A program made the position numbers and the translations under genes. Shown here one piece after another: positions 1 through 64,000 of a DNA stretch of 64,000 nucleotides; position 1 is the first letter of the stretch; the number at the start of each line of letters is the position of its first letter. The DNA is taken from positions 2,304,001-2,368,000 of the forward strand of contig CBDFJF010000001.1 of assembly GCA_965248265.1 (NCBI GenBank), read 5' to 3'. Under the pieces are notes generated by a model, which was not told where the DNA came from, did not search any database, and saw nothing but the letters and a program-made list of their open reading frames with translations. Origin of the DNA: Candidatus Latescibacterota bacterium. GTDB taxonomy: Bacteria; Latescibacterota; UBA2968; UBA8231.

Positions 1-171
1 GGCGGTTCGAAACAGCAATTCCCGGTACGAGCGCCGGTTATCCTCCGTCGCTTGCAGGCCGATACTGTCAAACCTGTTCTGGATGGTCTTACTGCCCTCG
101 TCCGCCGCCAGAATGCCCTTTCCCGGGGCAACGAGGGCCTGCGCCGTCGACGCCAGTTGTTCCTTGTCCAT
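1..171 (-). CDS. Class I fructose-bisphosphate aldolase, N-terminal part (runs off window start; not in ORF track)
   Basis: Manual translation from ATG at 171: MDKEQLASTAQALVAPGKGILAADEGSKTIQNRFDSIG...NRRSYRELLF. GKGILAADE is the class I aldolase signature. AGGAG RBS at 181-185; lies downstream of fbp. Confidence 0.92.
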   Translation of the reverse strand, partial: MDKEQLASTAQALVAPGKGILAADEGSKTIQNRFDSIGLQATEDNRRSYRELLFRTA

Positions 172-240
172 GCCTTGGGCCTCCTTGTGCCGCACCAAAA
201 TGTAGTGCGGTCTCCCCTTCAGTCCAGAGGCGGCTCAACT

Positions 241-380
241 GCCTTTCATAAGAGATTCCGCGTCAGGCGCCTCCACTAGACTTTTTCATGTAAGATACCA
301 CCGCAAGCCCTTCAGCTAGATTTCTTCATATAAGATTCGGCGTCAGGCGCTTCCTCTAGATTTTTTCATGTACGATTCCG
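241..380. repeat. Degenerate 40-bp tandem repeat (about 4 copies) derived from the fbp 3' end
   Basis: TTCAT at 245/285/325/365, GAT at 254/294/334/374, CTAGA at 276/316/356, CGTCAGGCGC at 261 and 341. Confidence 0.9.
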
Positions 381-1350
381 CCTCCTGGACATCCTCCCGA
401 CTGCCGATGACGAGGGGGACTCGCTGGTGCAGTTCAGTGGGCTGAATGTCGAGGACTCGGGAGGTGCCGGTCGATGCCAGGCCGCCGGCCTGTTCGACGA
501 TGTATGCCAGCGGGGAGGCCTCGTAAAGCAGCCGCAACTTGCCTTCTGGGGCTTTGACGTGCGCTGGATAGAGAAAGACCCCTCCCTTGAGCAGATTGCG
601 ATGAAAATCGGCAACCAGTGAACCCACGTAACGCGCCGAGTAGGGTTGACCAGAATCTGGCTGTTTCAAATGGTCGATGTAGCGCTGTACGCCAGCATCC
701 CAGCCCCAGTAATTGCCCTCATTCACCGAGTAAATACTGCCCCGCTCCGGGATGCGAATATCCTCATGTGACAGTAGAAACTCGCCGACGCTCGGATCCA
801 GCGTAAAGCCGTGCACTCCCCGGCCGGTGGTGTAGACGAGCATCGTGCTGGAACCGTATATGATGTACCCGGCAACAACCTGCTCACTCCCTTTTCTGAG
901 AAATTCACTCAGACCAGCGGCTGTGCCGTCATCATCCTTGCGCCGGTAGATTGAGAAGATGGTGCCGATGCTGACGTTGACGTCGATGTTGGAAGAGCCG
1001 TCGACTGGGTCGAACAGCAGGACGTACTTGCCACGTGGATGTTCGTTCGGTATGGGATAGATCTCCTCTAATTCCTCCGAAGCCATCCCCACCAGGTGCC
1101 CGGTGTGCTCGGCCGTACGAATGATCAACGTATTGGCGACCTCATCGAGCTTTTGCACGTCCTCACCGTGCACGTTGGTATGGCCGGTAAAGCCGAAAAC
1201 ATCAGCCAGGCCGGCTTTGTTGACCTCCCTTGAGATGATCTTTGCCACCGTCAGCAGGTGCACGACGAGCTCCGTGAACTCTCCCGTGGCATCCGGATAG
1301 CGGCGCTGCTCTTCGATCAGGAATCGGGTGAAATTGGTGCCTAAATCCAT
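343..1350 (-). CDS. fbp: Fructose-1,6-bisphosphatase class 1
   Basis: VQKLD, ASEE, FDPVDGSSNIDVNVSIGTIFSIY, RYVGSLVADFHR and GKLRLLYEA motifs. Confidence 0.97.
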   Translation of the reverse strand: MDLGTNFTRFLIEEQRRYPDATGEFTELVVHLLTVAKIISREVNKAGLADVFGFTGHTNVHGEDVQKLDEVANTLIIRTAEHTGHLVGMASEELEEIYPIPNEHPRGKYVLLFDPVDGSSNIDVNVSIGTIFSIYRRKDDDGTAAGLSEFLRKGSEQVVAGYIIYGSSTMLVYTTGRGVHGFTLDPSVGEFLLSHEDIRIPERGSIYSVNEGNYWGWDAGVQRYIDHLKQPDSGQPYSARYVGSLVADFHRNLLKGGVFLYPAHVKAPEGKLRLLYEASPLAYIVEQAGGLASTGTSRVLDIQPTELHQRVPLVIGSREDVQEAESYMKKSRGSA

Positions 1351-1373
1351 ATTGCCTCCCTGCGGCCAGACGG

Positions 1374-1411
1374 AAAAAAACCGTTGCTGGCGATGATGCA
1401 GCCAGCAACGG
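1374..1411 (-). terminator. Intrinsic terminator after the DoxX-family gene
   Basis: 11-bp stem CCGTTGCTGGC/GCCAGCAACGG, 9-nt loop, then T7 on the minus strand. Confidence 0.85.
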
Positions 1412-1421
1412 CGGGAGTCAA
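1393..1421 (-). promoter_or_regulatory. Candidate sigma70 promoter for fbp, overlapping the terminator hairpin
   Basis: Minus strand TTGACT-17 nt-CATCAT; the -10 lies in the hairpin loop. Confidence 0.5.
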
Positions 1422-1442
1422 GGTCCCGGCGTAATGTTCAGC

Positions 1443-1850
1443 TCAGCTTTCGTCCCCATCGGAACCGCCGCCTGCGCTCAGGATGGCGCAGTAACTCGAG
1501 CGGTAGACCACCAGGCCTAGGTAGAGCTCGAGGATGAGAACGAGAATCGCCAGGGGAAAACCAGCATCCGGGGACAGAAAAGCATGAAACAGGAAGATCT
1601 GCAGCACGATCGGCGCGAGAAACAGCAGCGCCAGGGGCACGAAGCGACCGGACAGCAGCAGAGCTCCGCTGACGATCTCGAAGATCTTGAGAACGGGAAA
1701 GAAATAACCCGTCGCGCCGAGCGCACCCATGAAAGCCATCGCTTCCTCCCCCATGGGTGGCGGCTGGATGAAATGGAAGAAACCGTTGAGGCCGAAAACG
1801 AAAAGGATGAGCCCGAGAATGATGCGGGCGATGAGCGCCACTTTTCCCAT
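1443..1850 (-). CDS. DoxX-family membrane protein
   Basis: Four hydrophobic segments, ARIILGLILFVFGLNGF and EIVSGALLLSGRF patterns; ATG at 1850 with AAGGAG RBS. Confidence 0.85.
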   Translation of the reverse strand: MGKVALIARIILGLILFVFGLNGFFHFIQPPPMGEEAMAFMGALGATGYFFPVLKIFEIVSGALLLSGRFVPLALLFLAPIVLQIFLFHAFLSPDAGFPLAILVLILELYLGLVVYRSSYCAILSAGGGSDGDES

Positions 1851-1977
1851 TGTGACTTCTCCTTGGGATTTAGGCACGTGCCGGTCTGACCCGTACCGAT
1901 GGGTGAAGGGTGGGATACCCGAAATATAGCGACGGACCGCCCATTTCGGGGGACTGGCCTTGCGCCCAGCTCCAGGA

Positions 1978-2051
1978 TTGACGAGGTTTTAGCCTTGGCT
2001 AATTTTTACTGCAGCCAAAGCTAATTTTCAACCTGACTAGGCACTAACTTT
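1978..2051 (+). promoter_or_regulatory. Promoter region with DtxR/MntR-like palindromic operator(s)
   Basis: TTGACG at 1978. Perfect inverted repeat TTAGCC-TT-GGCTAA at 1989-2002; degenerate copy at 2011-2024; CTAA(T/C)TTT recurs at 1999, 2021 and 2044. Confidence 0.6.
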
Positions 2052-2081
2052 TCCTGCCCAAATCCTGGAGGCGCAACTCGT

Positions 2082-3308
2082 ATGAACTGGACAATTCGCA
2101 CGAATTGGAGAAGGTCCCTTCGGTCGTTGGCGATGATTCCCTGCCTCATGCTCTTCGCTTGCGACACCCTGATGACGGAGGCTCCCACTGCTGGAGATGA
2201 CTTCGAGTCGCCATTCGATGGAATGTCTCATGACCTGAATGCGCTGTTTCTCGAGGGCGACGAGAACTTCGAGCGCGCGTTCACAATCGAAGACGGCCTC
2301 GGCCCCATTTTCAACAACGTCGGCTGCGAGGGTTGTCACCCCGGCGACGGACGGGGCACTGCCGAACTCGGGTTTTTCCGTTTCAGCGTCGGCAGTGATC
2401 TGGTAGAGGGCGAAGGCGGCCCACAACACCAGGACAAGGCCATCCCGGGCGTTCCACTGGAGACCATCCCGGCGGGCGTCGATCGCTCCTTCAGAATGCC
2501 GCCACCGGTATTCGGCGTCGGCCTGATCGAGGCCATTCCTGAGGCCACGATCCTGGCTCTCGCTGATGAGGACGACGAGGACTCCGACGGAATATCGGGT
2601 CGGCCCAACTGGGTTCAGGCGGACACCTACGTATCTGAGGCAAACATCGGCGGTGGCAGTGGGCAGGTGCTGGGCCGGTTCTCGCGCAAAGCCCAGGTTT
2701 CGTCCTTGCTGCAGCAGGTAGTCGAAGCCTATCACGGGGACATCGGCATTACCAGTGACTTCAAACCGGAGGAAAACCCGCATCCGCAGGCGGGCAGTGT
2801 CGCCACGGGTGATCAAGTACCTGACCCCGAGATTCCCGCATCGACGGTCCTGGAAACCGTCATGTACGTACGGCTGCTGCAACCTCCGGCACGAGGTGAG
2901 ATCACGGCACAGGTGCAGCAAGGTGACGGACTCTTCACTCAGATTGGCTGCGCCACTTGCCACGTTCCGACGCTGACTACGGACGTCAGTGACATTCCAG
3001 CACTCAGTCAACAGCAGGCGAACATATACTCCGACCTGCTGCTGCACGATATGGGAGATGATCTGGCAGACTACCGCCCCGATGGGGATGCCACCGGCAC
3101 GGAGTGGCGCACGGCGCCGTTGTGGGGGACGCGGCTGGTCGGCGATTTCCTCAACGGAGGGGAATTCTACCTCCACGACGGCCGCGCCCGATCTCTGCAC
3201 GATGCCATCGTCCTGCACGGAGGAGAGGCTCAGGGTTCAACGGATCGCTACAACAACCTGGACGCCTCCGAACAACAAGCCCTCGTCGCCTTCTTGAAAT
3301 CGCTGTGA
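2082..3308 (+). CDS. Di-heme oxidoreductase (DHOR) family lipoprotein
   Basis: Two heme motifs CEGCH and CATCH; GLGPIFN, YSDLLLHDMG, WRTAPLWG and YLHDGRA motifs; lipobox LFAC. Confidence 0.9.
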   Translation: MNWTIRTNWRRSLRSLAMIPCLMLFACDTLMTEAPTAGDDFESPFDGMSHDLNALFLEGDENFERAFTIEDGLGPIFNNVGCEGCHPGDGRGTAELGFFRFSVGSDLVEGEGGPQHQDKAIPGVPLETIPAGVDRSFRMPPPVFGVGLIEAIPEATILALADEDDEDSDGISGRPNWVQADTYVSEANIGGGSGQVLGRFSRKAQVSSLLQQVVEAYHGDIGITSDFKPEENPHPQAGSVATGDQVPDPEIPASTVLETVMYVRLLQPPARGEITAQVQQGDGLFTQIGCATCHVPTLTTDVSDIPALSQQQANIYSDLLLHDMGDDLADYRPDGDATGTEWRTAPLWGTRLVGDFLNGGEFYLHDGRARSLHDAIVLHGGEAQGSTDRYNNLDASEQQALVAFLKSL

Positions 3309-3328
3309 TCGGGAGAATGGAGCAAGTG

Positions 3329-4498
3329 ATGATGAACAGATCTATACTGATGGTATTGCTGGCCTTTTTGATTACCCCCGTGATCGCGTTTGCCGAAGGA
3401 AACGACGATGCGGATGATGCTGGTCGTCCGTTCGTCGCAGGTGGCATCACCGACAAACCGTTCATAACCGGTATCGCCCGCACCAGTATCGGCGGCTACA
3501 CGGAGGCGCATTGGCGTTGGGAACGCGGAGATGGCCTCACGGAAGAGCTGGGCTTCGAGATGAAGCGTTTCAACCTGTTCGCCTATTCCCCGGTTTCCGA
3601 CCGGGTCAAGGTGGCGGCCGAGCTCGAGTTTGAGGAGGGCGGCGAGGAAATCAAGATCGAGGTCGCCCAGGTGGATTTCGAGATCCATCCCTCGTTGAAT
3701 TTTCGCGGCGGCATCATCCTGGCGCCGCTGGGCCGCTTCAATCTGGCCCATGACAGTCCAGCCAATGATCTCACGGACCGGCCTCTGGTGAGCACCCAGA
3801 TCGTGCCGACGGCACTCTCTGAAGCCGGTATGGGCTTCTACGGCGCATTCTACCCTTCGCCGGACATGCGCATCACGTACGAGGCCTACGGCGTGAACGG
3901 TTTCGGTGACGGCGTTATCGGTGACCCTGATGGGACCCGAATCGCTGCGGGCAAGGGCAACCTGGAGGACAACAACAACAGGCCTTCCTTCGTCGGCCGC
4001 GTTACCGTATCACCGAACACAGCCTGGGAGGTCGGCGCATCCGTTCACACCGGACCCTACAACACCTGGCAGATCGAGGAGCTGGAAATTGACGAGCGCC
4101 GTAGCTTGACGTTGTTCGTCCTCGATGCCGACGTGGCCTGGCGCCGTTTCGAACTGCAAGGCGAATACGCCCGAGCGTCCATCGACGTACCGACGCAGAG
4201 CGCCATATTCGCCGAAAGCCAGTCGGGCTACTACCTGCAGCTCAACTCGCACTTCGGTCACGGTTGGTTTGCTGAAATGCCGGGTTCTCAGTTCACTGGA
4301 ATAGTGCGCTACGGCCTGGTGGATTTCGACACCGACACGGACGGGGACAGCCACCGGCGGCTGACACTGGGGGTCAACTTCCGGCCGCTCGAGGATTCGG
4401 TGTTCAAACTGGACTATCAGCGCAACTGGACCCGGGATGCATTCGAAAACCAGGGCAAGGGCGCCGCATTGATCTTCAGCGTGGCGACCTATTTCTAG
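3329..4498 (+). CDS. Outer-membrane beta-barrel / porin-like protein
   Basis: Signal peptide, alternating beta-strand pattern, C-terminal ATYF. The ORF-track start at 3104 overlaps DHOR and is too early. Confidence 0.8.
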   Translation: MMNRSILMVLLAFLITPVIAFAEGNDDADDAGRPFVAGGITDKPFITGIARTSIGGYTEAHWRWERGDGLTEELGFEMKRFNLFAYSPVSDRVKVAAELEFEEGGEEIKIEVAQVDFEIHPSLNFRGGIILAPLGRFNLAHDSPANDLTDRPLVSTQIVPTALSEAGMGFYGAFYPSPDMRITYEAYGVNGFGDGVIGDPDGTRIAAGKGNLEDNNNRPSFVGRVTVSPNTAWEVGASVHTGPYNTWQIEELEIDERRSLTLFVLDADVAWRRFELQGEYARASIDVPTQSAIFAESQSGYYLQLNSHFGHGWFAEMPGSQFTGIVRYGLVDFDTDTDGDSHRRLTLGVNFRPLEDSVFKLDYQRNWTRDAFENQGKGAALIFSVATYF

Positions 4499-4507
4499 CC
4501 GGAGCTT

Positions 4508-4567
4508 CGGAGCGGTTGTCGGAACGGTTTCCAGAGCGGTTGTCGGAGCGGTTGTCGGAGCGGTTGC
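4508..4567. repeat. 5 x 12-bp tandem repeat (CGGAGCGGTTGT) just after the porin stop
   Basis: Units start at 4508, 4520, 4532, 4544 and 4556. Confidence 0.9.
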
Positions 4568-4685
4568 CTACTCGAGTAGAAGACCCTATTTTTGCTCGTT
4601 TGGCTTTACTGCGGCCGCTTTAGAGGAGGCGTCCGTTACAAACCCTCCGACCTGGTGGGTATTCGTTGTGTAAAAGGAGCTCCAG

Positions 4686-5024
4686 ATGGTGAATTTCAGC
4701 GTCGAGGTGTACGACGACGAGCATTTCGAAAGGGCCCTGCGCCGGTTTTCCGTCAAGACCAAGAAAACCGGACTGATGCGGGATCTCAAACGCAAACGCT
4801 TCTACACCAAGCCTTCTGTGCAGAAGAAGATTGATCGCCAGAAGAGCATCAGGCGTCAGAAGAAGGCCGAGCGGCTCGCCGAACTGGCTGCCGGAGGCAA
4901 GGACCTGCGCAAAGGCAGAGGCAGAGGCGCCAAAGGCCGTGACGATCAGAGATCGGGACCACCCAGATTTGGTTCGGGTGGCGGCTTTGGTGGCGGTGGC
5001 GGCTTTGGCAGCGACTCCAGGTAA
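4686..5024 (+). CDS. rpsU: 30S ribosomal protein bS21 with a long RG/FG-rich C-terminal extension
   Basis: FERALRRF...KRFYTKPSV bS21 core; AAAAGGAG RBS; extra ~45-aa tail. Confidence 0.9.
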   Translation: MVNFSVEVYDDEHFERALRRFSVKTKKTGLMRDLKRKRFYTKPSVQKKIDRQKSIRRQKKAERLAELAAGGKDLRKGRGRGAKGRDDQRSGPPRFGSGGGFGGGGGFGSDSR

Positions 5025-5025
5025 A

Positions 5026-6138
5026 TTATCGGGCCTGCGCCATCTCCTCGAGTTCGTTTCCGAGGAATTCCCTGCGCCAGCCCTGTAGCAGTTTTCCGTC
5101 GACTGATGCGCCGGAACCCCTCCCCCGCATCAGCTGACGTACCTCCGACCGCGTCGCCACGAGCTCGTGGTCGATCCCACGCTCCGCACTGCGCTCTTCC
5201 AAAACTTTTATCGCTTCCGCGGAACGTTTTTCAGCGCGTTCGTCGTACCGCGACCTCGGCATCGATTGTGGGCAATCCTCATCGCTCACTTCGAGGCCGG
5301 CACTGACCGCAGACAACAGACCTGCTCCGTAGCGCTCAACCCTGTTCTCTCTGAACCCCTTGACTTTCCTGAGGTCGTCGGCGGTCCTGGGTTTCAGCGA
5401 CGACAACATCAGCAGCGTCTTGTCGGCAAGGACGCGACTGCGTGGACGGTCTTGTTCCCTGGCCACCAGATCGCGCCACGCAGCGAGTTCGCGCAACACC
5501 GCCAGTCCTCGCCTGTTGAGCTTTCCCGAACCCTTGATGCGATCATACTGGCATCGAGGGTCACGCTCTTCGTAGAGTTCGGCATCATCCAATGACGCCA
5601 ATTCCTCTTCCAACCAGAGCTCCAGTCCGCGAGCACGCGCTCTTTCGAGCAAACGTTCGCGCAATTCGATCAGAAAGCACACGTCTCCTTTGGCGTATTC
5701 TATCTGCATCGTTGACAGCGGCCGTTGCAGCCAGTCCGTGCGGGTCTCCGTTTTCTCCAACTCCACGGAGAGCACTTCCTGCAGCAGGCCCCTCAACGAG
5801 ATTCGACAACTGAGGCCGGCGAAACCCGCGGCCACGCGCGTGTCAAAAACTGATTTGGTAGAAGCCCCGGTAGCTCGCCGCAAAACTGTCAGATCCTGTA
5901 CGGCGTCGTGAAGTATCTTGACGTGCGGCCCGCCCAGGAATGAGCCCAACGCCGACAACCCGTCGCCGATGGCTGGAACGTCTATGAGGATGCAGTCATC
6001 CGGAGGAAGTGCGACCTGGATGATGCCGAGTTTGGGATAGAAGGTCCGCTCCCAAACCATTTCGGTGTCGATGCCGGCGATGCCGGCCTCGCTGAGGTCG
6101 GATAGGAGAGCCTCCAGGTCGCCGAGATTGTCGATCAT
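5026..6138 (-). CDS. rnd: Ribonuclease D
   Basis: GIDTE...ERTFYPKLGIIQ, FDTRVAA, TDWLQRPL and an HRDC region. Start placed at ATG 6138 to avoid overlapping the ferredoxin gene. Confidence 0.9.
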   Translation of the reverse strand: MIDNLGDLEALLSDLSEAGIAGIDTEMVWERTFYPKLGIIQVALPPDDCILIDVPAIGDGLSALGSFLGGPHVKILHDAVQDLTVLRRATGASTKSVFDTRVAAGFAGLSCRISLRGLLQEVLSVELEKTETRTDWLQRPLSTMQIEYAKGDVCFLIELRERLLERARARGLELWLEEELASLDDAELYEERDPRCQYDRIKGSGKLNRRGLAVLRELAAWRDLVAREQDRPRSRVLADKTLLMLSSLKPRTADDLRKVKGFRENRVERYGAGLLSAVSAGLEVSDEDCPQSMPRSRYDERAEKRSAEAIKVLEERSAERGIDHELVATRSEVRQLMRGRGSGASVDGKLLQGWRREFLGNELEEMAQAR

Positions 6139-6172
6139 GCGCCCGGAATCCGGGAATGACGTAGGCTCAACG

Positions 6173-6523
6173 TCATTCGGCGTCGAGCGTTTGGAACGGC
6201 GCAGGGTGAACGAACTCGTCGACGACCTTTCCGCCAATCAGGTGCTCCTGAATGATCCGTTCCAGCTTTTCAGGCGTAACCGAACGATACCAAACCCCTT
6301 CCGGGTAGACGACGGCAGTGGGACCGCTGTCGCACACCCGCAGGCAATCCGCCTTGGTGCGGTGGATTCCGCCGCGTGGATCCCCGTGCCCGAGTTCGCG
6401 CAACCTTTTCTTCAGAAAGTCCCAGCATCGAGCGCCGGTGTCATCGCTGTGACACTTCGGCTTGGTCGGAGTGGCGCACAAGAATATGTGACGCTCGACC
6501 CCCGTGCTTGTGTTGTCAGTCAT
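6173..6523 (-). CDS. Thioredoxin-like (2Fe-2S) ferredoxin
   Basis: HIFLC...KC, CLRVC and [13 protein letters not shown] motifs. Confidence 0.9.
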
Positions 6524-7932
6524 CAGTCTGTGCCATCCTCTCCTTCAGGCGCCGCTCCGTTGCCCGCTCCATTACCATGTGGCGGCAACCACTGACCGTC
6601 CAGGGGACGATGGGTGTAGGGTCTGCGGCTCGCACCTTCGTAGTCATCGACGATCTGGCCGTCTCCCTGGAGGAGGTACTTGTAGGTCGTCAATCCCTCC
6701 AGACCAACGGGACCGCGACCGTGCAGTCGCCCCGTGCTGATCCCGACTTCGGCGCCCAAACCGAAACGAAAACCGTCCGCGAATCGAGTGGAGGCGTTGT
6801 GGAACACGGAAGCCGAGTCCACGGTGCGCAGGAAAGCGGCGGCCGTATCCGCGTTCTCGGTGACGATAGAATCCGTGTGGTGGCTGCCGTAGCGATTGAT
6901 GTGCTCGATGGCCTCGTCAAGGCTGTCGACGATCTTGATCGAAAGCACGTAGTCGAGGTACTCGGTGCTCCAGTCCTCGTCTGTCGCCGGAACGACCGTG
7001 CCCATAGTGGCCGTTGCCGCCCTCGTACGCTCGTCGCCACGCAGGACAACCTTGTGGCCCTCCAATTGCGCGATGGCCTGGGCGAAGAAGCGCTCCGCCA
7101 CCTGGGCGTGCACGAGCAGCGTCTCGGCCGCGCAGCAGGTTGTCACTCCCTGAATCTTGGAATCCACGGCCACGCGAACGGCTTTGGTCAGGTCGGCGTC
7201 GGCATCCACGTAAACGTGGCACAGGCCGTCGGCATGTCCCATGACCGGGATCTTGGTGTTGTCCATGATGTAGCGGACGAATTCGTTCGACCCGCGCGGG
7301 ATGATCAGATCGATCGATTCCTCTTCTGCCAGCATGGCACGGACATCCTCTCGGGTCTCCAGTAGGGTGATCCAACCCTCCGGGATGCCGCCGCCAGCCG
7401 CCGCATCGGCGATGATCTGGGCGAGAGCCTGATTGGTGGCCGCGGCTTCCCTACCGCCCTTGAGCAGCACCGCGTTGCCGGATTTGAGACAGAGTGAGGC
7501 AATCTGAACCAGGGCATCCGGACGCGACTCGAAGATGACCCCCAGAACACCGATCGGCACCGAAACCCGGTAGAGTTCCAGCCCGGCGTCGAGTTCGGTA
7601 GCGCTCTGGGTGCGACCCAGAGGGTCCAGTTGCGCCCGCACGCTGCGTACCATCTCCACGGTGGCTTCGAACTTGGCGCCGCCCAGATTGAGCCGCTCCA
7701 AGAGCGGCTGGGTCAATTCTCCCTGAGCGACCAGGTCCCGGCCATGTTCGAGATCGCCGGCATTGGCCTGCAGGATCTGATCCCTGCGGGCCTCGAGCGC
7801 GCTGGCGATTCGATCCAGAGCGGCATTTCGATCGGCCGCGGAACTCGTCGCCAGCAGCCGGGCCGCCTCACGGCCCGATCGCGCACGGGTACCGACATCG
7901 TCGCTCAATACACTGACTGCCGTCATCGTCAT
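6523..7932 (-). CDS. proA: Gamma-glutamyl phosphate reductase
   Basis: [30 protein letters not shown] and [22 protein letters not shown] motifs. Confidence 0.96.
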
Positions 7933-9911
7933 GCCTTGCTGAGAGCGTGGTCGCTTGCCGCGCTCATCATCTTTTGGATGGTATCCGTTATGCGCTGCGG
8001 ATCTTCGATGCTGCCTTCACCCAGCAATACATAATCGACAAGGAACTGCGCCCACTCCTTCAACTGGGCAGAATCCCGGTCCTTCTTCAACAGCTCACCC
8101 ATGTTCACGAGGGTGGCATGACTGGGATTGATCTCGAGGATGCGCTTGGTCGGAGAGAACTCCTGATCGCTCATGCGCATCAAGCGTTCCAGGTTCTGAC
8201 TGATACCGCCCTTGGGTGTCACCAGCACACATGGACTGTCTGTCAGTCGCGACGACTCCCTGACGTCAGCCACCCGATTCTCCAATTCCTTCTTGAGGAA
8301 GCTGACGAGCTCTATCGTGCGTTCTTTGTCTTCAGTCGCCTCCGCTCCCTCGATCTTAGCCTCATCCTCCTCCAACTCGACGTCTTCGGCGTCAATGGCC
8401 TGAAACTTCTTGCCGTCAATATCCTGCAAAGTGTTGACGACCCACTCGTCGACGGGCTCGGCCATGTACAGGACCTCGAGCTGCCGCTTGCGGAAGGCCT
8501 CCAACAGCGGACTCTTGGCTATCGCGTCGAGGCTCTCACCGGTGACGTAGTAGATGACTTCCTGATCCACCTGCATCCGGTCGACGTAGTCCTGCAGCGA
8601 GATCAGTCCTTCTGCAGCCATCGGATCGGTATCACCGCCCTCGCTCTCAGACTCCCCTTCCTTCTGCGCCTCAACCTTGAAGTCATCCGACAGCGAAGAG
8701 TGATAGCGCAGCAGCTTGGTGATCTGGTCCTTGTTGTCGAAATCCCGCGCGATGCCCTCCTTGAGGACGATGCCGAACGAATTCCAGAAGGTCAGGTAGT
8801 TGTCAGGTCTCTTCTTCGACATGTCCTCGAGCATGCTCAGGATCCGCCTGACCAGCGTGGAGCGAATCTTGGCCACCACCGGATTGTTCTGCAGTGATTC
8901 CCGTGCAACGTTGAGTGGCAGGTCGTCGCAGTCCACGACACCCCGAACGAAGCGCAGGTACAATGGGAGTAAATCCGGGCAGTCATTTTGGATAAACACG
9001 CGGCGCACGTGCAGGTCCAGGGAAACCTTCGGCTCGGAGGCGAACAGCAGCTCCATCGGGGTCTGCCGCGGCAGGTAGAGGAGCGCGTAGAACTGGATGG
9101 GTACATCGACGGCGATATGCTCCCAGCTCAGCGGCTCCTGATGATCGCCAGTGAGATGGGTAAAGAACTCCTTGTAGTGCTCGTCCGTGAGCTCGTTGCG
9201 CGGACGCGCCCACAAAGCGGAAGCTTCATTGGCCTGCTTCCCCGCCACCTTGATCGGATAGGCGACGTAGTCGGAGTGTTTGCGGATGATACCCTCCAGC
9301 ACATGGGCATCCAGATACTCCTCGCTGTCGCTGCGCAGGTAGATGACGATCTCGGTGCCTCTCTGGGTGCGGTCCTTCGTCGTCGACACGGTATAGCTGC
9401 CTGTCCCCGTCGACTCCCACATCACGGCCTCGGCGTCCGCCTCGGCGCTTCTCGTAGTCACGACGACACGCTCGGCGACCATGAAAACGGAATAGAAGCC
9501 GACGCCGAAACGGCCGATCAGCTGCAGCTTCTCCTGTTCGTCACCCTCGGAGAGCGCCTTGATGAACTCGGCGGACCCTGAATGGGCGATGGTGCCGATG
9601 TTTTCGTTGACTTCATCTCGCGTCATACCAACGCCGGTATCCGCGATCGTCAGGGTCTTGGCGCTGGCGTTGACCTGTATGTCGATTTCAAGCTCGGCGT
9701 CTGGATCGACGATGTCACGATCTGTCAGCGACCGAAAGCGAATCTTGTCGAGGGCGTCGGAGGCGTTGGAGATCAATTCACGAAGAAAAACTTCCTTATG
9801 GGTGTAAAGGGAATGAATCAGAATCTGGAGAACCTGTTGGACCTCCGTCTGAAACTGCCTTTCCTCCGCGTGTGCTTCCTCTGATGTAACTGTGGCGCCA
9901 GACTCCGCCAT
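7929..9911 (-). CDS. htpG: Molecular chaperone HtpG (Hsp90)
   Basis: FLRELISNASDALDK, IGRFGVGFYS and LEINP motifs. Confidence 0.97.
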   Translation of the reverse strand: MAESGATVTSEEAHAEERQFQTEVQQVLQILIHSLYTHKEVFLRELISNASDALDKIRFRSLTDRDIVDPDAELEIDIQVNASAKTLTIADTGVGMTRDEVNENIGTIAHSGSAEFIKALSEGDEQEKLQLIGRFGVGFYSVFMVAERVVVTTRSAEADAEAVMWESTGTGSYTVSTTKDRTQRGTEIVIYLRSDSEEYLDAHVLEGIIRKHSDYVAYPIKVAGKQANEASALWARPRNELTDEHYKEFFTHLTGDHQEPLSWEHIAVDVPIQFYALLYLPRQTPMELLFASEPKVSLDLHVRRVFIQNDCPDLLPLYLRFVRGVVDCDDLPLNVARESLQNNPVVAKIRSTLVRRILSMLEDMSKKRPDNYLTFWNSFGIVLKEGIARDFDNKDQITKLLRYHSSLSDDFKVEAQKEGESESEGGDTDPMAAEGLISLQDYVDRMQVDQEVIYYVTGESLDAIAKSPLLEAFRKRQLEVLYMAEPVDEWVVNTLQDIDGKKFQAIDAEDVELEEDEAKIEGAEATEDKERTIELVSFLKKELENRVADVRESSRLTDSPCVLVTPKGGISQNLERLMRMSDQEFSPTKRILEINPSHATLVNMGELLKKDRDSAQLKEWAQFLVDYVLLGEGSIEDPQRITDTIQKMMSAASDHALSKA

Positions 9912-10119
9912 TGCTCATAAACTCCGTCGTTTTTGGTATTTAGTTGGCAACCAGGGGCGTGCGAGTGGGTCTTGATGAGCATGTAAATCTACATAAGAGG
10001 ATCTGATTGGCAAGACGGGGCACCCCCACTATGTTCACGAGGGCCTGTCCGAGTATTCGCTTTGATAGGCGATGACACCCCCGCAGCCCGAATGGGATAC
10101 TCGGACAGGCACCTAAAGC

Positions 10120-11385
10120 ATGATAGACAACTCCACATTCGACCTCATCATCGTCGGCGGCGGACCGGCGGGAGCCGCTGCCACGCTCTACGCCGACCGG
10201 CAAGGGCTGCGTACTCTCCTCGTCGACAAAGCCTCCTTTCCCCGGGATAAGATCTGCGGCGATGCGCTGTCAGGGAAATCGATCTCCGTTCTGGATGAAC
10301 TGGGGTTGGTGGATGAAATCCGCCAGCTTCCCGGAGCACTCATCAAGGAGATCGTGTTCGGCAGTCCGAGTCACGTCGACGCCCGTATCGACCTGAAGCG
10401 GCACGACCATCGGGATCCGATGACAGGCCGGGTGTTGCCGGGCGGGGGATTCGTGATCCGCCGGAAGATCTTCGACCACTTTCTGTTCGACAAGGCACGG
10501 GTCGCAGCTGATCGATGCATCCAGGGCTTTACGGTGCGCGATCTCATCTTCGACCATGGAGCCGTGTGCGGCGTGCGCGGCGAAGCAGCGGGCAAGGCCA
10601 CTGAATTTCACGCTCCCGTCATCCTGGGATGCGACGGTTTCAGTTCGGTCGTAGCACGCAAGACCGGCCTCTACCAGCATGACAGCCGCCACGGCGTCGT
10701 CGCCCTGCGCCGCTATTACGAGAACGTCAAAGGCCTGACCAACCAGATCGAGCTGCACTTCGTCGAGGAAGCCCTGCCGGGGTATTTCTGGATTTTTCCG
10801 CTCGAGAACGGCTGCGCCAATGTCGGCATCGGCACCCTGCATCAGCATATCAAGAAACGTCACTCCAAGCTCAAGACGGCCCTGGACGCGGTAATCCATC
10901 GAGACCCGTTTCGCGAGCGCTTCGCCGAAGCGTCAGCCCTCGAAGAGCCTGTCGGCTGGAACCTGCCATTGGGCAGCAAGCACCGGCGCTCTTACGGAGA
11001 CGGTTTCATGTTGTTGGGAGATGCCGCCGGCCTCATCGATCCGTTCACTGGAGAGGGCATCGGCAATGCCCTCTACTCAGGAAGGGTGGCCGCCGAGGTG
11101 GCAGCGCAAGCGGTCGCTGCCGGTGACAGCAGCGCCGCCGTCATGCGACAATATGACGAGCGCCTCTGGGCGACCATTGGCAGTGAGTTGACCACCAGCA
11201 AGCGCCTGCAGCAACTGGGACACTGGCGTCCATTGCTCAACTACGTCATCCGCAGAGCAGCCCGTGATGAGACCGTCAGTGACCACATCTGCGGCATGAT
11301 CGCCAACGTGGTGCCCAAGCAGGAACTCACCGGCCCGCTCTACTACCTGAAACTGCTGATGTCAACTTCGCGCCGCGAATCGTAG
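10120..11385 (+). CDS. Geranylgeranyl reductase-family FAD-dependent oxidoreductase
   Basis: GGGPAG, FPRDKICGD, GYFWIFP and GDAAGLIDPFTGEGI motifs. Confidence 0.88.
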   Translation: MIDNSTFDLIIVGGGPAGAAATLYADRQGLRTLLVDKASFPRDKICGDALSGKSISVLDELGLVDEIRQLPGALIKEIVFGSPSHVDARIDLKRHDHRDPMTGRVLPGGGFVIRRKIFDHFLFDKARVAADRCIQGFTVRDLIFDHGAVCGVRGEAAGKATEFHAPVILGCDGFSSVVARKTGLYQHDSRHGVVALRRYYENVKGLTNQIELHFVEEALPGYFWIFPLENGCANVGIGTLHQHIKKRHSKLKTALDAVIHRDPFRERFAEASALEEPVGWNLPLGSKHRRSYGDGFMLLGDAAGLIDPFTGEGIGNALYSGRVAAEVAAQAVAAGDSSAAVMRQYDERLWATIGSELTTSKRLQQLGHWRPLLNYVIRRAARDETVSDHICGMIANVVPKQELTGPLYYLKLLMSTSRRES

Positions 11386-11392
11386 CTGGGAA

Positions 11393-12193
11393 TCATATGG
11401 TCGTCGCTAGAAACCCGCCATCCACGACGATATCCGTGCCGGTGACGAAGCTGCTGGCCTTGTCAGAGGCCAGAAACACGGCCGCGCCAACCAGCTCCTC
11501 AGGGTCGCCGTAGCGGTCCATCGGTGTGTGCCCGAGGATCTGGCCGCCACGCTCCGTCGGACTGCCATCCTCATTGAACAACAATCGCCGGTTCTGTTCG
11601 GCCGGAAAGAAACCGGGTGTGATGGCGTTGACGCGCACCCCGCGTGTCGCCCACTCACGCGCCAGAAAACGCGTCAGGCTGAGCACGCCGGCCTTGGCCG
11701 CCGAATAGGCGACGACTCGCGAGATGGGCAGATTCGCGGCGGCTGAGGCGATGTTGATGATGCTGCCGCGACCACGCGATACCATGCCGGCACCGAACTC
11801 CTGACACGGCAGCAAGGCGCCGCCTGCCAAGTTGAGGTCGAAGCAGGCATTCCAATCCTGCAGAGCAATTCCCTCGAAACTCAGATCGTCGGAGAGCGTC
11901 ACCGTCGGCATGTTGCCGCCAGCGGCGTTGACGAGAATGGTGGCAGGTCCGTAGTCGGCTTCGACCTGATCCCTCGCTTTCACAAGAGATTCCCGGTCCG
12001 TGGCGTCACAGGCGACGAATGTCCCGTCGCCTCCTGCTGCGATGATCTGCTGCACCCTGGCCTCGCCACGCTCTGCGCTGCGACCCAGCACAGCGATACG
12101 CGCGCCGGCTCCTGCCAGGCCGCTGGCTATGGCGCCGCCCAGGACTCCGGTGCCGCCGATGACGATGGCGATATCGTCCTTCAAGTCGAACAT
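11393..12193 (-). CDS. SDR oxidoreductase (gluconate 5-dehydrogenase / mannonate oxidoreductase-like)
   Basis: GGTGVLG, NAAGGN, YSAAK and PGFFPAEQNR motifs. Confidence 0.88.
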   Translation of the reverse strand: MFDLKDDIAIVIGGTGVLGGAIASGLAGAGARIAVLGRSAERGEARVQQIIAAGGDGTFVACDATDRESLVKARDQVEADYGPATILVNAAGGNMPTVTLSDDLSFEGIALQDWNACFDLNLAGGALLPCQEFGAGMVSRGRGSIINIASAAANLPISRVVAYSAAKAGVLSLTRFLAREWATRGVRVNAITPGFFPAEQNRRLLFNEDGSPTERGGQILGHTPMDRYGDPEELVGAAVFLASDKASSFVTGTDIVVDGGFLATTI

Positions 12194-12267
12194 GCCTTCA
12201 TCTCCTTGGAATCAAGTCGGGCGCCGCCTCTCGTGCTCGTTGCCCCGTTGTATTGTTGTGACCACCT

Positions 12268-13050
12268 TCACGGAATCTCGGCCAGGCCCCAGTATGAAGC
12301 GACCGCACGCGACACCAGTCCGATCGAGCCACCGAAGACATTACCCCAAACGATGAGCCAACCCAGATGCTCCCGCATCACGTGCTCCATCATCTCCTTG
12401 ACGGTTTCCGGTGTCAGCTCCTGCAGCTTCCTCTCCAGCAGAGCATCCACCTGCTCGCGCACCGCAGTGGGATCTATTTTGGAGAAGAGCTTGCCCTGCA
12501 GTTGTGGCATCAGCTCGGCGTTCAAACCGGTGAGGAATTCCTTGACCACCAGTTTGAGGATGTCTGTCCCGGCCATGCGGACCATCATCCCGAACGGCCC
12601 TTCCTTGAGTTTTTCGAGTTGTCGTTCTATCGCCTTGTCGGCTTCCTCCGACTGCAACAGCTCAGTGACCTGAGCCTGCAGGTCAACGCCGGGAAACAGC
12701 TCGGTGCCGGCTTCTTCAAAAAATCGGCGGAGATAGTCCTCTTCGAAGAAATGGGCCATGATCAGGTTCTTGATCGTCGCCCGGATCTCCTCGAACCGAT
12801 TGGGAATTACCCCCGACCCGTACAGTAGCGGAACCCGGTCGAAGAGCATCTTGACGGCCAGCCAGTTGGTGATACCGCCTGCGAAACCGAAGAGTCCGAC
12901 GGCCAGCAGCCACGGAGCCGCCGAATCCAGAGCCACCGGCAGCGCCTCCTCCCCGCGCTCCCACATCAGGGTCAGCACCAGGCCAATGACCAGGACGGCA
13001 GCGGAGATCAGATTGCTGACCGTGCCTTTTTCAAAAGTGAATGGCTTCAA
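12268..13050 (-). CDS. DUF445-like membrane protein
   Basis: GGITNWLAVKMLF...GVIP and C-terminal WLIVWGNVFGG patterns. Confidence 0.8.
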   Translation of the reverse strand: MKPFTFEKGTVSNLISAAVLVIGLVLTLMWERGEEALPVALDSAAPWLLAVGLFGFAGGITNWLAVKMLFDRVPLLYGSGVIPNRFEEIRATIKNLIMAHFFEEDYLRRFFEEAGTELFPGVDLQAQVTELLQSEEADKAIERQLEKLKEGPFGMMVRMAGTDILKLVVKEFLTGLNAELMPQLQGKLFSKIDPTAVREQVDALLERKLQELTPETVKEMMEHVMREHLGWLIVWGNVFGGSIGLVSRAVASYWGLAEIP

Positions 13051-13072
13051 GAGAGAACGTTCGGTCGGAGGC

Positions 13073-14179
13073 TTATAGGGAGGTCGTGCTGTCGCTGCGG
13101 TCGCGATGGCGTTCGACGGCCAATTCCAACAGCCGGTCGATCAACTCGGGATAGGAGATACCGCTGGCTGCCCACAGCTTCGGGTACATGCTGATCGGCG
13201 TGAATCCGGGGATGGTGTTGATCTCGTTGACAATCATGGTGCCATCCTCGCGCGCGAAGAGATCCACCCGTGCCATTCCGGCAGCATCCACGGCCAGGAA
13301 GGTCTGCTTCGCCAGTTGCTGCGCTCGCGCCGTCGTGGCTTCATCCAGATCTGCCGGGATGATCAGCTCAGAGTTGCTTTCCTTGTACTTAGCTTCGTAG
13401 TCGTAGAATTCGCCATCCGGCCGAATCTCTCCAACCACGGACACGATCGGATTTTCGTAACCGAGAACCGAACACTCGAACTCCCTGCAGCCCTGCCCGG
13501 CATCAGCCTCTATGATGATCTTGCGGTCGTAGCGAGCCGCCGCATCCATGGCCGTTGAAAACTCCGACCCATCGTGGACCTTCGAGATGCCGACGCTCGA
13601 TCCCAGGTTGGCCGGCTTGACGAACAGGGGATAGGCGAAATCGCGCTCGATCTCCTCTTGCACAATCGTCGCGTAGGCTCGCCAGCGGCTGCGCAGCACG
13701 GTGGCGTGCGCCACCTGGGGAATGCCGGCCGTCTGCAGCACCCGCTTCATCATGTCCTTGTCCATGGAGACGGCCGATCCGAGCACGCCGGAGCCGACGT
13801 AGGCGACGTCTGCCAACTCCAAGAACCCCTGAACCGTGCCGTCCTCGCCGAAGGGGCCGTGCAGGAGCGGGAAGACGACGTCCAGCTTGCGGCCGCTGTT
13901 TATCTGTGAAGCACCGGACCTCATTACCAGATCCTGACCACCGCAGTAATCGAGCGCCACCGGGCGGGCAGACTCGTCGCCCTCCACCTTGCCCGCACTC
14001 AGCATCTTGCCGGCGTCGCCGGGCAGTAGCCATCTCCCCTCGCGATCGATGCCGATGAGGATCACTTCGTACTTGTCCCGGTCGATGGCCTCGACCAGGG
14101 AGTGCGCTGAAGCCACGGACACCTCGTGCTCCGCGGACCGTCCGCCGAACAGAACGCCGACTCTGATTTTCTCGACCAT
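13073..14179 (-). CDS. ddl: D-alanine--D-alanine ligase
   Basis: GGRSAEHEVS, HGPFGEDG, GSSVGISKV and NEINTIPGFT motifs. Confidence 0.97.
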   Translation of the reverse strand: MVEKIRVGVLFGGRSAEHEVSVASAHSLVEAIDRDKYEVILIGIDREGRWLLPGDAGKMLSAGKVEGDESARPVALDYCGGQDLVMRSGASQINSGRKLDVVFPLLHGPFGEDGTVQGFLELADVAYVGSGVLGSAVSMDKDMMKRVLQTAGIPQVAHATVLRSRWRAYATIVQEEIERDFAYPLFVKPANLGSSVGISKVHDGSEFSTAMDAAARYDRKIIIEADAGQGCREFECSVLGYENPIVSVVGEIRPDGEFYDYEAKYKESNSELIIPADLDEATTARAQQLAKQTFLAVDAAGMARVDLFAREDGTMIVNEINTIPGFTPISMYPKLWAASGISYPELIDRLLELAVERHRDRSDSTTSL

Positions 14180-14319
14180 ATCGATTCTTACCGGCGTAGT
14201 GCCTCTGGGAGGGTGACCTGGGGGTTGATACGGATAACCGCCGTTCGAATATAGGGATATTCACGTCATCGACAGTCCCAGGCTTGAGTCCAGCACCGCC
14301 CGTGCGTAGCCTTCCCGGT

Positions 14320-16425
14320 ATGACCCCACCCACTCACCGCGTCCGCATCGCCGCCGACGTCGGCGGCACCTTCACCGACGTCGTCCTCCTGGATAAATCC
14401 GGTCGTGTCCACGCCCACAAAGTCCCGTCGACGCCGCCGGATTTCGAGCGCGCCGTCGGAGACGCCGTCGGCTTCCTGCTGCAACAGACGCACGTCCCAG
14501 GCGCCAGCGTCGATGATGTCGCCCATGGAACGACGGTGGCCACCAACGCCGTCCTCGAGCGCACTGGGGCCCTCTCCGCCTTGATCACCACCGAGGGGTT
14601 CCGGGATGTGCTCGAATTGCGGCGCATTCACTGTCCGCAGCTCTACAATCTATTCTTCCAGAAGCCGCCTCAACTCGTTGAGCGAGAGCGCCGCTTCGAA
14701 ATCACCGAGCGCATGTCGGCCACGGGCGAAATCCTCAAGCCGCTGGACGAGTCCGTGCTCCCTGCCATTGTCGATCGACTACGGGCGGACGGGGTCGAAT
14801 CGGTGGCCGTCGCGCTGTTGCATTCCTACGCTTTTCCTGAGCATGAGAGGTTGATCGGGGATTATCTCAAGACCCAGATGCCCGACCTGTTGGTTTCCCT
14901 GTCCTGCGATGTCCTGCCCGAACGACGCGAGTACGAGCGTACCGCCACGACCGTCGTCAACGCCTACATAAGGCCGGTCATGGACCGTTATGTGAGCGCC
15001 CTGAGCCAGCGTCTGGAACAATTGGATGTCAGGGCTCCCTTGCTGATCATGCAGTCGGCCGGAGGGTTGACTCCCGCCGAGGACGCCACCAATCGACCGG
15101 TCTTCGTGCTCGAATCCGGGCCGGCGGCCGGTGTGCTGGCCTCTCGCTACGCGGCGCTCGAGCTGGGCATCGACAACCTCATCACCCTCGACATGGGTGG
15201 GACAACGGCCAAGGCCTCCATGATCGAAAATGGCAGCGTCGGCTACAGTGCCGAGTACGAGGTCGGCGCAACTCTGTCTTCGGGAGCAGGACTCATGGGA
15301 GGTGGCGGCGAACTCATCCGCGCGCCCAGCATCGACATCGCTGAAGTCGGGGCCGGCGGTGGCAGCATCGCCTATCTGGACGGAGCTGGTGGACTGCGTG
15401 TGGGGCCACGCTCAGCCGGCGCCCTGCCGGGGCCGGTCTGCTATGGGCGGGGCGGCAGTGAACCGACCCTGACCGATGCCAACGTCGTCCTCGGATTCAT
15501 CCGTCCCGGAGCGCTTGCCGATGGCGAGGTCCAAATCGATCTCGAAGCGGCTCGGCAGGTCATCGACGAGCGCATCGCCGCCCCTCTGGGGCTGGAGTTG
15601 GCCGCAGCCGCCGAGGGCATTCATCGCATTGCCAACGCGCGGACTCTCAGGGCGTTACGGTCCGTTTCCTCCGAAAGAGGCAGGGACCCGCGAGAGTTCT
15701 CCCTCATCGCCTTCGGAGGCTCGGGACCGATCCATGCCGCCGCGCTCGGTTTGGAGTTAGGCGTCCGGCAAGTGCTGATTCCGCCGCTACCGGGCCTGTT
15801 CAGTGCCGTCGGCCTGCTGTGTTCTGGGGTGGAGCATCACGGGGTACGCAGCTGCTTGTTATCCGAAGAACGGCTGTGCGCGGATGAGTTGGAGCGCCTT
15901 CGCCTGGAGATCGAGACCGAGATGCTGGCGCAGTTCGCGGCCGAAGGCATTGCCGCATCCGAGGTGGAGTTGAGTTGCAGTGTCGATGTGCGCTTCCGTG
16001 GCCAGACTTCCGAGATCCGCGTGTCCTGGCCCGCTGGCGACCTAAACGATGCTGTGACCACGATAAAGGAGGGTTTTGCCGATGAACATGAGCGGCTCTA
16101 CGGCCATCGCTCCGACCCCGACAATCCGGTCGAGGTGCGCGCGGTACGCCTCATCGGCACGGCGGCGAATGCCGGCATGCTGGGGACGGACGGACCATCC
16201 GGTGACGTGAGATCAGTCGACACAACCGGTTCACGGCGGCAGGTATATTTCGGTCAACAAGACGGCTATCTGTCGACACCCGTCATCGAGCGCGTCGATC
16301 TGGATAGCCCCCAACGTGGCCCACTGTTGATCGACGAGTTCGATACAACCATAGTCATTCCGCCGCACGCATACAGCCACATCGACGACCGCGGCAACCT
16401 CATCATGACCCTCGGGGGTGAATAA
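14320..16425 (+). CDS. Hydantoinase A / 5-oxoprolinase subunit
   Basis: DVGGTFTD, HGTTVATN, ESGPAAG, DMGGTT and GAGGGSI motifs. Confidence 0.93.
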   Translation: MTPPTHRVRIAADVGGTFTDVVLLDKSGRVHAHKVPSTPPDFERAVGDAVGFLLQQTHVPGASVDDVAHGTTVATNAVLERTGALSALITTEGFRDVLELRRIHCPQLYNLFFQKPPQLVERERRFEITERMSATGEILKPLDESVLPAIVDRLRADGVESVAVALLHSYAFPEHERLIGDYLKTQMPDLLVSLSCDVLPERREYERTATTVVNAYIRPVMDRYVSALSQRLEQLDVRAPLLIMQSAGGLTPAEDATNRPVFVLESGPAAGVLASRYAALELGIDNLITLDMGGTTAKASMIENGSVGYSAEYEVGATLSSGAGLMGGGGELIRAPSIDIAEVGAGGGSIAYLDGAGGLRVGPRSAGALPGPVCYGRGGSEPTLTDANVVLGFIRPGALADGEVQIDLEAARQVIDERIAAPLGLELAAAAEGIHRIANARTLRALRSVSSERGRDPREFSLIAFGGSGPIHAAALGLELGVRQVLIPPLPGLFSAVGLLCSGVEHHGVRSCLLSEERLCADELERLRLEIETEMLAQFAAEGIAASEVELSCSVDVRFRGQTSEIRVSWPAGDLNDAVTTIKEGFADEHERLYGHRSDPDNPVEVRAVRLIGTAANAGMLGTDGPSGDVRSVDTTGSRRQVYFGQQDGYLSTPVIERVDLDSPQRGPLLIDEFDTTIVIPPHAYSHIDDRGNLIMTLGGE

Positions 16426-16427
16426 AA

Positions 16428-18161
16428 TTGTCCGCGGATACTGTAGACCCCATCACCCGTGAGATCATGCAGCACGCGCTGGCTTCGGCGGCTGACGAGA
16501 TGGCACTGGCCCTCTACCGGACGGCGTACTCCACCATCGTCCGCGACTGCCTCGACTACTCCACGTCACTTTGCGATGCCGACGGAGACATGATCGCCCA
16601 GGGAGTCACCATTCCCCTCCATTTGGGTACAGTGCCGTTCGCTATGGAAGCCCTCTTCGCCAAGTACGGTGACGACATGGAGGAAGGCGATCTGTTCATC
16701 CTCAATGATCCGTTCGATGGCGGCATGCATATCCCCGACATCTACATCGTGCAGCCGATCTTCTGGGAAGGACAACGCGTCGCCTTCGCCGTCACCACCG
16801 CCCACCATCTGGATCTGGGAGGACGGCTTCCCGGCAGCTCGGCCTGTGACAACACCGAAATCTTCCAGGAAGGGCTGCGTATTCCCTGGCTCAAGCTCTA
16901 CCGCCGGGGAGAGCCGGACGAATCCTTGTTCGCATTGCTGCGGGCCAACGTACGGGTGCCATCCGTGACCCTCGGCGACCTGCGCGCCCAGATCGCCGCC
17001 TGCCACATCGGCCGTCAGGCCATACACGATCTGATTGTCCGTTACGGGCTGGAAACCTTCACAACCTGTGCTGCCGACCTGATCGAGTACACGGAACGAC
17101 TGATCCGCTCCGAGATTTCCTCGTGGCCGGACGGCAGCCACTCCTTCACCGATTACATGGACAGCGACGGGGTCGGCGGTCCACCGGTGAAACTGCATGT
17201 CACCCTCACCGTTGAGGGTGACACGCTGACGGCCGATTTCACCGGGACCGACCCGCAGGTTCCCGGCGCCATCAACAACACCCTCTCTTTCACCGCTTCC
17301 GTCGTCGCCCTGGGCATGCGGTCCGTGCTTCGTGAAGACGTTCCCAACACGGCCGGTATTTTCCGTCCGCTCGAGATCATCGCCCCGAAGGGGACCGTCG
17401 TCCACGGCGAGATGCCTGCTGCCTCGTCCATGCGCGGTATAACCGGGTTCCGCCTCGCCGACACCGTTTTTGGCGCCCTTGCCGGCCTGCTCCCCGGCAG
17501 GGTCCATGCCGCCGGTGAGGGAGGCAATTCCCTCGTCGTCATCGGCGGCCAGCATGCGGATCGATCACACTACGTCTACTACGAGTTGATGTCGGGAACG
17601 TGGGGTGGACGGCCTGACCGGGATGGCAACGACGGTCTGTGCAATCCGGCCAATGTGGCCAGCAACATCCCCATCGAAGAGGCCGAATCCCAGTACCCGG
17701 TGAGAATCAGTCGCTACGGCCTCGTCGATGACAGCGGCGGAGCCGGCAAGTACCGTGGTGGACTCGCCATCGAGCGTGAATGGGAGCTGCTGGAGGGAGA
17801 AGCCCACCTGGCGATCCGTTCTGATCGCCGCGATCATTTACCTTATGGTCTTGGTGGTGGCCGCCCCGGGACTCCGTCGAATTCGATTCTACACGGCGCC
17901 GGCGGCGAGGAAATCTTGCCGACGATGATCTCGACCCGCATGAAGGCGGGCGAGCAGCTCTACCACAGACAGGCAGGCGGTGGTGGCTGGGGTGATCCGC
18001 TGGAGCGCGATACCAGCGCTGTCGAACGGGATGTGCGCGACGGCAAAGTCTCCATCGAAGCCGCGCGGATCGAATACGGCGTTGTTCTTGATCCACACTC
18101 CCTGGAGGTTGATGGAGACGCTACAGAATCGCAACGAGCACGGATGCGTTCCGTTCGATGA
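16428..18161 (+). CDS. Hydantoinase B / 5-oxoprolinase subunit
   Basis: NDPFDGGMHIPD, HHLDLGG, EIFQEG and GGGGWGDPLERD motifs. Confidence 0.93.
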   Translation: MSADTVDPITREIMQHALASAADEMALALYRTAYSTIVRDCLDYSTSLCDADGDMIAQGVTIPLHLGTVPFAMEALFAKYGDDMEEGDLFILNDPFDGGMHIPDIYIVQPIFWEGQRVAFAVTTAHHLDLGGRLPGSSACDNTEIFQEGLRIPWLKLYRRGEPDESLFALLRANVRVPSVTLGDLRAQIAACHIGRQAIHDLIVRYGLETFTTCAADLIEYTERLIRSEISSWPDGSHSFTDYMDSDGVGGPPVKLHVTLTVEGDTLTADFTGTDPQVPGAINNTLSFTASVVALGMRSVLREDVPNTAGIFRPLEIIAPKGTVVHGEMPAASSMRGITGFRLADTVFGALAGLLPGRVHAAGEGGNSLVVIGGQHADRSHYVYYELMSGTWGGRPDRDGNDGLCNPANVASNIPIEEAESQYPVRISRYGLVDDSGGAGKYRGGLAIEREWELLEGEAHLAIRSDRRDHLPYGLGGGRPGTPSNSILHGAGGEEILPTMISTRMKAGEQLYHRQAGGGGWGDPLERDTSAVERDVRDGKVSIEAARIEYGVVLDPHSLEVDGDATESQRARMRSVR

Positions 18162-18191
18162 GGGCATCGGTTCAGCAATCAGAGGATCTAC

Positions 18192-18956
18192 ATGGCACTG
18201 AGTGAATCACAGATCGTGCAGTTCGAAGAGACCGGTCACCTGGTCGTCGAGTCCTTGATCTCCCAGGCGCAGCTGGACAAAGTGCGCGAACACATGAGTG
18301 CGATCGCGGAGGGCCGCGTCGACTTTCCCGCCGCCCAACTTGAGTACGAACCAGGTACTGGTGACGACCGGCCGGCTATCGAGCGACTGCGAAAGATCAA
18401 TAAGGGAGCCGCGCATGACCCCGTGTTCATGGAGCATGCCCTCAACTCGGCCATCGTCGACGTCATCGAGGACCTGCTGGGGCCCGATCTAAAGCTGTTC
18501 GGCGACCAGATGTTCGTCAAACCACCAGGTGGCCTGGAAAAGACCTACCACCAGGACTCGGCCTATTTCTTCATCGAGCCCATGGCCATCATCACCGCCT
18601 GGGTCGCCCTCGACGACGCCACCCTTGAAAACGGCTGCCTGTGGGTCATTCCCGGTTCTCATCGTCAGGGGGTACTCGACCACAGCGAAGTCTGGATGGT
18701 CGGAGACCGACAGGACCGGAAAATTCCCGATGCGGCCCTCGACCGCAGCAAGGAGGTCCCCGTCCTGCTCAATGCCGGGGACTGCTCCTTCCATCACAGT
18801 CTGTTACTGCACCGATCCGGGCCTAACAACACTGCTCAATTTCGCCGCGGACAGGCGTCCCACTACATGAGTGCCCGCTCGCGCTGGACCGGGAAGCCGG
18901 AAGACAAGCCCGATTACCCGCTGATCAGAGGCCGGGAGCACGCCGGGTGCGCCTGA
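18192..18956 (+). CDS. PhyH-family Fe(II)/2-oxoglutarate dioxygenase
   Basis: HQD...H facial triad and ENGCLWVIPGSH motif. Confidence 0.9.
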   Translation: MALSESQIVQFEETGHLVVESLISQAQLDKVREHMSAIAEGRVDFPAAQLEYEPGTGDDRPAIERLRKINKGAAHDPVFMEHALNSAIVDVIEDLLGPDLKLFGDQMFVKPPGGLEKTYHQDSAYFFIEPMAIITAWVALDDATLENGCLWVIPGSHRQGVLDHSEVWMVGDRQDRKIPDAALDRSKEVPVLLNAGDCSFHHSLLLHRSGPNNTAQFRRGQASHYMSARSRWTGKPEDKPDYPLIRGREHAGCA

Positions 18957-19882
18957 TCACGGTCGGCGCCGCCCAATCCGGGCCGGTGACCTGTGCCGAA
19001 AGTCGTGCAGACGTCATCGAGCGCCTGATCGCCCTCATGCGGTCCGCCCATCAGCGCGGCTGCGATCTCGTCGTCTTCACCGAGATCGCCCTCACCCCCT
19101 TCTTCCCGCACTGGTACATCGAGGATGAAGATGAGATCGACGCCTACTTCGAACACGAGGTACCGGGCCCGGGTACGCAGCCCCTGTTCGATGAGGCTGT
19201 CCATCTGGGCATCGGCTTTCACCTCGGATTCGCCGAACTCGTCGTCGAGGACGGCCACAAACGGCGCTACAACAGCTGCGTCCTGGTCGGCAAGGACGGC
19301 CGCTTGATCGGCAAGTACCGCAAAATCCACCTTCCCGGCTTCGCTGAATTCCAGGAAGGACATCACTACCAGAATCTGGAGAAGTACTACTTCACCTCCG
19401 GCAATCTCGGTTTCGGCACCTGGCCCGCGTTCGGTGGCATCTTCGGCATGTGTATCTGCTACGATCGGCGATGGCCAGAGTCGTACAGGGTTCTGGCGTT
19501 GCAAGGAGCAGAGATGATCCTGCTCGGGTACAACACACCTGACTCCCCCGGCGACCGCGACGGCTCCAATCCGCTGGCCAACTTCCACAATCTGCTGAGC
19601 ATGCAGGCCGGCGCCTATCAGAACGGATGCTGGGTGGTCGGTGTCGCCAAGGCGGGCGTCGAGGAGGGCGTCAGCCAGATCGGACAGAGCTGCATCATCG
19701 CGCCCTCAGGTGAGATCGCTGCCATGGCGACTACCCTGGAGGACGAACTGGTGGTGGCCGAATGCGACCTGGACCGGACCCTGGAGTACCGCGAACACTC
19801 GCTGAACTTCGATGAGAATCGACATATAGAGCATTACCGGCTGATCACCGAACAAACCGGATCGATCCCGCCCGAGGGCTGA
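18947..19882 (+). CDS. N-carbamoyl-D-amino acid hydrolase (nitrilase superfamily)
   Basis: E-K-C triad: FTEIALT, YRKIHLPG, CYDRRWPE; GYNTP motif typical of D-carbamoylase. Confidence 0.9.
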   Translation: MRLITVGAAQSGPVTCAESRADVIERLIALMRSAHQRGCDLVVFTEIALTPFFPHWYIEDEDEIDAYFEHEVPGPGTQPLFDEAVHLGIGFHLGFAELVVEDGHKRRYNSCVLVGKDGRLIGKYRKIHLPGFAEFQEGHHYQNLEKYYFTSGNLGFGTWPAFGGIFGMCICYDRRWPESYRVLALQGAEMILLGYNTPDSPGDRDGSNPLANFHNLLSMQAGAYQNGCWVVGVAKAGVEEGVSQIGQSCIIAPSGEIAAMATTLEDELVVAECDLDRTLEYREHSLNFDENRHIEHYRLITEQTGSIPPEG

Positions 19883-19940
19883 TACCGCGCCGTACTTACC
19901 TCAGACGCGAGCACGCTGCCGGACGAACCCGAGGATTCCC

Positions 19941-19993
19941 TGTCGACACAGCGGCGCGCGCTGTCAAACGTCCGCTGGAACGCTTGGTTCGAC
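19941..19993 (-). mobile_element. Truncated attC-like site at the 3' end of the glycoside hydrolase gene
   Basis: Minus strand GTCGAAC-CAAGCGTTCCAGCGGACG-TTTGACAGCGCGCG-CCGCTG: inverse core plus a CAGCGG/CCGCTG stem; the outer right arm is missing. Confidence 0.55.
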
Positions 19994-21193
19994 CTTTTCT
20001 CCGATCCTGGCTTGCTCGTAGAGTCGGGCCATAGCCAGTAGAGGATTGTGTCCCAGGTAGTCACTGCACGGGCGATTGAACTCTGTGTCCGGCTTGCGCT
20101 GGATATCCTCCGGTCTTCCTCCCTGCGGATGGTAGAACTCCCATATGGTGCCGGTCCGTTCGAATTGCGCCGCGGAGTCGTCAAGGGCCTGTTCCAACAG
20201 CAAGGCGGCGTCGTCGTACGCACCGTAGTTCATACATCCTCTTGCCGCCCAGTAGGTCATGCTGTTCCATGCCGGACCTCGCCACAGGCGCAATTCGAAT
20301 CGCGGATCATCCAGAGCTACCGTTGCAATCGGATGCTCACAGAAAAACTTTTTCGGGTTCATGAGGTTGCTTCCAATCACGCGGCGTGCCTGGTCTGGTG
20401 TGGCTGCGCCAACAACGAGAGGCCACAATCCCTCAAAGGACAGGCAGCGTTGTGAGGGATCACCAACGGCCCAGATGTCGTGGAAGAAGTCAGTATCCTG
20501 GACAAACAACTGTTCTTGAATAAAGGACTTGAGATCGTCGGCTTTCTCTGCGTATTCAGATGATTCTTCGCCAAGTGCTTGCCCCCACCGACTGGCGCAG
20601 ACATACATGGCGAACACATGGGACGTCGCATCGACGCAGGCAAACGATCCGGGCTGTTTCTCAAAAAAACGAATACCCTCGTCAATGCCGCTCTCCCCGG
20701 TGGGACTCAAGATGTCGATGTAGAAGAATCCGTTCCCGGTAGCCTTGCGTTCTTGCTCGAACCAGGAGATCTGTCGAACGAGTGCCTTGTAGGCCAGGGG
20801 CAGTATGTCCGAGCCGTGCTCGTCAGCGTAATCCTGGACGGCGATAGGCCAGACAGGAGGATGCCCCGTTTCAGCCCTCCAGTCCGCTTTTCCCTCGCGA
20901 ACATAGATGACTCCAGGAACCAGTCCGTTATCCTGCTGTCCGGCAAGGTTGTTCTCGATTTGGTGGCGCGCATGTTCGGCATCGAGTGGCAGGATATCCA
21001 GGATAGCATGCACGATGTCCCAATGCCCAAACGCGGGGCCGTAGCAGTAACCCGGGCCAATCTCTTCCCACGGATGCGGGAATGGAGCCACTGCAGGCCT
21101 GACGCTTCTGCGGTGGAGATCCGCCACGTAGTTCAGCATGCGTTCCCATTCTGCTTTGCCCGGCATCTGCATCTTGCTGGTATCATTCTTCAT
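19964..21193 (-). CDS. (alpha/alpha)6 glycoside hydrolase (GH63/MGH1 or trehalase-like)
   Basis: HWD, HPPVW, ESGIDE, WRGPAW and WEFYHP motifs; opposite orientation to both neighbours. Confidence 0.8.
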   Translation of the reverse strand: MKNDTSKMQMPGKAEWERMLNYVADLHRRSVRPAVAPFPHPWEEIGPGYCYGPAFGHWDIVHAILDILPLDAEHARHQIENNLAGQQDNGLVPGVIYVREGKADWRAETGHPPVWPIAVQDYADEHGSDILPLAYKALVRQISWFEQERKATGNGFFYIDILSPTGESGIDEGIRFFEKQPGSFACVDATSHVFAMYVCASRWGQALGEESSEYAEKADDLKSFIQEQLFVQDTDFFHDIWAVGDPSQRCLSFEGLWPLVVGAATPDQARRVIGSNLMNPKKFFCEHPIATVALDDPRFELRLWRGPAWNSMTYWAARGCMNYGAYDDAALLLEQALDDSAAQFERTGTIWEFYHPQGGRPEDIQRKPDTEFNRPCSDYLGHNPLLAMARLYEQARIGEKVEPSVPADV

Positions 21194-21211
21194 TCTGGTC
21201 TGCTTTCTGTG

Positions 21212-21263
21212 GTCGAACGCAGGGATGACCTGCTGGCGGAATCACCAAAGGATTTAGTCCGCC
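21212..21263 (-). mobile_element. Right half of an attC-like site just upstream of the glycoside hydrolase
   Basis: Minus strand GGCGGA...TCCGCC-AGCAGGTCATCCCTGC-GTTCGAC, ending 18 nt before the ATG. GTTCGAC is the exact reverse complement of the downstream GTCGAAC. Confidence 0.5.
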
Positions 21264-21552
21264 GATCTATGGAATCTACCTGGCAGGCGTCGGCCTTCCG
21301 CGCCTGACCGAGTAACGATAACCTATTTTGTAGCAACTATGCATCGTATTTACAGACCCGGGCACCTCGCCCTGTGCGGCGAGCCCATCGGCATGGCCCT
21401 CGTCATCGTCCGCGACTTGGGCAAAGACAGCAGGTAGAATCGACGACTGATCGAGATAACCTCCGTACATACCTCGAACGCGAGTATCTTCGTATTTTCT
21501 TCAGCTGATCCCTGAATGCTGTTCCACGACTACCGGAAAGAGACAGGCAACG

Positions 21553-22566
21553 ATGGCTGGAAGTAAGAAGACGGCACTGATAACGGGTGTAACGGGCCAG
21601 GACGGGTCCTACCTGGCTGAGCTCCTGCTGGACAAGGGGTATGAAGTGGTCGGAGTCTCTCGCCGCTCGACACATTACCGGCATGAAAACATCGATCACC
21701 TGGGTGGTAGACTGAAACTCGAGTACGGTGACCTCATAGACCCCACCAGCATCGAGCGTTTGGTCGCTGAGTACCAGCCGGATGAGGTCTACAACATCGC
21801 GGCCCAGTCGGTCCCGGCCGACAGCTGGACCCAACCGGTGGTCACGGCTGAGATCACCGCCGTGGGGCCAGTTCGGGTGCTGGAAGCCGTGCGCAAGTAC
21901 AAACCGGACGCCCGCTTCTATCAGGCCACGAGTAGAGAAATCTACGGCGGCATCCAACAAGAGGTGATCGATGAGAGCGCCCCGCTGGGCGCCAACAACC
22001 CATATGGCGTGGCCAAGCTCTACGCTCACCTCATGGTCGAGACCTACCGCCAATCCTACGACATGTTCGCTTGTGGTGGCATCCTCTTCAATCACGAGAG
22101 CCCTCGACGATCTCTGCATTTCGTCACCCGCAAGGTCACGATGGCCGTGGCCTGTATCAAATGTGGCATCGACAATCCCCCCTTGAATGAGGCCGGCGAA
22201 CCACTCGTAAGAGACGGAAAGCTGCGTATGGGCAACCTCGATGCGGTACGTGACTGGGGCCATGCCCAGGAATACGTCGAGGCCATGTGGCTGATGCTGC
22301 AGCAGGATGAACCCGAGAACTACGTCATCGCCACCAACCGCTCGAACACCATCCGCGAGCTCTGTGAGGTCGCCTTCTCGCATGCCGGCCTGGATTGGCA
22401 AGAGCACGTTGACACCGATGAGCGCTTCATACGCCCGACGGAGATCGCGGCTTCTCGAGGCGACTTTTCCAAGGCCAAGGCGCAGCTGGGCTGGTCGCCG
22501 AAGGTCAGCTTCGAGGAATTGATTCACCTGATGGTCGACGCCGACATCGCCCGCCTGTCTGAGTGA
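21553..22566 (+). CDS. gmd: GDP-mannose 4,6-dehydratase (atypical TSRE motif)
   Basis: GVTGQDGSYL, PYGVAK, GILFNHESPRR and RDWGHA motifs. Confidence 0.9.
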   Translation: MAGSKKTALITGVTGQDGSYLAELLLDKGYEVVGVSRRSTHYRHENIDHLGGRLKLEYGDLIDPTSIERLVAEYQPDEVYNIAAQSVPADSWTQPVVTAEITAVGPVRVLEAVRKYKPDARFYQATSREIYGGIQQEVIDESAPLGANNPYGVAKLYAHLMVETYRQSYDMFACGGILFNHESPRRSLHFVTRKVTMAVACIKCGIDNPPLNEAGEPLVRDGKLRMGNLDAVRDWGHAQEYVEAMWLMLQQDEPENYVIATNRSNTIRELCEVAFSHAGLDWQEHVDTDERFIRPTEIAASRGDFSKAKAQLGWSPKVSFEELIHLMVDADIARLSE

Positions 22567-23966
22567 TGGCTACTGCAACTGAAGATGCCTTGACTGATAC
22601 CGCCGCCGCCGGGGCCACAGGAAGCAGGGTCCCTGAACACAGGATCTTCCACCGGGTCAAGAAAGAGCGCTGGCCGCTGATTTCACACGCCGAGGGTCTC
22701 TACCTCTACGATGCGGCCGGCAACTGCTACCTGGACGCCTGCGCCGGCGTCCACGTCGTCAGCATCGGCCATGGAGTGAAAGAGGTAGTCGAGGCCATGC
22801 ACCAGCAGGCCGGCAAGGTCACCTTCGCCTACGGCAAGTTCATCTCCGAACCCCAGATCCAGCTGGCGGAGAAGATTGCCACGATGACGCCGGCCGGGTT
22901 GTCTCGCGTGTTCTTCGTCTCCGGCGGTTCTGAAGCTACCGAGTCAGCGATGAAGATGGCGCGCAAGTACCACGTCGAGACAGGCAACCCCTCCAAGTAC
23001 AAGGTGATCAGCCGGTGGCAGAGCTGGCACGGCAACACCATCGGCGCGCTGTCGATGTCGGGGCGTAGTCCCTGGCGACAGGACTATGTCCCCTATCTGC
23101 TCGATTTTCCGCACATTTCTCCCTGCTACCCCTACCGTTGCGCCTACTGCAAGAATGAGGAAGGCGGATGCCAACTCTCCTGCGCCGAGGAACTCGAGCG
23201 CGTGATCAAGCAGGAGGGCAGTGATTCCATCTCCGCCTTCATCGCCGAGCCGGTAATGGGAACGTCTGCCTGCGGAGTGGCGCCGCCGCCGGACTATTTC
23301 CCCATGATCCGCGACATCTGTGACCGTCATAACGTGATAATGATCGTAGATGAGGTTGTCACCGGATTCGGCCGCACGGGCCTCGACTTCGGCATACAGC
23401 ACTGGGACGCGGTCCCCGACATCATGTGCACGGGAAAGGGGCTCAGCAGCGGATACACGCCTATCGCGGCCACGATCGCTCACGAGCGCATCTACGACGC
23501 CATTTACCAAACGGCACCCTCGTTCGTCCACGGCCATACCTATGGCGGCAACCCGCTCAGCTGCGCCACCGCGCTGGCGGTCCTCAACTATGTCGACGAG
23601 CATGATCTCGTCAAACGCTGTGCCGAGATGGGAGAACTTATGTTGGAAAAACTGCTGCCGTTGCAGGAACTGCCCATCGTCGCCGAGGTGCGTGGCAAGG
23701 GCCTGCTCATCGGCGTGGAGTTCGTGGCTGACAAGAACACGCGGGCACCGTTCGATGCATCGCTCGGGGTCACCAATCGTGTCGTCGAGGGCGTATTCGA
23801 CAAGGGCGTCGCCATCATGCCGGGCGCTCCCGGGCTCATCGACGGGGTCGAGGGCGACCACATCGCCATCAGCCCGCCGTTTACGATAACCTCAGAGGAA
23901 GTCGACATCAGCGTCGACGCGGTTGTGGCTACCGTGCGCGAGCTTTCGGCGGAGCTGGCGCCATGA
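22563..23966 (+). CDS. Class III PLP-dependent aminotransferase
   Basis: SGGSEATE, WHGNT, DEVVTGFGRTG, GKGLSSGY and HGHTYGG motifs. Confidence 0.93.
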   Translation: MMATATEDALTDTAAAGATGSRVPEHRIFHRVKKERWPLISHAEGLYLYDAAGNCYLDACAGVHVVSIGHGVKEVVEAMHQQAGKVTFAYGKFISEPQIQLAEKIATMTPAGLSRVFFVSGGSEATESAMKMARKYHVETGNPSKYKVISRWQSWHGNTIGALSMSGRSPWRQDYVPYLLDFPHISPCYPYRCAYCKNEEGGCQLSCAEELERVIKQEGSDSISAFIAEPVMGTSACGVAPPPDYFPMIRDICDRHNVIMIVDEVVTGFGRTGLDFGIQHWDAVPDIMCTGKGLSSGYTPIAATIAHERIYDAIYQTAPSFVHGHTYGGNPLSCATALAVLNYVDEHDLVKRCAEMGELMLEKLLPLQELPIVAEVRGKGLLIGVEFVADKNTRAPFDASLGVTNRVVEGVFDKGVAIMPGAPGLIDGVEGDHIAISPPFTITSEEVDISVDAVVATVRELSAELAP

Positions 23967-24757
23967 CGCGATTCAGCTACATGGTCATCGACACACCCAC
24001 CGTCTTCGCGGACGATGCGGCCGCCCGCGGCTGTTTCGAGCTGGTCAAATCATGCGGCTACGAAGGGCTGGAGTTGAATATTTCCAACGCCATTCTGGAA
24101 AAGCAGGACTTACTGACCTCCCTGATCGAAGAACACGACCTGCCGATCCCCTCTTTTCTGACCGGCGCCGTCTACTCCCAGGGTCTGTGCCTGAGCTCGC
24201 CCGACGAAGCCTCCAGGCAGGGAGCGATTGATTGCCTCATCGGATATCTCGACTTGGCCGAGCGCTTCGGGGCCATCCTCGTAGTCGGCCTGCTGCAAGG
24301 ACTCACCCGCGACGAACCGGATACGGAGACGGCGCTGGGTCGAATCGTGGCTTCGATGAAGGAAGTCACTGCCAGGGCCCAGGTACGGGGTGTCCAGCTT
24401 GTGATGGAGCCGATCAATCACCTCCAGGTCGGCTTCAATAATTCAGTCGCTGAGGTGCGCCAACTGGCGCGGGACGTCGGCTCAACGGCGCTCAAGCCTA
24501 TGGTCGACACCATTCATATGAACATCGAGGACCAGTCGATCACGCAGCCGATATTCGATTGCGGCGCCGATTTGGCCCACGTCCACCTGTGTGAGAGCAA
24601 TGGCGGGCCGTTCGGGAGCGGCCACATCGACTTCGGTTCAGTACTCGATGCTTTGAACAAGATCGGCTACGACGGATTCGCTTCGGTCAAGATCTACCGC
24701 AAGGCCTCGATGGCTGAAGCGACCAGCTCCAGTATCGAGTTCTTGCGCAAACTCTGA
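23963..24757 (+). CDS. Sugar phosphate isomerase/epimerase (xylose isomerase-like TIM barrel)
   Basis: EPIN, DTIHMNIE, HVHLCESN and GHIDF motifs. Confidence 0.88.
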   Translation: MTRFSYMVIDTPTVFADDAAARGCFELVKSCGYEGLELNISNAILEKQDLLTSLIEEHDLPIPSFLTGAVYSQGLCLSSPDEASRQGAIDCLIGYLDLAERFGAILVVGLLQGLTRDEPDTETALGRIVASMKEVTARAQVRGVQLVMEPINHLQVGFNNSVAEVRQLARDVGSTALKPMVDTIHMNIEDQSITQPIFDCGADLAHVHLCESNGGPFGSGHIDFGSVLDALNKIGYDGFASVKIYRKASMAEATSSSIEFLRKL

Positions 24758-24813
24758 GCGTACCTGCTCACCTCAAACCTGCCCCGGCAACGGGCTGGAA
24801 GCGCTGAATTGTC

Positions 24814-26547
24814 GTGATCTATCGCGTATTCCCGTTCCTGCTATGGCTGCCCGAACTTCGCAAGGCGTCCATCCTGCGAGGCGACGTGATCGCCGGAATC
24901 ACGGTGGCAGCCGTGCTGATCCCGCAGTCGATGGCCTACGCCAGGTTGGCTGGATTGCCGGCGGTGTTTGGTCTGTACGCCGCCTTCCTGCCGCCTGTGA
25001 TCGCCGGCCTGTTCGGTTCCTCGCGCCAACTGGCCACGGGACCCGTCGCCCTGGTTGCTCTGATCAGTGCCGCGACGGTCGGTAAGATCGCTCCCCCTGG
25101 CTCGGCTGATTTCGTTTCCTATTCCATCCTGCTTGCCCTGATGGTCGGCCTCTTCCGGTTGACACTCGGACTGTTGCGCTTCGGCATGCTCGTCAACCTA
25201 CTGTCCGGTCCGGTCGTCGTCGGCTTCACCAATGCGGCCGCCCTCATCATCGCTTCATCGCAATTGCCGGCGATTCTGGGCGTGGATACCCCACCAGCTG
25301 CTGAGCGCCACCTGCAGATGGTCCTTCAGACGGTGCGCTCGGCTATAGCAGGAGTGCATTGGGCCTCCATCGGCATGGCGACTCTGACTGGCCTCATCCT
25401 GTTGGTGTTGCGTTTCCGATTCGAGAAGATACTGGTGGCCGTTGCCGTGACCACGGCGGTATCCTGGTTTTTCGGGTACCAAGGCGCGGTGGTCGGCAGC
25501 GTGCCCAGCGGTCTGCCCTCCGTAGTGGTACCACACTTTGACGGTGATGTTGCCTCTAGCTTGGCTGTCGGAGCGGCCTTCATCACCATCATCGGCCTGA
25601 TGGAAGCCATGTCAATCGCCAAAAGCATCGCCACCAAAACCCGTCAACAACTCGACGTGAACCAGGAACTGATCGGCCAGGGTTTGTCCAACATCATCGG
25701 AGGTCTGTTCCAGAGTTTTGCCGTCTCCGGATCCTTTTCACGCTCGGCCATCAACTACGAGTCCGGGGCACGCACCGGGTTTGCGACCGTCGTATGCTCA
25801 GGCGTCGTGATGGCTACACTGTTGTTCCTGACACCACTCTTGTATCACCTGCCACAGGCCACGCTCGCCGTCATCATTGTTTTTGCCGTGCTCAGCCTCG
25901 TCCGCCTGGATCCGGTGCTGGTCGCCTGGCGCGTCACTCCCAAGGACGGCGCCATCGCCGTCGTCACCTTCTTGGCCACGCTGGTGCTGGCACCCCAGCT
26001 CCATTTCGGCATCGGCATCGGTGTCAGCCTGACGCTGATTCTGTACCTGCACCGATCGATGCGACCGCACGTGGCCTACCTGTCTCGCCACCCTGACGGT
26101 CCGCTGGTCGATGCCGAAGCCAATGATCTGGCCCTCGACAAGTACATCGCCCTCATCCGCTTCGACGGCCGGCTCTATTTTGGCGACAGCAGCTACTTCG
26201 AGAGCAAGGTCCTAGAAGCGGTCACGCGCCTGCCCGAGCTCGTCTACGTCGTCATCGACGCTGGCAGCATCAACGAGATAGATGCCACCGGCGAACGCAC
26301 CTTGCGCGATACCGTCACCAACCTGCGCGGCGTCGGCATAGACATCTATTTCACTCGAGCCAAGACCCAATTCGTCGACGTGCTGGAACGAACCGGCTGT
26401 CTCGATCACATCGGTAGAGATCATTTTTTCGACTGGAACCAGCATGCCCTTGACCATCTCTGGGAGCAGATGGATCCGGCTAAAAGAACCCGCTCCCCCC
26501 TTCACGTGCCAACCCCCGGGGGCAAGGGTGGCATCTGGGCCATATAG
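24814..26547 (+). CDS. SulP-family anion transporter with STAS domain
   Basis: PQSMAYARLAGLP, GSSRQLATGP and GSFSRS motifs; C-terminal STAS. Confidence 0.93.
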   Translation: MIYRVFPFLLWLPELRKASILRGDVIAGITVAAVLIPQSMAYARLAGLPAVFGLYAAFLPPVIAGLFGSSRQLATGPVALVALISAATVGKIAPPGSADFVSYSILLALMVGLFRLTLGLLRFGMLVNLLSGPVVVGFTNAAALIIASSQLPAILGVDTPPAAERHLQMVLQTVRSAIAGVHWASIGMATLTGLILLVLRFRFEKILVAVAVTTAVSWFFGYQGAVVGSVPSGLPSVVVPHFDGDVASSLAVGAAFITIIGLMEAMSIAKSIATKTRQQLDVNQELIGQGLSNIIGGLFQSFAVSGSFSRSAINYESGARTGFATVVCSGVVMATLLFLTPLLYHLPQATLAVIIVFAVLSLVRLDPVLVAWRVTPKDGAIAVVTFLATLVLAPQLHFGIGIGVSLTLILYLHRSMRPHVAYLSRHPDGPLVDAEANDLALDKYIALIRFDGRLYFGDSSYFESKVLEAVTRLPELVYVVIDAGSINEIDATGERTLRDTVTNLRGVGIDIYFTRAKTQFVDVLERTGCLDHIGRDHFFDWNQHALDHLWEQMDPAKRTRSPLHVPTPGGKGGIWAI

Positions 26548-26697
26548 TCGAACCCGACTCCGATAGACCGGCTCTTGTAGCCGGTGTCGTTTTCCGTACT
26601 TTAGCGACCCGCTGCGACGATCCGCTGTAGCGAGCTGTTTTGTTACGATCTGCCGTTTCGGCTACACCCTTTTCCCTCTCCAGGGAGCACCCCACTC

Positions 26698-27786
26698 GTG
26701 AGCGATTCCGATCAAGGCACAATCCCCGTCTTCATTGGCAGCTACTGTGCCGCTGAAGAAGACGGCGTCTACGTGCACCGCCTGGACATGAGTTCGGGCG
26801 CCCTGGAGCCCGTGAGCGCTATCGGAGGGTTACAGAACCCGAGCTTTCTCGCTCTGCACCCGACCAAGCCGGTGTTGTATGCGGTCATCGAAACCGATGA
26901 AGGTGCGGTTACCGCCCTCTCCTATGACGAGGACTTCGGTCTGACGGCACACAGCAGCTGCTCGACCGGCGGCAGCCCTTGTCATCTTGTCGTAGATGCC
27001 ACGGGTAGGTACGTCCTGGCTGCCAATTACGGTGGCGGCAGCGTCTGCATGATTCCGCTACGCGCTGATGGCAAGGTGGAAGAGGAAGCCAGTGACTTCG
27101 TCCAGCATCAGGGCTCCAGCGTGCATGACCGGCAAACCGAACCCCATGCGCACTCGATCAATATCGATCCTGGAAATCGCTTCGCCCTCGCGGCCGATCT
27201 GGGGCTCGACAAGATCATGATGTATGCGCTCGATTTCGAGGCCGGCAAACTCCGAACACATGCGACCCAGCCGTTCGCCCGGACTCCGAGCGGCGCCGGA
27301 CCCCGGCATCTAGCGTTCTCGCCAAACCGCCAACTGGTTTATGTGATCAATGAAATCGACAACACCATAACGTCGTTCAACTTCGACGAGTCTGGTGCGA
27401 TGGAGACTCTCGAGACCGTCTCTACCCTGCCAGACGACTTCGACGGTGAGAGTGGTACCGCCGATATCCACATCGAGCCCTCAGGCCGTTTTCTCTACGG
27501 CTCGAATCGCGGCCACGACAGCATCGCCATCTACGCCATAGACCCGGACTCCGGGCGGCTGCAGACGCGTGGTCACACACCCACCGGTGGCAAGAATCCT
27601 CGCAGTTTCGGCATCGATCCCACCGGGACGTTTCTGCTGGCTGCGAATCAGAGCACGAACGACATCCACACATTCCGCTTAGACCAGCAAGACGGCAGCC
27701 TGGCGTCGACAGGCCACGTCGTCGAGGTCCCAGCACCGGTTAGCATGCAATTCCACACATCCCCGCGGCCGCCAGACAGGTCGTAA
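26698..27786 (+). CDS. 6-phosphogluconolactonase-family lactonase (beta-propeller)
   Basis: NPSFL, ANYGGG, PHAH, DLGLD, GPRH and SNRGHDSI motifs. Confidence 0.92.
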   Translation: MSDSDQGTIPVFIGSYCAAEEDGVYVHRLDMSSGALEPVSAIGGLQNPSFLALHPTKPVLYAVIETDEGAVTALSYDEDFGLTAHSSCSTGGSPCHLVVDATGRYVLAANYGGGSVCMIPLRADGKVEEEASDFVQHQGSSVHDRQTEPHAHSINIDPGNRFALAADLGLDKIMMYALDFEAGKLRTHATQPFARTPSGAGPRHLAFSPNRQLVYVINEIDNTITSFNFDESGAMETLETVSTLPDDFDGESGTADIHIEPSGRFLYGSNRGHDSIAIYAIDPDSGRLQTRGHTPTGGKNPRSFGIDPTGTFLLAANQSTNDIHTFRLDQQDGSLASTGHVVEVPAPVSMQFHTSPRPPDRS

Positions 27787-27802
27787 CCAGGAGGCAAGAC
27801 CT

Positions 27803-28591
27803 ATCAGACCGAACAAGCTTCGTGAAATGATGAAGGCGGGAACCCCGACCATGGGCACCCACATCCATGCCACCTGGCCGACGGTGACCGAAATCGTCGG
27901 TCATACCGGGGTCTTCGACTACGTCGAGTTCGTCGAGGAGTACGGCCCCTGGGATCTGTTCGCCTTCGACGACATGTGCCGGGCCGCCGAGTTGCACAAG
28001 CTCGGGTCGATGATCAAGGTGGAAGCAGAGGCGCGCGGCTTCATCGCCCAACGAGCCATTGGCTCGGGTTTCGAGAGTGTGTTGTTTTCGGATTGCCGTT
28101 CCGCTGAAGAAGCCCGGGAATGCGTCAACATTTGCCGCGCCGACACGGGCGAGGGTGGGGGCACCTATGGCGTTGCCACGCGGCGCTTCACCTACATGGG
28201 GTACGGAGGCGCCGCCGAGTACGTCGACATGGTAAACGACACCGTCGTCGTGCTGATGATTGAAAAGGCCGGAGCCGTCGAAGAGCTCGATGAGATCCTC
28301 GCCATCGATGGTGTCGACATGATCCAATGGGGGCCGGGCGATTATTCCATGAACACGGGCCGGGCCGGCCAGTACGCCTCACCAGAGATCAAAGCGGTCG
28401 AGCGCGATGTCATCGCCAAGGCCTTGGCCGCCGGCGTACATCCACGCGCCGAGATCAGCACGCCCGACGACGCCAAGTACTACCTCGATCTCGGGGTACG
28501 CCACTTCTGCATGGAAACGGATATCATGATCCTTTTCAACTGGCTCAAGACCAACGGCGAAGAACTCAAAAAAGCACTCGACGGATTATAG
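27803..28591 (+). CDS. HpcH/HpaI-family aldolase; probable non-canonical ATC start
   Basis: EYGP, MIEK and WGPGDYS motifs. AGGAGG at 27789-27794, then 8 nt, then in-frame ATC-AGA-CCG-AAC-AAG-CTT-CGT-GAA (MRPNKLRE). First ATG is at 27827. Confidence 0.85.
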   Translation: MRPNKLREMMKAGTPTMGTHIHATWPTVTEIVGHTGVFDYVEFVEEYGPWDLFAFDDMCRAAELHKLGSMIKVEAEARGFIAQRAIGSGFESVLFSDCRSAEEARECVNICRADTGEGGGTYGVATRRFTYMGYGGAAEYVDMVNDTVVVLMIEKAGAVEELDEILAIDGVDMIQWGPGDYSMNTGRAGQYASPEIKAVERDVIAKALAAGVHPRAEISTPDDAKYYLDLGVRHFCMETDIMILFNWLKTNGEELKKALDGL

Positions 28592-28685
28592 AAGCTCGTT
28601 GATAGACGGGTTGCTCCGCGCGGACGCACCGACGCCAATGTCTGATTAACCCCAACCAGCGTATGAGCAGGGCGAGTGAGGCCGA

Positions 28686-29720
28686 ATGAACGAAATCGCG
28701 ACCAGAAAAGTCGGCAAATCAAATCAGTCCGTTACCGAGCTGGGTTTCGGTACAGCCCCGCTTGGAGACCTGTTCGTCCACATCCCTGAAGTGGATGCCC
28801 AGCAGATCCTGCAGGCGGCCTGGGATGGCGGCATCCGTTACTACGACACATCACCGTTCTACGGCTATGGCAAGTCCGAGCACCGGCTGGGCACCTTTCT
28901 CCGGCAACAGCCGCGGGACGAATTCGTTGTCTCAACCAAAGTCGGCCGCGTGTTCCGGGCGCCAGCAGACCCACGCCAGGTCGATCCCACCTTCTGGGCT
29001 GATCCGCTGCCGTTCGATTTCTCCTTCGACTACAGCTACGATGGCATCATGCGGTCCTTCGAGGACAGTCTGCAACGGCTCAGCCTGAACCGCGTCGACA
29101 TGTTGCTGATCCACGATCTCGATGACCTGTTCCATCTATCAGAAGAAGCCATCGCCGCCTGCCTGGCGCAGCTCTACAGCAGTGGTTGGCGCGCCCTGGA
29201 TGAGATGCGACGTGGTGGCGTCATTCAGGCCATCGGCGCCGGCATCAATCGCGCCCACATGATGCCGCGTTTTCTGGATCTCGTCGACCTCGACTTCTTC
29301 ATCGTGGCGATGCCCTATACCCTGCTCGATCAGGAGGTACTGGATGGGATTTTTCCACGCTGCCAGGAAGAGAACGTCGGCGTTGTCGTGGGTGCTCCCT
29401 TCGCCTCGGGCATCCTTGCCACAGGCCCGACTGCGGATGCGCGTTATGCCTACGAACCGGCAACCGAAGACATCCTGGAGAAAACACGCCGGATCCAGAC
29501 GCTATGCCAGCGGCACGACACACCCCTGGCTGCAGCGGCCCTGCAATTCCCACTTGCCCACCCGTTGGTCGCGGCGATCATTCCGGGCGCGCTGGAGGCC
29601 GGGCACGTAACTGCCAATGTGGACTGGGTCGACCGCGAGATCCCGAGTGCCCTGTGGTCGGAGCTGAAATCGGAGGGATTGATCCGGGAGGATGCGCCCT
29701 CGCCGAAACTGGGCGTGTGA
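28686..29720 (+). CDS. Aldo/keto reductase (D-threo-aldose dehydrogenase-like)
   Basis: GFGTAPLG, DTSPFYG, STKVGR, DYSYDG and IHD motifs. Confidence 0.9.
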   Translation: MNEIATRKVGKSNQSVTELGFGTAPLGDLFVHIPEVDAQQILQAAWDGGIRYYDTSPFYGYGKSEHRLGTFLRQQPRDEFVVSTKVGRVFRAPADPRQVDPTFWADPLPFDFSFDYSYDGIMRSFEDSLQRLSLNRVDMLLIHDLDDLFHLSEEAIAACLAQLYSSGWRALDEMRRGGVIQAIGAGINRAHMMPRFLDLVDLDFFIVAMPYTLLDQEVLDGIFPRCQEENVGVVVGAPFASGILATGPTADARYAYEPATEDILEKTRRIQTLCQRHDTPLAAAALQFPLAHPLVAAIIPGALEAGHVTANVDWVDREIPSALWSELKSEGLIREDAPSPKLGV

Positions 29721-29730
29721 GCGTGCCGCT

Positions 29731-30342
29731 TCAGCCCAAAAGCAAGAACGCGGCGAACATCGACAGCCACACCAATTCCAGAAAATGCCAGTACGTAGCG
29801 CACCCGCGCACGTCATACAGGTGCCGCGATGTCATCTGATGTTTCCAGGCCTGTACGGCTAACATGTTCAGGGGAATCAGGCCGCCAATGATGTGAGCTG
29901 CGTGGATCAGCATCAGCACCAGGGTCAGACCGTAGACGCCAATGTCATGGGTCTGCAAAGCTTCGTTGTGCTGTCCCAACAGCTGGGACATGGCCGCTGC
30001 TTGGGTGATCACGAACGCGATTGACAGACCTGAAGCTGCCAGCAATGCTCTCCGTTGGTCAATGAAACCCCACCTTCCTCGTTGCGCCGCCACTTCGATG
30101 GCAATGCCGGCGAACAACAACAGCAGAGTGGAAAACCAGGAGATCGCCGGCAAACTGGCCGCCGATTGGCCTATCGAGGGGGGTCGCGACAGACTGGTCA
30201 ACACATAGACCACCATGCTGCCGGTGAAAAACACGCCGAGAGATACCAAGAAAAGACGCAGGCCGAAACGGCGCATGGTAGTCGTCCGCGGAAGCTGTAC
30301 TGCCTCGTCCCAAGCTTCATCGTGTAGGCTTGATTTCTTCAC
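29731..30342 (-). CDS. Stand-alone cytochrome c oxidase subunit III-like membrane protein
   Basis: Five TM helices with HAAHIIGG and YWHFLELVW motifs. Confidence 0.82.
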
Positions 30343-30416
30343 CTGGCCATCCCAAGTTCACAGTACGTGTCACTGAAATCTATCGGGGTGTCATGACAAT
30401 AGAGAGAGATAGAGCA

Positions 30417-30887
30417 ATGGCCATAGAAAAAGCAACCTTCGCCGCCGGGTGCTTCTGGGGTGTTGAGACCACCTTCCGGCAACTCGACGGGGTAACCGAT
30501 GCCGTCGTCGGCTATACCGGTGGCACCAGCCCGGACCCGACCTACCAGATGGTCTGCACCGGCCGCACGGGGCATGCCGAGGCAGTCCAGGTGGAGTATG
30601 ACAGCGAGCGCATCAGCTACGACCAGCTGGTCGAGGCCTTCTGGGCAGCGCATGATCCCACCACGGCCGATCGGCAGGGCCCGGACATAGGGACACAATA
30701 CCGCTCCGCCATTTTCTGTCACAGTCCCGAACAGGAAGAGGCCGCCACGGCTGCCAGAGCCAACATGGATAGCTCAGGCCGCTTCGCCCGTCCGATCGTC
30801 ACGCAGATCCTACCGGCCACACAGTTCTATCCGGCCGAAGACTACCACCAGCGCTACTTCGAGAAACGCGGAATCGTTCATCACTAG
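30417..30887 (+). CDS. msrA: Peptide methionine sulfoxide reductase A
   Basis: GCFWG, GHAEAV, QYRSAIF and AEDYHQ motifs. Confidence 0.96.
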
Positions 30888-30914
30888 AGGATGACGGCCT
30901 AGGGTAGGGAGGAG

Positions 30915-31082
30915 CCAGTGTCCTGTCTCAGAAATAGGTTGACGAAATTCGGCCGGCGAGGCGCGCTGCTCGCAAGGCGCCTGAACGAGTCGTACTGGCG
31001 GAGTACGGCGAGCGAAGGCAACACAGCGAGCAGGGATGGATCGGCGGAGGAATGTCGACATATTTCTGAGACAGGACACTAG
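30915..31082. mobile_element. MITE (~160 bp) with perfect terminal inverted repeats
   Basis: AGTGTCCTGTCTCAGAAATA (30917-30936) / TATTTCTGAGACAGGACACT (31061-31080); CCAG and CTAG flanks resemble a 4-bp target duplication; internal GTACT...AGTAC hairpin; no transposase. Confidence 0.85.
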
Positions 31083-31086
31083 GTCG

Positions 31087-31371
31087 ATGGGAATCTTGCA
31101 GCGTCTGTTCGGTAAGGTACCCGCGAAACCACCTGTAGTTGACGGCGACCTTCTCGACGGAATCGACGACGAAGGGCTGGGGGCAGTCGCCGTCACCGAC
31201 CTGAGCGTCAAATCCTCACCCAAGCAGGTTTGCCGCTACATCTTTCAACAAATGGTGGCCGGACGGTCCGCCGCGCAGCTTCAGACCGAGCTCCAGGAAC
31301 GCGGTTTCAAGGCCAAGGTCGCCGATACCTATATCCAGCTTATCCGTGTGACCATGTTCAAAGGTAGATGA
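31087..31371 (+). CDS. Hypothetical protein (MGILQRLFGK...)
   Basis: Typical MGxLxRLFG N-terminus; the ORF-track start at 31036 lies inside the MITE. Confidence 0.65.
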   Translation: MGILQRLFGKVPAKPPVVDGDLLDGIDDEGLGAVAVTDLSVKSSPKQVCRYIFQQMVAGRSAAQLQTELQERGFKAKVADTYIQLIRVTMFKGR

Positions 31372-31394
31372 AGGAGGAGGAGCGCTCTCCGATA

Positions 31395-32699
31395 ATGAAA
31401 GATTCGCAAGCCGCACGTCAGCAGTCGCGAGCACTCTACGAACGCGCCACACAGCGCATCCCGGGTGGCGTCAACAGTCCGGTACGTGCGTTCAAAGCGG
31501 TGGGCGGAGATCCACTGTTCATCCAGGAGGCGGAGGGCGCCTTCGTCACCGATGCCGACGGGAATCGGTTCATCGACTACGTCGGCTCCTGGGGGCCGAT
31601 GGTTCTCGGGCACCGCCCACCCGTCGTCATCGAAGCCCTGCACCAGGTGTTGAGCCGAGGAACCAGTTTCGGTGCACCGACGGATATCGAGGTCGAGCTC
31701 GCCGAACTCATCACCCAGACCGTCCCCTCGGTCGAGATGGTGAGGATGGTCAACTCCGGAACGGAAGCGGCGATGACGGCGATCCGCCTGGCTCGAGGAT
31801 TCACCAAGCGCGATCACATCATCAAGTTCAACGGTTGCTATCACGGACATTCGGACAGCTTGTTGGTGGCCGCCGGCAGTGGCGTCGCCACCTTCGGCAT
31901 CGCCGGCAGCCCCGGTATCCCAGAAAGTGTAGCCCGCCTGACGTCCAGTATCGAGTTCAATGATGTTGCTCTGTTAGAACAGACCATCGATTCGATCGGA
32001 ACGGCAGACGTGGCAGCGGTCGTGCTCGAACCCGTACCCGGTAACATGGGGCTGGTCCTGCCCGAGAGCGGATTTCTACAGGCTGTTCGCGAGCTGTGCT
32101 CGCGCCACGACATCCTGCTGGTATTCGACGAAGTCATGACCGGTTTCCGCGTGAGCCTCGGCGGCGCCCAGGAACTCTTCGGCATTACCCCAGATTTGTC
32201 GATTTTCTCCAAAGTAATCGGTGGTGGCCTCCCGGTTGGAGCGTTTGGAGGCCGCCGTGACATCATGGCCGAGCTCGCCCCCAGTGGTCCGGTCTACCAG
32301 GCCGGGACGCTGTCGGGCAACCCCCTGGCCATGACCGCCGGTCTCGCCACCCTGCAGTACCTGCGGGACGAAAACCCCTACCCGCGCCTGCAGCAGCTGG
32401 GTTCCCGCTGGGTAGAAGGCATGCGGGGAACGGCCGCGGACGCGGGCATCCCGGTTACGGTCGATCACTGTGGCTCAATGCTGGGCATGTTCTTCAGGCA
32501 GGGCCCCGTGCGCAACTACACCGAGGTGCAGGAATCGAATGTGGAGATGTTCCAGCAGTACTTCGCCGGCATGCTCGAGGCTGGTATCTATCTGGCCCCA
32601 TCCGCTTTCGAGGCCGGATTCATTTCCGAGACACACACGGAAGAGTTGATCGACGACACCATCGCCGCCGCCGCCACCGTTTTGGCGCGGATTGTGTGA
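31395..32699 (+). CDS. hemL: Glutamate-1-semialdehyde 2,1-aminomutase
   Basis: PGGVNSPVRAF, NSGTEA, FDEVMTGFR and YQAGTLSGNP motifs. Confidence 0.97.
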   Translation: MKDSQAARQQSRALYERATQRIPGGVNSPVRAFKAVGGDPLFIQEAEGAFVTDADGNRFIDYVGSWGPMVLGHRPPVVIEALHQVLSRGTSFGAPTDIEVELAELITQTVPSVEMVRMVNSGTEAAMTAIRLARGFTKRDHIIKFNGCYHGHSDSLLVAAGSGVATFGIAGSPGIPESVARLTSSIEFNDVALLEQTIDSIGTADVAAVVLEPVPGNMGLVLPESGFLQAVRELCSRHDILLVFDEVMTGFRVSLGGAQELFGITPDLSIFSKVIGGGLPVGAFGGRRDIMAELAPSGPVYQAGTLSGNPLAMTAGLATLQYLRDENPYPRLQQLGSRWVEGMRGTAADAGIPVTVDHCGSMLGMFFRQGPVRNYTEVQESNVEMFQQYFAGMLEAGIYLAPSAFEAGFISETHTEELIDDTIAAAATVLARIV

Positions 32700-32800
32700 A
32701 ACGCGGATCAGCCCTAGACGCGGATCGCGGAGGACGAGTATTACCTGAGACGAGAATCGCGCAAAGCGCGATTCTCGAAGAGACCGCCTTCGGCGGTCTC
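32685..32800. repeat. Degenerate ~16-bp tandem repeat from the hemL 3' end, followed by two GC hairpins (possible terminator)
   Basis: GCGCGGATT (32685), ACGCGGATC (32701, 32718), ACGAGTATT (32734), ACGAGAATC (32750); hairpins at 32751-32777 and 32780-32800. Confidence 0.7.
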
Positions 32801-32806
32801 CCTCCA

Positions 32807-32821
32807 TTTACAAAACTTTAC
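32807..32821. promoter_or_regulatory. CpxR-type direct-repeat box
   Basis: TTTAC-N5-TTTAC (reverse of GTAAA-N5-GTAAA), about 90 bp upstream of a Spy/CpxP-like gene and an OmpR-family regulator. Confidence 0.7.
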
Positions 32822-32909
32822 ATTCGCGCAAAACAACTGCAATAGCGGACTCCTACGGTTTCTTGCGGGAAGGGCAATACGGCCGCTCCCGAAAGCCAAG
32901 GAGTTCACC

Positions 32910-33449
32910 ATGTCACGCATCGATGAAGCTGGAACCACCACCTCGAAACGCCGCCGCCCGGCCAAGCTGTGGATAGGGCTCGCGCTGGTGGGCATGGCCT
33001 CCACCGCCATGGCCGTCGTCGGCACCCGTCATGGCGAGCGCTGCCATGGCGGACATTGGGGCCATCATTGGGGTAGTCACGGGGGTGCTCACAGCATGGA
33101 GAGCCTGGAGGACGCCAGAGAGCATGGTGCCAGAGCTGCTCAGCGACTGCTCGACGAGGTAGACGCCGACGACGAGCAACGCCGCAAGGTGATCGACATC
33201 GTAGAGGCCACCGTGGAGGAAGTGCACGGTCTTGCCGGTGACCACCATGCTCACAGGGAGGCTTTCCTCAAGGCCCTCGAGGGCGAACACGTCGACCGGG
33301 CGGAGATCGAGCGTATTCGCGGTGCCGAGATCGAGTTGGCTGACGCGGCATCGCGACAACTGACCAATGCGATCGCCGACATCAGCGAGGTGTTGTCGCC
33401 GGCGCAGCGAGAGACGTTGCTCGAGTGGATAGCTGAGCACCATCGCTGA
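32910..33449 (+). CDS. Spy/CpxP-family periplasmic protein with His/Gly-rich N-terminus
   Basis: Signal peptide, helical repeats, C-terminal VLSPAQR (LTxxQ-like); HGGHWGHHWGSHGGAH segment. Confidence 0.82.
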   Translation: MSRIDEAGTTTSKRRRPAKLWIGLALVGMASTAMAVVGTRHGERCHGGHWGHHWGSHGGAHSMESLEDAREHGARAAQRLLDEVDADDEQRRKVIDIVEATVEEVHGLAGDHHAHREAFLKALEGEHVDRAEIERIRGAEIELADAASRQLTNAIADISEVLSPAQRETLLEWIAEHHR

Positions 33450-33481
33450 GATCGAAGGCTTCATGCCGCAGGAGCGCATCG

Positions 33482-34177
33482 ATGGCTGAACGATTGCTGA
33501 TGATCGAGGACGACCAGTCGCTTGCCGAGATGGTGGCCGAGTACCTCAGTACGGCCAACATGGAGGTCCAGATCCAGGCTGACGGCAACGCCGGGTTGGA
33601 GCTGCTGCGGCGGGAGGCATTCGATGCCATCGTCCTCGACATCATGCTCCCAGACATGGACGGCTTTGAGGTATGTCGTCGCATCAGGGCGGATTCGGAC
33701 GTTCCCATCCTGATGCTGACAGCCCGCGGCGATGAGACCGACCGCATCGTGGGGCTGGAGCTGGGCGCCGATGATTATCTGCCTAAACCGTTCAACCCGC
33801 GTGAGCTGCTGGCTCGGCTGCGGGCCATCCTCAGGCGCAGGGGGGGCGACCATCAGCGTCCCCCCGTACTGCGCTTCGGCCGGTTGGAAATCGATCGCTC
33901 AGCCCGAGTCGTCCGCCTCGCTGGGGAGGAACGTGATCTCACCGGACACCAGTTCGACCTGCTGGTGGCTCTGGCCGAGAACGCCGGACGTGTGCTTTCA
34001 CGAGAGTACCTGATGAACCGCCTCAAGGACGAGCCGCTGCAGGCCTTCGACCGCAGCATCGACGTGCATGTCTCTCGTATTCGCACGGCGATCGAAGACA
34101 ACCCCAAGAAGGCCAGACGGATCATTACGGTACGCGGCGCCGGCTACGTTTTTGCCCGCGACCAGGACGACGATTGA
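33482..34177 (+). CDS. OmpR/CpxR-family response regulator
   Basis: Receiver domain (DIMLP, GADDYLPKPF) and winged helix (RSIDVHVSRIR, TVRGAGY). Confidence 0.95.
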   Translation: MAERLLMIEDDQSLAEMVAEYLSTANMEVQIQADGNAGLELLRREAFDAIVLDIMLPDMDGFEVCRRIRADSDVPILMLTARGDETDRIVGLELGADDYLPKPFNPRELLARLRAILRRRGGDHQRPPVLRFGRLEIDRSARVVRLAGEERDLTGHQFDLLVALAENAGRVLSREYLMNRLKDEPLQAFDRSIDVHVSRIRTAIEDNPKKARRIITVRGAGYVFARDQDDD

Positions 34178-35493
34178 TGCGACGCCTGTACCTGCAATTC
34201 TATCTGACGGCGCTCGGCATCATCGTCCTCTTCGCGCTGCTCAGCGGCGCGGCCTGGTTTCTGCACGCTCCCGAAACGGAGGGCGACGTCAAGCTGACGG
34301 AAGGGGTTGGAATCGTCCTCGGCGACCTGCTGCCGTCGCCGGATCAGTCCTTGACCCGGTTGCAGACAGCAGTCGAGCGCTACGGCAGTCTGTTCCCGGT
34401 CGAAGTCGCCGTCTACGACGCTGGCCGCACACTCCTGGCCTCCCATGGCCACGCGCCAGATGGCCGTGGGCCACCCGAATGTCCCGTCACGGGGTTGAAG
34501 GGAGGCATCGTGCATGCGAGAGGATCCGGGTTCACGGTCGCCATCCCCCTTCCGGATCGTCGCTGGGTCGTCGCCCGTCGCGCTCCCTCCTCCCTGCATA
34601 GAGCCCTGGGAGGCCTGCTGACCCTGGGCTTGCTGGCCTTGGCCATCGGTGTGGGTGCCCTGCCTGTGGCGCGCCGCCTGACCCGCCGGCTCGAACGGCT
34701 GCAGTCCCGTGTCGAGGCGCTGGGCGCCGGCGAGTTGAGCTCCAGAGTAGACGTGGAGGGGCAGGACGAGGTCGCCCAGCTCGCCCGCAGCTTCAATCGT
34801 ACCGCCGACCGCATCGAACATCTGGTGAATGCCCAGCGTACCATGCTTGCCGGGGCTTCTCACGAACTGCGCTCACCGCTGGCCCGTATTCGCGTCGCGC
34901 TGGAGCTGCTCCACGACGGCGAAGCCCGACCGGAACTGCACTCGCAGGTGTCGGCCGATATCGCCGAGCTGGACCAGTTGATCGGTGAGATCTTATTGGC
35001 GAGCCGCCTGGAGGCCCTCGATGAGATGACAGCAGGTGGGGTTGGCGGAGAGTCCCTTATTGAAGAAGTCGACTTGCTGGCGCTGATGGCACAGGAGAGT
35101 GCCCGCGTCGACGCCCGGATTAGCGGCGACGACGCGGTGCTGTTGCGGGGCGACCGTCGTTTGCTCACGCGATTGGGGCGGAACCTGCTGGAGAACGCTC
35201 GCCGTTACGGAGGTGACTCTGCAATCGATGTTACCGTGCAGGTCGAGGAAGGGACGGCGATTTGCCGCATCCGCGTGGAGGACCGGGGGCCTGGCGTGCC
35301 AGAGGAGGACCGCGAAAAGATATTCCTGCCATTCTATCGACGCCCCGGAACAAGGGAGGAAGGGGATGGGGTGGGTCTGGGTCTGTTTCTGGTCAGCCGC
35401 ATAGCTCAACATCATGGGGGCGATGTGCGCTGCTCTCCCCGCGACGGCGGCGGTACCCGTTTCGAGGTATTCCTGCCCATGCATCGGGAGTAA
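34174..35493 (+). CDS. Membrane sensor histidine kinase (HAMP)
   Basis: Two TM helices, HAMP, SHELRSPL, NLLENA, DRGPG and GLGL motifs. Confidence 0.95.
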   Translation: MMRRLYLQFYLTALGIIVLFALLSGAAWFLHAPETEGDVKLTEGVGIVLGDLLPSPDQSLTRLQTAVERYGSLFPVEVAVYDAGRTLLASHGHAPDGRGPPECPVTGLKGGIVHARGSGFTVAIPLPDRRWVVARRAPSSLHRALGGLLTLGLLALAIGVGALPVARRLTRRLERLQSRVEALGAGELSSRVDVEGQDEVAQLARSFNRTADRIEHLVNAQRTMLAGASHELRSPLARIRVALELLHDGEARPELHSQVSADIAELDQLIGEILLASRLEALDEMTAGGVGGESLIEEVDLLALMAQESARVDARISGDDAVLLRGDRRLLTRLGRNLLENARRYGGDSAIDVTVQVEEGTAICRIRVEDRGPGVPEEDREKIFLPFYRRPGTREEGDGVGLGLFLVSRIAQHHGGDVRCSPRDGGGTRFEVFLPMHRE

Positions 35494-35592
35494 CACACGC
35501 GCAGCGGCAGCTTGATTGTGGCCGACTTCGTCTCTAACCTTCGCCGCGAATGCTCAGCCCTGACCTCCGCCAACTGCAAACCCAACGCTGCC

Positions 35593-37038
35593 ATGTCCGA
35601 TGATCGTCCCAACATCCTCCTCGTGCTCACGGACCAGCAGCGCGGAGACTGCATCGGCCTCGACCCGCATGCGCCCACGGTTCTGCAGACACCCAACTGC
35701 GATGCCCTGGCCCGCCGGGGCACCCACTTTCATCACGGGTATGCCGAGTGCCCGAGCTGCATCCCCGCCCGTCGCACCATCTTCTCCGGGATGGCGCCGG
35801 CTGCCAACGGCTGTGTCGGTTTCCGTAATGGGATCGAATGGAATCCACAGAATACCCTGGCCGGAGAGCTGGGGCAGGCCGGTTACCAGACGGAGATGGT
35901 CGGCAAGCTGCACCTCTACCCGCGCCTGAAGCGCTATGGCTTTGACCACATGCAACAAGCCGACGCGACCCGGGGAGAGCCGAATGAATACACCGACTGG
36001 CTGGTGAAGCAACACGGCCATACAGCCGTCCATCCGGGCATGGCTCACGGGGTTTCCTCCAACGGCTGGATCGGACGCCCGCACCATCTGCCCGAAGAGC
36101 AGATGCATTCGTTCTGGGTCGTCGACCGGGCCATGGAATTTTTGCGCAAGCGCGATCCGAGCGCCCCGTATTTTCTCAATATCTCGTTCATCGACCCGCA
36201 CCCACCGCTGACACCGCCGGCCTTCTATTACAACCGCTACATAAGCAGGGATCTGCCGCAACCCGTCGTCGGCGACTGGGCCACGGGCTTCGACGGCCCC
36301 GAGCGCGGTTTCGATCGCAACGCGTCGCACCTCTGCCTGCCCGAACAGGACATGCAGTGCGCCCGCGCCGCTTACTATGGCATGGTCAACTTCATCGATG
36401 ACCAGATTGGCCGGCTGCTACAATTCGCCGACATGTCGAACACCTTCATCCTGTTCGCCTCCGATCACGGCGAGATGCTCGGCGACCATCATCTGTTCCG
36501 CAAGACCTTCCCATATGAAGCCTCGGCCCGCGTGCCGTTCTTCGCCTGTGCGCCGGCGCGGTGGTCCTTGCCTTCGGAAATCACATCGGCATCCCCTGTC
36601 GGCTTGCAGGACATCATGCCGACCCTCCTCGACGCGGCCGGCGCCCGAATCCCGGACACCTGTACGGGCAAGAGCCTGCTGCCGGTCATACGCGGAGAAA
36701 CCGGTGCCGTCCGCGACATCCTGCACGGCGAGCACGATGGCTGCTACGATTATGACGATGGCAACCACTTCTTGACCGACGGTCACGAGAAATACGTCTG
36801 GTGCACCCAGACCGGCCAGGAGCAACTGTTCGACCTGGATACGGACCCGAACGAGTGCTGCGACCTTGCTCATTCTGCAACCGCATCCAACCGCGTGACC
36901 GCCTGGCGCGATCGTCTGATAGAGTTGCTGCGCAATCGGCCAGAAGGGTTCACCGACGGTGAGCGCCTGATCGTCGGGCGTCCACACGAGCCGGTGCTGC
37001 CCGGATATGATCCCAACACAGCATACCCATTCCTGTAG
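35593..37038 (+). CDS. Formylglycine-dependent sulfatase
   Basis: CIPAR (CxPxR), GKLH, PHPP and SDHGEMLGDH motifs. Confidence 0.93.
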   Translation: MSDDRPNILLVLTDQQRGDCIGLDPHAPTVLQTPNCDALARRGTHFHHGYAECPSCIPARRTIFSGMAPAANGCVGFRNGIEWNPQNTLAGELGQAGYQTEMVGKLHLYPRLKRYGFDHMQQADATRGEPNEYTDWLVKQHGHTAVHPGMAHGVSSNGWIGRPHHLPEEQMHSFWVVDRAMEFLRKRDPSAPYFLNISFIDPHPPLTPPAFYYNRYISRDLPQPVVGDWATGFDGPERGFDRNASHLCLPEQDMQCARAAYYGMVNFIDDQIGRLLQFADMSNTFILFASDHGEMLGDHHLFRKTFPYEASARVPFFACAPARWSLPSEITSASPVGLQDIMPTLLDAAGARIPDTCTGKSLLPVIRGETGAVRDILHGEHDGCYDYDDGNHFLTDGHEKYVWCTQTGQEQLFDLDTDPNECCDLAHSATASNRVTAWRDRLIELLRNRPEGFTDGERLIVGRPHEPVLPGYDPNTAYPFL

Positions 37039-37052
37039 GTGGACACGCACAA

Positions 37053-37943
37053 ATGAGTTTTCAATTCGAACAAGTAGCCGGGCCGTTTTCGTTCACTGAA
37101 GGCCCTGCATGGGATGGCATCGGGGGGCTCCTGCACTCGGACATCCCCAACAGCCGCATCATGCGCTTCGACGTGACGACCGGAGCGTGCGAGGAGTTTC
37201 GCCACGGCACCAACGAGTCCAACGGCCTGATGTTCGACCGGGACGGTCGGCTGTATGGTTGTGAAGGCGGCCCCGACGGCAGGCGCATCGTGCGCTACGA
37301 AGCGGATGGTTCCACGACCTGCATCGCCGACCGCTTCGAGGGACAGCGGCTCAACAGCCCGAACGATCTCGCCTTCGACCACCAGGGACGCCTGTGGTTC
37401 ACGGACCCCCGGTACGGCGACATTGAGGACGACCTCGAACTCGACCATCAATCCGTCTTCCGCCTCGAGAACCAGTCCGCCACGGGCGATGACTGGACCA
37501 TCACCCGCGTGACCTTTGATACCACCAAGCCGAACGGACTGCTGATCTCACAAGACCAGCATCGCTTGTACGTGGCGCAGTCGGACCACGGCGATGGCGA
37601 GGCCCGCGAGCTGCGCGAGTACCCGATCAACAGCGACGGATCTCTCGGACCGTACAGGGTACTGCACAACTTCTATCCCCACCGGGGCATCGATGGCATG
37701 TGCCTGGATACCGATGGCGACATCATCGCCACCGCGGGATCGCTACAGAGCGGCCCCGGACCGATGATTTACGTGTTTGCTCCGAATGGCCGGGTGCTCG
37801 AGACGCATCCGGTCCCCGTCGACATGCCGACGAACTGTACCTTTGGCGACGACAATCTGCAAACGCTGTACGTCACCGCCTCAGGCTGCCTGTTCCGCGT
37901 CCGCACGGAGCGCACCGGTTACCTGATCTTCCCGTCGGCCTGA
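37053..37943 (+). CDS. SMP-30/gluconolactonase-family protein
   Basis: EGPAW, NSPND, PNG, DGM and PTNCTFG motifs. Confidence 0.92.
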   Translation: MSFQFEQVAGPFSFTEGPAWDGIGGLLHSDIPNSRIMRFDVTTGACEEFRHGTNESNGLMFDRDGRLYGCEGGPDGRRIVRYEADGSTTCIADRFEGQRLNSPNDLAFDHQGRLWFTDPRYGDIEDDLELDHQSVFRLENQSATGDDWTITRVTFDTTKPNGLLISQDQHRLYVAQSDHGDGEARELREYPINSDGSLGPYRVLHNFYPHRGIDGMCLDTDGDIIATAGSLQSGPGPMIYVFAPNGRVLETHPVPVDMPTNCTFGDDNLQTLYVTASGCLFRVRTERTGYLIFPSA

Positions 37944-37953
37944 GCCCGTCCCG

Positions 37954-38133
37954 TTGTCCTCCCTCGACCACATCCTCGACTCGGACTTTCTCGAGTACAT
38001 CGTTGCCGCCCTCTTCCTGACGGCTTGGTGGGCTATCAGCAAGACGCGCCACACTCTCCGGCGTCTCAATGGCGTGGATGACGAAGGTATCGACTCCGTT
38101 GAGCGCCCCCGCCGGCGCCTGCCCCTGTACTGA
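37954..38133 (+). CDS. Candidate 59-aa single-TM small protein (below the ORF-track cutoff)
   Basis: TTG...TGA, MSSLDHILDSDFLEYIVAALFLTAWWAISKTRHTLRRLNG...; fills the intergenic gap with host-like codons; no clear RBS. Confidence 0.5.
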   Translation: MSSLDHILDSDFLEYIVAALFLTAWWAISKTRHTLRRLNGVDDEGIDSVERPRRRLPLY

Positions 38134-38144
38134 GCGGCACTCGT

Positions 38145-39347
38145 TTGAACCAGGATCGCATCAAACAACGCTGCCAGTCGATGGAGGTCGCTGAGATCGT
38201 CCGGGCCCTCACCGTCGAGCTGGATGACAGCAGCATCCAGTTTCGTGACGCCGCCCGGCGCGAGCTGGAGGCCCGTGGCGTCGACTTGTCCGGTTTCATC
38301 GACGCGGTCGCGGTAGCGCTCAATGACGAACCCGCTGAAGACCTTTCCATCGATGCGGCCGTTTTCCGCCTGGACACAGAGCTACAGCCCTGGGATGCGT
38401 TGCTGTTCACCAACTGTCTCGGTGATACCTTGATAGCACAGAAGGAGCTGCGTTCCTGGATCGTGCACGCCTACGAGAACGAGCGCTACGATCGTTCCTA
38501 CTTGATCACGGATACCGCTGACCTGAAACAGGTCCTGACGCCATTCATGCGGTTGACCCATTGGCAGGATCTTGCGGGCGAGTCTCACCATCTCGACGAC
38601 TGGAAGCTCCTACTCGCATCGGATGCGCGCGAGACCATCGAGATGGTGGCCGTTGATCTAGATAGCGTGGCGATTCCGTACACGGTTCAGACGCCTCTGT
38701 TTTCCGGTGACGCCGACGGCTACCTGCAGATCCTGGTTCCGAAAGAACACCTGGAGGCCGCATCGGACGTCGTCGACGAAGCGGACGACTCGCTCTATGA
38801 GCTCTACGATCGTGCCGAGGCATCGCACGCCTCCGGCGACCTCAGGCAGGAACTGGAAGTCTATGATTTGCTGATTGAGGAAGATCCTGAGAATCCTGCC
38901 GTATTCTACAACCGGGCTAACGTTCTGCTGGAGCAGGCTCGTTTTGACGACGCTGTCGAGATGCTGGCTGAAGCCGTCTCGATCGGTCTCAAATCGGTCG
39001 AGCACTCCACCGATCCCATAGGGAGACAAAGCGGCGGACTCGGTGGCATCTTCGGCGTGGTGGCCTTGCTGTTTCGCAAGATCACTCAATCGCCACGCGA
39101 CCGGGCAGAGGAGGGTGCCCTGCGCTATCCCGATTACATCGATGACGCCGAAATGCTGCTTCAGCAACTCGAGCAGAGGCTGCCCGACCACATCAAACTG
39201 CTGCATTGCCTGGCTGCCATCGCTCGCATGAAGAACAACACCGAAGGCGCCCAGGTACGCTACCGGCGTATCCTGGAACTGAACCCCGATGACCAGGTGG
39301 CCTACTTCAACCTGGGGTACCTGCACTCCGAGCGCGGAGGTGAGTGA
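38145..39347 (+). CDS. TPR-containing protein with a DUF2007-like central domain
   Basis: AVFYNRANVLLEQARFDDA and VAYFNLGYLH TPR-like motifs. Confidence 0.75.
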   Translation: MNQDRIKQRCQSMEVAEIVRALTVELDDSSIQFRDAARRELEARGVDLSGFIDAVAVALNDEPAEDLSIDAAVFRLDTELQPWDALLFTNCLGDTLIAQKELRSWIVHAYENERYDRSYLITDTADLKQVLTPFMRLTHWQDLAGESHHLDDWKLLLASDARETIEMVAVDLDSVAIPYTVQTPLFSGDADGYLQILVPKEHLEAASDVVDEADDSLYELYDRAEASHASGDLRQELEVYDLLIEEDPENPAVFYNRANVLLEQARFDDAVEMLAEAVSIGLKSVEHSTDPIGRQSGGLGGIFGVVALLFRKITQSPRDRAEEGALRYPDYIDDAEMLLQQLEQRLPDHIKLLHCLAAIARMKNNTEGAQVRYRRILELNPDDQVAYFNLGYLHSERGGE

Positions 39348-39355
39348 AGGGGATC

Positions 39356-39414
39356 GCGAACCTGCGAACCGCGAACCTGCGAACCGCGAACTCGCGAGCC
39401 GCGGCTTGCGAGCC
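39356..39414. repeat. About 4 x 15-bp tandem repeat (GCGAACCTGCGAACC) after the TPR gene stop
   Basis: Exact units at 39356 and 39371; degenerate units at 39386 and 39401. Confidence 0.85.
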
Positions 39415-39482
39415 GAACCGGACCGGCTTTATTCTTAATCGCTCTCTTACAACCTGCTTCCAACTTTCCGATCGCGCCGCTA

Positions 39483-40502
39483 ATGAACCCCTTTCTGGAT
39501 TCAACCGATGTGCAGGACGATGGCCCCGAGCTCCTCAAACGGATGGAGCGGGACGGCTACCTGTTCGTACGTGAGCTGTTACCCGGTGACGTGCTGGAGG
39601 ACTTGCGCCTGCAACTGCTCCAAATCGCCGCCCAGGGCGGCTGGGTGGATACCAACGCTCCAATCAGCGAGGCCATCGCCGATCCCGACGGATTCTGCGT
39701 CGAGCCGACGCCGGAGTACATGGAGGTATATCACCGCATGTACTCCTTGCCCCAGTTGCACGCGATCCAGCACCGGCCTGAGCTGCAGGAACTGATAGAG
39801 CGCATGTGTGGGGAAACCGTATTCCCGCACGCACGCATCATCGGTCGTACGATTTTCCCACAGCGAGAGGAATTCACGACGCCCCCGCATCAAGATTTTG
39901 TACCGATTCAGGGGTGTGCGGACACCTACAGCGCCTGGTTCCCCCTGCACGATTTGCCGGCCGAACTGGGTGGACTGGCCGTGTCGGCAGGCTCGCATAA
40001 GAAGGGCGTGCTCGAGTTTCGGCCTTCCCTCGGCGCCGGCGCCATGGAGATCACGGATCCGCTGGAGGGAACCTGGACCAACAGTCCCTTCGCGCGGGGT
40101 GATGTCTTGTTTTTCCACAGCATGTGCGTTCACAAGGGTGCGCCGAATATCGCCCAGTCGTTGCGCATGTCCGTCGATGCGCGCTACCAGCGCATGAGCG
40201 ATCCTGTGCACGACGGCAGCCTGCAGCCCCATATCCGGCCCGTCACCTGGGACACCGTCTACGACGACTGGCCCCCGGAGTACGACCACCTGCAGTACTA
40301 CTGGAAGGACTGGCAGCTGAATTTCTCGGAGTACGACTTCAGCTACCACGAGGAGCGCGATCGACTGGCATTTGAAATGGCGGCGGCCGGTGATGAACGC
40401 GCGCGCTCGACCTTGCAACGCATCGTCGCGCGCGATGAAGACCCCGCCAAGCGGTCCCGGGCTTCCGAGATGCTCGAGCGACTGGACGAGGCCGTGGCTT
40501 GA
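39483..40502 (+). CDS. PhyH-family dioxygenase
   Basis: HQD, GGLAVSAGSH and FHSMCVH motifs. Confidence 0.88.
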   Translation: MNPFLDSTDVQDDGPELLKRMERDGYLFVRELLPGDVLEDLRLQLLQIAAQGGWVDTNAPISEAIADPDGFCVEPTPEYMEVYHRMYSLPQLHAIQHRPELQELIERMCGETVFPHARIIGRTIFPQREEFTTPPHQDFVPIQGCADTYSAWFPLHDLPAELGGLAVSAGSHKKGVLEFRPSLGAGAMEITDPLEGTWTNSPFARGDVLFFHSMCVHKGAPNIAQSLRMSVDARYQRMSDPVHDGSLQPHIRPVTWDTVYDDWPPEYDHLQYYWKDWQLNFSEYDFSYHEERDRLAFEMAAAGDERARSTLQRIVARDEDPAKRSRASEMLERLDEAVA

Positions 40503-40512
40503 GGACGCCCTT

Positions 40513-41250
40513 ATGAAATTGAAGGACAAGGTGGTTCTGATCACGGGTGGCGGCTCCGGCGCCGGTGCCGGCATTGCTGAGGTCTGTGCCCGCGAAGGCG
40601 CGCACATCATCATCGTCGGCCGCAACCAAGAGAAACTCCAGGCCGTGGCGTCGTCGATCGGCGACCGCGTAGCCTGCTTTGCCGCCGATGTCACCGACCG
40701 GCGACGGGTCAAAGAGTTGGTGGACCAGGTCATCTCCAACCATGGCAGAATCGATGTCCTCGTCAACAATGCCGGCGTCAACGTCGTCGAGCGCACGCTG
40801 GAAGTGCTGTCGCCGGCCGACTGGGACTACATGATGCAGGTGAATGTCACGGGCTCGTTCAACGTCGTTCACGAAGTCTTGCCGCACATGCGCGCCTGTA
40901 CACAAGGGCTGGTGGTCAGCATATCGTCACTGGCTGGCAATCACCCCAGCACCTTGGCCGGCACCGCCTACACGGCGTCCAAGCACGCCCTTTCTGCGCT
41001 TACCAGAATGATCGACATGGAGGAATCCGGCAACGGCATCCGCGCCACCGTGATCTCGCCGGGCGAGATCAACACTCCGATTCTCGACCAGCGTCCGGTC
41101 AAGGTCAGCGATGAGCACAAGAAGAAGATTCTGCAGACAACGGACATCGGTGAAGCTGTCCTCTACGTCGCTGCGCAACCACCGAACGTGTGCATCTCCG
41201 ACATGACAATCAAACCGCTCGGCATGGGCTTGACCGCCTGGACCGACTGA
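40513..41250 (+). CDS. SDR oxidoreductase
   Basis: TGGGSGAG, NNAG and YTASK motifs. Confidence 0.9.
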   Translation: MKLKDKVVLITGGGSGAGAGIAEVCAREGAHIIIVGRNQEKLQAVASSIGDRVACFAADVTDRRRVKELVDQVISNHGRIDVLVNNAGVNVVERTLEVLSPADWDYMMQVNVTGSFNVVHEVLPHMRACTQGLVVSISSLAGNHPSTLAGTAYTASKHALSALTRMIDMEESGNGIRATVISPGEINTPILDQRPVKVSDEHKKKILQTTDIGEAVLYVAAQPPNVCISDMTIKPLGMGLTAWTD

Positions 41251-41272
41251 CGGACGGGCACGGCGGAGGAGC

Positions 41273-41803
41273 GTGATGCGACAACTTCGCGGCAGGCCCC
41301 TCACTCAATTCTTAAGAAAGAGCGCGCGTCCTGAGACTGAGCTTATTTTTTTGCTCCAGGACGTACAGGACCCCATCAACGTGGGCTCTTGCTTCCGCAT
41401 CGCCGATGCCTGTGGCGTCAGCGAAATCCTGTTGACGGGGATCAGCGCGCGCCCGCCGCACCCGCTGATCAAGAAAGTCGGCCGCGGTCGCGACCGGCGT
41501 GTGAAATGGCGCTACGTGGAGGAGACGACGTTGGCCATCGCGGAGTGCTCTGAGGCCGGTTTCACCATCTGCGCGGTCGAGATCACGGTCGAATCGGTGC
41601 CCTATTATGAACCAGAGTACCCCGACAAGCTTTGTCTCGTCGTCGGGCATGAAGACCACGGAGTCACAAATCGCACCCTGTCGGCCTGCGACATGGCCGT
41701 GTTCATCCCGATGTACGGCAAAGGCGCTTCCCTGAACGTGCATGTATCCCTCGGCATCGCCGCCTATCACATCCTGCACCAGCATCCTGGAGAGTTGACG
41801 TGA
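41273..41803 (+). CDS. TrmH/SpoU-family RNA methyltransferase
   Basis: DPINVGSCFR, VGHEDHGV and IPMYG..SLNV motifs. Confidence 0.9.
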   Translation: MMRQLRGRPLTQFLRKSARPETELIFLLQDVQDPINVGSCFRIADACGVSEILLTGISARPPHPLIKKVGRGRDRRVKWRYVEETTLAIAECSEAGFTICAVEITVESVPYYEPEYPDKLCLVVGHEDHGVTNRTLSACDMAVFIPMYGKGASLNVHVSLGIAAYHILHQHPGELT

Positions 41804-42588
41804 GTGCAAATGACCAGCGTGTCCCCATCCTCGTCTATCATCATGTCTACTCCGACGGCAGCCCTGAATTGGAAGTGTCGGGCGAGCTGGGAGCCGGCAT
41901 CTTGAGTGAGTCATCATTGCGCCAGCAGATCGAGTGTCTGCTGGCGGCCAACTGGCACAATGTGTCGACGACGCAGATCGTCGACTGGCTCGAGGGTAAG
42001 GGTGAATTGCCTGACAGATCGTTCGCACTCCACTTCGATAACGGCTGGCTGGACACCTATGAGACGGCGCTGCCTGTGACCGAGGCATGCGGTGTCCACG
42101 CTACCTGCTTTCCGATTACGGACGGGGTCGAAGCAGCCACAGCCGGACACAGCGCGGCCGTGCGCACCTTGACGGAGGGAGTAGTCGAAAAGCCGTTCAT
42201 GACCTGGGAACAGGCCGGCCAACTGATCGAGAGCGGTTGGGAAATCGGCGCTCACACGGCCTCTCATTGTAAGGTTGCTGAAGTGCAGGAGAGTGACGGT
42301 AACGATGCCGTCATCGCCGAAGCAGAAACCTCGAATCATCTGTTCGAGCAGCGGCTGGGAATGGTCCCCGATCACTTCGCCTACCCCAGCGGCTCGCGCA
42401 ACCAGCGTTCGGATGAGCTGCTGTCCCGGTTTTACCGATCGCTGCGACTGTGGCATTTCAAACAGCCGATCCAATGGACGTTCACGCAACGCGACACCTC
42501 CACCCTCGCCGTGGATTGTCAGAACATCGATGTCCGCGTGCCCTTCGAGGAGTTCGAGAACCTGCTGGTGGCAGCCACAGCTGACTGA
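41800..42588 (+). CDS. Polysaccharide deacetylase (CE4)-family protein
   Basis: PILVYHH, HFDNG, AHTASH and FAYPSG motifs. Confidence 0.85.
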   Translation: MSANDQRVPILVYHHVYSDGSPELEVSGELGAGILSESSLRQQIECLLAANWHNVSTTQIVDWLEGKGELPDRSFALHFDNGWLDTYETALPVTEACGVHATCFPITDGVEAATAGHSAAVRTLTEGVVEKPFMTWEQAGQLIESGWEIGAHTASHCKVAEVQESDGNDAVIAEAETSNHLFEQRLGMVPDHFAYPSGSRNQRSDELLSRFYRSLRLWHFKQPIQWTFTQRDTSTLAVDCQNIDVRVPFEEFENLLVAATAD

Positions 42589-42660
42589 TCTTCACGTTTC
42601 CTTTGCTCGGGTTCATGCCGCCCTGTAAGTTGAGCGCGACACCCGCAGAGGAACCTGATC

Positions 42661-45600
42661 TTGACTCACCGCGAAGACCCCAACTCCGCCGTCCTCGACG
42701 CCAATGATGGCCAGAGCGCTCTGGCGCTCTTCCATCCACTGGTAGCCTCCTGGTTCACCGACCAGGTCGGCATGCCGACAGCGGCTCAGCAACAGGCCTG
42801 GCCCCGCATCGCTGACGGCGAGCATGTCCTGATCACGGCCCCGACCGGTAGCGGCAAGACCCTCACGGCCTTCTTGTGGGCCATCGATCGCCTTGTCACC
42901 GGCGCGTGGCCCTGTGGACACACCAGCGTCCTCTACGTCTCTCCGCTGCGCGCCCTCAACAACGATATCCGGCGCAACCTGCTGACTCCGCTGGATCAAC
43001 TGCGCTCGGTTTTCGAGCGCTCGAACCAGGATTTTCCAACTATCCGCGTGCTCACCCGCAGTGGTGACACGCCGCAGTCGGACCGCCGCCGAATGCTCAG
43101 ACACCCGCCGGAAATCCTGATCACGACACCGGAAAGTCTCAACCTGCTGCTGAGCTCGCACGGGGGACGGTCCATCCTGACCGGGCTGTCGACGGTGATC
43201 CTGGATGAGATCCACGCCGTCGTCGGCAACAAGCGCGGCGTCCACCTGATCACCGGGGTCGATCGGTTGGTACCACTATGTGGCGAATTCCAGCGCATCG
43301 CCCTGTCGGCTACCGTGAGACCGTTGGAGGGTGTCGCAGCCTTCGTCGGCGGCTTGCGCATGTCCGGCCATGGAGCCGCACAGCCGACCTATCAGCCCCG
43401 GCCGGTGGCGATTCTCGAATCAGCCGCCGATAAGCACTATGACATTCAGGTGCGCTTTCCGGCGGCGGCAGCCGATCCCGATGACCGCGAGTCCGTCTGG
43501 GAACCGCTCGTCGACGAATTCAAGAGCGTCATCCGGCGCAACACCTCGACCCTCCTGTTCGCCAACAGCCGGCGCCTGTGTGAAAAGCTGACCCTGTTCA
43601 TCAACAGCGACCGGGAACAACCCATCGCCTACGCGCATCACGGATCGCTGTCGCGGGAAATCCGCGAGACGGTAGAACGCAAGCTCAAGGAGGGCGATCT
43701 AAGTGCGATAGTAGCCACCAGCTCACTGGAGCTGGGTATCGACGTCGGGGCGCTCGACGAGGTCGTCCTGGTGCAGTCGCCGACTTCTGTGTCGTCAGCC
43801 ATCCAGCGGGTCGGACGGGCCGGCCACCAGGTGGGTGAGACCAGCCGCGGCACCCTGTTTCCGACGCACTCACACGACTTTCTGGAAGCGGCCGTCCTGG
43901 CCAGCGCCATCCTGTCCCGCGACATCGAAAAGGTGCGTCCGGTCGATTCTCCCCTGGATGTCCTGGCTCAGGTGATCATATCCATGGTCGGCATCGAAAG
44001 CTGGGATATCGATGAGCTTTTCAGTGCTATTAAGTGCTCGCATCCGTATCGCGAGCTTGGACGGAAGCATTTCGATCTGGTACTCAACATGCTGGCGGGG
44101 CGCTATGCTCACAGCCGGGTGCGTGAACTCAAGCCACGGGTCTCCATCGACCGCGTCGACAACAACGTCGTCGCCCGCAAAGGGGCCTTGCAGGAGCTCT
44201 ACATGTCAGGCGGCACCATCCCGGACCGGGGCTATTTTCACCTGCGTCGTCAGGATTCCAACGCCCGCATCGGTGAGTTGGACGAGGAATTTGTCTGGGA
44301 GAGCTCGGAAGGCCAGTCCTTCACCCTGGGGACGCAGAACTGGACCATACAGCGAATCACCCACAACGATGTCTTCGTGACCCCGGCGCCACCCAAGCCG
44401 GTAGATCTGCCGTTCTGGAAGGCGGACGGCGGCAATCGTGATTTCCATTTTTCGCAACGCATCGCCGAATTCCTTGAGCAGGCCAACACACACCTGGGTG
44501 ATCCCGAACTGCTGTCTCACCTCAAACGGGATCACGCCATGGATCAGACCTCGGCGCAGCAACTCGTGGCCTTCCTCGAGCGCCAACGTCAGGTCAGCGG
44601 CTGTGACCTTCCCCACCGGCATCACCTGGTGTTGGAGCAGGTCAATTCCGGACCGGATGGCTACCCGGGAACGCAGCTCATCCTGCACACCTTTTGGGGG
44701 GGCCGCGTCAACCGACCCTTTGCCATGGCCATGGAGGCTGCCTGGGATATCCGCTTCGGACAGCGCCTGGAAGTCTATCCGTCCAATAACTGCATCGTGG
44801 TCTTGCTACCTGACGATTTCGAGTGTGATGAAATCCTTTCGCTGGTCACGGCTGCCGAGTTCGAATCACTGTTGCGCAAGACCTTGGAAAGCTCCGCGTT
44901 CTTCGGGGCCCGTTTCCGGGAGTGCGCCGGTCGTGCCTTGCTGGTGACCAAGAACCGGATGAATCAGCGCATGCCGCTGTGGGTGAGCAGGCTGCGCTCC
45001 CAGAAGTTGCTCGATACGGTAATGCGCTTCGATGACTTCCCCATCCTGCTGGAGAGCTGGCGCACCTGCCTGCAGGATGAGTTCGACCTGGCTGCGGCGA
45101 AGACCCTGTTGGCAGAACTGGAGTCGGGCGCCATCACCTGGACCGAGATTCGGACGGAGCGGCCGAGCCCCTTCGCCCAGGGCCTGGCCTGGGAGCAGGT
45201 GGACGACTTCATGTACAGATCGGATGAGCTCGCCGGTGGACGCACCTCCAGACTCAGCGATGACCTCATCCGTGAGATCGTGCAGTCACCGGACCTGAGA
45301 CCGTCTATTGCTGTTGACACCGTGCGCGCTTTTGAGCTGAAGCGACAGCGTTTGAGTCCCGGGTACGCGCCAACGACGGCTCGAGACCTGCTCGACTGGA
45401 TCGGTGAGCGCCTGATCCTGCCGCAGTCAGAGTTCGATAGTCTGAAAACGGCGATGCAGCGTGATGGTGAAACGGACGCCGGTGTCCTCATCGCTGAATG
45501 CGGCCGGAAACTTGTCTGTTTGAGCGCACCTGAATTACGCGAACCGCTCGTCGCGACACTCGACAATGTTCCCCGCCTGGTTGACGGCCTCTACCCGGAC

Positions 45601-47217
45601 TCCTCCGCCGTGGCCGTCACTGTGGTCAGCGACGGGAGTGTGGTTGGACCAGGTGAATGGCGGTTGGAGCGTGAAGGTGGGGATGAAGAAGATCCTCCTC
45701 CCGCGGCCGACGAGCTGCTGGAATGGCTTATATCTGGCTGTTTGCCGTATTACGGACCCAGGACCAGCAGCGAGATTGCCGGCATGATCGGGGTCGGTGC
45801 TGCGCGCTTGCAGCACTGTCTCGACGACCTGGCAGAGGCCGATATCGTCATACTGGGATCAGGCCTGGTTGACGGCAGTGGGGATGGCGAATGCGTCTGT
45901 GACCGCGACAACCTCGAGGCCTTGCTGCGGCTGTCACGGGCGCTGGCTGTGCCTGTTTTCGAGCCGCTGGAGCTGGAATCGTTGCCACTGTTCTTGGCTG
46001 CCTGGCAGGGCCTTACCGACGACGACGATGCTACCAGTACTGCACGCCGGATCGAACAGCTGCTGTGTTACGACTCACCGGCCGCACTGTGGGAGTCGGA
46101 GATTTTTCCGGCCCGCCTGAGCAGTTTTTCGACTGCCTCCATGGACTCACTGATGCAGGAGAGCCCACTGCGTTGGGTCGGCCATGGCGAGGGGCACGTC
46201 TCGTTCTGCTTTGAACCGGATCTCGACTTACTCCTCGACGAATCTGCGGGCGACAGCCTAACAGCGCCTGGCGAAATCACCGCGTTGTTCAGCGACCCGG
46301 ACGCCCGCTACGATTTCCGCGTCCTGCAACGATTGTCGGGTCTCAGCGGTGAGGCCTTGTCGCAGGCGCTGTGGTCGGCAGTGTGGCAGGGGCAGCTGAC
46401 TAACGATACGCTGAGTGCCCTGCACAAAGGCGTGGCGACCGGTTTCGAGGTACCCCGAGTGGTCGAGGCGAAGGTTTCGCAGGTCGAGGAACGCGTCCAT
46501 GACACGCGAGGCCGGCGCGGGCGCGGCTCCTTTGCTCGCTGGAAGGGCTCGTTGCCGTTCGCGGGCAATTGGCACTTGCTTGAACGCTCTGAAGCTGCCG
46601 ACGATCCGCTGGAGATCGAAGAACGCCACAAGGACCGCGTGCGTCTGCTGCTGGACCGCTACGGTCTGCTCTTTCGCGAGCTGCTGCAGCGGGAGCTTCC
46701 ACCCTTTCGCTGGGCCAGCCTGTTCCGCTCGTTGCGCCTCATGGAGTTATCTGGCGAGATCGTCGCCGGCTGCTTCTTCACCGATATTCCAGGGCCGCAG
46801 TTCATGTCTCACCGGGCATTTCGCCTGCTGCAGAGATCCCTGCCAGATGAGGCCGTGTTCTGGTTCAATGCCTGCGATCCGATTTCACCGTGCGGCATGC
46901 CCCTGGAGGCGTTGCGGGGCGCCTTGCCCAGAAGGGTACCCAGCAATCATCTGGTTTTCCATGGCCACCGCCCGGTCCTCATCAGCGAGCGCAATGGCAA
47001 ATCGCTGACGATTGCGGTTGCACCCGGAGACCCGAGCCTGACGCGTTACTTTTGCATCCTCCACCACCTTCTCTCACGGCCGTTTCAGTCAGTACGGCAA
47101 TTGTCGATCGAGGCCATAAACGGGGAGGCAGCCGGCCGCAGCCCCTACGTCGATGTTATCAAGACCTGCTTTGAGGCTCGCCTCGACTACACCGATCTGG
47201 TCATCTATCGGCAGTAG
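42661..47217 (+). CDS. lhr: Lhr-family large ATP-dependent helicase
   Basis: APTGSGKT, DEIH, SAT, HHGSLS, QRVGRAGH and GGTIPDRG motifs; C-terminal LLDRYG...MELSGE winged-helix region. Confidence 0.92.
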   Translation: MTHREDPNSAVLDANDGQSALALFHPLVASWFTDQVGMPTAAQQQAWPRIADGEHVLITAPTGSGKTLTAFLWAIDRLVTGAWPCGHTSVLYVSPLRALNNDIRRNLLTPLDQLRSVFERSNQDFPTIRVLTRSGDTPQSDRRRMLRHPPEILITTPESLNLLLSSHGGRSILTGLSTVILDEIHAVVGNKRGVHLITGVDRLVPLCGEFQRIALSATVRPLEGVAAFVGGLRMSGHGAAQPTYQPRPVAILESAADKHYDIQVRFPAAAADPDDRESVWEPLVDEFKSVIRRNTSTLLFANSRRLCEKLTLFINSDREQPIAYAHHGSLSREIRETVERKLKEGDLSAIVATSSLELGIDVGALDEVVLVQSPTSVSSAIQRVGRAGHQVGETSRGTLFPTHSHDFLEAAVLASAILSRDIEKVRPVDSPLDVLAQVIISMVGIESWDIDELFSAIKCSHPYRELGRKHFDLVLNMLAGRYAHSRVRELKPRVSIDRVDNNVVARKGALQELYMSGGTIPDRGYFHLRRQDSNARIGELDEEFVWESSEGQSFTLGTQNWTIQRITHNDVFVTPAPPKPVDLPFWKADGGNRDFHFSQRIAEFLEQANTHLGDPELLSHLKRDHAMDQTSAQQLVAFLERQRQVSGCDLPHRHHLVLEQVNSGPDGYPGTQLILHTFWGGRVNRPFAMAMEAAWDIRFGQRLEVYPSNNCIVVLLPDDFECDEILSLVTAAEFESLLRKTLESSAFFGARFRECAGRALLVTKNRMNQRMPLWVSRLRSQKLLDTVMRFDDFPILLESWRTCLQDEFDLAAAKTLLAELESGAITWTEIRTERPSPFAQGLAWEQVDDFMYRSDELAGGRTSRLSDDLIREIVQSPDLRPSIAVDTVRAFELKRQRLSPGYAPTTARDLLDWIGERLILPQSEFDSLKTAMQRDGETDAGVLIAECGRKLVCLSAPELREPLVATLDNVPRLVDGLYPDSSAVAVTVVSDGSVVGPGEWRLEREGGDEEDPPPAADELLEWLISGCLPYYGPRTSSEIAGMIGVGAARLQHCLDDLAEADIVILGSGLVDGSGDGECVCDRDNLEALLRLSRALAVPVFEPLELESLPLFLAAWQGLTDDDDATSTARRIEQLLCYDSPAALWESEIFPARLSSFSTASMDSLMQESPLRWVGHGEGHVSFCFEPDLDLLLDESAGDSLTAPGEITALFSDPDARYDFRVLQRLSGLSGEALSQALWSAVWQGQLTNDTLSALHKGVATGFEVPRVVEAKVSQVEERVHDTRGRRGRGSFARWKGSLPFAGNWHLLERSEAADDPLEIEERHKDRVRLLLDRYGLLFRELLQRELPPFRWASLFRSLRLMELSGEIVAGCFFTDIPGPQFMSHRAFRLLQRSLPDEAVFWFNACDPISPCGMPLEALRGALPRRVPSNHLVFHGHRPVLISERNGKSLTIAVAPGDPSLTRYFCILHHLLSRPFQSVRQLSIEAINGEAAGRSPYVDVIKTCFEARLDYTDLVIYRQ

Positions 47218-47246
47218 AGCCGGCCCCAACGAGTTCGTTTCGTCTG

Positions 47247-47275
47247 TTGGAAGTGCCTGCGATTCTTCGTATAGT
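47247..47275 (+). promoter_or_regulatory. Candidate sigma70 promoter for the CBS-domain gene
   Basis: TTGGAA-17 nt-TATAGT. Confidence 0.45.
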
Positions 47276-47359
47276 TACCGGCAATTGGATACGGCATGCC
47301 CGACGGGCACCCGGCACCGGGTAGGGGGCCCTTCTTTCACGATCGCTAAGGAGTTCGTC

Positions 47360-47830
47360 ATGGCCGCAGACTTGATGACAGCTGGAGATATTCTGGAGGT
47401 CAAGGGAGGAGACGTACTCAGCGTAGGACTGGATGCGACCGTTCACGACGCCTTACAGATGATGGTGGTGAACAAGGTCGGTTCGGCGCTTGTCAAGGAG
47501 GGCACCCGTATCATCGGCATCTACACGGAGCGCGATCTCATGCGCAACTCCATCGAGGCTGACTTCGATCCCCGCACGGCCCGTATCGGCGACCACATGT
47601 CGCGGGGGTTGAAATTCGCCCCACACACCGATACCGCCTACGACCTGATGGACAAATTCCTGGGCCTGCGATTACGGCACCTGCTGATCGACAAGGACGA
47701 CGAGTTCATCGGCCTGTTGTCGATCGGCGACGTCATCAAGGCGGCTCTGCAGGACAAGACGCGAGAGTTCGAAATTCTCGAACGCATCGCTACCTGGCAA
47801 TACCACGAGGAGTGGAAGCCGCGCCAGTAG
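47360..47830 (+). CDS. CBS-domain pair protein
   Basis: GIYTERD, RHLLI and GLLSIGD motifs; AAGGAG RBS before ATG 47360. Confidence 0.9.
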   Translation: MAADLMTAGDILEVKGGDVLSVGLDATVHDALQMMVVNKVGSALVKEGTRIIGIYTERDLMRNSIEADFDPRTARIGDHMSRGLKFAPHTDTAYDLMDKFLGLRLRHLLIDKDDEFIGLLSIGDVIKAALQDKTREFEILERIATWQYHEEWKPRQ

Positions 47831-47872
47831 AGGCCGATTCCCAGCTCCATCCCAACTCCCAGGCGCCGTTAC

Positions 47873-48709
47873 ATGCCCACAGACTCGATCATCCTCATCA
47901 GCGGGATCCTCGTCTGCGTCGGCGTCGGCGCCAAACTCGTGACGACCAACCTCCTGGCACGGCAGAACCGCGAATTGAAGGACCTCGAGAACCAGGTCGA
48001 GCGACGTCATGCTGAGTTGGAAGAATTGCAGCAACAGCGGGAGGCGGCCGAGGAGAACATTGAGTTCTACGAGCGCCGCAAGGAAGAAGCAGCCGAGGAG
48101 CGGCCACCGCTGGAAAAGGAGCTTGAGAGGTTGCTCGAGAGTGAGCGCAAACACCTGGAATCGCTCGGGTACTACGCCGACGAAGAGGGCGCCGTCCCGT
48201 TCGTCCCTCATTTGCCGGATGAAACGACAGCCGCGCCAACTCAGGGCGACCCTGCAACAGCCACAGCCATCGCCGTACTTCCAGCGGATCTCGGCAATTC
48301 TGACAAGCTCTTCTTGCCCGATGCGATCGTGAGCCATCTGTTGGATCTGGGTGAGCCGGTCCTGGAGCGGTCGATGCTGACGCAACGGCTTGGCGAGCAA
48401 GGCGAGAGCCTTGGCGCCATCGTAGAGAAAGAGGAGTACTTCAAACTCGGTGGTTTGGGCGCCCTCAAAGCAATCGCCGTCGTCAACACCCTCATGCAGG
48501 GGGCCGGAGTCGCCAGCGCTACCTGTCGCGTGGTTCAGATACCTACCGGAACCATTCTCCTCAGCACGACCTACGAACAACCGGGCACTCACGAGAACAG
48601 TTCCGATTACCACAGACTCACGCACACGGCACAGGTTCTGGCCGAGAGTATCCATGACGCCCTCCGAAAAACGGCCAATCCCGCCGACGTTGCCCCTGAA
48701 ACCGGCTGA
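47873..48709 (+). CDS. Hypothetical membrane-anchored coiled-coil protein
   Basis: N-terminal TM helix, E/R/Q-rich coiled coil and an alpha/beta C-terminal domain. Confidence 0.7.
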   Translation: MPTDSIILISGILVCVGVGAKLVTTNLLARQNRELKDLENQVERRHAELEELQQQREAAEENIEFYERRKEEAAEERPPLEKELERLLESERKHLESLGYYADEEGAVPFVPHLPDETTAAPTQGDPATATAIAVLPADLGNSDKLFLPDAIVSHLLDLGEPVLERSMLTQRLGEQGESLGAIVEKEEYFKLGGLGALKAIAVVNTLMQGAGVASATCRVVQIPTGTILLSTTYEQPGTHENSSDYHRLTHTAQVLAESIHDALRKTANPADVAPETG

Positions 48710-49802
48710 CGCCGCCCTCGAAACCAAAATCGCCCAGCTGTTGCTGGTGGGATTCAGGGGTTTCGACCGGACGGGCGCTGCCGGCATCATGGATGATATC
48801 GCCGAACGCAGTCTTGGTGGGGTCGTCCTCTTTGACATCGACGGTCCAAGCGGGCAACCGCAGCGCAACGTCGCCTCCGTTGAGCAAGTGCGGGCGTTGA
48901 CGTGCGACCTCCAGGCCGCCGGTTCCCAGGCGTCCGCCGCTTTCCAGGAGTCCACCGTCGTCTATGGACCAACGCCACCCCTTCTCATCGCCGCCGATCA
49001 GGAGGGCGGACAGGTCCGCCGCTTCAAGGAGCGCCACGGCTTCCCAATGGCATCCCCCGCCCAGAAGCTGGGCAGGCGCAACGATCTCAATGCCACCCTC
49101 GAGGAGGCAACCTCCATGGCCCGGTCACTGGCTGACTGCGGTGTCAACCTCAACCTGGCCCCCGTCGTCGATCTCGACACCAATCCCGCTAATCCCGTCA
49201 TCGGCCAGAAGCAGCGCAGCTATTCTGACAATCCCGAGGTCGTCACTGCTCACGCCTCCGCATTCATTCAGGCTCACTACAAGGAAGGAGTCTGCTGCGC
49301 CCTCAAGCACTTTCCGGGGCACGGTAGCTCCGACGCTGACACCCATACCGGATTTACCGACGTCACGCAAACATGGAGCGAAGTCGAGCTCCGCCCCTTT
49401 GAGCAGCTCATACAGGACGGCCTGGCGGCTGCAGTGATGACGGCCCATGTATTCAACGCTCGATTGGATGCTCGGTGGCCGGCAACCTTGTCCCACGCTA
49501 CCATCACGGACCTGTTGCGCAGGCGCCTCGAATTCAACGGGGTCGTCATCTCCGACGATCTGGGCATGGGTGCGATCGCCGGCCGGTACGGACGGCGGCA
49601 AGCACTGGAATTGGCACTGCTCGCTGGTGTTGATGTACTGTGCCTTTGCAACCAGACGACCTACGAGGAAGATCTCGTCGAACGTGTGATCGAAGATATC
49701 GGCTCCCTTGTCTCCTCTGGCAGCGTGGAGGAAGAGCGAATTGACGAAGCCTATGCGAGGGTGCTGCGATTGAAGAGCTCATTGAGCCCATGCCCAGAAT
49801 AG
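48654..49802 (+). CDS. GH3 beta-N-acetylhexosaminidase (NagZ-like)
   Basis: DQEGG, NLAPVVD, KHFPGHG..DTH and SDDLGMGA motifs; start uncertain. Confidence 0.9.
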   Translation: MTPSEKRPIPPTLPLKPADAALETKIAQLLLVGFRGFDRTGAAGIMDDIAERSLGGVVLFDIDGPSGQPQRNVASVEQVRALTCDLQAAGSQASAAFQESTVVYGPTPPLLIAADQEGGQVRRFKERHGFPMASPAQKLGRRNDLNATLEEATSMARSLADCGVNLNLAPVVDLDTNPANPVIGQKQRSYSDNPEVVTAHASAFIQAHYKEGVCCALKHFPGHGSSDADTHTGFTDVTQTWSEVELRPFEQLIQDGLAAAVMTAHVFNARLDARWPATLSHATITDLLRRRLEFNGVVISDDLGMGAIAGRYGRRQALELALLAGVDVLCLCNQTTYEEDLVERVIEDIGSLVSSGSVEEERIDEAYARVLRLKSSLSPCPE

Positions 49803-50389
49803 AGACCATACCGTACTCGCGAGCTTCCGGATTCTTGAAACAGCAGTACGACGCTGCAATCGAACGTGGTGGACGCATCTGGAACATCGTCAGCATCATG
49901 AGCCAGAATCCGCGGGTATTGAAGGCGTCGATGGATTTCTATCGTGCTCTCATGCACGCTTCCTCTCCATCATCATTGAGCAGGTGCCAGAGAGAGATGA
50001 TCGCCGTCGTCGTTTCCGCCACCAACCATTGCGTCTACTGAATACGCGCGCACGCCCACGACCTCCGTGCCGAGGTCGAAGACGAGTATGGGTTGAAGGA
50101 CAGCGAGGCCGATCGCTTCGTGCATGCGATAGCCAGGAACTGGCACGAGGCTCAACTGTCCCCTCAGAACCTCGGCTTGTGTGTTTTTGCCGAACAGCTG
50201 ACCCGCGATCCATCCAGCGTTGGCGATCCGGAAATTCGAGCGTTGCGGGACTGCGGCTTCGAAGATGTGGCCATCCATGACGCCACTCAAATCATCGGTT
50301 ACTTCAACTACATCAACCGGGTCGCCGATGCCCTGGACGTGGAGGACGAGGCGTTCGTGAGAGAGTGGGAGGCCGAGTCCGAATCGTGA
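49790..50389 (+). CDS. AhpD/CMD-like peroxidase-related selenoprotein (CxxU), 199 aa
   Basis: ORFs 49790-50041 and 50093-50389 share a frame. Read-through gives REMIAVVVSATNHCVY-U-IRAHAHDLR...FNYINRVADAL; a SECIS-like hairpin follows the UGA. Confidence 0.88.
50059..50078 (+). promoter_or_regulatory. Bacterial SECIS-like hairpin
   Basis: CGACCTC-CGTGCC-GAGGTCG, starting 17 nt after UGA, with G at loop position 2 followed by U. Confidence 0.75.
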
Positions 50390-50482
50390 GCGTGCGTGCC
50401 TTGCGATCGAGGTAACCTGACGGTACCTTCGATCGCCGTCGACTGAGCGAGAATTAGCGTTGAACTTAGGTAGGCAGGTAGA

Positions 50483-51445
50483 ATGATCGAGCTGTCGCTC
50501 TACGAAATGATGGTGCGGATTCGGCGAACGGAGGAACAGCTGGCGCGTTCGCACGAGGCCGGCCTCATCCCCGGAGCATGTCACACCTATGTCGGCGAAG
50601 AAGCGATCGCCACCGGAGTGTGCGCTCACCTGCGTGATGACGATGCCGTCTTCAGCACCCACAGAGGGCATGGCCATGCCCTCGCCAAGGGAGTGCCCAT
50701 CCGGGAGGTTGTCGCCGAGCTGTTCGGCAGAGCCACCGGTTGCTCTCAGGGGCGTGGCGGCAGCATGCATCTGTTCAAACCAGAAATAGGCATGATGGGC
50801 ACCAGCGGTATCGTCGGACCCTGCATTCTCCAGGCGGCTGGAGCCGGATACACCTACAAGCTTCTGGAGACCAACCAGGTTGGCGTTGCTTTCTTCGGCG
50901 ATGGTGCGGTCAGCAACGGTGCCTTCCATGAAGGATTGACGATGGCCGCTGCCTGGCAGCTGCCCTGTGTGTTCGTGTGCGAGAACAACCTCTTCGCCAC
51001 GGAGATGCCTTTCCACAAGGCCACCGGCAACCCTGAGGTTGCCAACCGCGGCGTGGCCTACGGCATCCCGGCCCTCGCCGTCGACGGCAACGACGTAGTC
51101 GCCGTGCACGCGGCGGCCGGCGATGCGGTGGCACGCGCCCGTGGCGAAGGTGGTCCGACCTTGCTGGAATGCAAGACCTACCGCACCAGGGCGCACTCCG
51201 AAGGCATGCGGACCACCGGCTATCGCACGCAGGAGGAGATCGACGCCTGGAAGGCGAAGGACCCCATCGACAGACTGGCGAAATGGGTAGCTACCCAGGA
51301 CCAGACGGGGTTGACGAAGATGTCGAGCATCGACGAGCGGATCCGGATGGAAGTCGAGGAGGCTCTCGAGTTCGCCGAGAACAGCCCATGGCCCGATCCT
51401 CTAACACTGATGGACCACATCTTCAGTGAGGATTCGCATGCGTGA
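50483..51445 (+). CDS. TPP-dependent dehydrogenase E1 alpha subunit (acetoin/pyruvate DH-like)
   Basis: STHRGHGH, GRGGSMH and FFGDGA...ENN motifs. Confidence 0.93.
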   Translation: MIELSLYEMMVRIRRTEEQLARSHEAGLIPGACHTYVGEEAIATGVCAHLRDDDAVFSTHRGHGHALAKGVPIREVVAELFGRATGCSQGRGGSMHLFKPEIGMMGTSGIVGPCILQAAGAGYTYKLLETNQVGVAFFGDGAVSNGAFHEGLTMAAAWQLPCVFVCENNLFATEMPFHKATGNPEVANRGVAYGIPALAVDGNDVVAVHAAAGDAVARARGEGGPTLLECKTYRTRAHSEGMRTTGYRTQEEIDAWKAKDPIDRLAKWVATQDQTGLTKMSSIDERIRMEVEEALEFAENSPWPDPLTLMDHIFSEDSHA

Positions 51446-52415
51446 ACTGACCTACTCCGAAGCCACACTCGAAGCACTGTCGGAGGAGATGGCGGCTGAC
51501 CCGACGACTTTCGTCGTTGGCCAGGGCATCGGAGCTCGAGGCGGCAACTTCAACACCACGACCGGCCTTCACGCCCTCTACGGCGACATGCGCCTGCGCG
51601 ACGTCGGAATCTACGAACGCGGATTCACCGGCATGTGCGCGAGTGCGGCCATGACGGGATCGCGCCCGATCGTCGACTACATGATGTTGGATTTCGCCCT
51701 AGACGCCATGGGGGAGATACTCAACCAGATCGCCAAGATCCAGTACATGAGCAGCGGCCGCTTGAAAATGCCGATCGTCCTGCGCGCCTGTATCGGACTC
51801 GGAGGGTCAATGGCAACTCATCACTCGGGCAACTACTACTCATTTTTTGTAAACCATCCCGGTTTTCGGGTCGCCTTGCCGACGACGCCGGCAGATGCCA
51901 AGGGACTTCTGAAGAGTGCCATCCGCAGCGACGACCCCGTGCTCTTTCTGGAGCACAGATTACTGTTGAAGACGGTGGGCGCCGTCCCTGAGGGAGGGGA
52001 CGCCATCCCCTTCGGCGAAGCGGCGGTGCGCACCCAGGGCAATGATGCGACCGTCGTCGCATTGACGGCGATGGTCCAGCAATGTGTTGAGGTGAGCACG
52101 GCCTTGGCGACGGACGGAATCTCCGTCGAAGTCATCGATCCACGCACCGTGGCTCCTCTCGACATGGACACCATACTCGCCTCCGTGCGCAAAACAGGCC
52201 GTCTGCTCATCGTCGACGAGAGCTTCGGCCCGTGTGGAGTCGGAGCCGAAATCGCCACTCGCGTGGTGGAGGAGGCCTTCGACGACCTCAAGGCCCCGAT
52301 CAAGCGTCTGAACGGTGCTCACGTGCCCATGCCGTACAGCGCCCCGCTGGAAACGGCCGCGATACCGCAACAGGAGCAGATCGCCACCGCCGTTCGCGAC
52401 CTGCTCGCAGTGTAG
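51438..52415 (+). CDS. TPP-dependent dehydrogenase E1 beta subunit
   Basis: DAKGLLKSAIRSDDPVLFLEH and EVIDPRTVAPLD motifs. Confidence 0.93.
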   Translation: MRELTYSEATLEALSEEMAADPTTFVVGQGIGARGGNFNTTTGLHALYGDMRLRDVGIYERGFTGMCASAAMTGSRPIVDYMMLDFALDAMGEILNQIAKIQYMSSGRLKMPIVLRACIGLGGSMATHHSGNYYSFFVNHPGFRVALPTTPADAKGLLKSAIRSDDPVLFLEHRLLLKTVGAVPEGGDAIPFGEAAVRTQGNDATVVALTAMVQQCVEVSTALATDGISVEVIDPRTVAPLDMDTILASVRKTGRLLIVDESFGPCGVGAEIATRVVEEAFDDLKAPIKRLNGAHVPMPYSAPLETAAIPQQEQIATAVRDLLAV

Positions 52416-52432
52416 CCTGCCGGATTTTATCC

Positions 52433-53197
52433 ATGCCTGATGCTGTAAGCTTGAGACTCGACGACAAGATTGTCGCCATCACCGGCGGTGCGACCGGCAT
52501 CGGCGCCGCCTGCGTAGAGCTGTTCGCCGAGCGCGGCGCCACGGTGTTTGTCCTTGACTGCAACAGTGAAGAGGGTGCTTCCACCGTCGGCCGCGTTACA
52601 TCGGCCGGGGGAAAGGCCTCGTTCCACCAACTTGACGTGCGGTCCGATTCAGCGGTCAGATCAGCCTTCGGAGAAATTGAGAATGAGCATGGAAGGTTGG
52701 ACGCTCTGGTCTGTTGCGCCGGGGTGATCAAGGGCGCGTATCGCGGTATCAACGAACTCGCCGAGCAGGACTGGGACGCCACCCTCGATACCAACCTCAA
52801 GGGTACCTACCTGACCGCCAAATATGGTTCGCCATTGCTGATCAAGGGAGTGAACCCGGTCCTTCTGCTGATATCCTCAGGTGCCGGCGTGCACGGGGGC
52901 AGCTCGTCCTATGCCTACGCCGCCAGCAAGGCTGGCATGCACGGCATGCATTTCAATCTGGAGCACGAACTCGAGCCTCACGGTGTCCGGGTTCACGTTA
53001 TCTGCCCTGCCAGCATTGCGACCCCGCTCAAACTGGCCAACATCGGCCTAGCTGCCCAGGAGAAAGGCGAAGACGCCCAAGCCGCCATGGATGAGGCCAG
53101 GCAAAGGCTTGGGGAGCCCGTGGGGGTGGCACGGGTGTTGTGTTTTCTGGTGTCGGAAGAAGGATCCTACGTGCGGGGTACCGTCAGCACCCGTTGA
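52433..53197 (+). CDS. SDR oxidoreductase
   Basis: TGGATGIG and YAASK motifs; start at ATG 52433. Confidence 0.9.
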   Translation: MPDAVSLRLDDKIVAITGGATGIGAACVELFAERGATVFVLDCNSEEGASTVGRVTSAGGKASFHQLDVRSDSAVRSAFGEIENEHGRLDALVCCAGVIKGAYRGINELAEQDWDATLDTNLKGTYLTAKYGSPLLIKGVNPVLLLISSGAGVHGGSSSYAYAASKAGMHGMHFNLEHELEPHGVRVHVICPASIATPLKLANIGLAAQEKGEDAQAAMDEARQRLGEPVGVARVLCFLVSEEGSYVRGTVSTR

Positions 53198-53204
53198 GCG
53201 GGAG

Positions 53205-53316
53205 GAGTCGGACGGTGGCCCACTGTCAGCGCAGGGGCTGGTCTGACTCGGTGCGGCGCCAGACCAGGGAGCTATTCCCACCCCTTGCTGACGAGTGGGC
53301 CTTTGTCCGAACTCTG
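53205..53316 (-). ncRNA. Candidate sigma54-dependent structured small RNA (~110 nt)
   Basis: Nested helices GAGTTCGGAC/GTCCGACTC, GGCCCACT/AGTGGGCC, GTCAGC/GCTGAC and AGGGG/CCCCT close two inner hairpins. The 5' end coincides with the predicted sigma54 +1. Confidence 0.55.
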
Positions 53317-53326
53317 TTGCTGACTC

Positions 53327-53342
53327 AGCAAACGTCGCGCCA
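53327..53342 (-). promoter_or_regulatory. Sigma54 (-24/-12) promoter
   Basis: Minus strand TGGCGC-GACGT-TTGCT; exact GG-N10-GC spacing, near consensus TGGCAC-N5-TTGC. Confidence 0.8.
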
Positions 53343-53440
53343 CTTTCGATTCAATCAACAAAATTTATCTTAACTATCATATTTACAATACGATAAACTT
53401 ATTTCATTGATTCTGATGGCAGTGGTATTTGGAGTAGAAC

Positions 53441-53549
53441 TGCTGCGTTGTTGCGGCATGCCTGCTGGTGTTTTTCGGAGTAAACTCAATTTTTACAAAT
53501 AGATATGGAGAAATGCATCGAAGCAGCTTCATGCCGCACCAACGCAGCA
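53441..53549. promoter_or_regulatory. Pair of enhancer-like (bEBP UAS) sites in inverted orientation
   Basis: TGCTGCGTTGTTGCGGCATG (53441-53460) and CATGCCGCACCAACGCAGCA (53530-53549), a 19/20 inverted match; each is pseudo-palindromic TGCnGC-N6-GCnGCA. An AT-rich spacer lies toward the promoter. Confidence 0.7.
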
Positions 53550-53571
53550 CCCACGCCTGCAGGGTTGGGCC

Positions 53572-54963
53572 CTATCGGGTTCTGTATTCTTCTGATTGAA
53601 TATCGTGTTTTCGGAGTAGCCGCTGGAAGGAAGTCCGGTGTAGCCCGGCTTGGACCGCAGCCCGCGAAACATTGCCCTGTGTTGCCGTCAGCAGACCAGA
53701 CAAGTAGTCGCGCTCGAATCGGGCCTTGGCAGCTGCCAGAGTGGTGTCTCCCTCGTCACTGCCTGCTGCGTTGGCTACAGCCTGAGTTGCGATGGCAGCA
53801 GGTAGCGAGGCCAACGTGATGGGACCTGAGTCCGTCAGGGAAAAGGCCCCCTCGATCGCGTTGTGGAGTTCGCGCACGTTACCGGGCCAGTCGTACTGCG
53901 TAAGTGCTTTCATGGCTTCGGGAGCGATGCCATCCACCTTCCGCGTAGCGGCCTCGTTCAACTCCTTGACGAAGTGATCGGCCAGAAGTGGTACGTCGCC
54001 GTCGCGATCTCGTAGTGCAGGCAGGGAGATCGTGAGCACGTTGAGACGGTAGTAGAGATCCTGTCTGAACCGTCCCTCGGCCATCGCTTTGTCCAGATCC
54101 TCGTTCGTCGCCGATAGCAACCGCATGTCGATGTCGAGTGTTTCCGTTCCGCCGACCCGGCGCAACTGTCGCTCTTGAATCACCCGCAACAGTTTAACCT
54201 GCAGGTCGACGCTCAACGTGGCGATCTCGTCCAGGAACACCGTTCCGCCCTGGGCCGCCTCGAGCAAACCTGTCTTCCTCGTGAACGCTCCGGTGAACGC
54301 ACCCCGCTCGTGTCCGAACAACTCGCTTTCCAGCAGTTGATCCGGCATGGCACCGCAATCGATGGGCAGAAACGGAGCATCCGAACGCTTGCTGTTGACG
54401 TGGATGCTGCGGGCGATCAACTCCTTGCCGGTCCCGGTTTGGCCGAGTATGAGAATGCTGCTGTCGCTGTCTGCCAACCGTTGCACCAGGTCCATGACCT
54501 TTCCCATCGCCGCGCTGCGGGCGACGATACCGTCGAAACCCCTCCGAAACTTCAGGGCCCGTCGCAGCATCTCGTTCTCAGTGCTCAGACGCTTCTGGGC
54601 AAGCGCCCGATCGACGGTGATCAACAACTGATCCGGAGAAAACGGTTTTGGCAGGTAGTCGAAGGCTCCCTGCTTGACGGCCTCCACCGCCGTAGAGATT
54701 GTCGGAAATGCCGTCACCATGATCTTCACCAGGTTCTCGTCAATGCTGCGCAGTTCCTCGAGCACCTCGAGACCATCCTTGTCCGGCATCTTCAGATCGA
54801 GCAGCATTAGATCGAATGTCTGTTCACGAACAGCGGCGATGCCGCTATCGGGGGTATCGCGTAGACTGACGTCGTAGCCATGGTAACGGAGCGTCTCCTC
54901 GCAGGCCTCCAACATGGCGGGCTCGTCATCGACGATCAGGATCCTGGCTTTCGTTCGGGTCAA
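53572..54963 (-). CDS. NtrC-family sigma54-dependent response regulator
   Basis: Receiver domain, [31 protein letters not shown] and C-terminal HTH. Confidence 0.96.
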
Positions 54964-56246
54964 TCCGTCCTCATACCTTCGTTGGGACTTTCCTCAGTGG
55001 AGTCGCCCATGCCGGGCAAGCGCACGGTCATCGTCGTGCCGCGATGACGGACCGTTTCGACTTCGATTCGCCCTCCCAGCTTTTCCACTATGCCGTAGCT
55101 GACCGACAGTCCAAGGCCGGTCCCCTTTCCCACCTGTTTGGTGGTGAAAAAGGGGTCGAAAATGAGGTCCTTGAAATCGTCGGGAATGCCGTTACCGGTG
55201 TCGGTGACCTTGATGGTAACCATCTCGGTTACTCCGCCGTACTCAGCAGGTCCATCAGTCGTCGCCTCTGTACTGAGACTCAATGTTCCGCCCTCCGGCA
55301 TCGCGTCCACAGCGTTGTTGATCAGGTTGATGAGCACCTGCTCCAATTCGTTGGGATCCGCTTTCACCAGCAAAGGACGGGGGCACAGCTCGGTCTTGAA
55401 ATCGAGTCCGTTCGCGGACATCGCCCTGACCGACAGCGACTGCGCGACGCCGACAACCTCGTTGACGTCGATGGTCTGGGGAATCCCGGACGAGGGACGC
55501 GAGAAGCTCAAGAGATTCTCGACAATCTGATTGATGCGCGCCGTTTGTTCGACGGCCACCTGCAGTGTTGAGACCGCGCGGCTCGAAAGCGACTCCTCTT
55601 CGGCGATCGACAGCAGAAAGTTCAGCTTCATCAGAAGCACACCTGCCGGATTGTTGACCTCGTGAGCAACACCGGCTGCGAGCTTGCCCATGGCCGCCAT
55701 CTTCTCCGATTGGATCAGTTGTGCCTGGGCCAGGGCAAGCGCTCGAGTGCGTTCCTTGACCGTGTCTTCCAGATTCTCCGTGTAAGCACGCTTGGCTTCT
55801 TCCAACTCGGCTTCTGCCCGTCGCAGCACGGTGATGTCGATGATGACGGCCATGGTACCTTCGAAACTGCCGTCCGCTGCTGTGAGAGGAGACGCCGATA
55901 TCAGTGTCGTTAGCGGCGATCCGTTCTTGTGGTAGATGAACGTCTCGTAGTAGTTGCGCAACCCCTTCTGGCGGTGTTGCGTGTACTCCGCATAACGCTG
56001 GAACTCATCGGGGTCCGTGAGCTCGGACAGGCTCTTCCCCTGCAGCTCGTCCGCCTCATAACCCAGCATTTCACACAGGCCTGGATTGACGAACGTCAAA
56101 CGCTCGTCAGAGTCGGTCATGCTGATTCCCGCAAAGGCCGTTTCCACTAGAGCCCGGTAACGTTCCTGGCTCCGGCGCAACTGCTCTGCGATGCGCCGCC
56201 GTTCGCGAAGGGCGACCCCCAGTTTGGTGTTGTGTTCTTCAACCAT
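54960..56246 (-). CDS. Cytoplasmic PAS-domain histidine kinase
   Basis: PAS/PAC, AHEVNNP, NLINNAVDA, DTGNG and GTGLGL motifs; no TM helix. Confidence 0.95.
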   Translation of the reverse strand: MVEEHNTKLGVALRERRRIAEQLRRSQERYRALVETAFAGISMTDSDERLTFVNPGLCEMLGYEADELQGKSLSELTDPDEFQRYAEYTQHRQKGLRNYYETFIYHKNGSPLTTLISASPLTAADGSFEGTMAVIIDITVLRRAEAELEEAKRAYTENLEDTVKERTRALALAQAQLIQSEKMAAMGKLAAGVAHEVNNPAGVLLMKLNFLLSIAEEESLSSRAVSTLQVAVEQTARINQIVENLLSFSRPSSGIPQTIDVNEVVGVAQSLSVRAMSANGLDFKTELCPRPLLVKADPNELEQVLINLINNAVDAMPEGGTLSLSTEATTDGPAEYGGVTEMVTIKVTDTGNGIPDDFKDLIFDPFFTTKQVGKGTGLGLSVSYGIVEKLGGRIEVETVRHRGTTMTVRLPGMGDSTEESPNEGMRTD

Positions 56247-56339
56247 CTTGATTAGGAAGCGTAGTTGGCGCCCCGGTTTACTACAAGACGCTCAGGTGCG
56301 GCTGTGGTTCGCTTCATTTCGGCGCCACGAACGGCGGAG

Positions 56340-56367
56340 TCCAGCAACACAGCTGAATAGCCGATAA
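56340..56367 (+). promoter_or_regulatory. Possible sigma28 promoter
   Basis: Perfect -10 GCCGATAA (56360-56367) with a weak -35 TCCAG 15 nt upstream. Confidence 0.4.
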
Positions 56368-56468
56368 GAACAACATCTCGTCGTGAGCATTGTGCAAGAC
56401 GGACTCGAAACAGTGCGGAGTCGGTTGCTGGATCGAATACGGTTGCTTAGTTTGGTGAATCACGAACC

Positions 56469-57662
56469 TTGCTGAAAAATGGACAAAAAGCCCGAAAAAA
56501 GACCACTTTGAAGCAGCCTTCCAGAAAAATCCGCCCGTGGTACACAGGTAAAACGCCCCCCGAAGAAGATGTAATAGGGATCGTCGACCGCATCGACCCT
56601 GATGCCCCCATACTCTATGACCAGGGACAAGAAGAGAACACGGGCGAGTACGCCGACGTCGTCAAGGAGCTGTACGGCAAGATGGATCTGCTCAAGCGCA
56701 GCCCGGACGAATTCCGCACGTGGACGGACGAAGACGGTTATCTGATTTTTTATGAAACACTGCTGGACTTCGCCGAGTCCGAAGTCAAGGACCGGGTTCA
56801 AGTCCTGCAGACCCTGGGAGCCTTTAAGTTCAGAGCTGCTGCTGGACCGGACGAAAAGAAAAGCCTGATCTCGGCCATCTTCACCGATGCCGACGACAAC
56901 GAAGACCCGAACATGGTCAACAGCACCAGAGCGCGGCGGCTGTCGCAGATCTGGTCTCCAGCATCTGATTCGCTTCTCGACTACATCATCTCCCGGCCGG
57001 CCCAGGCCGGACGCGTTCTCTCGGACCGCATCAGTCCGTCGAATCGCGAGCCGTTCCGCCTGATCGGCCATCCGTTCGCTGAAGTCCGCAGCACCGACCT
57101 GATGCCGCTGAAGGAAGCCAAGATCATAGCCTACGAGCGCGACGGGGAGATCCACCTCAACACCGGCGTCCGCACCGTCCTGGAAAACTGGGATCAGGAC
57201 ACCGCCGCTATCGGCGGCGTCGAGCAGGTTAGCCTGTTGGATACCCTGCTGCTACACGAGCTCATCGAACTGGTGTTAGACGAAACCAATCCGGAATACA
57301 CGCCCCTGCACTCGCACATCGTGGCCTGCTCCTTTGAACGCTACCTCAAAGGAACCTTGTTGTCCGTGGCCGTGGAGGACTTTTTCTTGACCTGGCCGCC
57401 AATGTCAGATGCGGAGATTGAAGAGCGGAACGCCAAGCAGATGGCTCAGGAACTCGAAGAAGCCAGCGCGATGTTTGCCGAAGAAGAGATCCCGGATATG
57501 GAAGATGAGGACCTGGACGGACTGCCCGTTGACAGCGATATCCGGCGCCGCAAGAAGAAAAAGAAGAAGAAAAAAATCTCTGGAGGGAAAGTCCCTGGAG
57601 AGAAAGTCCCTGAGGGGAAAGTCGTGAAGAAGAAGGTCAAGAAAAAGAAGAGAAGAGAGTGA
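56469..57662 (+). CDS. Hypothetical protein with an acidic stretch followed by a poly-Lys tail
   Basis: 397-codon ORF with host-like codons; LLHELIE motif; C-terminal RRRKKKKKKKK and three GKVP-like repeats; start uncertain. Confidence 0.75.
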   Translation: MLKNGQKARKKTTLKQPSRKIRPWYTGKTPPEEDVIGIVDRIDPDAPILYDQGQEENTGEYADVVKELYGKMDLLKRSPDEFRTWTDEDGYLIFYETLLDFAESEVKDRVQVLQTLGAFKFRAAAGPDEKKSLISAIFTDADDNEDPNMVNSTRARRLSQIWSPASDSLLDYIISRPAQAGRVLSDRISPSNREPFRLIGHPFAEVRSTDLMPLKEAKIIAYERDGEIHLNTGVRTVLENWDQDTAAIGGVEQVSLLDTLLLHELIELVLDETNPEYTPLHSHIVACSFERYLKGTLLSVAVEDFFLTWPPMSDAEIEERNAKQMAQELEEASAMFAEEEIPDMEDEDLDGLPVDSDIRRRKKKKKKKKISGGKVPGEKVPEGKVVKKKVKKKKRRE

Positions 57663-57710
57663 CCGATTGTGCCCTGGGGAGCCCGTAGTTCCACGGGCTC
57701 CTAGTGGTAA

Positions 57711-58043
57711 TTACTCCTCGCTATCGACCTCAGCCTCAAGTTTTAATCTGCGCAAGGCCAATGTCTGGGCCGCAAGATCCGCCTCAGCGGTCCGAATCTG
57801 CTCACACAACGATCGGGCCTCTGGACTTTCGTCCAGGGCGTTCGCTTCACCATCCAATTGCTTGTAGGCGATAACTCCGAGCGCTGCCAGCAGTCGTGAC
57901 AGACGAGCTTTGGTAGCGGCAATGTCGAGGCGGGCTTTGCTCTGCTGGGTGAGTTCCTCAGCCTTGGCCACGGCCACGGCAGCACCGTCCTGAAGGCCCT
58001 TCAACAGGGCTTCCCACATCCCCTCTGCTCGCTCCGTCGCCAT
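57711..58043 (-). CDS. Hypothetical helical protein
   Basis: MATERAEGMWEALLKGLQDGA...KAEELTQQSKARLDI...LGVIAY; the longer ORF-track version overlaps rpsR. Confidence 0.7.
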   Translation of the reverse strand: MATERAEGMWEALLKGLQDGAAVAVAKAEELTQQSKARLDIAATKARLSRLLAALGVIAYKQLDGEANALDESPEARSLCEQIRTAEADLAAQTLALRRLKLEAEVDSEE

Positions 58044-58080
58044 CGTGGTCTCGCAGTTTGCCGGCGTGATCTGCCCGGAC

Positions 58081-58302
58081 CTAGCGAGTGTCGTTGAGGG
58101 AGTACGGCAGCAACCCCAGAAACCGCGCTCGTTTGATCGCTTGTACGATGCGCGTCTGCTGCTTGCGACTGGCTCCAGTGCGGCGCGCCGCGTCGATTTT
58201 GCCAATCGGATTCAGGTAGCGGACAATGATGTCCAGTCGCTTGTAATCGATCTCCTCTGGCTTGAGCTTTGCCGTGAACTCTTTTCGATTGAACCGTGCG
58301 AT
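58081..58302 (-). CDS. rpsR: 30S ribosomal protein bS18 (Cys-free form), ATC start; missing from the ORF track
   Basis: Manual translation (M)ARFNRKEFTAKLKPEEIDYKRLDIIVRYLNPIGKIDAARRTGASRKQQTRIVQAIKRARFLGLLPYSLNDTR, with IDYK, GKI..RRTG and AIKRAR..GLLPY. AGGAG lies 8 nt before the ATC; no in-frame ATG/GTG/TTG before the upstream stop. Confidence 0.93.
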   Translation of the reverse strand: MARFNRKEFTAKLKPEEIDYKRLDIIVRYLNPIGKIDAARRTGASRKQQTRIVQAIKRARFLGLLPYSLNDTR

Positions 58303-58354
58303 GATATTCTCTCCTGTGTAATCGACCGAGGCACTGGCATTCCAGCAGATCAGT

Positions 58355-58383
58355 AAATTACTCCTTCACCCCTCGAGTGTCAA
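58355..58383 (-). promoter_or_regulatory. Sigma70 promoter for rpsR
   Basis: Minus strand TTGACA-17 nt-TAATTT. Confidence 0.65.
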
Positions 58384-58390
58384 CGAGGAC

Positions 58391-59713
58391 TTGGCTCCAG
58401 GGCAACTCGCCGTGTCAAAAAACTCACGCATCGCGATCACCTGGGCTCTAGCCGGCAGTTTGCTCACTCTCCTTGCCGCTCATCCCTTTCTGTTCGAGAG
58501 AAATGATGCCCTCGCTTGGGTGCTTGGCGGCCTGATCACCGTTTCGATAATCGTAGCTGGTGCTGAGTGCATTGCCAGAATCGTTCGCCGGCAATGGTAC
58601 GCTACCCCACCAAACGCACCTCGCGTCTGGCACCGACATCTGCTGGCGGTTTCCATGGCCGCGTTTGCCGGTGGAATGGTTCTGTCGTTCAGCGCCAACG
58701 AGCATACCTCTTTGTCCGGCCTGCTGCCGACGACATTCGGCCTGTTGTCCCTGGGATTGGGACGACTGCTTGGGACCGACGAGCGCGCAATCAGCCTGTT
58801 GGCCTGCGCCGCTGTCGGCTCGGGCTCCGTCGTTGCGTGCTACGCCGTGTGCCAGTACCTCGACCTCGACCCGCTGCCTGCGACGACCGCGTTCACCGAC
58901 CGCACTGTTGCCGTTTTTGAGAACCCGAATCATCTGGGCAGTTTCATGGCAGCCCTCCTGCCCATCGCGCTCGGAGGCTTCCTGCTTTCGTCTCGCCTGC
59001 GTTTCCACGTAATCTGGTATCCGGTGACTGCTCTGTTGCACGCCGCGCTACTGCTGGCTGGCAGCCGTGGCGCCTGGGTGGGTTGTCTTGCGGGATTGGC
59101 CGTCCTGGTGTGGACAGCGGCGACCCAGATGCGAAGATCAGGAGGCCGCTGGCATCGAGGACGGATTCTGGCCATGGTCGCGACACTGGCCGCCGTTACC
59201 TTGTGGCTTGGCCCCACCAGAGTCATGGAGAGTGAGCGCGGTGTTGTCACTGTCGGCCAGCGAATATTGAGTACGGCCTACGCCGCCGCCCCAGGGACTG
59301 CGGGCGACCCCACACTCAGCCACCGCTACTTCCTGTGGCATGTCGCGTGGCAGCTGATCCTGGACCGGCCAATTGTAGGTATCGGGCTCGACCGGTTCGC
59401 TGAGGATGCGGAGGACACCACCGAAATGTGGGAACGCTATGGCACCTGGCACGCCCATAACGAATACCTCAACTACTGGGCGGAGGGCGGCCTGTTGACC
59501 CTTGTCGGATTCCTGGGAATGGTGGTCTCTGCATTCCTTCGATCCAGGAAGCATGGTCTGGGTCCGGCGGCTGCCTCCGGAGCTGTAGCTTCGATATTGG
59601 TACATGCCCTGGTAAGCTACCCTCTCCATATGCCAGTGACGGCGATTCTTTTCTGGGTATTACTTGGTATCATTAGCACGGAAGAGGATGCTACATCAAG
59701 GAACTCCTATTAG
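58391..59713 (+). CDS. O-antigen ligase (Wzy_C)-family membrane protein
   Basis: FENPNHLG, GSRGAW, RPIVGIG and HAHNEYL motifs; many TM helices. Confidence 0.88.
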   Translation: MAPGQLAVSKNSRIAITWALAGSLLTLLAAHPFLFERNDALAWVLGGLITVSIIVAGAECIARIVRRQWYATPPNAPRVWHRHLLAVSMAAFAGGMVLSFSANEHTSLSGLLPTTFGLLSLGLGRLLGTDERAISLLACAAVGSGSVVACYAVCQYLDLDPLPATTAFTDRTVAVFENPNHLGSFMAALLPIALGGFLLSSRLRFHVIWYPVTALLHAALLLAGSRGAWVGCLAGLAVLVWTAATQMRRSGGRWHRGRILAMVATLAAVTLWLGPTRVMESERGVVTVGQRILSTAYAAAPGTAGDPTLSHRYFLWHVAWQLILDRPIVGIGLDRFAEDAEDTTEMWERYGTWHAHNEYLNYWAEGGLLTLVGFLGMVVSAFLRSRKHGLGPAAASGAVASILVHALVSYPLHMPVTAILFWVLLGIISTEEDATSRNSY

Positions 59714-59754
59714 ATCGTGTCTTTGTTGCAGTTATGTGCTGCGCGATTTTTTGC

Positions 59755-59781
59755 TAAAGAATAACACGTCCCCTCCGATAG
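59755..59781 (+). promoter_or_regulatory. Sigma28 (FliA/WhiG)-type promoter
   Basis: TAAA-N15-TCCGATAG. Confidence 0.7.
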
Positions 59782-59787
59782 TATAAC

Positions 59788-60005
59788 CAGAGACTATTTG
59801 ATACTACTTACTATCGAACCTCCAATTCGTATTCCGGTCGATCAGATAGTCCTCCTTTTCAGGGCCCATCCAACCCTGATCTCCCCGGCTGACGAGGCCT
59901 ACCCAGCCTCGGAACCGGCCCCCTGCCGAACGCCTTTTCGGCCGGCAGTATTCATAATTGAGCGCTCCGCCGACCCTACCTAGTCGGCGGAGCGCTTCTT
60001 TTTTT
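59788..60005 (+). ncRNA. Candidate sigma28-dependent sRNA (~215 nt)
   Basis: Lies between the sigma28 promoter and a strong terminator; four hairpins with pyrimidine/C-rich loops; CCTCCTTTT tract at 59851-59859; no credible ORF. Confidence 0.55.
59961..60005 (+). terminator. Intrinsic terminator
   Basis: 14-bp stem AGCGCTCCGCCGAC/GTCGGCGGAGCGCT followed by TC and T7. Confidence 0.9.
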
Positions 60006-60051
60006 GCTCACGCGGAGCCAATAGCTGGGTGCATTTCTTAGCTTTCATACG

Positions 60052-60486
60052 ATGACTGCCGATACCGTACAGATTAGGTCCCGCCTCTCGATCCCGCTTT
60101 CGGAGTTGCATTTCTCCTTTGACCGGAGCCCGGGGCCGGGCGGCCAGAACGTCAACAAGGTCAACACCAGGGCGGAACTGCGCTTCTGCGTGAGCACCAG
60201 CCCCTCCCTGACGCCATCCATGCGGAACCGCATCTCCACGGAGCTCTCCACTCGACTCAACCGTGATGGAGAGCTCATCTTGCGCTCGTCGCGGTTCCGG
60301 TCGCAGACCCGCAATCGAACAGATTGTATAGAGAAATTCGCCGCTTTGCTGGCGAGGGCCCTGCGCCCACCACCGCCCAAGCGTCGTCCCTCTCGACCCA
60401 CGCGGACTTCCATCGCCAAGCGACTCGACCGCAAGAAGGCCCATTCCCAGAAAAAGACGCTCCGCAGTCGCCCCCAGCCAGACTGA
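60052..60486 (+). CDS. arfB: Alternative ribosome rescue factor B
   Basis: GPGGQNVNKVNT, RSQTRN and a basic C-terminal tail RPSRPTR...K. Confidence 0.93.
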   Translation: MTADTVQIRSRLSIPLSELHFSFDRSPGPGGQNVNKVNTRAELRFCVSTSPSLTPSMRNRISTELSTRLNRDGELILRSSRFRSQTRNRTDCIEKFAALLARALRPPPPKRRPSRPTRTSIAKRLDRKKAHSQKKTLRSRPQPD

Positions 60487-60511
60487 TCGCCCCATTTTTT
60501 TTAGAAAGGTC

Positions 60512-60601
60512 TTGCGATTGTTTTCTCTCGCCGGTACGTTAGTTAACGTTAACGTTAAAGTTTATTCTGGAAACGGGAACTGAAAGCACTGGCAGGGCGT
60601 T
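60512..60601 (+). promoter_or_regulatory. Compound promoter of the sigma factor gene: sigma70-like promoter, palindromic operator, ECF-like promoter
   Basis: TTGCGA-17-TACGTT (60512-60540); perfect 16-bp palindrome TTAACGTTAACGTTAA (60543-60558); GGAAC-N17-CGTT (60576-60601). Confidence 0.5.
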
Positions 60602-60670
60602 TGGTAGAGGAATGGAGAAATCGCCTCGTCGTACACGCTTCTGCCGGCACCTATTGGGGGCCATCGCTTT

Positions 60671-61558
60671 ATGAGAGCACAAAAATCAGACACCGCGGCC
60701 GCGAAGGCGGAGCGGAGCACGGATCTGGATTTACACAACCGGAACATGACGGATCTGTATTGGAGGGACATCAGGCACTCCAAACCGCTCAGCCGCAAGG
60801 AAGAGGTCCGCCTGTTCAAGCTGGCGAAGGCCGGAGATGAGGAGTCCAGACAGACCATCATCACCGCCAACTTACGCTTCGTCGTCAGCGTGGCGAGGGA
60901 GTACAAGGACTACGGTATGTCGTTGTCCGAGTTGATCTCCGAAGGCAACGTCGGCCTGCTGGAGGCCACCAAGCGCTTCGACGAAGACCGAGGCTTCAAG
61001 TTCATCACCTATGCAGTGTGGTGGATCCGACAGGCCATCCTGAAAGCGTTGGCCGAGCACGGGAAGATCGCCCGGCCGCCCATGAGCCAGATCAACGATC
61101 TCCAGCGGTTGGAGAAGGAATCCAATGCCCTGGCCCAGAGGCTGGGTCGGGATCCTACCTTTGGAGAAATCGCCACCAGTATCGACATCAGTGCTCTGCG
61201 CACGCGCAATGCCATGGAAGTGGGCCAAACCGATGTCTCTTTCGATGCCCCGACTTACCAGGATGAGGAAACCACACTTCATTCGGTTTACGCCGCCGAC
61301 GAGGATGGTATTGACGAGGCCTTCGAGGATGGTGAGATGCGTGGCACCGTGAACGACTGCCTCGGCGTGCTCGACGACCGCGAGTACCAGATCGTCCGCT
61401 GTTATTACGGCCTGGAGAGCATGCAACCGATGACGCTGGAGGAAATTGGCAACGCTCTGGGCGTGACCCGCGAGCGAGTGCGGCAGTTGCGCAATCGGGC
61501 GATTGACAAGTTGCGTTCTAACTGTGGAGAACTGCTGGCGGAGTTTTCGAAAAACTAA
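60671..61558 (+). CDS. Short RpoD/SigA-family sigma70 factor (no region 1.1)
   Basis: ANLRFVVSVA, GFKFITYAVWWIRQAI and TLEEIG...TRERVRQL motifs. Confidence 0.93.
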   Translation: MRAQKSDTAAAKAERSTDLDLHNRNMTDLYWRDIRHSKPLSRKEEVRLFKLAKAGDEESRQTIITANLRFVVSVAREYKDYGMSLSELISEGNVGLLEATKRFDEDRGFKFITYAVWWIRQAILKALAEHGKIARPPMSQINDLQRLEKESNALAQRLGRDPTFGEIATSIDISALRTRNAMEVGQTDVSFDAPTYQDEETTLHSVYAADEDGIDEAFEDGEMRGTVNDCLGVLDDREYQIVRCYYGLESMQPMTLEEIGNALGVTRERVRQLRNRAIDKLRSNCGELLAEFSKN

Positions 61559-61633
61559 CTCACACCGTGCCCCAGCATTAATTCACCGATCGAACGTTAG
61601 CGTTAATCACAGATCGAACGCCAGCAATGAGGG

Positions 61634-61676
61634 AGGGCCGGATGCTCGGGAGGACAGGCATCCGGCCCTGTTTTTT
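61634..61676 (+). terminator. Intrinsic terminator after the sigma gene
   Basis: 12-bp stem AGGGCCGGATGC/GCATCCGGCCCT followed by GTTTTTT. Confidence 0.85.
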
Positions 61677-61769
61677 GTTGGAAGCCTTTGGGCTGATATC
61701 TTCCCGGCATGGACCTGACCGCGGGTATCGTCATGCTGCCCTTTACCCACGACGGACAAGTGCCAGGCA

Positions 61770-62972
61770 CTACTCGCCGATAAGCTGGGGGAGTACCTGT
61801 ACAACTGCCCGCTCGATCAGGAGTTGTTCGAATTCTTGGGAATGGACCCGGAGCGCTTTACCCAGGCCGAAGAGGGCAGGTTCTGACCGCTTCCTCAGGC
61901 GACCAGGTTCAATAAACTGGCCCGCATCGCCAGCGATCTCTGCCGCTCCCGCGCCGTCGAAAGAGGACGTCTGACCGGCGCTGTGGGACCCGCTGAACTG
62001 TTCGGAGCTTGCCTTCGGGATGACATCCCCGTCCTCGCCGGTCTCAGCAACCTGGGAGCTTTCGTCCACGGGTGAGTTCCCCGATGACTGCCCGTTCTCT
62101 TCAGTTGCCTCGCTCCTTCGGCTCTCCGCCAGTTCTCGCCTGGCCTCTGATTCCATCTGCTTGGCTTCGGAGGCCACACTGCGGTCCTGTGATGACGGTT
62201 CAGCCGGAGCCATCGCCGCCCGGTAGATGATCTGAGCCTTGCGAATGGTAGCTGCCGGATCGTCAGCTACCTTGGAAGTGTCGATGCTGACCTCACCCCC
62301 GGTGGCGTAGCGACGGTTATCCGGACCTGTCGTGTACTCGTAGCTGGGCCCGCCGCGGGCATAACCGCCGGCCGCTGCCATATGAGCCTGTTCATGTTGG
62401 CGCACCTCGCGATCCCGGGATTTCAACTCCTGAACTTTCTGTTGCTCCTCCTCGGTCAGCTCCTCGGTTCCGGGGCCCCCGGTCCCGCGATCACCAGTCT
62501 CAGCAGCCGGCGATGCCGCCCCCGTGCCCCCGGCATTCGTTTCGCCTACAGGTGTCGGTGTCGCCGCAGCTGCTACAGGATGGGCATCGGCTACAGGTTT
62601 ACCCACCCCAACAGCAGGTTGCGGCAACGGTGCCACCGCGTTCTGGCCATCTGAATGTGTCGGGGAAGCGGATTGTCGGGCATGGGAGCGCTGAGCGCTC
62701 AGGACGCTTGCTGTCAGGGCAGCATCAAGCTCCGGTGCCCCGGGGAGCGAGATGGAAGGCGTCGCCGCAGCTGTCTTATTGGCTGCGATGATGCCGGACG
62801 CCAGCACTGGTAGATGATGGGCAGCGTTGGTGGAGTCCAGACGATCCTGCGCGGTCTCTTCCTCCCCGTGCGCTCCCAGGAGAACAGGGGTCTCCCTTGT
62901 CTCCGATTCAGGAGACTGGGAAAGCGGATTGAATGCGGGAAGTGTTACCGGGGGAAGACTGCCTATCTCCAT
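61770..62972 (-). CDS. SprA-related family putative metalloprotease
   Basis: RDREVRQHEQAH, GPDNRRYATGGEVSID and AAMAPAEPSSQD motifs, with low-complexity flanks. Confidence 0.85.
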   Translation of the reverse strand: MEIGSLPPVTLPAFNPLSQSPESETRETPVLLGAHGEEETAQDRLDSTNAAHHLPVLASGIIAANKTAAATPSISLPGAPELDAALTASVLSAQRSHARQSASPTHSDGQNAVAPLPQPAVGVGKPVADAHPVAAAATPTPVGETNAGGTGAASPAAETGDRGTGGPGTEELTEEEQQKVQELKSRDREVRQHEQAHMAAAGGYARGGPSYEYTTGPDNRRYATGGEVSIDTSKVADDPAATIRKAQIIYRAAMAPAEPSSQDRSVASEAKQMESEARRELAESRRSEATEENGQSSGNSPVDESSQVAETGEDGDVIPKASSEQFSGSHSAGQTSSFDGAGAAEIAGDAGQFIEPGRLRKRSEPALFGLGKALRVHSQEFEQLLIERAVVQVLPQLIGE

Positions 62973-63036
62973 TTACCTTGCTTGAGTGGAGGTGCCGTCC
63001 GTGGCTGTGATTGAAAACGGAAGGTCGCCGTTGTCT

Positions 63037-63064
63037 ATATCGGCAGCGCACGGAGCCAACTTTA
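63037..63064 (-). promoter_or_regulatory. Sigma28-type promoter for the SprA-related gene
   Basis: Minus strand TAAA-N16-GCCGATAT. Confidence 0.75.
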
Positions 63065-63076
63065 AATCTCGCAGAT

Positions 63077-64000
63077 TTAGGTCATCTCAGTGGCTTGTTC
63101 AAGTTGCTCCACCGGCTCGCGCAGGGTTTCGATGGCGTCTCTCCAGAACTCCGGCGACTCGAGGTCACAGTCGAGGGTCTGGCGAGCGACCTCCTCGGCG
63201 GTGGCGCTGCCGGTCGAACGCAGGAACTCCTCATAGCGAGGAAAGAACTCCTCTCCCCCCTGTTGCTTGTAAAGTGAGAAAAGTCCCCGGCTCAGTAGAA
63301 AGCCAAAGGTGTAGGGAAAATTATAGAACGTCACGGAGGTGATGTAGAAGTGCAGCTTGGATGCCCAGAAGTATGGATCCTCTCCCCCCTCTTCCAACAG
63401 CTCACCGAAGACCCGCTGTTGCGTCTGCGCCATCAGCTGTTTGAGGCGACTCACGGCCACCTCTCCAGACTGTCTCTCTTCGTGGAAAGCCTTCTCGAAC
63501 TCGAAACGGACCGGGATATCCATTAGATAGACGGCAGCGTGCGCCGTCTCCATGTCGAGAAGGCGCAGTCTGTCGACGTTGCTCAGCTTCGAATCGCCAT
63601 TCAACATGCCATCCGTCAGGATCATCTCGCCGAAGGTCGACGCCGATTCAGCCAGCGTCATCGGGTAGCGGCGGGCGTAGGGACGTGCCCCTCTCAGTAT
63701 GAAAGAGTGGAAGGCATGGCCAGCTTCGTGGGCCAGGGTTCGCACGTCGCCGATCGTCTCGTTGTAGGTCATGAAGATCCGCGACTCGTTGGACAATTGG
63801 GAGCCGGTGCAAAACCCACCGGACTGTTTGCCGGGGCGCGGCTCCCAGTCGACCCACTGACGCTCGAAAACGGTTTCGGTGAATTCGGCCAATTTCGGGT
63901 AAGCCTGACCGAACCCGGTGCACACCATCCGTTTGGCGCTTTCCCATGTGACCGGGGTCTCCTCAGGCAACGGCAACGGTGCTTCGAGATCGTACCAGGC
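63077..64000 (-). CDS. M3B oligoendopeptidase F family, C-terminal part (N-terminus outside window)
   Basis: GKQSGGFC, TLAHEAGH, AESAS and FYNFPYTFG motifs. Confidence 0.92.
   Translation of the reverse strand, partial: AWYDLEAPLPLPEETPVTWESAKRMVCTGFGQAYPKLAEFTETVFERQWVDWEPRPGKQSGGFCTGSQLSNESRIFMTYNETIGDVRTLAHEAGHAFHSFILRGARPYARRYPMTLAESASTFGEMILTDGMLNGDSKLSNVDRLRLLDMETAHAAVYLMDIPVRFEFEKAFHEERQSGEVAVSRLKQLMAQTQQRVFGELLEEGGEDPYFWASKLHFYITSVTFYNFPYTFGFLLSRGLFSLYKQQGGEEFFPRYEEFLRSTGSATAEEVARQTLDCDLESPEFWRDAIETLREPVEQLEQATEMT

Follow-up and report, generated by a model that had tools for sequence, protein, structure and literature searches.

The gene for an HpcH/HpaI-family aldolase at positions 27803..28591 on the forward strand of the window (i.e., the whole stretch of 64,000 nucleotides analyzed) most likely starts with AUC, at ATC 27803..27805. 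We put the probability of this reading at about 85%: as judged by comparison of sequences, the codon, the Shine–Dalgarno (SD) element in front of it and the residues encoded after it are conserved among relatives.

The coding sequence comprises 262 codons followed by the stop TAG (28589-28591), and its product belongs to PF03328. It is preceded on the same strand by the gene of a 7-bladed beta-propeller lactonase (362 aa; 26698..27786; PF10282, E 1.4e-110) and followed, also on the same strand, by that of an aldo/keto reductase (344 aa; 28686..29720; PF00248, E 6.4e-47). The lactonase stop, TAA at 27784-27786, is separated from the ATC by a gap of 16 nt harboring the SD element AGGAGG (27789..27794), which lies 8 nt (caagacct) 5' of the ATC. 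After the ATC, the sequence continues as AGA CCG AAC AAG CTT CGT GAA ATG ATG AAG GCG GGA; the translation, (I)RPNKLREMMKAG, is in the same frame as the open reading frame (ORF) ending at 28591. The first canonical in-frame start is the ATG at 27827..27829 (codon 9), the choice of standard gene callers, which lacks an SD: GGAG, GAGG, and AGGA are all absent from the 22 nt 5' of it. No ATG, GTG, or TTG occurs in frame between the ATC and the preceding stop 41 codons upstream. Hence, the arrangement described in the first-pass annotation, with AGGAGG, 8 nt and an in-frame ATC followed by an ATG devoid of an SD, was found as described. No Rfam family was detected within 26000-30000 at E up to 0.1, and the predicted RNA fold of 27765-27845 was unremarkable (z = -0.70).

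The motif GGAGG-N8-ATC was encountered 7 times in the window vs. 3.28 +/- 1.82 times in shuffled sequences, with 7 or more matches in 7 of 100 shuffles. Since the bare motif is common in the window, the case for the AUC start is one of homology, not of motif. Among the seven matches, 27803 alone heads a long ORF without an upstream canonical start, and it is this site that the Met1 alignment and the conservation among relatives single out as the putative start. The first-pass annotation also counted the aldolase as the second AUC start of the same window; another one was not identified there. The best candidate, ATC 60620 in a sigma-70 gene, emerged from a looser scan and was rejected: the N-terminus of this gene is not conserved, the matches to its relatives beginning no earlier than query residue 12-45.

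The family assignment of the aldolase is supported by a score of 59.1 bits against PF03328 (curated cutoff 25; E 5.1e-16) and by matches to nine solved HpcH/HpaI-family members, each with E <= 2.4e-13. Residue 3 of the solved HpaI, residue 6 of GarL, and residue 7 of YfaU align to query residues 4, 2, and 4, respectively; thus, the N-terminus predicted from the ATC is co-linear with those of the characterized members. We take the functional residues of the family to be the metal-binding Glu and Asp and a catalytic Arg. The low-identity alignment with HpaI shows the Glu of '..IE..' and the Asp of 'GP.D' in both sequences, and a Lys opposite the Arg of 'VVRP'. The enzyme is a sugar-acid aldolase, and its host is an uncultured marine bacterium.

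A search of public proteins with the ATC-initiated query returned 2152 matches, the best 120 of which were mostly 261-262 aa long and covered 99-100% of the query. The 261-262-aa homologues open with MRPNKLRE, MRPNTFRE, or MRANKFRE and align with the query residue for residue, with the ATC in the position of Met1. The N-terminus MRxNxLRE given in the first-pass annotation is therefore the one seen in the homologues, and the alignment places the start at ATC 27803, not at 27827. Among the same best 120 of 2152, the closest relatives (84-96% identity) are annotated as short proteins of 253, 254, 246, and 247 aa; the shortened calls there also include one of 222 aa, and the deficit amounts to 8-40 residues. 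Five relatives with ~68-69% identity, likewise from the best 120 of 2152, are annotated as long proteins (274-306 aa) reading ...TTIRPNK, ...SAIRPNK, ...DTIRPNK, ...AIIQPNK, and ...ATIQPNK, i.e., with Ile at the Met1 position in all five. Short calls and long calls with Ile at Met1 are what results when gene callers meet a non-canonical start. The expectation that standard annotation would truncate such genes was borne out: the public calls for this aldolase include both short (222-254 aa) and over-extended (274-306 aa) ones. The best named match was a Candidatus Poribacteria metagenome-assembled genome (66% identity), the gene of which nests among the family orthologues.

Inspection of the codon aligned with Met1 in 30 loci of relatives revealed ATC in 8, ATG in 10, TTG in 9, and GTG in 3. 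The eight ATC loci represent eight genera of the window's own family (f1), and every ATC-bearing relative possesses GGAG(G) 5-9 nt 5' of the ATC. TTG and GTG at this position came solely from a single genus belonging to a second family, and all nine named genomes from other phyla carry ATG. In the metagenome loci with a preserved N-terminus (n = 37), ATG was found in 31, TTG in 3, and ATC in 3, the latter being 90%, 90%, and 77% identical to the window.

Reading on from the ATC in each of the 10 distinct ATC genes, one meets the next canonical start of the frame at codon 9, 37, 6, 21, 29, 29, 9, 70, 9, or 41, and in five of them no in-frame canonical start exists upstream before the stop. Codons 2-8 hold the residues R/K-P-N-K-L/F/M-R, with the Pro, Leu, and Arg codons varying synonymously. 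The conservation of these codons, together with the remoteness of the next canonical start in most of the ATC relatives, argues for AUC as the real start. One could suppose instead that ATG 27827 is the true start, the conserved ATC being an untranslated leftover, or that the gene is decaying. Gene callers do pick this ATG, and an ATG at codon 9 is present both in this genome and in two of the metagenome loci (L141 and L142). The strong SD is nevertheless spaced for the ATC; the residues encoded by codons 2-8 are preserved among the genera; and in 6 of the 10 ATC genes the next canonical start (codon 21-70) lies inside the barrel. The whole-gene dN/dS values relative to the window's aldolase (0.06-0.37) speak against decay. 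Hence, initiation solely at ATG 27827 appears highly improbable. With AUC as the principal start, the codon-9 ATG of this genome and of its 90%-identical relatives could still provide a protein 8 residues shorter, in a kind of dual use.

The synonymous distances from the window's gene to those of its relatives are large (dS 0.84-2.1, with one pair too saturated for computation). It follows from dS >= 0.84 that the third base of the start codon stayed C while the synonymous sites were largely replaced. The preference for C over T or A may be explained by base composition, as ATC makes up 74% of the Ile codons in this genome. In the maximum-likelihood tree, seven ATC genes form a single clade (support 99/83), with one more ATC gene (G015) standing apart, and a clade of four ATG genomes adjoins the ATC clade. 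A marine contig (L143; 82% identity) with ATG at Met1 was placed inside the ATC clade in a quick tree, with supports of 0.989 and 0.997. The presence of ATG both in the sister clade of four and in this nested gene signifies that AUC is inessential to the enzyme.

A trivial explanation would be a sequencing or assembly error masking a true ATG. The assembly is not error-free, as many of its ORFs resemble fragments of longer genes; still, seven further genomes and three metagenome contigs carry the identical ATC, and no difference at the codon is listed for short-read contigs from two studies. For the probable source sample, contigs assembled from its public reads displayed 0 differences over 27500-28300. 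In the second study, a single contig from a strain ~96% identical displayed 30 differences, including 27789 A>T, 27795 C>T, and 27841 A>T, with none at 27803-27805 among the differences listed (26 weakly supported rows were left out of this difference table). The read contigs from two studies, along with the ATC in eight genomes, exclude a sequencing artifact, so an erroneous codon is hardly conceivable. The argument made earlier from the sequence alone, namely that a G-to-C error at the start codon is implausible, was thereby upheld by the eight genera, the three metagenome contigs and the reads.

The first-pass annotation went further and proposed that start-codon selection is relaxed in the organism or in its lineage, with near-cognate codons in wide use and many genes mis-called. 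For the survey of the 7.32-Mb genome, a crude gene set of 5324 ORFs covering 86% of the DNA was picked by codon-usage score. The ATG starts of this genome show a peak of GGAG 5-10 nt 5' of the codon, and the SD of the aldolase lies at such a working distance from the ATC. A sole canonical candidate with a strong SD was available in 893 genes, namely ATG in 653, GTG in 162, and TTG in 78; the sum of GTG and TTG (27%) can be counted in favor of relaxed selection, and the frequent GTG and TTG starts mentioned earlier proved to be moderately common. The in-frame codons preceding the first canonical start by >=4 codons were then scanned for a properly spaced SD. GGAG was found in front of 24 of 941 ATC codons (2.55%) vs. 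1946 of 65946 codons of all kinds (2.95%). With the stronger GGAGG/AGGAG, the figure for ATC was 18/941 (1.9%) vs. a mean of 1.3% (~12.5 expected), which ranked ATC fifth of 58 codons. Overall, no clear genome-wide excess of SD+ATC was apparent upstream of the first canonical starts, contrary to what had been anticipated.

The SD+ATC sites were also judged individually by Pfam domain boundaries (20 of the 24 sites) and by relatives, 21 sites being tested in all. Four turned out to be real starts and at least nine had no need of the ATC, the latter comprising PtsI, YchF, Era, a GT4 protein, PEP mutase, an enolase-family and a beta-lactamase-family protein, and two ORF fragments. The four real ATC starts belong to the 27803 aldolase, infC, a GFO/IDH/MocA oxidoreductase, and a second HpcH aldolase. 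In infC, which had been named as a gene worth inspecting, the SD+ATC is present in 24 of 24 f1 family loci with an N-terminus; IF3_N begins from residue 11, and the next ATG lies 38 codons downstream of the ATC. In the second family, the five infC loci listed likewise have an in-frame ATC 7-8 nt 3' of GGAGG. In the oxidoreductase, the Rossmann domain begins from residue 5, the next GTG is situated 35 codons downstream of the ATC, and orthologues with 50% identity have their ATG at the position of this ATC. Five of 8 genera carry SD+ATC in the gene of the second HpcH aldolase; the other 3 have an ATG three codons further downstream. As a control, 20 of 22 strong-SD ATT/ATA/CTG sites were tested, of which only xseB, with AGGAGG TGA ATC CTG directly 3' of the upstream stop and a start at ATC or CTG, clearly needs a non-canonical start. 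In addition, nusB possibly needs one, but a frameshift may explain this case instead.

A test independent of the SD was carried out by comparing the 5324 ORFs, each over its full stop-to-stop length, with a 1.6-Mb portion of another genome of the same family (GC 68.8% vs. 59.6%). Matches were obtained for 2064 ORFs, including 917 orthologue-like pairs. An apparent upstream extension of the BLAST match was seen in 117 of the 917 pairs; after rescoring of the conserved suffix and inspection of the matches by eye, these cases were dismissed mostly as low-complexity over-extension or as ORF fragments matching the middle of a longer protein of the other genome. Conserved N-terminal protein upstream of the first canonical start was left in ~3/917 pairs, about 0.3%, a rough figure in view of the manual classification and the crude gene set. 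The three pairs are infC (ATC in both genomes), a MATE transporter (ATC or CTG), and a membrane protein, g363, for which a CTG with GGAG 7 nt in front of it is the probable start.

The initiation machinery itself looks ordinary. The genome encodes one canonical initiator tRNA, in which the anticodon is CAU, position 1 is unpaired and the stem has the GGG:CCC pairs; GAU occurs as the anticodon of a single tRNA, an ordinary elongator, and an initiator-like tRNA reading AUC was not found in this genome. The proposed inspection of the initiator tRNA thus gave no support to an unusual decoding apparatus. The 3' end of the 16S rRNA, ...GGATCACCTCCTT, is standard. A second initiator-like tRNA-CAU, with two G-C stem pairs only, was unique to this genome in a search of 41, and was rejected as the cause of the AUC start, as the trait spans eight genera. 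By analogy with the work on E. coli and Streptomyces, a start of infC at AUC would imply that IF3 still discriminates against AUC in this organism.

Taken together, at least four genes at ATC, the ATC or CTG starts of xseB and the MATE transporter and the probable CTG start of g363 are what relaxed selection has in its favor. Against it stand the lack of SD+ATC enrichment, the low yield of the sites tested individually, the ~3/917 orthologue pairs in need of a non-canonical start, the single clear case (plus possibly nusB) among 20 strong-SD ATT/ATA/CTG sites, and the standard initiator tRNA and anti-SD; in addition, a class-wide AUC start of infC would be pointless without discrimination of IF3 against AUC. 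Relaxed start-codon selection is therefore considered very unlikely. As to the suggestion of lineage-wide AUC initiation, it holds for this aldolase across eight genera, for infC and for a few other genes, and does not extend to general use. AUC is best described as the usual near-cognate start of this lineage, employed by infC everywhere and by a few catabolic genes at operon junctions.

The genomic neighborhood of the ATC differs from that of the other starts. A lactonase homologue resides directly 5' of the aldolase gene in 10 of 11 ATC loci, and none of the 32 loci with another start codon has one there. The remaining ATC locus (L004) is preceded, at a distance of 4-35 nt, by the end of an ORF of another kind. 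In 9 of the 10 other ATC loci, the upstream stop is found 4-71 nt before the ATC (41-71 nt in five genome relatives), the exception being L012, which keeps the ATC with the upstream stop 176 nt away. In the ATG-bearing family members, the nearest upstream ORF on the same strand ends 57-252 nt away, and the ATG-bearing gene nested in the ATC clade (L143) has no lactonase in its 241 upstream nt. The other ATC starts of the genome are even closer to upstream stops: the ATC of the oxidoreductase follows the stop of an MlrC-like gene by 9 nt, that of the second HpcH aldolase follows the stop of hydantoinase B by 4 nt, and the xseB start comes 0-3 nt after its upstream stop. The pairing of ATC with the lactonase suggests that a weak start is used in translational coupling. 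At the same time, this link rests on ~three phylogenetic contrasts and may reflect shared descent rather than mechanism; moreover, operon-internal genes mostly lie near an upstream stop, so the short-gap pattern is weakly informative.

In the mechanism proposed for the AUC start, the 30S subunit would be held on the mRNA by the strong pairing of AGGAGG with the anti-SD, and the ordinary fMet-tRNA (CAU) would read AUC with a mismatch at the third position, so that the protein would begin with Met. In E. coli, the product of an AUC-initiated reporter did carry an N-terminal Met, and the reporters with AUA, AUC, AUU, and CUG attained 1-2% of the AUG level (bioRxiv 10.1101/063800); repression of non-canonical starts by IF3 is documented in Streptomyces (PMC5472188). 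By analogy with the E. coli reporters, initiation at AUC would be weak, about 1-3% of that at AUG, and would be opposed by IF3. A part of the initiation is probably supplied by ribosomes that have just finished translating the lactonase gene. The gap of 16 nt here and those of 4-71 nt in most of the ATC relatives make a contribution of the upstream-gene ribosomes probable. In E. coli, reinitiation is reported to account for ~40% of initiation at a gap of 20 nt and for ~40-50% at short gaps (PMC3592434). A weak AUC would then fix the aldolase output at a low level relative to the lactonase.

Coupling might be total, i.e., AUC might be used solely by ribosomes reinitiating after the lactonase stop, with negligible de novo initiation. 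The nearness of the upstream stop here and in 9 of the 10 other ATC loci, the lactonase as the neighbor in nearly all ATC loci and in none of the others, and the 0-9 nt gaps of the other ATC starts in the genome are compatible with this possibility, as is the size of the reinitiation share at short gaps in E. coli. Yet such closeness to an upstream stop is usual for operon-internal genes, the strong SD would serve de novo initiation too, and L012 retains the ATC at a distance of 176 nt. We consider exclusive reinitiation possible, if rather unlikely, next to the preferred reading of AUC as a start at which the reinitiating ribosomes probably provide a part. More speculative is the idea of AUC as a 'coupling' start placed deliberately, within a few nucleotides of the preceding gene's stop and after a strong SD, whereby the enzymes would be made mainly by reinitiation in a fixed low ratio that rises when IF3 is scarce; this we hold to be doubtful. 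If true, infC would share its codon with a small, IF3-sensed set of AUC genes for sugar-acid catabolism, a regulon embracing the two HpcH aldolases, an oxidoreductase and, perhaps, xseB. The return of ATG upon loss of the upstream neighbor, as seen in ~three contrasts of the tree, would then be its evolutionary signature.

Similar cases are documented in other bacteria. The closest parallel is infC itself, which starts with AUU in E. coli, AUA in Deinococcus/Thermus, and AUC in Streptomyces (for the ATC of the latter, see PMC5472188): it, too, has a conserved AUH codon behind an SD and is routinely mis-annotated. In infC, the weak start serves the autoregulation of IF3, whereas the present gene codes for a catabolic aldolase without a known link to IF3 and has ATG in the sister lineages. 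In Deinococcus, the ATC start of dnaA was established by N-terminal proteomics from a labelled N-terminal peptide (Baudet et al., PMC2830850). As in the aldolase, the ATC of dnaA is conserved among related species and restores a conserved N-terminus missed by annotation; the dnaA start is proven by a peptide, whereas that of the aldolase is supported by comparison only.

In E. coli, pcnB starts at AUU (Binns and Masters 2002, cited in PMC2830850, PMC3592434). Like the putative aldolase start, it is an inefficient start limiting the amount of an ordinary enzyme, with AUU in pcnB and AUC in the aldolase. To our knowledge, pcnB lacks this setting of a strong SD at the junction of an operon. The sigR gene of Streptomyces starts at GTC, is repressed by IF3, as shown experimentally, and is reported to be misannotated in all genomes (PMC5472188); it shares with the aldolase a conserved non-canonical start, but sigR is a regulator gene with an output dependent on the IF3 level. 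The sugar-utilisation regulators of Enterobacteriaceae, e.g., lacI with GTG, also display GTG and non-ATG starts (PMC11445065). In these genes, as may be the case in the aldolase, a weaker codon tunes the expression of a carbohydrate pathway; still, the GTG of lacI is a canonical alternative in a repressor, and the AUC of the aldolase is a near-cognate codon in an enzyme. In the literature searched, no paper brought together even two of the subjects Poribacteria, HpcH, ATC start codon, and non-canonical start. On the evidence of sequence comparison, the aldolase start fits the class of infC, pcnB, and Deinococcus dnaA in its defining comparative features.

The main value of this finding lies in annotation. 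Gene callers limited to ATG, GTG, and TTG would truncate infC, the oxidoreductase, and the second aldolase by 38, 35, and 28 codons, respectively, and in the public records of the aldolase the N-terminus is misplaced, now too far downstream, now too far upstream. The known picture of the initiation machinery is unaltered. The finding also offers a comparative example of start-codon tuning: a weak near-cognate start has been retained in a catabolic gene at an operon junction despite synonymous saturation. In this respect, the aldolase illustrates how the strength of the start codon, along with translational coupling, may set the ratios of enzymes in an uncultured lineage.

In the window's own genome (G000, 7.32 Mb), ATC starts were also encountered in genes other than the HpcH/HpaI aldolase of the window. 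A GFO/IDH/MocA oxidoreductase (G000:C2:2486239-2487465, plus strand) starts from an ATC; an MlrC-like gene ends with TGA 9 nt before it, and this ATC matches the position of ATG in orthologues of 50% identity. If the gene were called from canonical starts (ATG, GTG or TTG) only, the Rossmann motif of the protein would be lost. A second HpcH-family aldolase (G000:C1:1538217-1538987, minus strand) also starts with ATC, 4 nt behind the TAG that closes a hydantoinase-B gene; the Shine–Dalgarno sequence (SD) followed by ATC is present in five of eight genera, and the remaining three possess an ATG located three codons further downstream.

The conserved N-terminus of xseB (about G000:C2:689976-690275, minus strand) is not preceded by a canonical start and the region reads AGGAGG TGA ATC CTG, so translation begins from ATC or CTG, immediately behind the upstream stop. 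A membrane protein (ORF g363; G000:C1:1336659-1336830, plus strand) probably starts from a CTG with GGAG and 7 nt ahead of it, and a MATE transporter (ORF g1772; about G000:C2:3705831-3705966, minus strand) shows a conserved stretch ahead of its first GTG and has to start from ATC or CTG. In nusB (G000:C1:2683881-2684469, plus strand), the onset of the domain is found 36 codons before the first canonical start and an ATG lies close by, out of frame; this gene has either a non-canonical start or an assembly frameshift. A sigma-70 family gene of the window (60620-61555, plus strand) displays AGAGGA, 8 nt and ATC, with the first ATG 17 codons later. Its ATC start is unsupported, since the residues between ATC and ATG are not conserved in the relatives.

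Certain other features of the genome were recorded as well. The 12 codons from the upstream stop to the ATG of g3191 (G000, C2, plus strand) are conserved in its counterpart in another genome, G017 (TCSSSIARNEVA vs. TCSSSTGRSEAV), the two genomes differing strongly in GC content; this stretch may represent a conserved leader or a regulatory element. Many ORFs of G000 correspond, in a relative, to longer proteins of which they cover just the middle or the C-terminal portion (e.g., g3508, g5035, g3979, g5052, g4424, g5255, g4356, g4869 and g75), and these split genes are due to pseudogenisation or assembly indel errors. A second initiator-like tRNA-CAU (G000:C1:1584226-1584300, minus strand), with position 1 unpaired, a short D-loop and an anticodon stem whose base holds only two G–C pairs, was present in G000 alone among 41 genomes searched. 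Aragorn also reported a tRNA-Sec and one tRNA (type '???') whose anticodon was called as four bases, ttct.

Outside the window, infC (G000:C2:3116092-3116610, plus strand) starts from ATC behind AAGGAGG. This SD–ATC arrangement is retained in all 24 family loci with the N-terminus, and it is probably kept in the second family likewise, so that the start codon of IF3 in the class of this organism is AUC rather than AUU.

Follow-up and report, generated by a model that had tools for sequence, protein, structure and literature searches.

The window analysed here, a 64,000-nucleotide stretch of DNA from a Candidatus Latescibacterota bacterium, carries on its minus strand the genes of a sensor histidine kinase (HK) and an NtrC-type response regulator (RR), followed by two predicted activator sites (UAS1 and UAS2), an AT-rich spacer, a sigma54 promoter and a rod-shaped RNA with a three-way junction (Table 1). 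As the initial annotation had stated, no protein gene lies behind this promoter in the window, and the next gene is a convergent SDR gene. The sole open reading frame of the rod region (53048-53281, 77 aa) lies antisense to the SDR gene and overlaps it. The product is non-coding: indels between relatives are not multiples of three, and conservation tracks base pairs. A neighbouring protein of 397 aa matched no Pfam or NCBIfam family, and its Atlas matches were weak (<=0.81).

Table 1. Coordinates of the genes, predicted regulatory elements and RNA features at the locus (positions in the window)
Feature	Position	Strand	Remarks
Sensor histidine kinase (HK)	54960..56246	minus	PAS-HisKA-HATPase_c domains; best NCBIfam match AtoS, below cut-off
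NtrC-type response regulator (RR), sigma54 activator	53572-54963	minus	REC, Sigma54_activat, HTH_8; best NCBIfam match AtoC, below cut-off
UAS1, distal predicted activator site	53530..53549		20-nt dyad, type TGCCGCA-N4-TGCGGCA
UAS2, proximal predicted activator site	53441..53460		inverted copy of UAS1, 19/20; ~100 bp upstream of -24
AT-rich spacer	53343..53440		28.6% GC vs 60.4% for the window; AATCAA core once per strand
Sigma54 promoter TGGCGCGACGTTTGCT	53342-53327	minus	-24 GG at 53341/53340, -12 GC at 53329/53328
Rod-shaped RNA with three-way junction	53205..53314	minus	110 nt; folding, covariance model
Covariance-model core of rod	53217-53301	minus	
P2 hairpin GGGAAUAGCUCCC	53279-53267	minus	
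P3 loop motif CGCACCGAG, invariant	near 53255-53247	minus	
3' tail of RNA	53162..53204	minus	~35 nt antisense into SDR end; covered by RNA-library contigs
Convergent SDR gene	52232..53197	plus	last in E1alpha-E1beta-SDR row

The two inverted enhancer-like sites, the spacer with its AATCAA cores and the near-consensus minus-strand promoter described in the initial annotation were all found in place. The arms of UAS1 and UAS2, of 20 nt each, are 95% complementary, and each arm, as read by eye, is a dyad of the TGCCGCA-N4-TGCGGCA type in its own right. In scans of the organism's own genome, no other pair of these dyads came with a strict sigma54 motif. Dyads of the same type also occur behind the orthologous RR genes of relatives, where they were seen in every upstream region inspected. 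The AT-rich spacer is a possible bending site, at which IHF may play a role.

TGGCGCGACGTTTGCT was the single match to the sigma54 motif anywhere in the window. The motif is not significant alone, because at least one match occurred in 17 of 100 shuffles of the window, and the genome-wide count was 30 matches versus 20 for a reversed-motif control. The weight of the promoter rests on its position and on its conservation in relatives. GG-N10-GC upstream of the RNA was kept at 11 of the 11 related loci, and the -24/-12 elements were kept together with both dyads in L171 and L180. The usual sigma54 spacing places the predicted +1 near 53316; the first pair of the rod is at 53314, in agreement with the earlier claim that transcription starts within about 2 nt of the base of the rod.

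The genome encodes both sigma54, as a single copy of rpoN (211 bits), and its cognate REC-AAA+-HTH activator, the gene of which is adjacent to the RNA. This promoter appears to be the main or only target of the two-component system. Among relatives, an orthologous RR gene or its remains was present upstream of the RNA at every locus whose contig reaches that far, and the SDR gene forms the conserved downstream boundary of the locus. A different RNA stands behind the RR orthologue in genus g14, in only 2 of the 31 g14 genomes.

The predicted rod of about 110 nt with its three-way junction was recovered by folding; the minus strand gave -74.9 kcal/mol (z = -7.3) and the plus strand -77.7 kcal/mol (z = -6.1). 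In our reading of the structure models, the junction leaves merely 0-2 nucleotides unpaired. BLAST finds a single copy of the rod in the 7.3-Mb genome, and the covariance models give one match per genome; the rod is therefore not the dispersed multicopy repeat that the initial annotation had named as a refuting alternative. As had also been noted, no U-tract terminator was recognised on the minus strand behind the window's rod. The anti-SD-like stretch CUCCUCCC at the 3' base of the rod is indeed present (53207-53200), but the two closest relatives do not share it.

Comparison of the window with Rfam 15 returned no family at gathering threshold, with P11 (16.1 bits, threshold 70) and MIR171_2 (16.7 bits, threshold 65) as the best matches. 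Six related loci likewise gave matches at chance level only.

Contigs from two seawater metatranscriptome assemblies, belonging to two studies, cover positions 53204-53316 and 53162-53347. These contigs are short (151 and 190 nt) and of low depth, without strand information or exact ends, and one of them reaches 30 nt upstream of the predicted start. Within 53000-54200, nothing else of the organism was covered by RNA-library contigs, which does not make the uncovered parts silent.

Homologues of the RNA surfaced only through synteny and covariance models; a BLAST search with the 378-bp intergenic region against 40 relatives gave no match. Covariance model R1 matched 6 of the 76 genomes of the family, and the order-level scan, which comprised the same 76 genomes, added no further members. 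With model R2, matches were obtained in 6 genomes from a phylum-wide sample of 151 and in 12 of 50 metagenome stretches. The 18 matches in total come from genomes and marine metagenomes and amount to 10 distinct sequences, spread over 11 loci. A loose pattern scan listed mostly chance matches; of 80 loci checked among the matches listed, one was real by R1 and 11, at E 0.03-0.7, were treated as chance.

The alignment of these sequences supports the predicted structure. Ten of the 23 base pairs of the core changed on both sides, and 86.5% of the alignment cells were paired, versus 33-53% in slid controls. None of 500 shuffles reached the observed covariation score. The initial annotation had looked to covariation and to a conserved -24/-12 element behind orthologous RR genes, and both were thus found. 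Its caveat that more G-U pairs form on the plus strand is answered by the family as a whole: the promoter strand pairs 199 of 230 cells and its complement 185 of 230, with 19 G-U versus 5 A-C pairs. Judged from covariation and the Rfam scans, the RNA is a member of an undescribed family that is absent from Rfam.

At 8 of the 11 loci the RNA has a long form of ~250-330 nt with three extra conserved hairpins, of which two have C-rich loops and the last is terminator-like; the loop of this last hairpin is conserved, and compensatory changes occur in it. The window's lineage lacks this 3' part, two-thirds of the RNA (150-200 nt) with the terminator-like hairpin. The earlier interpretation as an undescribed analogue of sigma54-dependent sRNAs is supported in its core by the promoter, sites and junction, which are conserved at 11 loci with covariation, by the single-copy status and by the RNA-library contigs; it did not foresee that the window's RNA is a shortened form.

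We compared the window with L171 to assess selection on what remains of the RNA. The core was identical at 83 of 85 positions, and the upstream intergenic DNA at 115 of 219. Identity at codon positions 1, 2 and 3 was 83, 92 and 51% for the RR gene and 90, 93 and 57% for E1beta, while the flanking proteins were 77-85% identical. Because the core is nearly unchanged while third codon positions are only ~51-57% identical, it is under selection and not a decaying remnant. At the level of these comparisons, purifying selection on the rod is shown.

At 6 of the 11 loci, an FmdA/AmdA-type amidase gene stands behind the RNA in the same orientation, starting 20-110 nt past the terminator-like hairpin; the other five loci have none there. 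No genome with an RNA-linked amidase has a second close homologue of it. The RNA is still of the full long form, terminator-like hairpin included, at two of the amidase-less loci, G011 and L172. In the amidase-less clade, E1alpha-E1beta genes adjoin the SDR gene. The window's genome has an amidase orthologue elsewhere, behind a PLP-enzyme gene; a weak TGGCAC-N5-TTCC upstream of this relocated operon lacks the -12 GC and was rejected as a sigma54 promoter. In the RR tree, G011, the window clade and the amidase clade form a three-way split, which does not identify the amidase-bearing state as ancestral.

The RNA is probably a stand-alone regulatory RNA that depends on sigma54 and the RR, arranged like NrsZ or CrcZ. 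The HK would phosphorylate the adjacent RR, which would then occupy both dyad sites, located ~100 and ~190 bp ahead of the promoter, and activate sigma54 RNA polymerase at the -24/-12 elements. Transcription would begin 2-3 nt ahead of the rod and yield a minus-strand RNA of about 53316-53165, of which the invariant P3 loop and the P2 hairpin may contact an mRNA or a protein. That RR and sigma54 are required, where precisely the transcript starts and stops, and that the RNA acts in trans are inferences. Since the remaining rod is nearly unchanged, it most likely acts on its own as a regulatory RNA in the window's lineage. Retention of the RNA at amidase-less loci suggests that it is independent of the amidase, and we count this for the same interpretation.

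Several candidate targets and modes of action were considered. When the P3 loop was scanned for duplexes with 10,892 crude start regions, no candidate rose above background, and the neighbouring genes and the relocated amidase operon scored near the mean. We regard this prediction as uninformative, given the crude ORF calling, the GC-rich genome and top matches away from credible starts. CsrA is present in the window's genome, and a CsrA sponge was rejected because L204 and L193 lack the GGA in the long forms' conserved 5' motif. The P3 loop also resembles a UAS half-site, but G011 does not share this likeness, and the idea was rejected.

With the amidase gene shortly after the hairpin, and no promoter-like sequence noticed between the two on informal reading, the RNA may instead primarily be a cis-acting leader, either riboswitch-like or a protein-responsive attenuator, in which the three-way junction would sense a signal and determine whether the terminator-like hairpin halts transcription ahead of the amidase gene. 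The window's sensor would then persist by still binding its factor, for example as a decoy. This would fit the succession of promoter, structured RNA, GC-rich hairpin and amidase at six loci, the conserved loop and compensatory changes of the hairpin, the amidase start codon ~20 nt past it in G086, and the lack of other close homologues of these amidases in the same genomes. We nevertheless consider a leader unlikely, because the RNA is kept without an amidase at five loci and the window's form is 98% conserved without a terminator or downstream gene. The convergent orientation of the SDR gene leaves no same-strand 5' UTR position there, and no Rfam family matches. Moreover, the 0-2 unpaired nucleotides make a small-molecule pocket at the junction unlikely. 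The sensor-like junction is conserved with covariation; the terminator-like platform occurs in the long forms only, and an alternative antiterminator pairing was not identified by eye; pairing of the P3 loop with a terminator arm looked possible in G019, but not in the g18 genomes or G011, and was rejected.

A more speculative proposal, which we put forward as doubtful, is that the three-way junction serves as sensor in a new attenuator class, responsive to a ligand or a protein, which gates sigma54 read-through into the amidase, and that this sensor was kept as a free-standing RNA in the window's lineage. If this is true, amidase expression would need both the two-component signal and an RNA-sensed signal, and the locus would document a leader-to-sRNA transition after loss of the gene and the expression platform.

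Transcriptional interference or antisense action, the latter an alternative in the initial annotation, is an improbable explanation of the locus. Here, the sigma54 transcript would enter the convergent SDR-E1beta-E1alpha operon in antisense and lower its expression, in line with the lack of a recognised minus-strand terminator, with RNA-library contigs that go 25-35 nt beyond the SDR stop codon, and with the coincidence of the amidase-less clade and the clade with E1alpha-E1beta beside the SDR gene. However, the same convergent operon in G011 is preceded by a strong terminator (hairpin + U7), and the contigs, which are short, stop without going further into the SDR gene. Interference also leaves the invariant loops and the covariation of the rod unexplained.

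The initial annotation had reasoned that a protein gene at this promoter in relatives would make the locus a deletion remnant. Relatives do carry such a gene, but the conclusion does not follow, since the truncated RNA is far better conserved than third codon positions. An orphaned remnant of a deleted amidase operon, with a promoter and rod without present function, would be consistent with the loss of the 3' part of the RNA and with the amidase orthologue elsewhere in the genome. Given the conservation of the core against neutral sites, the retained -24/-12 elements and dyads in L171 and L180, and an RR tree that does not show an amidase-bearing ancestor, this possibility seems highly improbable and is strongly disfavoured. 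Least credible of all is a purely structural role of the rod, such as terminating the SDR operon bidirectionally or being a repeat. The plus-strand fold is also strong, and the rod comes directly after the SDR stop codon, with a short UUUGU behind it, but it is single-copy with invariant loop sequences, its G-U pairs favour the minus strand, and at 8 of the 11 loci it is kept apart from the SDR end by the remainder of the long RNA, in six of them also by the amidase.

The locus adds to the known regulatory RNAs a family with a clear regulatory input from an uncultured marine lineage. Within this one family, a long terminator-bearing form before an enzyme gene occurs alongside a short free-standing form under strong selection, which makes conversion between leader and sRNA a testable question. 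With apparently one main or only target promoter, the two-component system is also simple enough for heterologous reconstitution.

Sigma54-dependent sRNAs beside their activators are known almost exclusively from Proteobacteria and Myxococcus. CrcZ behind cbrB in Pseudomonas, Qrr with LuxO in Vibrio and GlmY with GlrR in enterobacteria are transcribed from sigma54 promoters activated by NtrC-family proteins, with the RNA near the activator gene, and act via Hfq/Crc sequestration, Hfq-dependent pairing and as a RapZ decoy, respectively. The window's RNA resembles them in the activator-linked sigma54 promoter that drives a non-coding RNA. In contrast to these systems, no Hfq was found in the window's genome (92% complete), and 6 of the 11 relatives' RNAs sit ahead of a protein gene. 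The RNA also has no array of GGA loops, although CsrA is encoded. SreA/SreB and EutX/Rli55 are examples of leaders or riboswitches with an additional role in trans. The long forms share with them a structured 5' RNA followed by a terminator and a gene, and possibly a free terminated RNA; unlike them, they have a sigma54 promoter and, in the window, a copy without downstream gene and terminator.

NrsZ of Pseudomonas aeruginosa is reported to be an NtrBC- and RpoN-dependent sRNA between ntrC and a tail-to-tail gene, with a TGGCAC-N5-TTGC-type promoter and conserved loop motifs in a multi-hairpin RNA of three repeated stem-loop modules, which are processed (PMC4253122). Rfam scans of the window and six related loci revealed no homology to NrsZ in sequence or structure. 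The H3 loop of the long forms, ACAGGCC, resembles the NrsZ loop motif ACAGGCAG, which we take as coincidence. The modular build of NrsZ differs from the window's RNA, which comes from an uncultured marine lineage and is a truncated rod built around a three-way junction; common to both are the setting between an NtrC-type gene and a tail-to-tail gene, the sigma54-type promoter, the adjacent two-component system and the conserved loops of a multi-hairpin RNA.

The genes of the PAS kinase and the NtrC-type response regulator (RR) overlap by 4 nt. Their nearest NCBIfam models were AtoS and AtoC, with scores far under the equivalog cut-offs, so both are generic members of that class. Both enhancer-like 20-bp sites reported in the initial annotation were present behind RR, and each was itself a dyad of the type TGCCGCA-N4-TGCGGCA. 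The sigma54 motif that follows was not significant alone, with at least one match in 17 of 100 shuffles of the window; genome-wide there were 30 matches versus 20 with a reversed control. The window's genome (G000) encodes rpoN. We also scanned this genome for dyad pairs (at most one mismatch in the 10-nt core, spacing 40-200 bp) that have a strict sigma54 motif no more than 500 bp away. Only one of the 28 pairs had such a motif, namely the RNA locus. A stricter 14-nt dyad scan of the same genome gave no second pair with such spacing; the sole other close pair lay 20 bp apart, on contig C2. These scans suggest, as a crude estimate, that the RNA promoter is the main target of RR. Its presumed control by RR and sigma54 follows well-established sigma54 biology.

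Features of the RNA locus in the window and of the long RNA form in relatives
Feature	Position	Strand	Basis or remark
PAS-HisKA-HATPase_c kinase	54960-56246	minus	domain matches
NtrC-type regulator (RR), REC + Sigma54_activat + HTH_8	53572-54963	minus	domain matches
Two 20-nt arms, 95% complementary	53530-53549 and 53441-53460		behind RR stop codon
AT-rich spacer, 98 bp, 28.6% GC, two AATCAA cores			computed composition
Sigma54 promoter TGGCGCGACGTTTGCT	53342-53327	minus	motif match
Rod with three-way junction	53314-53205	minus	fold; from predicted +1 (~53316) onward
Stop of convergent SDR gene	53197		
RNA-library contig X1	151 nt on 53204-53316	unstranded	continues with letters like L180's version
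RNA-library contig X2	190 nt on 53162-53347	unstranded	14 differences
Long-form hairpin, loop ACCACCCUU	3' of rod		
Long-form hairpin, loop ACAGGCC	3' of rod		
Long-form GC-rich terminator-like hairpin, loop GCCCUC	3' of rod		

Two other genes of the neighbourhood were recorded. Divergent from the kinase gene, 56469-57662 (plus strand) encodes a 397-aa protein with a long lysine-rich tail at its C-terminal end; its position was kept in the relatives G019 and G011 and in the metagenome locus L205, and it matched no Pfam or NCBIfam family. A CMD/AhpD-like ORF at 49790-50389 (plus strand; Pfam CMD, E = 2e-10) is broken by a single in-frame TGA, which takes the place of the second cysteine in a CxxC-type motif (HCVY-TGA). 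Read as selenocysteine, the TGA gives a 199-aa protein, and a 7-bp hairpin, statistically not special, begins 21 nt after it. The ORF probably encodes a selenoprotein.

Folding of the minus strand confirmed a rod with a three-way junction and its base near the predicted start (−74.9 kcal/mol, z = −7.3). As in the initial annotation, no terminator was found on this strand of the window's copy. The rod is single-copy in the genome and hence not a dispersed repeat. A DNA search of 40 related genomes gave no match. RR orthologues (58-71% identity) led to the same arrangement in relatives: downstream of the RR gene, G011 and G019 have dyad sites, then a TGGCAC-N5-TTGC promoter and a sequence with the same three-way junction. 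A covariance model of the core (R1) had matches in 6 of the family's 76 genomes, spread over 4 of its 18 genera; a scan at 'order' level took in the same 76 genomes and brought no further match. A second model (R2) recovered the same six among 151 genomes sampled from the phylum. Of 50 stretches from a motif scan of metagenome contigs, 12 had an R2 match. A looser motif scan of genome contigs gave mostly chance hits; among the matches listed, one of 80 loci was real (G086). In total, 18 matches with 10 distinct core sequences were obtained, which we grouped by identical scores and neighbours into 11 loci. Neither the window nor six related loci matched an Rfam family, and literature searches on formamidase with riboswitch and on sigma54-dependent small RNAs listed no work on such an RNA.

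Across the 10 distinct core sequences, 86.5% of cells were base-paired, versus 33-53% in slid controls. The covariation sought behind orthologous RR genes was found, as 10 of the 23 core pairs had changes on both sides, and its score was equalled by none of 500 shuffles. Helices P1 and P3 and the outer rod covaried; P2 (GGGA/UCCC, loop starting AU) and the P3 loop motif CGCACCGA were invariant. Pairing was better on the promoter strand than on its complement (199 versus 185 of 230 cells), with 19 G-U pairs versus 5 A-C pairs across the family, which removes the earlier caveat that more G-U pairs form on the plus strand. This pairing, the direction of the promoter and the terminators seen in relatives assign the RNA to the window's minus strand.

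Eight of the 11 loci have a longer RNA, which runs on for 150-250 nt past the rod (long form). The U-tract after the terminator-like hairpin varied in quality, with U7-U8 in G011 and the locus L204, and an alignment of seven long forms had compensatory changes in 30 of 77 predicted pairs. Behind the RNA, on the same strand, six loci carry an FmdA_AmdA-family gene (Pfam E = 8.6e-37), after which comes the convergent SDR gene. The other five (the window, L180, L171, G011 and L172) have no amidase there, and in two of these, G011 and L172, the RNA still has its full long form. The window's genome has an amidase elsewhere (L046; G000:C1:1241061-1244939; 68% identical), in a place that lacks the RNA and has no proper sigma54 promoter. 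This amidase corresponds to the RNA-linked ones and is their sole close homologue in this genome; G019, G085, G086 and G088 have no close homologues besides the RNA-linked amidases, and none was found in G011 (84% complete). The gene lies 14 nt behind that of a 344-aa PLP-dependent enzyme, which by eye resembles a cysteine desulfhydrase or ACC deaminase.

With moderate confidence, we favour a stand-alone regulatory RNA in the window's genome, because the RNA is maintained without a downstream gene and without a terminator, and because the two amidase-less long forms retain terminators, as an RNA gene would. Its main rival, a cis-acting attenuator, seems improbable; in relatives the RNA may serve both roles. 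A duplex scan of the P3 loop against 10,892 crude start regions gave no usable target candidate, and Hfq was not found in the window's genome (92% complete). CsrA is encoded there, but the RNA lacks an array of GGA loops.

The RNA core was compared with that of two close loci. Between L171 and the window, protein identity was 77% for RR and 85% for E1beta, identity at third codon positions was 51% and 57%, respectively, and the intergenic DNA upstream agreed at 115 of 219 positions; the core agreed at 83 of 85. Of the two core differences, one makes a G-C pair into G-U and one adjoins the junction. In L180 (RR 94% identical) the core is the same as in the window. Both loci retained the −24/−12 elements and both dyads; the stretch after the rod, with the anti-SD-like CUCCUCCC of the initial annotation, was not conserved. 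Relatives do have a protein gene at this promoter, the amidase, but the retention of core, promoter and dyads despite neutral divergence makes it very unlikely, on sequence grounds, that the window's RNA is a decaying remnant.

In an RR tree built from 16 rows, after removal of six duplicates and the 74-residue L172 fragment, every RNA-bearing locus fell within one clade (91/93). This clade splits three ways, into G011, the window with L180 and L171 (100/99), and an amidase-bearing clade (98/97), and therefore does not tell loss of the amidase from gain. The window's short form is derived, since the long form is common to G011 and the amidase clade.

Expression was traced in metatranscriptomes. 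Two runs labelled as seawater, taken from different studies, had one short contig each (X1, X2) across the 1.2 kb compared. Beyond these contigs, RNA-library cover of the SDR and RR genes was confined to a 32-nt conserved AAA+ motif; DNA-type runs covered the entire 1.2 kb. Both contigs are unstranded, of low depth and roughly as long as a read, and one extends 30 nt upstream of the predicted start; as limited evidence, they fit a small, relatively abundant RNA.

Several further loci were linked to RR orthologues. In two genomes of genus g14 (L036 5900-6130, minus strand, and L037; G024 and G013), dyads of the same type and the sigma54 promoter TGGCATGCGCTTTGCC precede a different conserved stretch of ~117 nt, 87% identical between the two and found in only 2 of 31 g14 genomes, with unrelated genes next; this stretch has a motif, GGAUCGUAA, in common with the long forms seen in genus g18. 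A further family of this class (L039, G026) has, 370-700 nt behind the RR stop, dyad-like sites, a GGCACAGGCATTGCC promoter, a structured leader rich in GC and a hydrophobic ORF of 28 codons that is only a possible gene. The RR orthogroup seems always to carry its target promoter directly behind its own gene. In G011, a 389-aa ORF that reads like an IS30-type transposase (L035 5087-6256, minus strand) stands in place of the kinase gene and the first ~83 RR codons, leaving a REC-less activator ORF of 365 aa upstream of an intact long RNA. In L205 (2760-3300, minus strand), the kinase-regulator pair is down to fused PAS, AAA+ and HTH fragments; the locus retains the three-way junction and the amidase gene, together with a single dyad and a TGGTAC-N5-TTGC promoter. 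Elsewhere in the window's genome, a 203-codon ORF recurs in at least seven places (among them C1:169029, C1:841885 and C2:1090841), the 61 nt of its start region being identical each time; it is probably an insertion sequence.

The arrangement of the window's RNA locus is matched by CrcZ/CbrB, Qrr/LuxO and GlmY/GlrR. The RNA gains interest from its lineage of occurrence and from existing in both long and short forms. NrsZ is likewise encoded in the gap that separates ntrC from a tail-to-tail gene, under an RpoN promoter, the same arrangement as in the window (PMC4253122). The window's RNA itself is unrelated to NrsZ, CrcZ, Qrr and GlmY.

Follow-up and report, generated by a model that had tools for sequence, protein, structure and literature searches.

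A sole, cysteine-less bS18 gene detached from the rpsF operon, with a probable AUC start codon conserved across a family of Latescibacterota

How translation begins on the gene of an essential ribosomal protein that has no canonical start codon is the question raised by a locus of Candidatus Latescibacterota, within a stretch of 64,000 nucleotides that we refer to as the window. On its minus strand lies a reading frame for ribosomal protein bS18 (rpsR; 73 codons plus TAG, 58081..58302) that is absent from the window's list of open reading frames, which was made with the common start codons. The frame is closed upstream by an in-frame TGA (58366..58368) and reads TGA(58368-58366) ... ATC(58305) ATC(58302) GCA CGG ... 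TAG(58083-58081). Translated from the TGA, it gives 21 non-conserved residues followed by IARFNRKEF...LLPYSLNDTR, and it contains no ATG, GTG or TTG back to TGA 58368, as a sequence-only reading of this DNA had noted. The near-cognate codons between this stop and the conserved core of the protein are solely CTG 58353, ATC 58350, ATC 58305 and ATC 58302. The last of these (58300..58302), which the sequence-only reading took as the start, is preceded on the same strand by a Shine-Dalgarno (SD) motif, AGGAG (58311..58315), and the spacing of 8 nt given for it was confirmed. In a related strain's contig, C replaces the T of the TGA at 58368, so this upstream stop is not itself conserved.

The 73-aa product scored 60.6 bits against the bS18 equivalog model TIGR00165 (cut-off 38.75) and 59.9 bits against PF01084 (cut-off 21), consistent with the earlier claim of an intact bS18 frame. 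At E ≤ 1e-5 it matched 65 distinct PDB sequences. Residues 2-70 or 4-71 aligned to solved bS18 chains of 75-81 residues, the best solved chain was 5myj_AR (E 1e-11), and E. coli-type bS18 chains aligned from residue 8 on. The N-terminus that initiation at the ATC would give, M-A-R-x, agrees with the solved bS18 chains in length and beginning. In the host genome (7.3 Mb in 2 contigs, 92% complete), only the gene at 58081..58302 matched PF01084 above the cut-off; the next match, at 11.4 bits (E 2.85), was noise, and there was no second intact rpsR. Judged from these sequence comparisons, this is the only bS18 gene found in the host genome and probably the functional one. Public gene calls in close relatives were over-long or too short (100 aa in P0001, 61 aa in P0028). 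Three NCBI entries (P0005, P0006 and P0013) are 73 aa long and begin MARVNRKEF, and P0006 is the frame of locus L004 with Met replacing Ile at position 1; a start at the AUC position has thus already been called by the NCBI annotation pipeline. A literature search, with subscription journals outside its coverage, turned up nothing published about rpsR starting at AUC, nor about the start codons of Latescibacterota.

The absence of a canonical start could be an artefact of a one-base assembly error, or the gene could be decaying while an intact paralogous rpsR lies elsewhere. Nothing beyond that absence speaks for either, and we give this explanation almost no credence: the gene is single-copy, its frame is intact and above the cut-offs, and the ATC recurs both in independent contigs and throughout the family. 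We compared assembled contigs, rather than raw reads, from public runs over 57700-58700, and at 58300-58302 they show ATC, not ATG. A source-like DNA contig was identical to the window over this region. An independent seawater DNA contig covering 57979-58493 was 94% alike, with 30 differences, none of them at 58300-58302, and a contig from a metatranscriptome library covering 58093-58322 had 8 differences, again none at these bases. Because neither the independent DNA contig nor the RNA-library contig differs there, a one-base assembly error at 58300-58302 is excluded. RNA-library contigs may derive from DNA contamination, and the ends of two of them, at 58322 and 58294, are uninformative on the 5' end of the transcript.

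We searched 168 genomes of the phylum for bS18, 76 of them from the window's family, and found a match in 71 of the 76; the five genomes without a match are 58-94% complete. The codon aligned with the window's start is ATC, not ATG, in 67 of the 71 family loci (66 scored by script and L155 by eye, as ambiguous bases broke its alignment anchor), a count that represents far fewer independent events because family members share ancestry. One further locus, L130, has ATA at the aligned position and ATC one codon earlier, which brings ATC or ATA to 68 of the 71 family genomes. Loci L018, L020 and L024 have AAT or AAC at the aligned position and an ATG about 20 codons upstream, which produces an N-terminal extension; their bS18 proteins also carry a C-terminal tail. 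ATG was found at the aligned position in none of the 71. In a tree of infC, the gene for initiation factor IF3, rooted on the sister family, the genomes of L018, L020 and L024 form one clade (100/98) that is nested within the ATC bearers (supports 80/83 and 80/92). The tree rests on one gene and 173 columns, and the nesting supports of 80-92 are moderate. Since the ATG-extended clade is nested in this way, ATC looks ancestral to the family and ATG looks like a single later change.

The frame upstream of the ATC is not conserved. A stop-closed frame without an upstream ATG, GTG or TTG is present in 25 of the 67 scored loci (26 of 68 counting L155), with the upstream stop just 2-5 codons before the ATC in L013-L017, L022 and L155, and in the 42 loci that do have upstream canonical codons their distances are scattered and unconserved. 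Among 15 genus representatives, in-frame amino acid identity rises from 0.18 in the 10 codons ahead of the ATC to 0.37 in the 9 codons that follow it, a stop fell within 10 codons upstream in 3 of the 15, and the upstream value of 0.18 mostly reflects the SD motif translated as Gln-Glu. The distance from the GGAG-type core to the start was 7, 8 or 9 nt in 29, 17 and 21, respectively, of 67 scored family loci. SD motifs are in general use in the host genome, where their spacing peaks at 7-8 nt and the 16S tail includes CCTCC. The conservation of codon, SD motif and spacing in 68 of the 71 family genomes is, on these alignments, more than chance would be expected to give. We therefore consider it highly probable that AUC 58302-58300 is the real start of rpsR.

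Another start remains to be weighed, at CTG 58353 or ATC 58350 behind a second AGGAG (58365-58361), or by a frameshift from an out-of-frame ATG at 58340. This AGGAG lies 7 nt before CTG 58353, and a 42-codon ATG-started ORF overlaps rpsR in another frame. But the upstream frame is unconserved, with early stops and the low identity given above, the out-of-frame ATG is missing from loci such as L015 and L004, and the second AGGAG falls within the spacer of a conserved promoter-like motif, which together make initiation elsewhere very improbable. The motif consists of a -35-like hexamer, TTGACA (58378..58383, minus strand), and, 17 nt past it, a -10-like box, TAATTT (58355..58360, minus strand), about 40 nt from the AGGAG at 58315-58311. 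The sequence-only reading had described it as the gene's own promoter, and it is indeed present; judged by eye, it recurs as TTGAC(A/T)-17-TA(A/G/T)(T/C)TT in no fewer than 13 of the 16 family sequences that were aligned, which represent several genera. A scan with the sigma-70 consensus did not call it upstream of rpsR because TAATTT agrees with TATAAT at only 3 of 6 positions. Its conservation in the family supports a putative rpsR promoter here. Transcription from it would begin near 58348, so that CTG 58353 and ATC 58350 would fall at or before the 5' end of the mRNA.

An Rfam search of window positions 57600-58800 at E ≤ 1 gave no match, and the presumed 5' leader and start folded no better than shuffled sequences (z 0.19). 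In one large genus of the family (L134-L158), a GC-rich hairpin of the type GCACCCGC-CCAA-GCGGGTGC, with variants, directly precedes the TTAAAAAGGAGC-N6-ATC of rpsR and may either belong to the leader or terminate an upstream unit.

In the sister family, rpsR lies in the order H+-PPase - rpsF - rpsR - rplI in 6 of 6 loci and abuts rpsF. The sequence-only reading had remarked that the window's gene is detached from the usual rpsF-ssb-rpsR-rplI operon, and the genome bears this out, with rpsF about 650 kb away. The old operon site (L193, G000:C1:3012367-3015642) now reads H+-PPase - rpsF - DUF2232 membrane protein - rplI; the bS6 encoded there has a Glu-, Ala- and Gly-rich tail of about 100 aa. 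Neither rpsF nor rplI was found beside rpsR in any of the 71 loci of the window's family. Of 31 further loci from elsewhere in the phylum, 23 have part of rpsF and/or rplI no more than 300 nt away from rpsR, the eight exceptions being seven loci of one family and L169. In another family of the phylum (L179-L185), rpsR starts with GTG (ATA GTG C/TTG AAC...), and no piece of rpsF or rplI was found within 300 nt of it.

At its new location, rpsR is followed in the window by a co-oriented gene for a 110-aa coiled-coil-like protein without a Pfam hit (57711..58043, minus strand), 37 nt past the rpsR stop, and is flanked upstream by a divergent gene for a Wzy_C (O-antigen-ligase-like) membrane protein (58391..59713, plus strand; PF04932, 74.5 bits). 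Further along, a 397-aa ORF without a Pfam hit (56469-57662, plus strand) encodes a protein with a long Lys/Arg-rich C-terminal tail (RRRKKKKKKKK...KKKVKKKKRRE). We compared these surroundings with 23 other family loci having 1.5-kb flanks. A divergent Wzy_C-type membrane gene was present in 15 of the 23, a BMC-H (microcompartment shell) gene followed rpsR in 18, and a homologue of the small coiled-coil gene followed rpsR in 14, usually behind BMC-H. The usual order in relatives is rpsR, then the BMC-H shell gene, then the PspA-like coiled-coil gene. No BMC-H gene lies beside the window's rpsR, and a tblastn search of the host genome with the relatives' BMC-H proteins found none at E ≤ 1e-5.

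The protein has changed as well. As the sequence-only reading had pointed out, the Zn-binding cysteines are missing: the window's bS18 has no Cys in its 73 residues, and the same holds for every bS18 of its family in our tree. The remaining bS18 proteins of the phylum in the tree have 2-4 Cys (mostly 3-4, at CxxC-type positions), except those of L188 and L190 with none. Outside the window's family, bS18 begins MNRGR(V/L)KVC..C, and in the loci that we read its gene starts with ATG, or with GTG in one family. The cysteine-less family proteins group as a single clade, which has a long branch (1.25 changes per column) and falls outside the cysteine-bearing clade of the remaining phylum. With 75 columns this tree is weak; it neither indicates an outside group as donor of the cysteine-less rpsR nor shows descent from the cysteine-bearing clade; the copy may have arisen by divergence, by duplication long ago or through transfer. 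In one genus, two genomes (L160, G023:C59; L161, G158:C109) have a second, divergent cysteine-less bS18 paralog with an ATG start, on a long branch inside the family clade. The sequence-only reading had also considered a Zn-independent paralog. The lack of cysteines, against 3-4 in the rest of the phylum, agrees with the first part of this idea, but as the sole bS18 gene of its genome the cysteine-less rpsR is a replacement and not a spare paralog.

To place the weak codon of rpsR in context, we turn to infC, which is established to start with AUU or AUC and to be repressed by IF3 via this codon (PMC5499595). The host infC (G000:C2:3116092-3116610, plus strand; L194 1480-1998) begins with AAGGAG, 6 nt and ATC GCA AAA, and has no canonical start before the conserved core. 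Wherever a family locus reaches the infC N-terminus, the aligned start is ATC (24 of 24 loci), as it also is in the sister family (5 of 5 loci); two of the family loci have an ATG or TTG two codons upstream that abuts the SD motif. The host has an ordinary initiator-type tRNA, whose anticodon is CAU and whose anticodon stem is GGG/CCC, and only one tRNA-Ile(GAU). Another tRNA gene with anticodon CAT (C1 complement, 1584226-1584300) has an initiator-like 5' end and a weaker anticodon stem, over the first 50 nt that were compared.

Weak starts elsewhere in the host genome were sought in two ways. A genome-wide scan for SD-preceded ATC codons upstream of the first canonical start gave 100 observed against 130 expected, and a second scan of SD-preceded codons gave 22 each for ATC, CTC and GGC, with no enrichment; both scans are crude and noisy, and a handful of genes would escape them. 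In seven host genes picked by hand, the Pfam domain begins before the first canonical start. The clear cases are nusB and a GFO/IDH/MocA oxidoreductase, and the marginal ones are LigT, an HpcH aldolase, a phosphohexomutase, XseB and an EgtD-like methyltransferase. The six besides nusB (L225-L228, L230 and L231) have an SD-preceded ATC at the expected N-terminus, some with margins of 3-8 residues. In nusB (G000:C1:2683912-2684469, plus strand; L229), no ATG, GTG or TTG occurs until 35 residues inside the Pfam domain, and the start may be an ATT with AAGGAG 7-8 nt upstream or the preceding CTG. Its relatives told a different story: an in-frame canonical start lies upstream of the anchor in 20 of 20 scorable relatives, mostly an ATG about 20-25 codons before it, with 10 further loci left unscored because the anchor motif was not reached. 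We therefore rejected nusB as a family-wide weak start; its odd start is either private to the host genome or an error. Of the three genes followed through the family, rpsR, infC and nusB, the weak codon is kept in rpsR and infC only. Because a few other host genes also seem to have no canonical start, weak starts in this genome may be less strictly confined than a regulon of two genes would imply.

What does the AUC do for rpsR? A slight balance of probability, in our view, favours a near-cognate start that is under selection, is driven by the SD motif and renders the synthesis of bS18 sensitive to IF3. The well-spaced AGGAG would position the ribosome at AUC 58302-58300, and the ordinary initiator tRNA would read this codon to give a protein that presumably starts Met-Ala-Arg; in E. 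coli, AUC yields 1-2% of AUG output and the N-terminal residue is still Met (10.1101/063800). The history behind it may have run as follows. The family ancestor would have lost a cysteine-bearing, ATG-started rpsR between rpsF and rplI, and its role would have passed to a cysteine-less rpsR that sat in another place under a promoter of its own. In the simplest mechanism that fits the observations, this gene, once unlinked from rpsF, gained the same IF3-discriminated start as infC, and selection would retain AUC as a near-cognate start. Since IF3 rejects AUC-type initiation complexes, bS18 output would most likely track free IF3 relative to 30S subunits, and, with infC also on AUC, it would follow the signal that sets IF3 output. 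Such a shared signal would set the output of both bS18 and IF3 and would replace the operon-based coupling of bS18 to bS6. The sequence-only reading had raised a tie between bS18 and initiation stringency. The retention of AUC across the family and the AUC of infC favour that tie, and dependence on IF3 is what we infer from them.

The main rival to IF3-sensitive synthesis is that the AUC is real but has no IF3-specific role, being either a simple throttle or an accident fixed when the gene moved. On this reading, the strong SD motif and promoter would compensate for the weak codon, and AUC would be kept since AUG would over-produce bS18. The rival is made plausible by the many simultaneous changes at this gene, namely relocation, cysteine loss and the branch of 1.25, by the several other host genes that appear weakly started, and by the one subclade that reverted to ATG and survives. 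Yet ATG is one C-to-G change away from ATC and not one of the 71 loci has it at the aligned position, the only other family-wide AUC start that we found belongs to infC, a known IF3-controlled gene, and nusB, put to the same test, has ATG in most relatives. On this evidence we regard a role unrelated to IF3 as rather unlikely. The E. coli efficiency of 1-2% sits oddly with a protein needed at one copy per ribosome; this lineage may read AUC well, and if it does, IF3 sensitivity need not matter.

A further alternative, by analogy with other systems, is a feedback on ribosome composition, in which 30S subunits that lack bS18 or are immature on the platform would escape IF3 proofreading and prefer the AUC of rpsR. 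In this way a bS18 deficit would be self-correcting, with the rpsR mRNA sensing the completeness of the 30S platform. Assembly-defective E. coli 30S subunits are reported to bind IF3 weakly and to initiate at non-canonical codons (PMC6868393), in Bacteroidota, a related phylum, ribosomes without bS21 are reported to drive rpsU translation, and the authors of the latter work suggest that bS18-depleted ribosomes may act likewise on rpsR of Bacteroidales (PMC13000457). That the window's rpsR is monocistronic at its 5' side and has a special initiation signal would fit such a circuit. But these sequence features fit plain IF3 control equally well, the host uses SD motifs generally, unlike Bacteroidia, and no conserved leader structure or known RNA family was found upstream of rpsR, so that we hold this feedback to be improbable.

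Whichever of these holds, the sole gene of an essential ribosomal protein on a codon worth 1-2% of AUG output is a natural case for asking whether weak starts are regulatory or accidental. The twist at this locus is that gene relocation, loss of the zinc site and adoption of an IF3-type start codon coincide, and these coincident changes provide a testable idea for how the balance of ribosomal proteins may be rewired. There is also a practical side. Standard gene finders shorten, extend or miss rpsR, which may affect marker-gene sets for the phylum.

Cysteine-less bS18 has precedents: Makarova and colleagues reportedly distinguished in 2001 between cysteine-less (C-) and zinc-ribbon (C+) forms of bS18. 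In the known cases, the C- bS18 accompanies a C+ copy as an additional paralog for zinc starvation. The PDB chains matched by the window's protein include 'S18 C-' and the mycobacterial bS18A/bS18B. The window's protein shares with the known C- form the lack of cysteines; it differs in being the sole copy, with no C+ partner in the genome.

Conserved non-canonical starts in housekeeping genes are likewise already known, from infC, pcnB and Deinococcus genes. With infC and the AUU of E. coli pcnB, rpsR has in common a near-cognate AUH start behind a good SD motif that is kept across relatives, and IF3 is described as discriminating against start codons of the AUU/AUC type (PMC5499595). Unlike infC autoregulation, any such control of rpsR would act in trans and would not be autogenous, its product being a ribosomal protein. 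In Deinococcus, dnaA starts with ATC, rpsL (uS12) with CTG and infC with ATA (Baudet et al. 2010; PMC2830850). As at our locus, these are housekeeping or ribosomal genes whose non-canonical starts are kept among relatives and mis-called by gene finders. There, in a cultured organism, the starts were proven by N-terminal proteomics, whereas the evidence for rpsR here is comparative; the gene (rpsR), the codon and the phylum also differ.

Two further systems bear on how bS18 output might be matched to need. In E. coli, the S6:S18 complex acts on the rpsF leader (PMC4647458), and the common theme would be the matching of bS18 and bS6 output. Here, rpsR is unlinked from rpsF, and Rfam searches around rpsF in the host and in one sister-family genome (E ≤ 1) returned only a chance isrG-like match on the wrong strand, with no leader match on the relevant strand. 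The second system is the autoregulation of Flavobacterium rpsU by ribosomes lacking bS21 (PMC13000457), where, as in our family, the gene of a platform protein has its own unusual initiation signal. The Flavobacterium signal is an SD motif, in an organism that otherwise ignores such motifs; that of our family is a weak start codon, in a user of SD motifs. If the feedback on ribosome composition were true, rpsR would provide a circuit like that of Flavobacterium rpsU, with the stringency of start-codon choice in the place of the SD motif. Under the same condition, rpsR and infC would make up a small regulon gated by IF3, dating from the departure of rpsR from the rpsF operon.
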